Source: Wolbachia endosymbiont of Drosophila innubila (GTDB taxonomy: Bacteria; Pseudomonadota; Alphaproteobacteria; Rickettsiales; Anaplasmataceae). From it: a stretch of DNA of 32,000 bases. The DNA is taken from the NCBI RefSeq assembly GCF_021378375.1, contig NZ_CP076228.1:840001-872000 (forward strand), written 5' to 3'. The notes under the pieces were generated by a model. That model had not been told where the DNA came from and searched no databases. It was given only the letters and a program-made list of their open reading frames with translations. This document shows, piece by piece, positions 1 through 32,000 of the stretch. How positions within the stretch are numbered: position 1 is the stretch's first letter; each line of letters starts with the position of its first letter. Made by a program: the position numbers and the translations under genes.

Positions 1-18
1 ACATCAAATAGATGTGTT

Positions 19-999
19 TTAACTTAATCCAACTTTTAAATTTTTCGCTGTTAGTACTAATGATTCATTAAAGAAGCTGTCAATATCACCAATACTATCT
101 ATATTTTTTGTACTGATAGATTGGTCAATTCTTTTGACCAAATTAGATAAAACTTTATTAGGGCCAATTTCAACAAATTTGTTAATGCCACGGCTTGACA
201 TATACAAAACCATTTCTCTCCATTTCACTCTGCTTACAACTTGCTTGGGGAGTAAAGTTTTTATAACTTTGGGATCACTCTCCTCTTTAGCTGTAACATT
301 TGATATCAAAGGAACTATAGGACGGGTTATTTTAATACCCTTCAAAAACTCCAAAACTTTTTCATCAGCAGGTTTCATAAGAGATGAATGAAAAGGCCCA
401 CTAACCTGTAATTTAATTAGTTTCCTCACACTCGAGTTTTTGAATAAATCGGGTAACATTTCAAGAGCTTCTCTAGTGCCACTTATAACCACTTGTCCGC
501 CACCGTTATCGTTTGCAATTTCACAAATTCCGTCAATTTGAACTGATTTCAATATATCTTCCACTTCATTTATCTCTGCTCCAAGCAACGCAACCATTCC
601 GCCTTTACATTTCAGTGAAGCTTCATGCATTGCTTCGCTGCGAACTTTCAGCAGCTTGATTGCAGACTCAAGCGTTAACGCTCCTGCAGCACACAGCGCT
701 GTATATTCGCCAACTGAATGCCCACAAACATATTTAACATTGTGATCAGTGAAAAGAGATTTGCCAAACACATGCTCCATAACACGTAGCATTGCAATTG
801 ATACTGCCATTATAGCTGGCTGAGCGTTTTCTGTAATGGTTAATTCTTCAATAGGACCGTTGAAGATTAAATGAGACAGCTTTCCATCCAATATGCTATC
901 TACTTCATTAAATACTTGTCTTGCAACAGAAAACTCACTACATAAGCTCTTTCCCATTCCTACAAACTGAGAGCCCTGACCGGGGAAAGCAAAAATCAT
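19..999 (-). CDS. fabD: malonyl CoA-acyl carrier protein transacylase
   Basis: 326-aa ORF with N-terminal FPGQGSQ motif and GHSVGE nucleophile elbow typical of FabD; ATG at 999. Confidence 0.9.
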   Translation of the reverse strand: MIFAFPGQGSQFVGMGKSLCSEFSVARQVFNEVDSILDGKLSHLIFNGPIEELTITENAQPAIMAVSIAMLRVMEHVFGKSLFTDHNVKYVCGHSVGEYTALCAAGALTLESAIKLLKVRSEAMHEASLKCKGGMVALLGAEINEVEDILKSVQIDGICEIANDNGGGQVVISGTREALEMLPDLFKNSSVRKLIKLQVSGPFHSSLMKPADEKVLEFLKGIKITRPIVPLISNVTAKEESDPKVIKTLLPKQVVSRVKWREMVLYMSSRGINKFVEIGPNKVLSNLVKRIDQSISTKNIDSIGDIDSFFNESLVLTAKNLKVGLS

Positions 1000-1069
1000 G
1001 ATAGTTATTATTTATTCCTTATTAAATATACTACTTTATTTATTTTTTGTCAATATTTTAGAATAATGA

Positions 1070-1098
1070 TTGACTTAGTGAATTAAGTTCACTAGAAT
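1070..1098 (+). promoter_or_regulatory. sigma70-like promoter upstream of rpmE
   Basis: TTGACT (1070-1075), 17-nt spacer, TAGAAT (1093-1098), about 30 nt before the rpmE ATG. The spacer holds a small palindrome GTGAA..TTCAC. Confidence 0.35.
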
Positions 1099-1127
1099 AT
1101 TAGCTGACTAAAAGTTTATAAACAACA

Positions 1128-1331
1128 ATGAATTATCATAAAATTATTATAGTTATGACAGACGGTCAAGAGTTTGAAACTCGTTCCACTTATGGAAAGG
1201 AGGGAGATAGGGTAAAACTTGATAGAGATCCTCTTACTCACCCTGCATGGACTGGAAGTTTGACAAGCGGGTTAACAAGTAAAACTAGCAAATTAGCTAA
1301 GTTTAACGGTAAATATGGAAGCATTTTCTAA
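1128..1331 (+). CDS. rpmE: 50S ribosomal protein L31
   Basis: 67-aa ORF with typical L31 size and pattern (short N-terminal beta region, DxxxHPxxTG-like segment THPAWTG). Confidence 0.85.
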   Translation: MNYHKIIIVMTDGQEFETRSTYGKEGDRVKLDRDPLTHPAWTGSLTSGLTSKTSKLAKFNGKYGSIF

Positions 1332-1369
1332 TTCTCCTCCTCTTTAAGTTTTAGAGAGTTTACTGAAGC

Positions 1370-2164
1370 ATGCATAAATACAAAAATATAGGCTATGTTG
1401 CTTTTCCATCACCAAAATCGCAGGAAGTATCTAAACTATTAAAGAAACTTAATTTTATCAATATAACAGAAGAAAATAAGTCCGAAATCGATCTATTGAT
1501 AGTTGTTGGCGGTGATGGCTTTATGCTACGCACTTTGCACAATTACGTCATAGAAAATAAAAACATGCATGTGTATGGGATAAACACTGGCAATGTTGGG
1601 TTTTTGATGAATAAATGCTTTAGCTGCAGTGAAGATTTAATTGATCATATAGAGCATGCAACTTCAACTCAGTTAACTTTGCTAAAAATGGAAGCAACAG
1701 ACACAAGTGGCAAGAGATATCATTACATAGCAGTAAACGAAGTATACGTTTTTAGAAAAGCGAACCAAATAGTAGAGATGAATATTACTATTAATGATAA
1801 GCTAAAAGTAGAAAAATTTAGAGGGGACGGAGTAATATTATCTACCCCCACAGGCAGCACTGCATACAACTTCTCTGCCGGTGGCCCAATCTTGCCGCTA
1901 AATTCAAATTTACTTGCACTCACTTCTATCAATAGCTATTACCCAAGGCATTGGAATGGAGCGTTAATATCAAACGATACAATCGTACAAATTGACATTA
2001 ACGACACAAAAAACCGTCCAGCACTTGTAGTATCAGATTACAAGGAGTTTCATAATATATCACAGATAAAAATACAAAAAGACCACGAAAACACAATAAC
2101 TTTGCTTTTTGACAAAGATTACCCTCTGAATGAAAGAATCTTTGATAGACAATTTCTATACTAA
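1370..2164 (+). CDS. nadK: NAD kinase
   Basis: 264-aa ORF with GGDGFMLR and TPTGSTAY motifs characteristic of NAD+ kinase (PpnK). Confidence 0.85.
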   Translation: MHKYKNIGYVAFPSPKSQEVSKLLKKLNFINITEENKSEIDLLIVVGGDGFMLRTLHNYVIENKNMHVYGINTGNVGFLMNKCFSCSEDLIDHIEHATSTQLTLLKMEATDTSGKRYHYIAVNEVYVFRKANQIVEMNITINDKLKVEKFRGDGVILSTPTGSTAYNFSAGGPILPLNSNLLALTSINSYYPRHWNGALISNDTIVQIDINDTKNRPALVVSDYKEFHNISQIKIQKDHENTITLLFDKDYPLNERIFDRQFLY

Positions 2165-2247
2165 TAATTATCCGTAAATTGGTATTTACTATATCTTAAT
2201 AATTATAGCGTAATCAATGCAGCATAGTAATTAATTTTGGAGTGAAT

Positions 2248-3594
2248 ATGCCTGGACCAGTAAATGAAGAACAAACAGTAACATTAATTTCTTCCACATC
2301 AATAAGTGAAGATGACAAGATAACACCAGGAATTTTACCAACACCAGCACTTAGGACAAGTACTCCGAAAAAAAATGATGAAAATACAGCTTTAGAAGCT
2401 TTGTTAGAGGAAGAATTTAAAGAGAAAAAAAACAGCAATGCTAATTCAAGAGATCCGTTAACTCTTGAGATTCAAGTATCACCTCCTTCCCTAGAAGAAA
2501 CAAAAGGTGAAGAAACTCATGTTGACGTGCCACAAAATTCAACTCTAAGCAGATCCCCTTCTCAAGAGACAGTATTTGATGATCCTGATAAAACATTTAC
2601 ACGGTTAAGCAGAGAATCAAGTAACAAACTTAGCAATGTACCTTCAACTTCTCCACCATCATATAAGACAGATGACTCTGAAGAGTCTTTGTCACTAAAT
2701 TCTGATGTAGGTGGCACAACAAATAAAAAAACAAACAGATTCTTGCCAAGAGCAAAGTATTCCATGCAGCAGAAGGGCTTTATAATTTTTACTGCAAGTG
2801 CTATTATACTCAGTATATCTGCAGCTTTATTATATTTACAAGATAAAGCAAAATTTATTGCATTTTTTACAAACAGCCCAAAATATATCACTATACCAGT
2901 TATCGCACTTGCTGCATTGCTTGCAATTGGTCCAATATTTTTTGCAACAAGGCAATTTATAGATACTGAAGAACATTCCATTCAAAAAAAAGATGCGGAT
3001 AAAATTTTAGCTGAGGTGTTGGAGCACCAGCCAAAAGATAAAGCTATAAAATCTGTAAGACTGGAATATAGCAATAGCACTCATTCAAATTTTGTACTTA
3101 ATGCTTGGGAAGCTAAACAAGGCTTCACTAACATTGACGAAAAAGTAATTACTAGAACTAATAAAATAAAATCAGTAATTAACGACAGACCAATATTTAC
3201 TGCATTATTTACTGGTGTAGTTGCTGCAAATATAGCGTTTCCTCTAGGGCTACTTGCAACACATGGTGTTAATGGTGTACAAAAATTTTACCAAAACCCT
3301 TTGACTAATAACATAGGATTATCATTACTTATAGGTTCTGGTATACTTGCATTATCAATTATATGTCTTGGCGTGCATTATTATAGAAAAATAAATTGCA
3401 CTAACCTTATATATTCTGAAGAAGAGATTGATCCTAAAGATGTTAATGGGAAATTCATTGAGGAAATAAAACGAGAAAGAACAAATGTTCTTGGGGAAAA
3501 TCACAATAAAGACGCTAAACGCAGCAGCTTAACGCTTGAGCAAGTTGTGGTTCAATCTCATAATTGTAAGGATATTGTTTATAGTGTCGGTTAA
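2248..3594 (+). CDS. hypothetical membrane protein: long S/T/P/E-rich N-terminus plus two pairs of transmembrane helices
   Basis: Long uninterrupted ORF. The track starts at GTG 2242; ATG at 2248 is more likely. Residues 1-178 are hydrophilic and low complexity. Hydrophobic helices lie at about aa 179-199, 216-236, 317-339 and 357-379. I recognise no family. Confidence 0.6.
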   Translation: MPGPVNEEQTVTLISSTSISEDDKITPGILPTPALRTSTPKKNDENTALEALLEEEFKEKKNSNANSRDPLTLEIQVSPPSLEETKGEETHVDVPQNSTLSRSPSQETVFDDPDKTFTRLSRESSNKLSNVPSTSPPSYKTDDSEESLSLNSDVGGTTNKKTNRFLPRAKYSMQQKGFIIFTASAIILSISAALLYLQDKAKFIAFFTNSPKYITIPVIALAALLAIGPIFFATRQFIDTEEHSIQKKDADKILAEVLEHQPKDKAIKSVRLEYSNSTHSNFVLNAWEAKQGFTNIDEKVITRTNKIKSVINDRPIFTALFTGVVAANIAFPLGLLATHGVNGVQKFYQNPLTNNIGLSLLIGSGILALSIICLGVHYYRKINCTNLIYSEEEIDPKDVNGKFIEEIKRERTNVLGENHNKDAKRSSLTLEQVVVQSHNCKDIVYSVG

Positions 3595-3620
3595 TAAAAT
3601 GCATGATATAGCTAGTGCAG

Positions 3621-3748
3621 CCCTACGTCATACCGCTGCAGACCGTCATACCGCGATTCATTCGCGGTATCTCTAGATCCCGCTAGCACGTAGCGGGATG
3701 ACGATTGTCAGGGTAGCACCTCCCTCCCCTGTCATCCAAGTAGCTGAC
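3621..3748. repeat. cluster of short palindromic (REP-like) hairpin modules
   Basis: Hairpins ACCGCGATTCATTCGCGGT and CCCGCTAGCACGTAGCGGG, each followed by GATGAC-type tails. The same modules recur at 6162-6525 and 12650-12719. Confidence 0.7.
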
Positions 3749-3834
3749 TGACCTTACCCAGAAAAAGTGGAGAGAAAGTTTGGAATGTTTTTCACAAAGA
3801 GAATGATGAATCAAAATGCTCAGGAATGCAATAG

Positions 3835-4698
3835 TTAATAGTGACGTTGTTTGTTATAAAAAATTTCTATGTATTCAAATATTGCAGTTCTAGTTTGTTG
3901 AGCAGAGTGTTGTGAAGTATCAATAAGTATTTCTCTTTTCAATGAGCTAAAGAAGCTTTCCACAACAGAATTGTCGTAACAACAACCTTTATGACTCATC
4001 TATGTTTTTATGGATAAGAGATATTGATAACCTTGCGAAGTATATTGTGAACCTTGATCACTATGTAATAGTAGATTTTGGCAGGTTTACGCTTGTTAAC
4101 GGCCATTAATAAAGAGTCCATAACCAATTGTTTATTTATTGAACTGCTCATTAACTACCATGCGTGAATATAGATCGATTATTGTTGCCAAATATAGCCA
4201 TCCTTCTTTGGTTTTTATATAAGTAATCCCATACTTTATTTGGTTGATCAACAATAAAGTTTTGATCTAGTATATTGGGAGCTACAGCTCTATTATCTGT
4301 TTGTTGTTTTTTAATTTTAAACTTTCTTTTCAGTATAGCCCTGATGTCATTTTTCTGCATAATACTTTGCACCGTTTTCAAATTGCAACTTTTACCCAAA
4401 GCCTTCAATTCAGCATGAATTTTAGGAGCTCCATATCTACATTTAGAAACTTGATATATTTTTGAATAGCTGCGAGTAGCTCTTTATTTGCTGATTCTCT
4501 ACTGCTTATTTTTCTTGTGGTCCACTTATAGTAGCCACTAGCAGAAAATCCTACATAATTCCTGTACTTTATAGCAGTTACTATATAAAAAATATTTTAC
4601 TCTTTTTGACTGGCTAGGGCTTTTTTAAATGTCTCTTTCCCTTGTTACTCTTGCTTTGTAAATCAAACCTCTCTTTGTCGTAAGGAGCCATGTTACCT
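3835..4698 (-). pseudogene. IS3-family transposase OrfB, multiple frameshifts and stops
   Basis: Minus-strand translation across three frames gives HSDQGSQYTS, CCYDNSVVESFFSSLKRE and IFEYIEIFYNKQRHY, the conserved IS3 DDE-region motifs, interrupted by several stops. Confidence 0.75.
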
Positions 4699-4881
4699 CT
4701 ACCTGGAAATGCATCTGCTGCCGACTTTTTTTCGTTGTGTTTCTTTTATCCATTTTCCTAATAAACCACCCTTTATTCCTAAATCCTTTGCTATTTTTGT
4801 AATTGTTTGACCTGCCTTTCTTTGTTCATTTGCCAGTTTAACAGCTTCCAATTTGAATTCTGCCGTATATTCTCTTGCCAT
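4699..4881 (-). CDS. IS3-family transposase OrfA (HTH) remnant
   Basis: 60-aa ORF MAREYTAEFKLEAVKL..., the typical IS3/IS911 OrfA N-terminus. It ends near an A7 run where the OrfAB frameshift normally occurs. Confidence 0.6.
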   Translation of the reverse strand: MAREYTAEFKLEAVKLANEQRKAGQTITKIAKDLGIKGGLLGKWIKETQRKKVGSRCISR

Positions 4882-4954
4882 TTCTAATCCTCCAAAATTT
4901 TATTTTACCCAAAAAAACTCTTTTCTTTCTCTCCACTTTTTCTGGGTAAGGTCA

Positions 4955-5665
4955 GTCTGTCCAGGTTCCAAGATCGGTGTCAAAAATTGCTCAAACCATC
5001 CATTAAAAACATCCATATTACAGTGGCCTTCAAAGGTTAACGGAACAACTATCTTTCTTCCACTTAAGGCTGCAACCATACTGATTCGTTGAGTTTTCTT
5101 TCCAGATTTTAAGGCATAAAACCGCTGTCCTTTCTGGCAATATCCGTAGTTCGGTGTTATCAATGCCAGACTCATCTATATACACTAAGTTTTTAGGTTC
5201 TTTTGTCGCTATAATTTTCAAAAATTCAGCACGTTTTTCTTCGTTTCTTTCCTTGTATCCATATGTCTTTTTTTGCGCGTAAATCCAATTTTTTTAAGGG
5301 CTCGATAGATCGTTTGGATACTAACGTTGTTCCAAAGTTTAGCCATTTCCGATAGAGTCTTTCCTCCGTGTTCTCTGGCAAATTTGGCAAAGGTATCCCA
5401 GTCGGTAATTTTGTGATTGTAACCCCCATTTCCAAGTTTTTTTGATTGAAAGTCTCCTGTTTCTTTTCTTCTTTGCTGCCACTCCCATAAAGTAGTTCGT
5501 CCAATCTTAAATCTTGCTGCCACTGTTTCTCTGCTTTCTCCTTCGTCTAGCGCTTCCATTGCTTTTTTTCTTAAATCATAACTATATGCTGCTGGCATTC
5601 AACCTCCTTATCATCATCTACCCTTATCCTATCACATCCGGACTTTTATGGAAAGAGCTATATTT
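4955..5665 (-). mobile_element. IS630-family element, 3'-truncated by the IS3 insertion or deletion
   Basis: HTH-containing N-terminal ORF (5598-5218), then frameshifted pieces with VYIDESG and GRKIVVPLTFEGHCN...LEPGQT. The ORF stops being IS630-like exactly at the IS3 terminus (4957/4958). The outer boundary near 5665 is approximate. Confidence 0.65.
4958..5598 (-). pseudogene. IS630-family transposase, frameshifted and truncated
   Basis: Three overlapping ORF pieces in different frames (5218-5598, 5030-5221, 4900-5175). The C-terminal part of the DDE domain is missing. Confidence 0.7.
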
Positions 5666-5684
5666 TTATCAATTCTGCAATCAT

Positions 5685-6068
5685 TTATCTTAATATTAAG
5701 TTTCTTTTGATGCTTGTGAATAGCTGCAAATCTCTTCCTATTTGTTGCAAATACCCTTTTATAAACCCGACTGTTTGTCTTAAACCAATTCTAAAGAAAC
5801 TGACGATTATATGCACCAAAATCACAACTTTATCACTATAAATATAGTTGCCGCCCTGCATTTTTGGACAATTCTCGTACCAATTTTCTATGGCGTCATT
5901 GATATAACAAAAAATGCTTCCTCTTTCTTGGAGAAATTTGTTATATTCATGGCAGTTACTGACTCTCATTTTTTGTGGCATATTTTTTCTTCAACAGTTA
6001 AATGGCTATTTATAATGAATTTTGTCAGTAACTGCCAGTTCTTTTCACTTGAGCGATGCAACAAAGCC
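5685..6068 (-). mobile_element. IS5-family (IS903-group-like) 5' fragment
   Basis: Terminal repeat GGCTTTGTTGCATCGCTC (reverse complement of 6051-6068) resembles the IS903 IR GGCTTTGTTGAAT. The 98-aa ORF MPQKMRVSNCHEYNKFLQERGS... is a typical IS5/IS903 transposase N-terminus. The rest of the element is absent. Confidence 0.65.
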
Positions 6069-6161
6069 CACTGGGATCCAGGAAAGTTTGCTTGTAAGCA
6101 AGCAAACTAGCATGGAAAGTTTATACTAAATGAATGTTTTTGATGAGGTTGCACAGAAGCT

Positions 6162-6525
6162 GGATCCCAGTGTCAAGCACTGGGATGACATCATCCTTTT
6201 TTGGATTCCAAACTGGAATGACAGCAGTCCTACGTCATACCGCCGCGGTATTTCCAGATCCCGCTAACACGTAGCGGGATGATGGTTGTCAGGGTGTTGT
6301 CCAAGTAGCCTCCTTCTTCTGTTATCCAAGTAGCCTCTTTCTTGTCATCCCAGTGCCCAGACACTGGGATCCAGGAAACTTAACTTTACACCAGGTAATA
6401 AGAACTGGATTCCAGCGTCACGCGCTGGAATGACAGCAGTCCTACGTCATACCGCGATTCATTCGCGGTATCTCAGCCGCTAACAAGAGATCCCGCTAAC
6501 AAGCAGCGGGATGACGGTTGTCGTT
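6162..6525. repeat. cluster of palindromic (REP-like) hairpin modules
   Basis: At least six hairpins (CCCAGTG..CACTGGG twice, CCAGCG..CGCTGG, ACCGCG..CGCGGT, CCCGCTA..TAGCGGG twice), mostly followed by GGATGAC or GAATGAC. Confidence 0.7.
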
Positions 6526-6995
6526 TAGCCATAAATATTAAGAAATTTACCAAATGAAAAAAAGGCAAAAGAAGCCCCGTGGTTATTATCCGCTTTAAAA
6601 TATTGGCGTTTTTTATGTTTTAAACGCTTGACAAGCGAGATTCAGCCACTTTTAATTGCAACTAACCTACGCTGCAAATGTTTAAGAAATTTACTAAGCA
6701 GAAAAAAAGACAAAGAATCCCCGAGTTAGCTAGTCTTTTACTATCTCTGTCGAGTATTGGCATTTTTTGATGTCTTGTAACGCTTTATAAGCGCGTTCAG
6801 CTTATTTAGATAAAAATCTAGATGTAGATGAAGTTTTGTAAAGACATACAGTATCTATATACTGCAAAAAATTGAACATGAGACGCCGATACATTAAGTA
6901 ATCCTTACCTTTTAATCTGCAGATTGGCGAAAGCAAATACAATAGCTTCACTATCATGATAAGGGCGCTGGCGGAGTTTGTCAAGGGATTTTTGA
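6441..6995 (-). repeat. promoter-led repeat, copy 1 (left inverted arm)
   Basis: About 555 bp, reverse-complementary to 12169-12719 at roughly 96-97 percent identity by eye. The 170 bp after the promoter is nearly identical. Confidence 0.85.
6956..6984 (-). promoter_or_regulatory. sigma70-like promoter at the head of repeat copy 1
   Basis: On the minus strand: TTGACA (6984-6979), 17-nt spacer, TATCAT (6961-6956). Confidence 0.45.
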
Positions 6996-7017
6996 CGAAA
7001 TGATTTTGAAAGCAAAG

Positions 7018-7090
7018 AGCGGGAGAAGGGGTTCGAACCCTCGACCTCAACCTTGGCAAGGTTGCGCTCTACCAACTGAGCTACTCCCGC
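7018..7090 (-). tRNA. tRNA-Gly (GCC)
   Basis: Reverse complement GCGGGAGTAGCTCAGTTGGTAGAGCGCAACCTTGCCAAGGTTGAGGTCGAGGGTTCGAACCCCTTCTCCCGCT folds as a cloverleaf with anticodon loop TTGCCAA. CCA is not encoded. Confidence 0.9.
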
Positions 7091-7270
7091 AATTAAATTA
7101 ACCTAAATTTACTTAATTATAGGCATATACAGCGATTTGTAAACCCTGTGTACACGAAAAATGTGAGAGCCCATAAATTTGCGTGGTTCCTTCTATGATC
7201 TTTTCGTATACTTAAGACTCATTTTTGATTATCATAGGTTTTCAATTGTGCCAAAAAATGTATTAATTTT

Positions 7271-7891
7271 ATGGGAATATTTTTATATAAAGACGACTTG
7301 CCAGCTAGTTCAATACCAGATGATATAAGGTCTATAGCTGTTGATACCGAGGCAATGGGGCTACTTCATAGCAGAGATAGATTATGCCTTGTGCAGCTCT
7401 CTTTTAATGATGGCAACGCTCACTTAGTTCAACTCAAGAACGATTATACAGCGCCAAATTTAAGAAAAATATTAGAGGATAAAAATATAACTAAAATATT
7501 TCACTTCGCGCGATTTGATGTGAGCATAATACGTTATTACTTGGAAACTTGGGCACTTCCGTGCTATTGCACAAAGATAGCTTCACGTTTAGTTCGCACT
7601 TACACAGATAATCATAGCTTAAAAGAGTTGTGCTTAGAGCTGCTTGATACCAAACTAAATAAGCAGCAGCAATCTTCTGATTGGGGAAATGAAAATTTAA
7701 CAGACAAACAAAAAAGTTATGCTGCATCTGATGTTTTGTATCTCCACAGTATAAAGGAAAAGCTAGACTTAATGCTGGAGCGTGAAAATAGAAAAGAATT
7801 GGCCCAAAAGTGCTTTGAATTTCTTCCTACTCGTATTGAATTAGACTTAATGGGTTGGGAAAACGTGGATATCTTTAACCACCAGATGTAA
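7271..7891 (+). CDS. rnd: RNase D-like 3'-5' exonuclease (DEDD domain only)
   Basis: 206-aa ORF with DTEAMGL (Exo I), FHFARFD (Exo II-like) and YAASDVLYL (Exo III). It is too short to carry HRDC domains. Confidence 0.7.
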   Translation: MGIFLYKDDLPASSIPDDIRSIAVDTEAMGLLHSRDRLCLVQLSFNDGNAHLVQLKNDYTAPNLRKILEDKNITKIFHFARFDVSIIRYYLETWALPCYCTKIASRLVRTYTDNHSLKELCLELLDTKLNKQQQSSDWGNENLTDKQKSYAASDVLYLHSIKEKLDLMLERENRKELAQKCFEFLPTRIELDLMGWENVDIFNHQM

Positions 7892-7956
7892 TAGAAGTTT
7901 TTTGTTTGTGCAAAACACTTTAGGGCAATTTTTCAAGCTCTGCGGTAAGAATTTAG

Positions 7957-7986
7957 TTGATTAACTGCTAATAGATACGCTATATT
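7957..7986 (+). promoter_or_regulatory. possible promoter for trxA
   Basis: TTGATT (7957-7962), 18-nt spacer, TATATT (7981-7986), about 30 nt before the trxA ATG. Confidence 0.3.
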
Positions 7987-8018
7987 TTACAAGCAATCGT
8001 TTTAAGTTTAGGTATTTT

Positions 8019-8342
8019 ATGAGTGATGATATTACACCGGTAAATGATCAAAATTTCAAATCTGAAGTCACTGACTATAAAGGGTTTGTTCTGGTAGATT
8101 TTTGGGCAGAATGGTGTGGGCCATGTAAAAGTCTAATGCCGCGTATTGAACAGTTGGCTAAAGACAGAAAAGGCAAGATTAAGATCTGCAAGTTCGACAT
8201 AGATGAAGGGACTGAAGTGCCAAGTAAGTATGGGGTTCAATCTATACCTACTTTGATTATATTTCAAGATGGTAAGGAAATTGCACGCAAAATTGGTGCA
8301 ACAAATGATCTGCTAAGTTGGGTTGATAGTGAAATAAGCTAA
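8019..8342 (+). CDS. trxA: thioredoxin
   Basis: 107-aa ORF with the WCGPC active site in the canonical position. Confidence 0.92.
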   Translation: MSDDITPVNDQNFKSEVTDYKGFVLVDFWAEWCGPCKSLMPRIEQLAKDRKGKIKICKFDIDEGTEVPSKYGVQSIPTLIIFQDGKEIARKIGATNDLLSWVDSEIS

Positions 8343-8384
8343 TAGACAAATTTGCTTTTGTGTGTATTATAAATATTGATAAAA

Positions 8385-8461
8385 GGGATTGTAGCTCAGT
8401 CGGTTAGAGCAGTTCGCTCATAACGAATTGGCCGTAGGTTCGAGTCCTACCAATCCCACCA
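8385..8461 (+). tRNA. tRNA with CAT anticodon (elongator Met or lysidine-modified Ile2)
   Basis: GGGATTGTAGCTCAGTCGGTTAGAGCAGTTCGCTCATAACGAATTGGCCGTAGGTTCGAGTCCTACCAATCCCACCA. It has a cloverleaf with a G1-C72 pair and no three-GC anticodon stem, so it is not an initiator. A 3' CCA is present in the DNA. Confidence 0.85.
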
Positions 8462-8519
8462 TTGTTAGCATGATCGTAACAATGAGAAAACTATAGTATA
8501 TGAACTATATATTAATGTA

Positions 8520-9188
8520 ATGGGGGAAATGATGGAATTTACTAAGTCTCTAAATAACAAGTTAGATGAATTGCACTTACTAAATCATCCATTCTACCAA
8601 TCATGGAATACAGGAAGCTTAAGCTTGCAAGCTTTACAAACCTATGCTAAAAAATATTATCACCATGTTGCTGCGTTTCCTCGTTACATCAGTGGTATAC
8701 ATTTTCTGTGCCCAGATCTAAAAATGCGACAGGTTTTACTTGGTAATTTAATAGAAGAGGAACAAGGTGATGAAAATCATCCAGAGTTATGGAAACGTTT
8801 TGCTGAAGGGCTTGGCGTTGCGCGATCTGATCTTCGTGAAAGTGCACAGATTAAGGAGACACAAGAATTAATTGATGGTTACTTTGACATTGTAAGATCA
8901 GGTTTTGCAGCAGGTCTTGGAGCCTTGTACGCTTACGAACGTCAAACTCCAGAGGTTTCCAAGTCTAAAATTGAAGGTTTAAAAAAACACTATTCAATAA
9001 GTGATGAGCGTTCTCTTCAATTTTTTACGGTCCATATGCATGCTGATGAATGGCATTCTGAGGAATGTGCAAATCTTATTGAAGATCTAGATGAAAAAGA
9101 GCAAGATAAAGTTATGCAGGGTGCTCAAAAGGGAGCAAGGCTCTTGTGGGGTTTTCTTGATGGAATGATGAATGCTAGCGTGTGTTAG
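8520..9188 (+). CDS. CADD/PqqC-like di-iron oxygenase (CT610-type candidate p-aminobenzoate synthase)
   Basis: 222-aa ORF. HPFYQSWNTGSL, YAKKYYHHVAAFPRY, NLIEEE..HPELW and LYAYE match the Chlamydia CADD (CT610)/PqqC-TenA-like pattern as I remember it. It sits directly upstream of the fol genes. Confidence 0.7.
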   Translation: MGEMMEFTKSLNNKLDELHLLNHPFYQSWNTGSLSLQALQTYAKKYYHHVAAFPRYISGIHFLCPDLKMRQVLLGNLIEEEQGDENHPELWKRFAEGLGVARSDLRESAQIKETQELIDGYFDIVRSGFAAGLGALYAYERQTPEVSKSKIEGLKKHYSISDERSLQFFTVHMHADEWHSEECANLIEDLDEKEQDKVMQGAQKGARLLWGFLDGMMNASVC

Positions 9189-9227
9189 TAGTTGTAAGTA
9201 GCTCAAACTCAGTGATGTTGGAATGCA

Positions 9228-9614
9228 ATGTCTGCATGTAATCTTCTTATATCTGACTTACGGCTTTGGGTTCATTTAGGCTATAGTGCAGAAGAGAAGT
9301 ATCATTCTCAATTAGTTAGTGTTAATATTGATTTTACCTTTAAATCCCCCCCTTTAGGACTTACAACTGACCGGCTTGAGGATACTATATGCTACTTGGA
9401 GGTAGTTCAGAGTATTCAATCTCTCGTTCAAAGCAAGCAATTCAACTTAATCGAGCATTTAACTCATGATATATACAGGACCATTAATAACCTTGTGATG
9501 CAAAAAAAGCTTATTATTTCTTCTATAGGCGTAACTATTCACAAAGTTGCACCACCTGTCCCCAGTGTGCATGGAGGTGTTTTCTTTACTTATCGTAATG
9601 CGTTGCAAGAATGA
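9228..9614 (+). CDS. folB: dihydroneopterin aldolase family protein (FolB/FolX)
   Basis: 128-aa ORF of FolB size with a LGxxxEE-like start (HLGYSAEEK). Its stop overlaps the folK-folP start (ATGA at 9611-9614). Confidence 0.7.
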   Translation: MSACNLLISDLRLWVHLGYSAEEKYHSQLVSVNIDFTFKSPPLGLTTDRLEDTICYLEVVQSIQSLVQSKQFNLIEHLTHDIYRTINNLVMQKKLIISSIGVTIHKVAPPVPSVHGGVFFTYRNALQE

Positions 9615-10891
9615 TTTACATTTCTGTTGGCTCAAATATAGGAAATCGCTTTTCCCATTTACAAAAGGCTGCTCAGTTACTGCAGGAGCGCTATTTTAAA
9701 AATTTAAAATCTTCAATTATTCTGGAAACTAAGGCTATTTTACCAAATGATGCTTCACCTGGGTGGGACAGGCCATTTCTAAATATGGTTGTGTATGGAA
9801 GTTGTTCTTCTTCTCCTGAAGAGCTGTTAAAGGGCCTTAAACAAATTGAATGTGACATTGGCCGTCTGCAGGTCTATGAAAAATGGGCACCTCGCGTTAT
9901 TGATTTGGATATTTTGTTATGGGATGACCTGACACTTGATACACCCTACCTTAAGATTCCTCACCCAGAATTGATAAACAGACCATTTTTGCTTCACTTG
10001 ATGACAATGCTGAACCCTATGGCAGTAGTTAACAAAACGTTTGGTACTGTTAACCCTAACATTAAGGATTGCTTTTTAAGGAGTTTTACGCTTTCACCAG
10101 AGCTTGTAGGTATTGTCAATATTACTCCTGATTCATTTTCAGATGGTGGTCTTTATTATGATGCAGATCAAGCAACCAAGCAGGCACTGCGGCTGTTATC
10201 AGATGGTGCAAGCATAGTTGAACTTGGTGCTCAATCAACAAGACCTGGCTCCTCAATACAAACTCCAAAAGCAGAATATGCACGCTTAAAACCAGTGCTT
10301 GATAATCTCAATCAGTATATGAAAGTTGGTGACATTAAAGTCAGCATTGATAGTTTCTGGCCAGATGTTATTTTGAATGTTTTGGAGCACTACAACATTG
10401 CCTGGGTAAACGATCAGAAGGGAGATCTAGATGATAATACCTTAAAAGCGATTGCTAGCAGTGGATGTAGTATCGTTATTATGCATTCACTCTCCATACC
10501 ACCACATAGTGACAACATTATCCCAAGTGACATTGATCCAATTGATACCATAAATAATTGGGCAGAAAGGAACATTAATAGATTACTAGCTCTAGGTTTT
10601 GATCAAAGCTCGATCATTATTGATCCTGGTATTGGTTTTGGCAAATCTATGTACCAGAATATCCAGATTTTACGCAGTATAGAAACGTTACAAAATTTTG
10701 GCTGCAAAGTTCTGGTTGGCCATTCTAGAAAGTCATTTATTTCTTCTTTTTCTACAGAACCTGTCTTTAACCGAGATTTAGAAACAATTGCTACATCATC
10801 TGTATTACACAACAAGGTTGATTTCCTTCGAGTGCATAATGTGCGTGATCACATGCGATTTTTTGTAGCTCAAGCTGCTTTACAGGGATGA
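9611..10891 (+). CDS. folKP: bifunctional HPPK / dihydropteroate synthase (FolK-FolP fusion)
   Basis: 426-aa ORF. The N-terminal HPPK part has RVIDLDILLW and PHPEL. The C-terminal DHPS part has GIVNITPDSFSDGG, DIGAQSTRPG-like ELGAQSTRPG, IDPGIGFGK and GHSRKSF. Confidence 0.88.
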   Translation: MIYISVGSNIGNRFSHLQKAAQLLQERYFKNLKSSIILETKAILPNDASPGWDRPFLNMVVYGSCSSSPEELLKGLKQIECDIGRLQVYEKWAPRVIDLDILLWDDLTLDTPYLKIPHPELINRPFLLHLMTMLNPMAVVNKTFGTVNPNIKDCFLRSFTLSPELVGIVNITPDSFSDGGLYYDADQATKQALRLLSDGASIVELGAQSTRPGSSIQTPKAEYARLKPVLDNLNQYMKVGDIKVSIDSFWPDVILNVLEHYNIAWVNDQKGDLDDNTLKAIASSGCSIVIMHSLSIPPHSDNIIPSDIDPIDTINNWAERNINRLLALGFDQSSIIIDPGIGFGKSMYQNIQILRSIETLQNFGCKVLVGHSRKSFISSFSTEPVFNRDLETIATSSVLHNKVDFLRVHNVRDHMRFFVAQAALQG

Positions 10892-11367
10892 TAGTTATCG
10901 GAATTATGGCTGTTGATCCCAAGGGGGTAATTGGAATAAATAATGGATTGCCCTGGCATTATCCAAGTGAGTTAGATCATTTTCGTCAGGTGACTGAAAA
11001 ACAAGTTATTGTTATGGGGAGAAAGACATTTGAAACTATGCCTCAAGACATATTAGGGAATCGTATCCCTGTTGTTTTTTCTCGTGACAAATTAAATTCT
11101 TGTTTTAACAGAGGAGTAAAATGCACTATTATTTCTTCTATGCAAGAGTTTTTGTCAATCCAAAGTAATTCTAAAGTCTTCATGATTGGTGGAGCACAAA
11201 TAGCGCATCTTTTTTTGGAGTATGATCTAATCTCAGAATTTACCATAACAGAAATTCACAAACCCTATAAAGGTGATGTATATTTCAACTTAACACTTCT
11301 TGATGGATGGCATAAAACTATTCTCACCAAAACGAAAGATTATACTATATGCAAGCTGACACGTTAA
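10888..11367 (+). CDS. folA: dihydrofolate reductase
   Basis: 159-aa ORF with GxxNxLPW (INNGLPWHYPSE), VIVMGRKTFE and MIGGAQI motifs. Its start overlaps the folKP stop. Confidence 0.82.
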   Translation: MIVIGIMAVDPKGVIGINNGLPWHYPSELDHFRQVTEKQVIVMGRKTFETMPQDILGNRIPVVFSRDKLNSCFNRGVKCTIISSMQEFLSIQSNSKVFMIGGAQIAHLFLEYDLISEFTITEIHKPYKGDVYFNLTLLDGWHKTILTKTKDYTICKLTR

Positions 11368-11368
11368 T

Positions 11369-12106
11369 ATGCATGTTGAAGCAATTTATACCCACCGCAT
11401 TGAATGTGGAGAAGTATTAGAGCAGGTTCTTGATCGCTATGTTTCAGAGTTGCTAAGAGAGGAAGTTGTTCTTGCTATCACATCAAAAATCATTTCTATT
11501 TGTCAAAAACAAGTGGTTTGCAAAACTGCTTGTTCTAAAGAAGAGCTAATCAAAAGAGAAGCTGATGCAATTGTTGATGTAGACCATAATTCTTACGGCA
11601 TCTATTTAACAATCAAAGACAATATCTTAATTCCATCTGCTGGTATTGATGAATCAAATGGTAATGAAATGTATATTTTATACCCAAAGGATGTTCAGAA
11701 AACAGCTCTATCAATATGGAACTATCTCAAGACAAAACACTGCATAAAATATCTTGGTATTTTGATTACAGATAGTAACATAACACCTATGCGCCTTGGG
11801 GTTACGGGCGTTGCTCTTGGTTGGTGTGGATTTGAACCATTTTATTCCTATATAGGCAAGCCAGATCTTTATGATCAACCACTGCAAGTAACACAAGTCA
11901 ATCTTCTTGATGCGCTGGCAACGTCTGCTGTTTTAGTTATGGGAGAAGGGGCGGAGCAAACACCAATGGCAATAATTAGTGGCGCACCAAAGATTCACTT
12001 TCTTACTCGTCCGCCAACTACAGAAGAAGAAAAAAGTGTGAAGATATCTATGGAAGAGGACCTTTACTCTCCTCTCCTCATGCGAGCCCGCTGGTTAAAG
12101 AGTTAA
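11369..12106 (+). CDS. CofE-like (F420-0:gamma-glutamyl ligase family) protein, CT611-type candidate folylpolyglutamate synthase
   Basis: 245-aa ORF with ITSKIISICQ, SAGIDESN and VLVMGEG patterns typical of CofE-family ligases. It starts 1 nt after the folA stop. Confidence 0.6.
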   Translation: MHVEAIYTHRIECGEVLEQVLDRYVSELLREEVVLAITSKIISICQKQVVCKTACSKEELIKREADAIVDVDHNSYGIYLTIKDNILIPSAGIDESNGNEMYILYPKDVQKTALSIWNYLKTKHCIKYLGILITDSNITPMRLGVTGVALGWCGFEPFYSYIGKPDLYDQPLQVTQVNLLDALATSAVLVMGEGAEQTPMAIISGAPKIHFLTRPPTTEEEKSVKISMEEDLYSPLLMRARWLKS

Positions 12107-12168
12107 AGAGGAACTTAAAAATTTGCTATTAGACTTCTTACATAACCATATAACATTGGGAATAGAAA

Positions 12169-12719
12169 CAAAAAACTTACTTGACACCCTTCGCCAGCGC
12201 CCTTATCATGATAGTGAAGCTATTGTATTTGCTTTCGCCAATCTGCAGATTAAAAGGTAAGGATTACTTAATGTATCGGCGTCTTATGTTCAATTTTTTG
12301 CAGTGTATAGATACTGTATGTCTTTACAAAACTTCATCTACATCTAGATTTTTATCTAAATAAGCTGAACGCGCTTATAAAGCGTTACAAGACATCAAAA
12401 AATGCCAATACTCGACAGAGATAGTAAAAGACTAGCTAACTCGGGGATTCTTTGTCTTTTTTTCTGCTTAGTAAACTTCTTAAACATTTGCAGCGTAAGT
12501 TAGTTGCAATTAAAAGCAGCTTAATCTTGCTTGTCAAGCGTTTAAAACATAAAAAACGCCAATATTTTAAAGCAGATAATAACCACGGGGCTTCTTTTGC
12601 CTTTTTTTCATTTGGTAAATTTCTTAACGTTTGCAGCTAAACGACAACCGTCATCCCGCTACGTGTTAGCGGGATCTATGCTTTGAGATACCGCGAATGA
12701 ATCGCGGTATGACATAGGG
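12169..12719 (+). repeat. promoter-led repeat, copy 2 (right inverted arm)
   Basis: Inverted partner of 6441-6995. It contains two tandem modules of about 130 nt (about 12361-12517 and 12518-12650) and ends in REP-like hairpins. Confidence 0.85.
12181..12209 (+). promoter_or_regulatory. sigma70-like promoter at the head of repeat copy 2
   Basis: TTGACA (12181-12186), 17-nt spacer, TATCAT (12204-12209). Confidence 0.45.
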
Positions 12720-12803
12720 AACCCTTTCTTGGGTTAGCTATAGATTTACTTCGCATATTCAGCTAATTTTTATTACAATTACAACAAAATAATTTTGGCT
12801 TTG

Positions 12804-14147
12804 ATGAAAACTGTATATGTATGTCAATCCTGTGGTCACAGCACTGGTAGGTGGGTAGGGAAGTGCATCGCATGTGACAATTGGGATACAATTGTTGAGG
12901 AAATAGCAGTAAAAACGGGCAAAAGAAGTATATCTGCACCAATTTTAATAAAGACGTTATCGGGTAGCGAAATTATCACTCCAAGTCGTTTTTTAACAGG
13001 AATAGAAGAATTAGATAGAGTTTTTGGTGGGGGTATCGTTCAAGGTGCTAGCATTTTAATTGGTGGCGAACCTGGTATTGGAAAATCCACCCTTTTGCTT
13101 AGAATTGCAGCTAATGTTGTGCAACTTTCCTCTTTTGAATGTCTTTATGTATCCGGCGAGGAGTCTTTAGAGCAGGTGAGTCTCAGAGCAAAGCGTCTTA
13201 AGATAAATGAACCTAAAATTAAGCTTTTATCTACAGTGTCTTTAACTGATGTAGTAGCAACAATAAAGGAAAACAAAAGTATTAAATTCTTAGTAATTGA
13301 TTCTATACAAACAATGTATGATAGCAGAATTACATCGGCACCAGGAACTGTAACTCAGGTTCGTACTTGCGCACATGAATTAACTATTCTTGCGAAACAA
13401 TATGGTGTTTCTCTTTTAATAGTTGGTCATATAACTAAGGATGGACAAATAGCTGGACCCAAAACTCTGGAGCATATGGTGGATACGGTATTATATTTTG
13501 AAGGTGAAAATAGCAATCAATATCGCATTTTGCGTACTATTAAAAATAGATTTGGCCCTGCAAATGAAATTGGTGTTTTTGAGATGTCTGAAGCAGGACT
13601 TGTGCCTGTTGATAATCCATCATCATTGTTTCTGATGGCCCATGACAGAGAAGTAGTTGGCAGCGCCGTATTTGCAGGAATTGAAGGTTCAAGACCAATT
13701 TTAATGGAAGTGCAAGCATTAATAGCAGGGACTAATATGGCAACCCCAAGAAGGGCAGTAGTTGGGTGGGATATTAATAGATTGGCTATGATCATCGCGG
13801 TGCTAAATGCTCGTTGCAAAATATTTTTGCATGATAAAGAGGTATACCTAAACATTGCAGGGGGACTCAAAATACAGGAACCATCGGCTGATCTTGCTGT
13901 TGCTGCTTCCCTTATTTCAAGTATAGTAAATTTACCGCTGCCAACTTCTTCAATAATCTGCGGTGAAGTTGCACTTTCAGGAGAAATTAGGAACATCTCG
14001 CATGCTGATCTCAGACTAAAAGAAGCACAAAAGTTAGGATTCAAAAAAGCAATTATGCCTAAAAATGGTAACTATTCTTCTCATGATATTGAAATAATCA
14101 AGCTTGGTCACGTAAGGGAATTAAGAGAAGTCTTTAATTACAATTAA
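12804..14147 (+). CDS. radA: DNA repair protein RadA
   Basis: N-terminal zinc finger CQSCGH..CIACDNW, Walker A GEPGIGKST, KNRFGP motif and a Lon-like C-terminal domain. The track starts at TTG 12795; ATG 12804 is more likely. Confidence 0.92.
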   Translation: MKTVYVCQSCGHSTGRWVGKCIACDNWDTIVEEIAVKTGKRSISAPILIKTLSGSEIITPSRFLTGIEELDRVFGGGIVQGASILIGGEPGIGKSTLLLRIAANVVQLSSFECLYVSGEESLEQVSLRAKRLKINEPKIKLLSTVSLTDVVATIKENKSIKFLVIDSIQTMYDSRITSAPGTVTQVRTCAHELTILAKQYGVSLLIVGHITKDGQIAGPKTLEHMVDTVLYFEGENSNQYRILRTIKNRFGPANEIGVFEMSEAGLVPVDNPSSLFLMAHDREVVGSAVFAGIEGSRPILMEVQALIAGTNMATPRRAVVGWDINRLAMIIAVLNARCKIFLHDKEVYLNIAGGLKIQEPSADLAVAASLISSIVNLPLPTSSIICGEVALSGEIRNISHADLRLKEAQKLGFKKAIMPKNGNYSSHDIEIIKLGHVRELREVFNYN

Positions 14148-15045
14148 ATAACGCTTCAGCAAATTCTTTGCTAGTAAACTCCCTTAAGTCCTCTATATTT
14201 TCGCCAATTCCTATAGCATGTAACTTTATCTTATAAGCTTCTGCAAGTCCAATTACCACTCCGCCCTTAGCAGTGCCATCTAACTTTGTTACGATTAGCC
14301 CGGTAACATTAACCATTTTGCTAAATGCTTCTAATTGGCTATAAGCATTTTGGCCGGTAGTTGCGTCAAGAACTAAAATAACGTCATGAGGGGCAGTGTC
14401 ATCCAATTTCTTTATCGTTCTATATATTTTTGATAACTCCTCCATAAGGTTCACATTATTTTGCAGCCTTCCTGCTGTGTCAATTAGAACAACATCAACG
14501 TTATCTTTTATAGCTTGACTTACAGCTCTATATGCCACACTTGCAGAGTCGCTACCGTACTCTCCAGTAACAATCAAGCAATCAGAACGTTCTGCCCAAA
14601 TGTTTAATTGTTCACTAGCAGCAGCTCTAAATGTGTCGCATGCAACAAGCATAACGGATTTTCCCATTTCCTTATATTTATATGCGAGCTTACCTATAGT
14701 CGTGGTTTTACCGTTACCATTTACTCCGCATACCATTATTATATGTGGTTTTTTGTTTAAAATTAGCGGTTGCACAGCAGGGTTCAATATCGATTCTATT
14801 TCGCTCATTAGCTGCTGTGTGATGGTATTATACTCAACTTCCTTGTCAAATTTGATGCTTGTGAGCCTATCGATAATCAACTTGGAAGTTTTATGACCAA
14901 TATCCATACTAATTAGCAATTCTTCTAATTCATCTAAAAGTGACTGATCTAATTTTTTTTTGCCAGAAAAAATACTTTTCACCCCGTCGCTAAAGCGAGA
15001 AGAAGTTTTTAACAGGCCCTGATAAAGGTTACTAAACAAACTCAA
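14134..15045 (-). CDS. ftsY: signal recognition particle receptor FtsY
   Basis: 303-aa ORF with SRP-GTPase motifs GVNGNGKTTT, DTAGR and TKLDG. Its 3' end overlaps radA by 14 nt (convergent). Confidence 0.92.
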   Translation of the reverse strand: MSLFSNLYQGLLKTSSRFSDGVKSIFSGKKKLDQSLLDELEELLISMDIGHKTSKLIIDRLTSIKFDKEVEYNTITQQLMSEIESILNPAVQPLILNKKPHIIMVCGVNGNGKTTTIGKLAYKYKEMGKSVMLVACDTFRAAASEQLNIWAERSDCLIVTGEYGSDSASVAYRAVSQAIKDNVDVVLIDTAGRLQNNVNLMEELSKIYRTIKKLDDTAPHDVILVLDATTGQNAYSQLEAFSKMVNVTGLIVTKLDGTAKGGVVIGLAEAYKIKLHAIGIGENIEDLREFTSKEFAEALFNCN

Positions 15046-15115
15046 GGGATACTCCTTTTTAAATTATAAACTTAATTACAATATAAAGAATGACATGCAC
15101 TACGCGAATTTGTAA

Positions 15116-15181
15116 AGTAAAATGCACTCAAAAACTACAATTTTACCTTACAAAAATTACACTTTTTGAGTGTATTTTACT
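15116..15181. promoter_or_regulatory. 19-bp inverted repeat (candidate operator) in the ftsY-iscU divergent intergenic region
   Basis: AGTAAAATGCACTCAAAAA (15116-15134) and TTTTTGAGTGTATTTTACT (15163-15181) match 18 of 19 as reverse complements. The right arm abuts the -35 position of the predicted iscU promoter. Confidence 0.4.
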
Positions 15182-15200
15182 TTAGTTTTTAACCTAAATA

Positions 15201-15209
15201 TGTTATAAT
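15201..15209 (+). promoter_or_regulatory. extended -10 promoter element for the isc operon
   Basis: TGTTATAAT (TGn + TATAAT) lies 28 nt upstream of the iscU ATG. Confidence 0.4.
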
Positions 15210-15236
15210 GTAGAATAGCGGTTCACAGGTAATTTT

Positions 15237-15620
15237 ATGAGTTATAATGAGAAAATTTTAGATCATTACGAAAATCCAAGGAATGTTGGCTCTCTGGATA
15301 AAAATGATCCAAATGTTGGTACTGGCCTAGTTGGTGCACCATCGTGCGGTGATGTAATGAAATTGCAGATAAAGGTCAATGACAAAGGTGTTATTGAAGA
15401 TGCAAAATTTAAAACTTTTGGTTGTGGTTCTGCCATTGCTTCAAGTTCCTTGTTAACAGAGATGATAAAAGGAAGAACCATCAGTGACGTTACACAGATA
15501 AAGAATACTCAAATAGTGGAAGAGTTGTCTTTACCTCCAGTGAAGATACACTGTTCGGTACTTGCTGAAGATGCTATAAAGGCTGCTATTCATGACTATC
15601 AAAGTAAACAAAAGAATTAA
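15237..15620 (+). CDS. iscU: Fe-S cluster assembly scaffold IscU
   Basis: 127-aa ORF with conserved GAPSCGD, FGCGSAIAS and LPPVKIHCS (the HscA-binding LPPVK). Confidence 0.92.
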   Translation: MSYNEKILDHYENPRNVGSLDKNDPNVGTGLVGAPSCGDVMKLQIKVNDKGVIEDAKFKTFGCGSAIASSSLLTEMIKGRTISDVTQIKNTQIVEELSLPPVKIHCSVLAEDAIKAAIHDYQSKQKN

Positions 15621-15632
15621 GAAGCTACGAAC

Positions 15633-16046
15633 ATGGGTGAATATCAAGAAGTAGGCGGAGGTGAAACTGTAAAAAAGAATAAAAAACTTATCACTATAAC
15701 TGCGGAAGCAGTAGAAAGGATAAGGTATTTATTGGACCAAAAGAAGCATACTAACCTTGAGAAACCGGAAGAAGCAATAGGAATAAGAGTGCTAATTAAG
15801 CAAAAAGGATGTTCTGGTTTAAAATATGATATTGAATATGCATATGATACTCGTCCTTTAGAGTCGGTAATTGAAGAAAACTGTAGTGATGGCCAAAAAG
15901 TTAAAGTGTTGATCGACCCAAAATCCGTCATGTTTATTCTTGGCTCTGAAATGGATTATGTAGAAGAAAAATTTTCATCGGGTTTTGTTTTCAAAAATCC
16001 TAATGAGAAAGGAAAATGTGGTTGTGGAGAGAGTTTTCATGTCTAG
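15633..16046 (+). CDS. iscA: Fe-S cluster insertion protein, IscA/HesB family
   Basis: 137-aa ORF with CSG...(C-terminal) GCGCGESF signature. It has an N-terminal extension of about 25 aa compared with typical IscA of about 110 aa. Confidence 0.8.
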   Translation: MGEYQEVGGGETVKKNKKLITITAEAVERIRYLLDQKKHTNLEKPEEAIGIRVLIKQKGCSGLKYDIEYAYDTRPLESVIEENCSDGQKVKVLIDPKSVMFILGSEMDYVEEKFSSGFVFKNPNEKGKCGCGESFHV

Positions 16047-16497
16047 CAACTATTTTGCATTGTTTGAAATTGAACCAGCTTTCAATATCAGCTTTGATGA
16101 GTTAGAGAAAAAATATATTGAGCTAAGCAGGACTGATATAAATGAAAGACAGTCCCAAAACATGGAAAATATTAACAGAGCTTATCAGATACTAAAGTCA
16201 CCGCTAAAACGTGCTGAGCATTTGCTGGATTTTTTTAATGTGAAAAGCCAAAAGGACCACTTAAATTCTGAAATATTAAGTGAATCAATGGAAATAAGAG
16301 AGTACTTACTAGACTGCGACGATCTACAATTTGCAAGTAGGATGATCGATGAAAAAATAAAAGGTTGCATTAAAAATCTAATTAACACTTTTGCTGTAAA
16401 GAATTTTGATAGAGCTGCTACACAAGTCTTAAGATTGAAATATTTATACAAGTCATTTGAGGAGATGAAGAAAAATGCAACCAATTCAAATTTCTGA
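16039..16497 (+). CDS. hscB: co-chaperone HscB (J-like domain lacking HPD)
   Basis: 152 aa from ATG 16039, overlapping the iscA stop; the track start at 15985 is unlikely. It has the NYFALFEI start, the LKRAEHLL helix and a C-terminal helical bundle, and sits between iscA and hscA. Confidence 0.8.
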   Translation: MSSNYFALFEIEPAFNISFDELEKKYIELSRTDINERQSQNMENINRAYQILKSPLKRAEHLLDFFNVKSQKDHLNSEILSESMEIREYLLDCDDLQFASRMIDEKIKGCIKNLINTFAVKNFDRAATQVLRLKYLYKSFEEMKKNATNSNF

Positions 16498-18223
16498 ACC
16501 AAATTCAAATGAAGTAGTTTTTGGTATAGATCTTGGCACTACCAACTCTTTAATTGCTATGGTAAATAAAGCTGGCAACGTGGAGATATTTAAAGATGAA
16601 CAGGGAAGAGAGCTATTACCTTCTATCATTTCATGTGAAAATAATACATTGAAAACTGGCTATGATGTTGGCTCAAATGCAATCCACTCAATAAAACGTT
16701 TAATGGGTAAAAGTGTTAAAGATTTGAACAAGATGGGTGTTTATTTTGAAATAGATAACGAAAGTGAAAAAGTTATTAGAGTAAAATATTCGGAGGAAAA
16801 GTATCTTACTCCTGTTGAGATTTCTGCTGAGATATTAAAAGCTTTATGTGAGAGGGTAAAAAAGTCTAAGGGGCTGGAAGTAAAAAAAGCAGTAATTACT
16901 GTGCCAGCTTACTTTGACGATTCAGCACGTAACGCAACTAAATATGCAGCAAAATTAGCTGGCATAGAAGTTCTTCGCCTCGTTAACGAGCCAACCGCTG
17001 CAGCGCTTTCTTACTCCATTGAAAAGAACAATAACAGTGGAATATATGCAGTTTATGACCTTGGTGGTGGAACATTTGATATTTCGATATTGAAATTGCA
17101 TCAAGGAGTGTTTCAAGTTCTTGCAGTTGGTGGTGATACCAAACTCGGCGGTGATGATTTTGATCATTTGCTGAGTTCAATTGTGATTGATAAGTATAGA
17201 GAAAAGACGGCTAAGCAACTAAATTCCTTACTTATCGAATCACACTCTGTGAAAGAGTACCTAAGCAATCACACTATAGGTATCTTCGAATTTAATGTTA
17301 ACGGCAAGCCATTTGAGTGCGAAATTACCAGAGAAGAATTCGAGCAGGCAATCAGTTCTTTGGTCAATAAGACTATCAATATAGTCACTCGTACTATAAG
17401 TGATATAGATCTTAAAATTGATGATATAAAAGGAGTAATTTTAGTTGGTGGTGCAACTAGAACACCATTGGTTCAAAATTCACTAGTCAAACTCTTTGGA
17501 AATAAAGTACTAAATGACGTGGATCCAGATAAAGCAGTTGCCATTGGGGCAGCTCTGCAGGCTCATGATTTAACTTCGAGCTCAAAAGATAGGAATATTC
17601 TCCTGGATGTTTTACCTCTATCACTTGGCATAGAAACTATGGGAGGCATAGTTGAAAAAATCATACCAAGAAATACGCCACTGCCAGTTTCAGAAACAAA
17701 AGAGTTTACAACTTATATTGATGGGCAAACAGCAATGAAAATTCATGTTTGTCAGGGAGAGCGTGAAATGATAGAGGATAACAAATCTCTAGCGCAGTTT
17801 GAACTAAAAGGTATACCGCCACTGCCTGCAGGTTCTGCAAGAGTTGAAATAGAATTTACAGTTAACGTTGACGGAATCTTGACTGTTACTGCAAGAGAAA
17901 AAACTACTGGAATTGAGCAGACAGTTAAAGTAAATTCAAGTTTTGGCTTGAGTGAAGCTGATGTTCAAAATATGGTTAACCAGTCAATAAACAGTTTTGA
18001 CGAAGATATGAAGGCTCGTTCCCTTGCAGGTGCTAAAATTAATGGAAATAAACTCATACACTTGGTTGAAAACAATAATAACCTTTCCACTGATCAAAAG
18101 TTGAAAAACCTATTACAAAATGCAAAAAACGCTTTACAAGGCAATGACTTGAATGAAATTAACAACACTATCGCCGAGTTAGAAAATTCTTCTTTAGAGT
18201 TGTGTGAATTAACAAATAGGTAG
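16475..18223 (+). CDS. hscA: Fe-S protein assembly chaperone HscA (Hsp70 family)
   Basis: 582-aa ORF with Hsp70 signatures GIDLGTTNS, VYDLGGGTFDIS and VILVGGATRTP. Its start overlaps the hscB end. Confidence 0.92.
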   Translation: MQPIQISEPNSNEVVFGIDLGTTNSLIAMVNKAGNVEIFKDEQGRELLPSIISCENNTLKTGYDVGSNAIHSIKRLMGKSVKDLNKMGVYFEIDNESEKVIRVKYSEEKYLTPVEISAEILKALCERVKKSKGLEVKKAVITVPAYFDDSARNATKYAAKLAGIEVLRLVNEPTAAALSYSIEKNNNSGIYAVYDLGGGTFDISILKLHQGVFQVLAVGGDTKLGGDDFDHLLSSIVIDKYREKTAKQLNSLLIESHSVKEYLSNHTIGIFEFNVNGKPFECEITREEFEQAISSLVNKTINIVTRTISDIDLKIDDIKGVILVGGATRTPLVQNSLVKLFGNKVLNDVDPDKAVAIGAALQAHDLTSSSKDRNILLDVLPLSLGIETMGGIVEKIIPRNTPLPVSETKEFTTYIDGQTAMKIHVCQGEREMIEDNKSLAQFELKGIPPLPAGSARVEIEFTVNVDGILTVTAREKTTGIEQTVKVNSSFGLSEADVQNMVNQSINSFDEDMKARSLAGAKINGNKLIHLVENNNNLSTDQKLKNLLQNAKNALQGNDLNEINNTIAELENSSLELCELTNR

Positions 18224-18230
18224 AAAAAGC

Positions 18231-18986
18231 TTACACAACCTTGTGCAATACCCTATTTAATCTCAAAGCAACAGGTAACCTGAAATTAAATGGTAACCAA
18301 TCGACCTTTCCTAATTTAAATGATAAACCAACTATGCTTACACGCCCAATGATATTTTCCATTGGTACAAAACCAACTTCAGGAAACCTACTATCTAAAG
18401 AATTATTTCTATTGTCTCCCATAACGAAAAATTGATCGTTAGGTACATAATAAACCGGAGTGTTATATGATAGCTTATTAGAAATGTCATCTACCAAAAT
18501 CTCATGTTCCTTGCCACTTAAAAGCGTTTCTATATATCTTGGTATGTTACGATTTGACTCATAATCAAAAAAACTTTCAATTTGCCTTCGCTCTACTTTC
18601 TGATCATTTAGGTATAATTCTCCCTCTATCATTTGCACTTTGTCACCTGGTGTTCCTATTACTCGCTTAACAAACCTGATGCTGTCATTTCTTGTGGGTT
18701 TGAAAACTACTATGTCGCCACGCTTTGGAGGGGTATAAAAAATCCTGCCGCTAAAAATGTTTGGAGAAAATGGAAAGGAGTGTTTACTGTAACCGTATGA
18801 ATATTTACTAGTAAAAATGTAATCCCCTTCAAGTAGGGTGCTTTTCATTGAACCAGAAGGTATATGAAATGGCTCGAATAAAAAACTACGTATTGATAGC
18901 GCAATCAACAGTAAAAAAAACAATGAAGATAAAAATCTTCCCGTTCTTATCACCCAGTTTTTGCTTAGTTCTTCCAACTTTTCCAA
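18231..18986 (-). CDS. lepB: signal peptidase I
   Basis: 251-aa ORF with an N-terminal TM helix, SGSMKSTL (catalytic Ser), RGDIVVF, VKRVIG (catalytic Lys) and GDNRNNSLDSR boxes. Confidence 0.88.
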   Translation of the reverse strand: MEKLEELSKNWVIRTGRFLSSLFFLLLIALSIRSFLFEPFHIPSGSMKSTLLEGDYIFTSKYSYGYSKHSFPFSPNIFSGRIFYTPPKRGDIVVFKPTRNDSIRFVKRVIGTPGDKVQMIEGELYLNDQKVERRQIESFFDYESNRNIPRYIETLLSGKEHEILVDDISNKLSYNTPVYYVPNDQFFVMGDNRNNSLDSRFPEVGFVPMENIIGRVSIVGLSFKLGKVDWLPFNFRLPVALRLNRVLHKVV

Positions 18987-19118
18987 CTTTGTTTTGCTTA
19001 TAGATTAAGCTTATTATAATACATAAATTAAAAAATGGTAATATGAAATTTTACTTGTGAATGTTATTCCTCTATTCAAAACAATTTTGAAAAGGCGGTT
19101 CATTTCTTTCAACGGTGT

Positions 19119-19255
19119 CATCCAAGTAGCGTGACACATAACTGTACGAACATTGCAATTTGCAGGTGGCAGATGAAAGTAGCTGATGCACATCTGTACG
19201 AACATTTGCTTTTGTTAAGGTAATATGGTGTTATGAAAGTAGCTGACACTGGAAT
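19119..19255. repeat. imperfect direct repeats (about 38 nt, 2.5 copies)
   Basis: Units at 19119-19156 and 19172-19209, plus a truncated unit from 19232, share AAGTAGCnTGAynCACAT..CTGTACGAACATTnGC. The AAGTAGC core also occurs at 3737, 6303 and 6328. Confidence 0.5.
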
Positions 19256-19580
19256 GGCTTTGTTGCATCGCTACTTATGAAAGGCTAACTATAGTTAGGA
19301 TTATAAGCAACCTATTGAAAATCTTGTTTTTTGCAATCAATCTGATCAAATTTAAGAATAGTAATTTGTTATTTATATTAATAAATTTAATTCTATTGAA
19401 AATAGCTAAAGCATTGAAATTCTTGAATTTTAGCCGGATTGGTAAATGGTAGTGAAATTTCTTTTACTCAAATTTAGGTATTCATTGACCGTTCTTGTTA
19501 TAAATACCAGAATAATAAGCTACTGATATTCCCTATCTTTTTTATCTTTAATCCATCATAGCTAGCGATGCAACAAAGCC
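19256..19580. mobile_element. 325-bp MITE with IS903-like terminal inverted repeats
   Basis: Perfect 18-bp IRs GGCTTTGTTGCATCGCTA (19256-19273; reverse complement at 19563-19580). They are flanked by a perfect 9-bp direct repeat CACTGGAAT (19247-19255 and 19581-19589). There is no coding capacity. Confidence 0.8.
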
Positions 19581-19594
19581 CACTGGAATCTAGG

Positions 19595-19890
19595 TTGTAA
19601 CCGTTCACGGATTGTGAGAATGAATAAAGAACTAAGCAGTCGTAACTTTTGGAAGGGATTTTGGCCATTGAGACGTGATGTCAAAAATATCGACAACATT
19701 CTTTCCACAAATCTTTCTCCATGTTCCGACCAGGTGAAAAAGCTGTTTTTACGATAGCCGTCTAATTTGCCGTTCTGCAAGGTTGTTGATTGACTTCAGG
19801 CTTTCGTAAAAACTTCCACACCATATCCTCGGCCTTAACATCTTAATGGCCATTCTCAAACCATTTACAAGCCTTGTCATTTCATGCCCC
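19595..19890 (-). pseudogene. IS66-family transposase C-terminal fragment with terminal repeat
   Basis: Minus-strand translation gives INNLAERQIRRL, then after a frameshift YRKNSFFTWSEHGERF...SRLNGQNP, the IS66 NNxAERxIR / RKNWLF / AKxNGxxP pattern. The terminus TTGTAACCGTTCACGGATTGTGAGAAT at 19595 matches the IR at 22417. Confidence 0.6.
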
Positions 19891-19925
19891 CCCTTTTTGC
19901 ATTAGTTGTGTAGCATCTTTTAATA

Positions 19926-20813
19926 TTAGCAAGGCCTATAATAGTGCAACACTGCCTTACGTATTGCCAATCCAAATTCTACTTGCTGTAAAATAACACA
20001 ATCTGCTACATCGCTGCTAATCTCAATCCCTCTGTTTATTGGCCCTGGGTGCATAACAATCGCATCTGGTTTTGCGTATGATAGCTTTTGTGAATCAAGT
20101 CCATACAAATAAAAATATTCTTTCTCTGAAGAACTATTATTCATGCGCTCTTTCTGCAATCTCAAAAGCATAATTACGTCAGCATCCTTTATACCTTCAA
20201 TTAATGAATAATGGACTGAATCTACTTCAGGAAAATGCTTACAAATCAAAGTTGGTGGTGCGACCAAGTTTATCTCTGCTCCAAACATTTTTAGCAATCT
20301 TATATTTGATCTTGCAACTCTACTGTGCAGAATATCTCCACATATCACAACTTTGAGGTCCTTTATTTGCTTTTTGTGATTGCTGATTACAAGATAGTCT
20401 GCAAGAGCTTGAGTTGGATGTTCACTACTTCCATCGCCTGCATTGATTAGCGAGCAGTTAACATACTTTGCCAGTGTATTAATGATACCACTACTTTTAT
20501 GCCTGATTATTATGTAATCAGGATTCATTGCATTTAATGTTTTGATCATGTCTTTTAGATCTTCTCCCTTGTTAATAGAAGAAGATCTTATTGGCAAAGT
20601 TACAACATTTGCTCCAAGGCTTTTTGCTGCTATTTCAAAAGACGCAAGTGTACGCGTTGAATCTTCAAAGAATAAATTTATTACTGTCTTATTTTCCAAG
20701 ATATGACTATTTGCAACTTCTTTTTTAAGGTACTGGTTGGCCAACTTAGTTATATTTTCTACATCATCGACTGTAAGGTCTGAGATGTTTAACAAATTCC
20801 TTCTCTTGTTCAT
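19926..20813 (-). CDS. pyrB: aspartate carbamoyltransferase catalytic subunit
   Basis: 295-aa ORF with STRTR (EDSTRTLASF), HPTQAL and HPGPINRG motifs. Confidence 0.92.
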   Translation of the reverse strand: MNKRRNLLNISDLTVDDVENITKLANQYLKKEVANSHILENKTVINLFFEDSTRTLASFEIAAKSLGANVVTLPIRSSSINKGEDLKDMIKTLNAMNPDYIIIRHKSSGIINTLAKYVNCSLINAGDGSSEHPTQALADYLVISNHKKQIKDLKVVICGDILHSRVARSNIRLLKMFGAEINLVAPPTLICKHFPEVDSVHYSLIEGIKDADVIMLLRLQKERMNNSSSEKEYFYLYGLDSQKLSYAKPDAIVMHPGPINRGIEISSDVADCVILQQVEFGLAIRKAVLHYYRPC

Positions 20814-21016
20814 AGTTTCCTTTTCAACTACTTGAACCTATTCTACTTTCTTATTACCTTTTTTCAATAGACTTCTTGTGCAGCAATTGTTTTGGTGAAA
20901 GAACGGAAAAAGATAGTAAAGTCAAAATTAAGTTAGAAGGAAGAAAAAGTTCAGCGAGTCAAGAGTAAGGTATATTAGCATAAATCTTTCATCCCAATGT
21001 TTAGTGGCGCTGGGGA

Positions 21017-22042
21017 TTACTTCCACTTACACTCATCCGCTATCATAACAGCCTCAAAAAGATGCTTCTCAAGTTCACTTAGAGGCAAATCACTTTGTGA
21101 ATAATTTCCCCAAGATTTTAGTATATCGGAAGTTTCAACGCCTTCAATAATAGGATATTCTTGGTTTTTTTTAGCGTATAACTCTTGAGCCTGCTTGCTT
21201 ACTAAAAATTCCAATAAGACTATAGCATTTTCCCTGTTTTTTGCGTTTTTTGTTACTGCTGCACCACTGATGTTTACCATTACACCGTGATCGTTGCGAT
21301 TAGGAAAAAAAGCCCCTAGCTTGTCTGCAACATTCTTTTTATTTTCTGATGAAAGAATTCTCGCAAAGTAGTAGCTGTTTACTATTGCAACATCTCCCTC
21401 ACCCGCTGCTACGGCGTAAATTTGATCAGTATCACCACCACTTGGTTTTCTTGCCATATTGCTCACAATTCCGCTTACCCATTCTTTCGTCTTTTCAAAA
21501 CCATTATTTGCAATCATAAAAGCAATTAACGATCTGTTATATGGACTTGTAGAAGAACGCACTAATATTTTTCCTTTCCATTTTTCATTTGCTAAATCTT
21601 CATAAGTACTTAAGTCCTTAGGGTCTACTGACTCTTTATTGTAAACCAATATCCTAGCTCTTTTTGTAAGACCAAACCAATAATCTTCACTGTCTCTAAA
21701 TCTTGCAGGTATAACACTTTTTAAAACCTCTGAATCTACTTGAGATAAAAGTCCTCTTTTTTTTGCTAGAATTAAGTTGATTGCATCAGCAGTCAAAAAT
21801 AAGTCAGCTTCACCACCGTTTTCCATTCGTGAAAGTAGCTGAGAATAATCATCAATGATGTAACGTACTTTAATACCTGTATTTTTCGTGAATTCATCAA
21901 ACAAAGTACGTACTAATTCTTCTTTGCGCGATGAATAAACATTTACCACTTGTGAGTCATTAGTTCCGTCGTTTCTGTATAAATAAGTAATAACTATCAA
22001 TATAATTGCTATTAAGGATGTGAATATAAAGGCTTTTTTCAT
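21017..22042 (-). CDS. ferric iron ABC transporter periplasmic binding protein (FbpA/AfuA-like)
   Basis: The sequence resembles FbpA-family iron-binding proteins (VYSSR..EL, TADA, SGGD, two-lobe size). A signal-anchor-like N-terminus is present if translation starts at ATG 22042 (MKKAFIFTSLIA); the track's TTG at 22081 is less likely. Confidence 0.78.
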   Translation of the reverse strand: MKKAFIFTSLIAIILIVITYLYRNDGTNDSQVVNVYSSRKEELVRTLFDEFTKNTGIKVRYIIDDYSQLLSRMENGGEADLFLTADAINLILAKKRGLLSQVDSEVLKSVIPARFRDSEDYWFGLTKRARILVYNKESVDPKDLSTYEDLANEKWKGKILVRSSTSPYNRSLIAFMIANNGFEKTKEWVSGIVSNMARKPSGGDTDQIYAVAAGEGDVAIVNSYYFARILSSENKKNVADKLGAFFPNRNDHGVMVNISGAAVTKNAKNRENAIVLLEFLVSKQAQELYAKKNQEYPIIEGVETSDILKSWGNYSQSDLPLSELEKHLFEAVMIADECKWK

Positions 22043-22125
22043 ATTGGATAAAAAATAACTTCTTTCAGTTAAAGTTACCAAGATGGTACAACTTTAGCAA
22101 GTGTAAAGTTCGTTAGATAAATCAT

Positions 22126-22416
22126 AAAAACTTCCTTGACAAGCTTCGCCAGCCCCCTTATTATAACACTGAAGCTATTTATTTATCTTCGCAATCTCTG
22201 CAGTGGATTAATGACAAAAAACTTAATGTATTTGGCGTAAATCATGCTTAATTTTTTGCACTATGTGCACCTTATTTCTTTATAAAATTTCTAGGTTTTT
22301 ACCTAATATAAGCTGAAATGCGCTATTTAAAACATTAAAAAACGCCAACTTAAAAAATGGATAGTGAATAACTAGCTACCCTAGGGTTTCTTTTGCCTTT
22401 TTTTCTGTTTAGTAAA
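22126..22416 (+). repeat. promoter-led repeat, copy 3 (diverged, truncated by IS66 insertion)
   Basis: Collinear with 12169-12475 at roughly 70-75 percent identity by eye, with the promoter block and the GATAGT..ACTAGCTA..GGGnTTCTTTTGnCTTTTTTTCTGnTTAGTAAA block conserved. It ends exactly at the IS66 IR (22417). Confidence 0.65.
22136..22164 (+). promoter_or_regulatory. sigma70-like promoter at the head of repeat copy 3
   Basis: TTGACA (22136-22141), 17-nt spacer, TATTAT (22159-22164). It has the same architecture as copies 1 and 2. Confidence 0.4.
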
Positions 22417-23079
22417 TTGTATCCGTTCAGCGGAGTGGTAGAATAAGGTAGACAAAGCAAGATAATAAAGATAATCATAGAGCAAAAGTGAGGTAATGTG
22501 GTAAACCTTTGAGAACTTTGCAAAAATTTACAGCAAAAAATAGAAAAACTGAAAGCAGAGATAGAAAACTTAAAAGCAGAAAATAAAGCTTTAAAGATAG
22601 AGAACGCTGAATTAAAGGAAAGGCTCGGTTTAAATTCAAAAAACTCATCCCTGCCCAGCTCAAAAGAGCTATACAAAATAAAAAAGGACAAGCCAAAAAG
22701 CGAAAGGAATGTTGGCGATCAGGTTGGGCATAAAGGAAATTTTCATGCCACAATGGAAGCGGATAAAGTAGTAAAAATAGAGTTGCCTAATATTTGCGAA
22801 TGCGGAGGAGAGCTTGTAATATGCGAAAAACCTTATGTTCACCAAAAAGTTGATCTTCCGGAAATTAGGCCTTATGTAGTAATTGGAACATGGTCGTTGT
22901 TGGAGATGCAGAAAAAGAAAAAGTAGCAAGTTACCAGAAGGTGTTACGCCAGATACATTTGGTCCAAGGGTTAAGTCTATAATTGCAGCACTCAGCGAAT
23001 TTTACAAAAACTCAAAGCGTGAAGTGGCTAGTATCATAAATGACATTTTTAATTTGAACATAAGTGTTGGCAGCATATC
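22417..23079 (+). pseudogene. IS66-family element, 5' part (IR plus transposase N-terminus), frameshifted and interrupted
   Basis: IR TTGTATCCGTTCAGCGGAGTGGTAGAAT at 22417. The plus-frame translation (not in the ORF track for lack of a long Met-initiated ORF) gives a leucine-zipper segment, LNSKNSSLPSS, GDQVGHKG and CECGG. After a frameshift near 22885 it gives CWRCRK..LPEGVTPDTFGPRVKS, the IS66 pattern. It is cut at 23079/23080 by an IS5-family element. Confidence 0.65.
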
Positions 23080-23995
23080 AGAGGTTGTCCGGAAACTAGT
23101 AAATTCAAGCATATTCCCTCTTTAACATAACCCTACTCATAGCTAGGTATATGAAATTCTCAGTGGATGTTGTGAGTAAATCATACTCCTTCGATAGCCT
23201 TCTATTCCTATTAACCCAAGCAAAAGTCCTTTCTACAACCCATCTTCTTGGCTGTACTTTAAACCCTTGTTCTCTTGTTGGTAGTAGCTCAGGTGGCGTA
23301 TCTTTGTGCACCCAAAATCTACATGGAGGCCTTTTAACAATTTCAATATCTATGTCATATTCTTCCTTTATGTGATTCTTTAAATTTCTTCCTTGGTATC
23401 CCATGTCAGCCCACATTTTTTAACTTTAGTATATTTTGTTCTCATATTGTTTAATGCTATTTTAATACCATCTCTATCATTTTCGTTAGCAGCGCCTACG
23501 TAACAACCTAGTATAAAACCCTGAGTGTCTGTAATTATATGCCTTTTTCTACCCTTTTTACTTTTTACTTCCATCATAGCTTTGATCCCCCTTTTCTGTA
23601 GTCTTTACAGATTGACTATCTACTATACAGGCACTCGGCTGCTCATTCTTTCCTATTTTTCTTCTACTATATTTTGTAATTTCATAATTCATTTTCTCAA
23701 AAATTCCCTGCTTCTTCCATTGCCTGAACTGCTCATACACAGTCTTCCATAGCGGAAAATCATTTGGTAAATACCGCCATTGACACCCTGTACGCAATAC
23801 ATAGAAAATTGCTTCTAATATTTCTTTTTTGCTATACTTTGGCAGCCTTCCTCCTTTCTTGTATGATACTCTGAAGTGTTTTTCTATTCTTGCCCATTCC
23901 CTTTCGCTTAGATCTGTTGGATACTTTTTTCTCATCTTTACCCCGTACTAAAATTTCAGATATTATAGCCTTTTACTTGTTTCCGGACAACCTCT
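23080..23995 (-). mobile_element. IS5-family (IS1031-group, ISWpi1-like) insertion sequence, 916 bp, transposase frameshifted
   Basis: 17-bp perfect IRs AGAGGTTGTCCGGAAAC (23080-23096; reverse complement at 23979-23995). The transposase is split into three ORFs (23935-23558, 23577-23380, 23416-23105) carrying typical IS5 motifs (YVLRTGCQWRYLP, GRKRHIITD, WVVERTFAW). Confidence 0.85.
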
Positions 23996-24329
23996 AAGTG
24001 GTGAAGACTATCAGGATCTACAAGATTTTTGTGATACGCTCACTGTAAGTAAAGTTCGTTATATTAATGAGCAGATAGCAAAAGGAAAGAACAAAACTTC
24101 TTTTGTTAAAAAACTAGCTGATATTGCAAAAGACGATCAATTAGCTCAGGAACTGCGCAATAAGCCACTGTCTAAATTTAAAGAAGAAGTTGGTGGATTG
24201 AAACAGGGACTGCATCGAAGTAATAAGGCAACTGCGATACCGACCAATTATCAATACAGCGATGTTCCGAGTGACTTCGAAGCAGAATTTAAACAAGTAC
24301 AAGATTATTTCAGAACTAGGGGATATTGA
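23996..24329 (+). pseudogene. 5'-truncated phage gene (candidate scaffolding-protein C-terminus)
   Basis: An open frame runs from the IS boundary to TGA 24327-24329 (110 aa, helical and charged). Its stop overlaps the start of the coat-like gene (ATATTGATG). The scaffold call is by position only. Confidence 0.35.
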
Positions 24330-25768
24330 TGACTATTAAGACAAGTGCAACATATTACAGAACAACATTATTGTCGCAAAGGCTGATTGAAACTGTTTTG
24401 TTTTCAAGTCCACTCTTAGCTTATACTGGCCCTGGTGCTAATGATATTCCAAATCGCTATTCTGGACAGGATCATTTTTTAGTCCAGCCTCCTTTTATTC
24501 CTACAGCAGGAGGGTTAATCGATGATTTGGAATTTCTTACACATCATGATGACTTAAAAATTCACAAAGTTAAGCAAAAAACTATGAGAATTGACTATAA
24601 GAGAGTTTCTGGCTTGGCTGAAATTTTTGTCGATGACGTCAAATTTTTATTTAACCGCGATCAGTTCCCTAGCAATGTACCAACCAGTTTAACATCATTC
24701 ATGGAGCGCGGTGAGCGCGTTTATCAGGAATTATTAATGCAGGTGATTAGGTCAATAAATGATTATCAATTTAAGACGATAGCATCACGTGGGTTTATCT
24801 GCGCTGGCTCTACTGAAGATAGTATGTATGACTGCATAGAAGGAGAGGTACGTACACTTATCGATTATATGATTCGTGTTAATGGTGGTGTACTTAGAAC
24901 TTCAAGACTTGTAGGTTCAATGCCAAACTCTGCAATTGGAGTTTTGCGTACGAAATCAGGATTAAATTACACGCAAGCGCCGAAAAGCGATATGTTTCTT
25001 AGCGACACTAAAAACATGCTATCACCACTGACATTTGATTGTGCTGATATTTATATCGATACGTCAACTTATTTTCATAAGGCAGGTCCGGCATCTAAAG
25101 ACAAGTTAACAATAAAAGAAATTGTTAAAGAGATGGATGAATATTGTTCTATGACTGTGACTTTTGGTTTTTCTGGGTCAGTAGACATAGAGGTAGATAA
25201 TCGTTTCAATCCTGTCTTTAAAAAAGGAGATATCATTCAACTAGAGGGCAAAGAGTGGCTAGCACGAGATAGGGATGAAATACCATCAGGAGTGCCAATA
25301 GCATTCACTGTAATGAAGGATAGCACGAATGCTACTGTACAGGTGTCACCAGGTATCACCTATGGTGTTGATGTTCCGGAGAAAGAGTATTTAATAGGCG
25401 CTAAAGGAAAAGTTGTCGGAAATCACTGTAAAGCATTCTTCTGGTGGCAACCGGCTTCAATATTTAAGATTGGACCAGTGCCTGCACCTTCAACTAACAA
25501 ATATCTTTACAAGGAAATATCTGCTCCAAATGCTGCTTTTGGACCGACAAAAAATAATGCAATGTCGTTTTTGGTAGACAGCCAATATGTACTCATGAAT
25601 ACCCCATATGAATATGGTGAACTAATGGCTTACATGTATTCAGATTTCTTTCCGTTTTTTGTTGGAACTTTGATATTACCACCGAAATCACCAAAACCAG
25701 AAACTTATATTAAGACGATCAAAAATCTTTCTACTGCTGATAAGAAAGACGATAAAAAAGATGAGTGA
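24329..25768 (+). CDS. P22-type coat (major capsid) protein-like
   Basis: Uninterrupted ORF of 479-480 aa. Four collinear patches resemble P22 gp5 as I recall it (YF..KAG; VDNRF + K[KR]GD; F[TS]V..V.[VI][ST]P; FW...P[VI]PA). See findings. Confidence 0.5.
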   Translation: MTIKTSATYYRTTLLSQRLIETVLFSSPLLAYTGPGANDIPNRYSGQDHFLVQPPFIPTAGGLIDDLEFLTHHDDLKIHKVKQKTMRIDYKRVSGLAEIFVDDVKFLFNRDQFPSNVPTSLTSFMERGERVYQELLMQVIRSINDYQFKTIASRGFICAGSTEDSMYDCIEGEVRTLIDYMIRVNGGVLRTSRLVGSMPNSAIGVLRTKSGLNYTQAPKSDMFLSDTKNMLSPLTFDCADIYIDTSTYFHKAGPASKDKLTIKEIVKEMDEYCSMTVTFGFSGSVDIEVDNRFNPVFKKGDIIQLEGKEWLARDRDEIPSGVPIAFTVMKDSTNATVQVSPGITYGVDVPEKEYLIGAKGKVVGNHCKAFFWWQPASIFKIGPVPAPSTNKYLYKEISAPNAAFGPTKNNAMSFLVDSQYVLMNTPYEYGELMAYMYSDFFPFFVGTLILPPKSPKPETYIKTIKNLSTADKKDDKKDE

Positions 25769-25998
25769 GATAAAGACTTATGATGATAATTTCTCCAATT
25801 TACTTGTGGAAATACAAGGAATGCTTGGGATTAACTCGCGCCGTGATGCTTCTGAGCATCATGGTACGCTCGATTTGGTAAAGAGGCTTTTTTGGGAAGC
25901 TTTTGATCAGTTGCATGAAAATTACTATTGGCTGGGCTCTGATGTTATCCGGGAGTTTGAATTAGAGCCCGGTCAAACAGTTGGTGGTGGCTATTTGT
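25761..25998 (+). CDS. hypothetical phage-associated protein, exon 1 (gene split by group II intron)
   Basis: Its ATG overlaps the coat-like gene stop (ATGAGTGA). The ORF runs into the intron 5' end GTGCG at 25999. Confidence 0.6.
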
Positions 25999-26489
25999 GT
26001 GCGCCAAGAAGTGCGTAAGGAACAGTTGGTGAAAATCCAACACGGGTAAAGCTTAGCCGGCAACCTGGAACAAACCATTATGCTGCGTAAGGTAACGAGC
26101 GTAGTAAAGCTAATGGAATGGACAACATAGGGTGCAACGAAAGTGAAGGTATTGAGTCCCGTAATTCACGCGTCATGGGGGCTGACACTTTACATTTGGT
26201 GGAAGGCAACATGGGTAATAACGCTAAGGCAAGATATTACTCACCTCATCGGGATCGAAGGCCGCGTCATGTGTTGAGATGGACCTTACGTGAACTTGGG
26301 AGATCCTTTGTATTCCTGTAAGGGTACTCTGGAACAAGTCAATAAAGGCGAGGACTGGAGGAAGATGCAAAGGAAGTCGGACTAATTGATAGTACTCGAG
26401 TGTGGGAAAGCCACATACAAGGGAAGCGGTTAGCAATATAGTGACTGGTATAGGGATTGCTATACCAATACAACAGAGATTAGAGGAGT

Positions 26490-27804
26490 ATGCAAGGAAA
26501 ACTAAACCAGATAGCAGTAAGGGCTAAGCAAGATAAGCGAGTAAAATTTACATCATTAGTTCATTTGATTAATGAAGAGAATCTTGCAGAGTGTTATAAG
26601 GAACTAAAACGCAACAAGGCTTGTAGTATAGATCGTGTGACAGTGGAAGCTTATGGAGAAAATCTAGAAGAGAAACTTAAAACACTAGTGGATAGTATGA
26701 AGAGAAAACAATATCAACCGCTACCAGTGAAAAGGGTATACATACCCAAAGCCGGGAGCAAAGAGAAGCGCGGTCTCGGAATACCATCAACGGAAGATAA
26801 GTTGGTACAGGTAATGCTAAAGAAGATATTAGAAAATATTTATGAAGCAAACTTTATGGACAGCTCGTATGGATTTCGACCAGGAAGAAATTGTCATCAG
26901 GCGATAAACGCTCTAGATAAAGCAGTTATGCACAAACCAATTAACTATATTGTAGAAGTGGATATCAAGAAGTTCTTTGATAATGTTCAACATAAATGGC
27001 TAATGAATTGTCTAAGGGAACGAATAGCTGACCCAAATTTATTGTGGTTAATAAAACGATTTCTAAAGGCAGGAATAGTCGAAGTTGGATGTTATAAAGC
27101 AACCGATCAAGGCACACCACAAGGTGGTATAGTAAGCCCTGTATTAGCTAATATATACTTACACTATGTGCTGGACTTATGGTTTGAAAAGAAATTTAAG
27201 CCAAAAGCCAGAGGATATTTACAGCTAATAAGGTTTTGCGACGATTTTGTAGTTGGCTGCGAGAGGGAAGAAGACGCAAAAGAATTTCTAGAATTACTGA
27301 AACAAAGACTAAGTAAATTTGGGTTGGAAATAGCTGAAAATAAAACAAAAAATAGTAAAGTTTGGTAAGAAAGAATGGTATCAAGCAGAAAGAGAGAAAC
27401 GTAGGACGGCTAGCTTCAACTTTCTAGGATTTACACATTATTGTGGAAAAAGTCGTAATGGTAAACTTATGATGAAGCAGAAAACTTCAAAAATAAGCCT
27501 AGCCAGAAAGATTAAAGAAATCAAAGAATGGTTGAAGATGGTACGAAGTCGTATCTGTTTCAAAGATTGGTGGCAGAAACTTAAAGCCAAACTAACAGGA
27601 CACTATAGCTACTTCGGAGTTAGCGGAAATTATCGGTGTTTGATTCAATTCTATCGACCGGTAACAAAGTTAGCATTTAAGTGGATAAACCGACGTAGTC
27701 AAAAGAAAAGTATGGATTGGGAACAATTTATACACTATTTAAAAGTAAATCCATTACCAAAACCAAAGGTATATGTTTCTTTATACACAGGAGCACTAGT
27801 GTGA
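26490..27804 (+). pseudogene. group II intron-encoded reverse transcriptase/maturase, frameshifted, no endonuclease domain
   Basis: RT blocks are present (RGLGIPSTEDKLVQ, GFRPGRNCHQA, QGTPQGGIVSPVLANIYL, a FCDD variant of YADD in LIRFCDDFVVG), then FLGFTHY and the X/maturase region. The frame breaks in the A6 run at 27347-27352. Pieces are 26490-27368 and 27334-27804. Confidence 0.85.
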
Positions 27805-27817
27805 ACGCTGTATTGTG

Positions 27818-27850
27818 GAGCCGTGTGCGGGAAATCCGCAAGCACGGTTC
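27818..27850 (+). ncRNA. group II intron domain V
   Basis: GAGCCGTGTGCGGGAAATCCGCAAGCACGGTTC has the AGC catalytic triad, a GAAA-type apical loop and a 2-nt bulge on the 3' strand. Confidence 0.8.
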
Positions 27851-27914
27851 TTTTGGGGAGACTATGGTTATGAGACCAAATCGCTGGTTTCAAGGTCATG
27901 AGTCTCTACCAGAC

Positions 27915-28804
27915 TAGACAGGTTAAAAAACAAGAAAAACAATAAAGAAATTCTTAAGGCTTGGTATGACGTTCAAAATGGTTATGAAGACGATGAAAGT
28001 CAAAAAATAGTTGATGATTTTATTTCAGAAGTAAGTATTCCTTTAATGAGAAAATTATTGAGTATTACTTCTCAATATAGTGAACAAATTGTGCTGACGT
28101 TAATGAAAAATATTAGCTCTATAAAGTTAAATAAATTACAATGTTGTGAGCTGGTTCAGCACATGAGAAATAAACTGCAGGAGCATGATTTAGATGACCA
28201 AGAAAGTTTACTCGAAAACATCGGAAAAAAAGTATTCTTAGAGCTATTAAATCGAGATCTACTCGAGACAGATTTTTCTCTCAAGGATTCATCTTTGGAT
28301 GGAGCTAAGAGAATAGCTAATAAGATAATAGAAGAAGAAGTAGCAGAATTTAAATTAAAGGCTGAGAAGACTATTGAAGGTCAGATAATTAGCATGTTAG
28401 ATGGGTTAAGAATGCTCCCAAGAGAAAAAAGATGTTATAGGGTATATGTAGAACTCAGTAAAAATAACGAAAATGATAAGGAAAAAATAAAGAAAATTTT
28501 GCAAGAAAGGTTAAAAGTAACAAAAGCAGCAATGGATGAAATGTTAAAAAAAGGAGCTTCACATAAGCTAGAGTTAGAAATTGAAAGTGTATATGAAGGA
28601 AATAAAGATCACGTTACTCAACTTTATGAAAAAATAAGAGAAACAAAAAAGGAATTCATTGAAGATGGTCTTTTAACACCTCAAGAAGTAGAGAATATAA
28701 CAAAAGCAAAAATCATAGACTTAAACAAAGAGGACAAAATCATACCGTCAAGCAATTTGTCTCGTAGTTTAAGTGTCAATAATTTGGCAGTACATTATCT
28801 ATAA
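27915..28804 (+). CDS. hypothetical phage-associated protein, exon 2 (helical, K/E-rich)
   Basis: The frame is open from 27902. Joining 25998 to 27915 gives a continuous 375-aa ORF. The track's Met-initiated ORF 28046-28804 is its C-terminal part. Confidence 0.55.
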
Positions 28805-29373
28805 AATTTATACTCTTTACCTTGCAGAAGATTCACAATATTTCTGTGGTGTTTTAGGAAGACCAGTGCTCCTATAATTAGTAATGTTAAGAACAAATTC
28901 CTCTGAAAAAAAAAGGACCATGCTACAGCCGTTGAAGTAGCACTGAGTGAAGCAAGGGAAGAGTATCTAAAGGCAAGAAAGACTATTATCCAAATTATTA
29001 CGAATACTAAAGTAATATCGATGTTAAATGCTATCAGTATCCCTAGAGTGGTTGCAACGCCCTTTCCTCCACTGAATTTTAGCCAAATAGGAAACATGTG
29101 TCCTAAAACTGCTAAAATTGCAGATACATATATATAAAAATCGTTATTATCACAAAATTGTTGTGCTATATAAACGGCAATAAATCCCTTAAAGGAATCC
29201 AGAAATAATGCCAAAGCAGCAAGAAATTTATTTCCCCTCCTTGCAACGTTTGTAGCACCAATGTTTCCTGAACCTACTTCTCTTAAGTTTATCCCTTTTA
29301 TTCTTGTAATGATTAAGCTAAACGGTATTGAACCGAGTATGTAGGACAGTATAAGGACTACATACTTTTCCAT
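28795..29373 (-). CDS. plsY: glycerol-3-phosphate acyltransferase PlsY
   Basis: 192-aa polytopic ORF with GSGNIGATNVxR and FKGGKGVAT signatures. Confidence 0.9.
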   Translation of the reverse strand: MEKYVVLILSYILGSIPFSLIITRIKGINLREVGSGNIGATNVARRGNKFLAALALFLDSFKGFIAVYIAQQFCDNNDFYIYVSAILAVLGHMFPIWLKFSGGKGVATTLGILIAFNIDITLVFVIIWIIVFLAFRYSSLASLSATSTAVAWSFFFQRNLFLTLLIIGALVFLKHHRNIVNLLQGKEYKFYR

Positions 29374-29385
29374 TATACCAAGAAC

Positions 29386-30852
29386 CTAATTAATTTTATT
29401 ATTCCTCAGCCTTTTTAGGTAGCACTGAACTTCATCGTTAATCTGATTACTAAACAGTATAAGCGCTGTCATATTGATGAGAGCTAAACAAGAGAATAAA
29501 GTTCCACCGATATTGGCAATAGCCATTATATCTTTAGAAAGACCAGAGAAAAACGCCACAATTATTACCGCTATGCGGTATATCACTATACTTTTTGCAC
29601 CGAATAAATATAGCCACCCCATTTCACAACAATATACAAACGAAATTACTGAAGAAAATGCAAACAAAGGAGCAGCTACTGTTAGAAGGATAGGAAACCA
29701 TGGAGAAACTGTCTCAAATGCTTTGTGAGTAATTAATATTCCCTCACCAACACCTGTTTGGTATGCACCTGTTATTACTATTGTTATTCCTGTTAAACAG
29801 CAAATTAACATTGTGTCAAAGCATGGTTCTATCATAGCGACTAGACCAGTTCTTACTGGTTCTTCATCTTTAGTTGTTGCATGAGTAATTGAAGCAGAAC
29901 CAACACCTGCTTCGCTGGCAAAGATTGCCCTTTGAATTCCAGCAACAAATGCTCCTACCATCCCTCCGCCAACAGCATTGAAATCTATCATAGTGGAAAA
30001 TAATATTTTCAACGTATAACCAAGGTTATGAATATTAAATGCAATAATAATAATACAACTCAAGATATATATAAGTGACATAATAGGCACTAGTGCAGAA
30101 GATACTCTAGCTATCCTTTTAATTCCGCCAATAATCACTAGAGCAAGCAGCGCAGAAATTATGGAAGAAAGAAACCAAGAGTGACCATCTACCCAACTTG
30201 AATAGCCAGATAATATTGAAACCATTTGGTTGGTTTGAAACGCTACACTTCCACCAAGACCTGATAATACAAAGAATACTGCATACATGGCAGCCAGCAC
30301 AATACCAAGTTTTTTAAATCCAAATTCCTCCAGACCATTCCTTATATACTGAAAGGGACCACTAAACAATTGGTCCTGATCTTCTGTTCTATGTCTAAAC
30401 GCCAACGTTACCTCAGCAAATTTTGTTGACATACCAAAAAAACCTGTAATCATCATCCAAGGCACCGCTCCTGGTCCACCCATTGAAACTGCAATTGCGA
30501 CTCCAGCAACAGTTCCAAGGCCTACTGTGCTTGAAAGTGCAGTCATAAATGCCTGAAAATGCGTAATATGACCATCATGGTGATTCGTGTCATATTTTCC
30601 ACATAAAATAGCAAACGCATGCTTAAACATTCTTATGTTGAGAAATCCAAAACGTAATGTTAGAAACACATAACCAAAAACTAGTAGAAGGATTATAAAT
30701 GGCACGTAAAGGATCTTGAAAAACAGTACTTCATTCATGAAGTTATTTATTCCATTCAACACAGCGTCATAACTTTCGTAAAAACCTGAAACAGCGTACA
30801 CATCATTAAACAATAGGCAAAATAACACCATACAAAGCAATCTATAAATCAT
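29386..30852 (-). CDS. alanine/glycine:cation symporter (AGCS family)
   Basis: 488-aa polytopic ORF with the GGPGAVPWMMITGFFGMSTKFAE and SEAGVGSA motifs of the sodium:alanine symporter family. Confidence 0.85.
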   Translation of the reverse strand: MIYRLLCMVLFCLLFNDVYAVSGFYESYDAVLNGINNFMNEVLFFKILYVPFIILLLVFGYVFLTLRFGFLNIRMFKHAFAILCGKYDTNHHDGHITHFQAFMTALSSTVGLGTVAGVAIAVSMGGPGAVPWMMITGFFGMSTKFAEVTLAFRHRTEDQDQLFSGPFQYIRNGLEEFGFKKLGIVLAAMYAVFFVLSGLGGSVAFQTNQMVSILSGYSSWVDGHSWFLSSIISALLALVIIGGIKRIARVSSALVPIMSLIYILSCIIIIAFNIHNLGYTLKILFSTMIDFNAVGGGMVGAFVAGIQRAIFASEAGVGSASITHATTKDEEPVRTGLVAMIEPCFDTMLICCLTGITIVITGAYQTGVGEGILITHKAFETVSPWFPILLTVAAPLFAFSSVISFVYCCEMGWLYLFGAKSIVIYRIAVIIVAFFSGLSKDIMAIANIGGTLFSCLALINMTALILFSNQINDEVQCYLKRLRNNKIN

Positions 30853-30853
30853 G

Positions 30854-32000
30854 TTAATACCCTTTAGAATTGTAATAAGAATCTATTGTATTCAAAACTT
30901 CCCTTCTTAGTAGATATATTGCAACAGCATTTGGAATCATAAGGCACATAAACAAACTGTCACCTAGATAAGATATAAATTCTATATTCTTTGACATACA
31001 GCTGATATACACTGAAACCACTATAAGAATTTGGAACGGTATCAGTATTTTTTTACTACCAAATAAATACAGCAAAGCAACTTCACAGTAGTAACAATAA
31101 GCTATTATTGTGGAAAATGCAAAGGAAAACATCATTAGCGGAAAAACTAACTTGCTGAACAAGGGCAAAGCTGTTGAAAATATCGAACTAATTAGTGTAA
31201 TATCACCCACGTTATCAGTGCTATGCATACCAGTGATAATTATCACAATACCAGTCAAAAATGAGATTAATATTGTGTCTATAAGTGGTGCAATCATTGC
31301 AACGCACCCAACTTTAATTGGATCTTCTTCTTTTACAGCTGAATGTGCTATAGCTGCTGTTCCGGTACCTGCTTCGTTAGCAAACACTGATCTTCTCACT
31401 CCGGCTATTAATCCGCTCAATACTCCGCTTCCTATAGCTGATTTATTGAAGATATCTTGGAATATTATGGATAGAGCATTCAGCAAATTACTTCCGTTTA
31501 CATAAATTAAATATATACACATACCCACATATAGCACTATCATAATTGGTGCTAAGCTCGTTGAAACGAAAGCAATGCGCTTTATCCCTCCCAATATTAC
31601 AATAAAGACAAGCAGGGATATAATAATGGATGCGTTGTATTCTAGGAGGTTATTTGATAGTACTGCTATTTGATTTGCTTGAAATGGTATACCGCCCAAA
31701 ATCATTGCAATAAGTAGCATAATCGCATAAGTGAAGGCAAGAAATCTACCAGTTTTTGCAAATCCAATTTTTGCAAGCCCGTACTTCATGTAATAAAAAG
31801 CCCCGCCAGTTGTATTTTCAGAGCGATAAGTAAATGCAAGCACCACCTCGGCAAACTTTATCGACATACCAAGTATTCCGGTAATTACCATCCAAAAAAC
31901 TGCACTTGGGCCCCCTATTGTGATAGCTATTGCAACTCCTGATATTGTTCCAAGACCAACTGTTCCTGAAATTACTGTTGCAAACGCTTGAATATGAGTG
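30854..32000 (-). CDS. alanine/glycine:cation symporter (AGCS family), paralog, 5' end beyond window
   Basis: The ORF stays open past 31891 to the window edge; upstream residues ..GGPSAVFWMVITG continue the family motif. It is separated from the downstream paralog by 1 nt. Confidence 0.85.
   Translation of the reverse strand, partial: THIQAFATVISGTVGLGTISGVAIAITIGGPSAVFWMVITGILGMSIKFAEVVLAFTYRSENTTGGAFYYMKYGLAKIGFAKTGRFLAFTYAIMLLIAMILGGIPFQANQIAVLSNNLLEYNASIIISLLVFIVILGGIKRIAFVSTSLAPIMIVLYVGMCIYLIYVNGSNLLNALSIIFQDIFNKSAIGSGVLSGLIAGVRRSVFANEAGTGTAAIAHSAVKEEDPIKVGCVAMIAPLIDTILISFLTGIVIIITGMHSTDNVGDITLISSIFSTALPLFSKLVFPLMMFSFAFSTIIAYCYYCEVALLYLFGSKKILIPFQILIVVSVYISCMSKNIEFISYLGDSLFMCLMIPNAVAIYLLRREVLNTIDSYYNSKGY

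Follow-up and report, generated by a model that had tools for sequence, protein, structure and literature searches.

An open reading frame (ORF) that lies intact between two truncated neighbours in a Wolbachia chromosome raises the question of where it came from, what it encodes, and whether its integrity means that it is still in use. The window analysed here comprises 32,000 nucleotides of the Wolbachia endosymbiont of Drosophila innubila. An initial annotation, made from the sequence alone, had assigned the ORF to a P22-type coat (major capsid) gene and regarded it as either the last piece of an unknown phage or a retained, domesticated capsid gene. The coat candidate is encoded on the forward strand at 24326–25768 if translation begins at a TTG codon, or at 24329–25768 if it begins at an ATG (480 and 479 aa, respectively), and it is uninterrupted, as had been annotated. 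The ATG at 24329 is the likely start; it is preceded by an AGGGGA Shine-Dalgarno-like motif and overlaps the stop codon of the upstream gene (ATGA). With nine homologues in Wolbachia and pairwise dN/dS values of 0.08–0.27 among four divergent copies, the gene is real and is under selection as a protein within its family.

The ORF is orthologous to a gene of pWALBA1, a circular 18.8-kb Wolbachia plasmid that also encodes a DnaB-like helicase, ParA/ParG and RelBE; S3 Table of the study describing this plasmid (Martinez et al. 2022, PMC9560607) names the product “putative phage coat protein”. The plasmid protein, for which a weak HHpred match to P22_CoatProtein was reported (probability 64.7; PMC9560607), corresponds to WP_259245609.1 (NZ_CP101658.1, 8290–9684). 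In a tblastn search of PLSDB it was the sole plasmid match of the window ORF, with 74.2% amino acid identity over 100% coverage (E = 0). Fragments of two further plasmid genes, HP3 and HP4, adjoin the coat candidate in pWALBA1 order with 93–95% amino acid identity. The orphan coat gene is thus a known kind of thing, a piece of a plasmid type described since 2022. Chromosomal islands resembling pWALBA1 have been reported with transposable-element flanks, transposase truncations and “varying degrees of degradation”, and wBor is listed among the strains with a plasmid-like region (PMC9560607); we found this remnant on wBor contig L005 as well, at the corresponding locus. The remnant shares with these islands, including the “Dozen island” (PMC9560607), the orthologous gene, the HP3/HP4 order, the transposable-element bounds and the presence of truncated genes. 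It differs from those in the published text in being much smaller, at about 2 kb with one intact gene, and in that one of its boundaries is a group II intron, where the islands have a transposase. In addition, its coat allele has diverged from pWALBA1 much further (74% identity) than the flanking sequence has (93–96%).

Plasmid-derived sequence occupies only positions 23994–25998 of the window, and the island is flanked on both sides by housekeeping genes, which bears out the non-prophage context of the initial annotation. On the upstream side, plasmid homology starts at 23993/23994, at the edge of a 916-bp IS5-family insertion sequence (23080–23995, reverse strand). This element has 24-nt terminal inverted repeats (23080–23103 and 23972–23995) that are 96% complementary, and its transposase ORFs match PF13340 (DUF4096, IS4/5 family; E = 2.8e-27). 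Next to it, at 22544–23079 on the reverse strand, the scar left by mobile elements is bounded on its outer side by what remains of a transposase gene of the IS66 family; in blastn this sequence was 72% identical to positions 4647–5203 of contig L002, which encode an IS66 transposase (PF03050). The upstream neighbour is cut by an insertion sequence, as had been noted: the HP3 homologue has lost its 5′ end to the IS5-family element and retains its 3′ 111 codons at 23994–24326 on the forward strand (tblastn with the 179-aa product of pWALBA1 7751–8290: aa 69–179, 92.8% identity, E = 8e-69).

On the downstream side, the 5′ part of the HP4 homologue, about 78 codons, is found at 25761–25998 on the forward strand (tblastn with the 234-aa product of pWALBA1 9674–10378: aa 2–78, 94.8% identity). 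It is followed by a group II intron (25999–27916, forward strand) that begins with GTGCG at 25999, contains reverse-transcriptase ORFs at 26490–27368 and 27469–27804, and matches RF02005 at 26032–26264 (132 bits) and RF00029 at 27816–27914 (51 bits) of Rfam. The listed 85-aa ORF of the HP4 fragment continues into the intron, where it terminates at 26018. This neighbour had been described as split by the intron. However, tblastn found the C-terminal part of HP4 neither in the window nor at the wBor locus; no second exon follows, and the gene is truncated at the intron 5′ end. The window and the wBor sequence diverge directly after 27916, and the intron marks the point where the plasmid remnant ends downstream as well as the breakpoint of a rearrangement. 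As the initial annotation had stated for portal, terminase and tail genes, the window holds little else of such an element: tblastn with all pWALBA1 proteins found no portal or terminase, and of the core genes ParA, ParG, HP1 and RelBE none was found, with just a weak DnaB-like/RadA cross-match. The surviving sequence is a fragment of the plasmid variable region only.

We then asked what the orthologous proteins are. P22-type coats have an HK97-fold core with an inserted beta-barrel, the “I-domain”. The four P22 gp5 strings quoted in the initial annotation are exact, and they are collinear with the window protein (P22 positions 167, 252, 295 and 352 against 245, 289, 326 and 370). Since the “VDNRF” identity sits where members of the family vary and their alignment has gaps, this patch probably matches by chance; the 271–300 block is 40% identical. 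The pairwise BLASTP comparison with P22 gp5 was not significant alone (E = 0.42), and library-wide profile searches of Pfam and PHROGs returned sub-threshold matches throughout. In the Pfam scan, PF11651 scored 10.9 bits with the window protein (E = 0.2, about 50 residues) and 14.7 bits with the pWALBA1 copy (E = 0.013), against a cutoff of 24 bits. The P22 gp5 family of PHROGs, phrog_283, gave E = 0.098 for the window protein and 0.018 and 0.0014 for two other family members. Nevertheless, three members of the coat family that are 24–74% mutually identical each had phrog_283/PF11651 as their best or sole head-protein match. Sequence searches of the PDB, run with the protein and with the profile of its family, yielded no meaningful match; those to SH3/Crk at E ~ 0.3 were dismissed as chance.

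A targeted profile–profile comparison (hhalign) of the coat family with 16 diverse P22-like coats reached a score of 40.2 (P = 2.5e-4, probability 43%). The alignment paired residues 272–389 with P22 253–370, about 120 residues that cover the I-domain and the next strand. Column shuffles served as a null distribution (n = 97; mean 15.6, sd 2.6, maximum 23.4), relative to which the real score was about 9 sd higher; the reversed profile scored 19.2. When the MAC threshold was lowered, the path remained collinear and extended over query 13–439 and P22 9–397. Against close P22 relatives alone the probability was 7%, and narrow HMMs gave P values of 0.001–0.1. The family alignment behind these comparisons is shallow, relatives being few even after a search of 1.8 billion representatives. 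The profile test suggested in the initial annotation therefore came out below threshold for PF11651 and above shuffled controls in the targeted comparison.

Structure prediction had likewise been suggested. Two AlphaFold2 models had mean pLDDT values of 34.2 and 35.2 and left the HK97 core unmodelled; in these low-confidence models long helices were suggested only at residues 7–27 and 122–155, and residues ~256–365 were the sole part modelled at pLDDT 50–73. When one of the low-confidence models was compared using Foldseek, the I-domain of the CUS-3 coat (6mnt) ranked first (E = 6e-4, TM 0.46) and was the only PDB match with E ≤ 1e-3, while P22 and CUS-3 capsid chains were also among the matches. 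For the first model, likewise of low confidence, 6mnt ranked second (E = 7e-3). F1-ATPase crown or N-terminal domains matched the predicted beta-barrel about equally well.

Linkage to portal and terminase genes in other Wolbachia, another point raised in the initial annotation, was present. In contig L002 and in pWALBA1, the coat homologue stands in the same block of genes as a portal of the P22-like type (PF16510, E = 5.5e-29 and 2.6e-32; phrog_156, E = 2e-20 and 2.5e-22, respectively), and pWALBA1 also encodes a large terminase, TerL (phrog_38, E = 3e-42). The order of the block is HP3, coat, HP4 and then a 502-aa protein, which mirrors P22 gp8-gp5-(orf69)-gp4-gp10; HP3 takes the position of the scaffolding gene and HP4 that of gp4. 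The 502-aa neighbour had the P22 gp10 family phrog_578 as its weak best connector match (E = 0.13), and its published assignment as a “phage stabilisation protein” was not reproduced with Pfam. Comparing the neighbour genes with single P22 proteins by hhalign was uninformative, as even the portal reached only 5%. A large serine recombinase follows the block in L002. In conclusion, the ORF probably encodes a P22-type and not a lambda/WO-type coat, as first proposed, and it is most likely a very divergent member of the P22-type lineage that would have an HK97-fold core and form capsids. This modestly strengthens an assignment that stood in the literature at an HHpred probability of ~65.

To see how recently the locus decayed, we compared it with intact plasmid-like contigs (L006 and L009). 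Only 5 mismatches were found in 2009 bp (99.75% DNA identity); the two within the ORF are synonymous, and the coat protein is 100% identical. The same protein occurs in a decay series, from intact elements (L006, L009) through copies cut by the insertion sequence only (L007, L008) to copies cut by both insertion sequence and intron (the window, wBor, L010 and L011). At this level of identity, an intact ORF is what recent decay alone would leave. The ORF is thus intact because the decay is recent, and its integrity is no evidence for domestication. Alternatively, the near-identity to plasmid copies could have arisen by gene conversion, with a plasmid resident in the same strain, instead of by recent integration. 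The three-step series could help to date integrations.

If the ORF did not encode a capsid protein, it might specify a plasmid-specific product (e.g. surface, adhesion or partition-related) with a small I-domain-like beta-barrel. This would agree with sequence matches that all fall below curated thresholds and are confined to about 120 residues, with a barrel that also resembles F1-ATPase N-terminal domains, and with AlphaFold2 models (pLDDT 34–35) in which no HK97 core appears. It would also agree with the neighbourhoods of the distant relatives. Exhaustive HMMER (1.8 billion representatives) and word-index searches recovered Wolbachia proteins and two metagenomic relatives, P0011 and P0012 (the latter on contig L001), both of them without informative neighbour genes. 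However, the profile–profile score stands far above its shuffled controls, the best alignment runs collinearly from the N-arm almost to the C-terminus, and the size fits (464–480 aa, compared with 417–432 aa for P22-like coats). Moreover, the gene lies between genes in the scaffold and gp4/gp10 positions, in an element that has a P22-like portal and TerL and no other capsid candidate. On balance, we consider a non-capsid protein unlikely. Far less probable still is the last fragment of an unknown integrated prophage lineage unrelated to described Wolbachia elements, the first of the two origins initially offered. In its favour, none of 50,697 GenBank phage records matched by tblastn at E ≤ 0.1 and no relatives were found in IMG/VR contigs; the serine recombinase in L002 would fit as well. 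The GTDB genome scan yielded Wolbachia alone. Yet the element has been described, as plasmid pWALBA1 and its relatives, and each gene of the window fragment has its counterpart there. Our literature search for P22-like phages in Wolbachia turned up no relevant report that predates the plasmid papers. The initial annotation had tied novelty to the gene lying outside known WO head modules; it does lie in a mobile element that has been described before, but that element is not WO.

The second proposed origin, a coat gene domesticated as a shell or compartment, as a component of a gene-transfer-agent-like system or for interference with incoming pWALBA1-type elements, draws on an ORF that is intact while both its neighbours are truncated, on a remnant that at least two assemblies share (those of the window and wBor), and on purifying selection in the coat family. 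That selection, however, was measured between plasmid lineages and not on the orphan, and near-identity to the copies in intact elements leaves too little time for selection on the orphan to have become visible. Furthermore, the native upstream operon has been replaced by the insertion sequence, a promoter scan showed no enrichment of promoter-like sites (12 found, 12.9 expected), other strains carry truncated copies (P0008, P0009 and P0010), and the published islands are themselves degraded to varying degrees (PMC9560607). We thus regard domestication as very unlikely, and neither origin proposed by the initial annotation is supported, in view of the pWALBA1 orthology and the near-identity. 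There is similarly little chance of co-option, with the gene expressed from the IS-proximal region and its product forming empty shells or compartments or acting as a dominant-negative subunit that blocks superinfecting pWALBA1-type elements; were this true, the intactness of the ORF beside two truncated neighbours would be no accident.

We consider it likely that positions 23994–25998 are a 2-kb remnant of an integrated pWALBA1-like plasmid, in which the coat candidate is a leftover that has not yet degraded. In this scenario, the plasmid, a candidate phage-plasmid, would have integrated between housekeeping genes of the chromosome, after which the IS5-family element would have eroded one side, and the group II intron with its associated rearrangement the other. 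In intact elements, the coat presumably co-assembles with the scaffold-position product, the P22-like portal and the gp10-like head-completion protein, and the large terminase may then fill the shells so formed with plasmid DNA. Because these assembly partners are missing in this genome, the orphan gene most likely has no role of its own, and would be intact since its decay is recent, not through domestication. As a leftover of an already described plasmid, it would represent neither a new phage nor a domesticated capsid.

Compared with the P22 gp5 family (PF11651, phrog_283; P22, CUS-3 and Sf6-type podoviruses), the coat candidate is similar in length, in showing weak collinear similarity that reaches from the N-arm as far as the C-terminal strands, in gene placement and in its association with a P22-like portal. 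It differs in being 40–60 residues longer, with a lysine/aspartate-rich C-terminal tail, and in similarity that falls below every curated cutoff; its HK97 core is putative. Its host element, in contrast to a temperate phage of ~40 kb, is a ~19-kb plasmid with ParA/RelBE in which no genes for tail, tailspike or lysis were recognised. The head module of phage WO comprises a lambda/HK97-type portal B, a protease, decoration protein D and capsid E. Both are phage-derived structural genes in Wolbachia chromosomes with frequent IS decay, but the coat candidate has no sequence relationship to the WO module in the tblastn search of phage records, is linked to a portal of the P22-like family, and lies outside any WO region in the window. 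Like phage-plasmids (P1, N15 and SSU5 types) and capsid-encoding satellites, pWALBA1-type elements combine plasmid maintenance, packaging and head genes, and an intact one could, like phage-plasmids, move by transduction. Unlike phage-plasmids, they have no reported particles, tail or lysis functions, and the copy in the window is a non-autonomous fragment.

The orphan coat gene itself matters little: it is yet another mobile-element fragment in decay. If, however, pWALBA1-type plasmids build P22-like capsids, they would offer Wolbachia a second route, besides WO, for the horizontal transfer of DNA, which would also bear on Wolbachia engineering.

Genomic context in relatives was the decisive step in establishing what the locus is. 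A tblastn search of PLSDB with the coat candidate, the product of the ORF at 24326/24329–25768, returned a single plasmid, pWALBA1 of wAlbA (18,803 bp), with 74% identity over the whole length. This plasmid carries ParA, ParG, RelBE, a DnaB-like helicase, a P22-like portal, TerL and a "phage stabilisation protein", and its putative coat gene is listed in S3 Table between HP3 and HP4 (PMC9560607); that entry is the gene matched by the window ORF. Since pieces of HP3 and HP4 also flank the window ORF, the unknown phage proposed in the initial annotation gives way to a relative of pWALBA1. Linkage to a portal, suggested there as a check in other genomes, was found in the Wolbachia of Dolichovespula media (L002), where the coat homologue belongs to a block of co-directional genes closed by a P22-like portal (PF16510, E 5.5e-29; phrog_156, E 2e-20), with a ParE toxin and, likewise upstream, a DnaB-like helicase. 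The wCfeF homologue, P0004, also lies within a plasmid-like region (PMC10438800). Chromosomal pWALBA1-like islands are described as "flanked by transposable elements", with genes "truncated by transposase sequences", and wBor (GCA_014129615.1) was scored positive for such an island (PMC9560607).

Several observations concern the relatives themselves. In L002 (17172–19401), a large serine recombinase (551 aa) directly follows the plasmid-like block and is succeeded by a 190-aa AAA_25 fragment (phrog_13004, E 1e-74), an arrangement which suggests that the block was brought beside a prophage-type region. Contig L006 is close to pWALBA1 in HP4 (96% amino acid identity), the 502-aa protein (94%) and DnaB (97%), and more distant in the coat (74.5%), HP2 (75%) and HP6 (79%); this mosaic divergence points to module exchange. 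One 628-aa protein in the P0001 cluster (P0136) is labelled Trichonephila clavipes, a spider, on a 1.8-Mb scaffold, and represents either Wolbachia or plasmid DNA in a host assembly or a lateral transfer.

The ORF is unbroken from 24326 (TTG) or 24329 (ATG) to 25768 on the forward strand, as initially annotated. An AGGGGA motif lies 5' of its start, which overlaps the stop of the preceding gene (ATGA), and its product matches a hypothetical protein of Wolbachia pipientis with 100% identity. Because the protein has nine Wolbachia homologues, and pairwise dN/dS among four divergent copies is 0.08–0.27, the gene is a genuine coding sequence under selection. Residues 241–300 (25049–25228) are hypervariable in the family, with many indels and 40–60% identity as compared with 80–90% on both flanks; this segment is the beginning of the I-domain-like region and fits what is expected of a surface-exposed loop.

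The four P22 gp5 strings quoted in the initial annotation all agree exactly with P22 gene 5 (NC_002371), and the P22 patches are collinear with the window protein (167, 252, 295 and 352 vs 245, 289, 326 and 370). With gp5 alone, the BLASTP match is not significant (E 0.42). The most striking identity, VDNRF, is best regarded as luck, since the coat protein's own relatives vary and carry gaps in that segment. The Pfam family named for the check, PF11651, did match, but below its 24-bit cutoff, both for the window protein (E 0.2) and for the pWALBA1 copy (E 0.013). Against phrog_283, the window protein gave E 0.098, the pWALBA1 copy 0.018 and the distant relative P0011 0.0014; the identities of phrog_283 (P22 gp5), phrog_578 (gp10) and phrog_156 (P22 portal) were confirmed. 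Library-wide profile searches may thus be said to point weakly to a P22-type coat. The family has very few members: when 1.8 billion representatives were searched exhaustively with HMMER, only P0011 (489 aa) and P0012 (542 aa, L001 237–1865) were added. These two metagenomic proteins, with 22–24% identity, are the sole non-Wolbachia relatives among those representatives and may mark a wider, unsampled lineage of this capsid-like family; no recognisable neighbour genes were found on the 3.5-kb contig of P0012.

A targeted homology test was justified because the neighbouring P22-like portal names the expected family beforehand. With hhalign, a profile of the Wolbachia coat family plus P0011 and P0012 was aligned to one built from 16 diverse coats of the P22-like type, reaching down to 23% identity with gp5. 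The score was 40.2 (P 2.5e-4, probability 43%), whereas 97 column-shuffled controls averaged 15.6 (sd 2.6, maximum 23.4) and a reversed profile scored 19.2. When only close P22 relatives served as target the probability was 7%; such a rise with family diversity is the behaviour expected of true homology. The match pairs query residues 272–389 with P22 253–370, which we take to be most of the I-domain and the following strand. At a lower alignment threshold a collinear path extends over query 13–439 and P22 9–397, and includes an N-arm match also seen by BLASTP. Two AlphaFold2 models failed overall (pLDDT 34–35), and their only moderately confident part was a beta-barrel at ~256–365. With one model, Foldseek gave a single PDB match at E<=1e-3, the coat I-domain 6mnt of the presumably P22-like phage CUS-3, and capsid chains of CUS-3 and P22 were also among the structure matches. 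With the other model, 6mnt ranked second and F1-ATPase crown barrels scored about equally; the predicted structures offer only a hint of an I-domain. The order HP3, coat, HP4 and 502-aa protein parallels P22 gp8-gp5-(orf69)-gp4-gp10, and the gene content of pWALBA1 includes no alternative capsid candidate. Taken with the controlled alignment and the I-domain hint, this gene order makes the P22-type coat assignment of the initial annotation probable, the HK97 core still being putative.

In the window, pWALBA1-type DNA is confined to 23993–26001. The complete coat candidate is preceded by the last 111 codons of HP3 (23994–24326) and followed by the first ~78 codons of HP4 (25767–25997). An IS5-family element of 916 bp (23080–23995), bounded by inverted repeats of 24 nt, has taken the place of the remainder of HP3 and adjoins an IS66 transposase remnant, so the upstream neighbour is indeed cut by an IS. 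A group II intron runs from GTGCG at 25999 to ~27916 (Rfam RF02005 and RF00029). The intron reported downstream is thus present, but HP4 is truncated at it rather than split, since neither the window nor wBor has the C-terminal part beyond and the two genomes diverge there.

On one side of the island, as far as 22081, a Pfam scan assigned the genes to ordinary housekeeping functions (folate synthesis, radA, ftsY, the isc/hsc cluster, lepB, pyrB and an iron-type solute-binding protein); on the other, two membrane-protein genes from 28795 on are, judging by their sequences without the scan, presumably an amino-acid symporter and plsY. In wBor (contig L005) the same remnant occupies the corresponding chromosomal site, and the contig is collinear with the window to the intron's 3' end (27916/27917), beyond which the two are unrelated: next come a 252-aa ORF and then plsY in the window, but a 491-aa gene and ccmE in wBor. 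The break points to a chromosomal rearrangement at an intron copy. The 252-aa ORF (28046–28804, forward strand) lies in a stretch of 31% GC and matched no Pfam family, no plasmid and nothing in L005, its sole hint being a weak match to an excisionase in PHROG (E 0.007). Between 23080 and 27916, the window and wBor differ by no substitutions and by single-base length changes only, mostly in homopolymer runs (23415, 23558, 23586, 26397, 26420 and 27347), none of them inside the coat ORF. The intron reverse-transcriptase ORFs are 292 and 111 aa in the window and 437 aa in wBor; the split IS transposase and reverse-transcriptase ORFs may be assembly errors in one genome. Elsewhere in the window, a 450-aa ORF without a Pfam match (2242–3594, forward strand) and the ~3.4 kb after it (3600–7000), almost devoid of long ORFs besides an IS630-type HTH fragment (5218–5598), may form another decayed or mobile region.

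Contigs that encode exactly this 479-aa protein fall into three classes by context. In L006 and L009 the pWALBA1-like context is intact (DnaB, ParE, HP2, HP3, coat, HP4, the 502-aa protein and more); in L007 and L008 the identical IS junction is present and the downstream genes are intact; in the window, wBor, L010 and L011 the remnant is doubly truncated, by IS and group II intron. In L007 (1–338) the IS5-family element meets the HP3 fragment at this junction in the opposite orientation to that in the window; either a separate insertion at a hotspot or an inversion mediated by the IS could account for this.

These states bear on the proposal that the window gene is a retained, domesticated capsid gene. 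Its intact ORF would suit such a gene, but is the null expectation here: over 2009 bp the window shows only five differences from L006 and L009, two of them within the ORF and both synonymous, which leaves next to no time between the orphan and the copies that look functional. A co-resident plasmid could also keep the window copy near-identical through gene conversion. Truncated copies occur elsewhere (P0008, P0009 and P0010), and a promoter scan found no enrichment of promoter-like sites upstream. Domestication is accordingly very improbable, and a recent leftover is the favoured reading.

In an intact element, the coat candidate would form the shell, its subunits coming together on a scaffold around the P22-like portal; TerL would fill the shell and a gp10-like protein would close it. 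This mechanism is proposed from knowledge of the family, and is a possibility also raised by Martinez et al. (PMC9560607). The window's coat gene lacks its partner genes and upstream operon, and can at most be expressed fortuitously.

The 2022 paper (PMC9560607) already contains the gene, tentatively annotated as a coat gene, along with the plasmid, the chromosomal islands, their erosion by mobile elements, and coat-gene recombination. What is added is a homology test that is stronger and has controls, a hint of the I-domain from structure, and a three-stage decay series from which the events could be ordered and dated.
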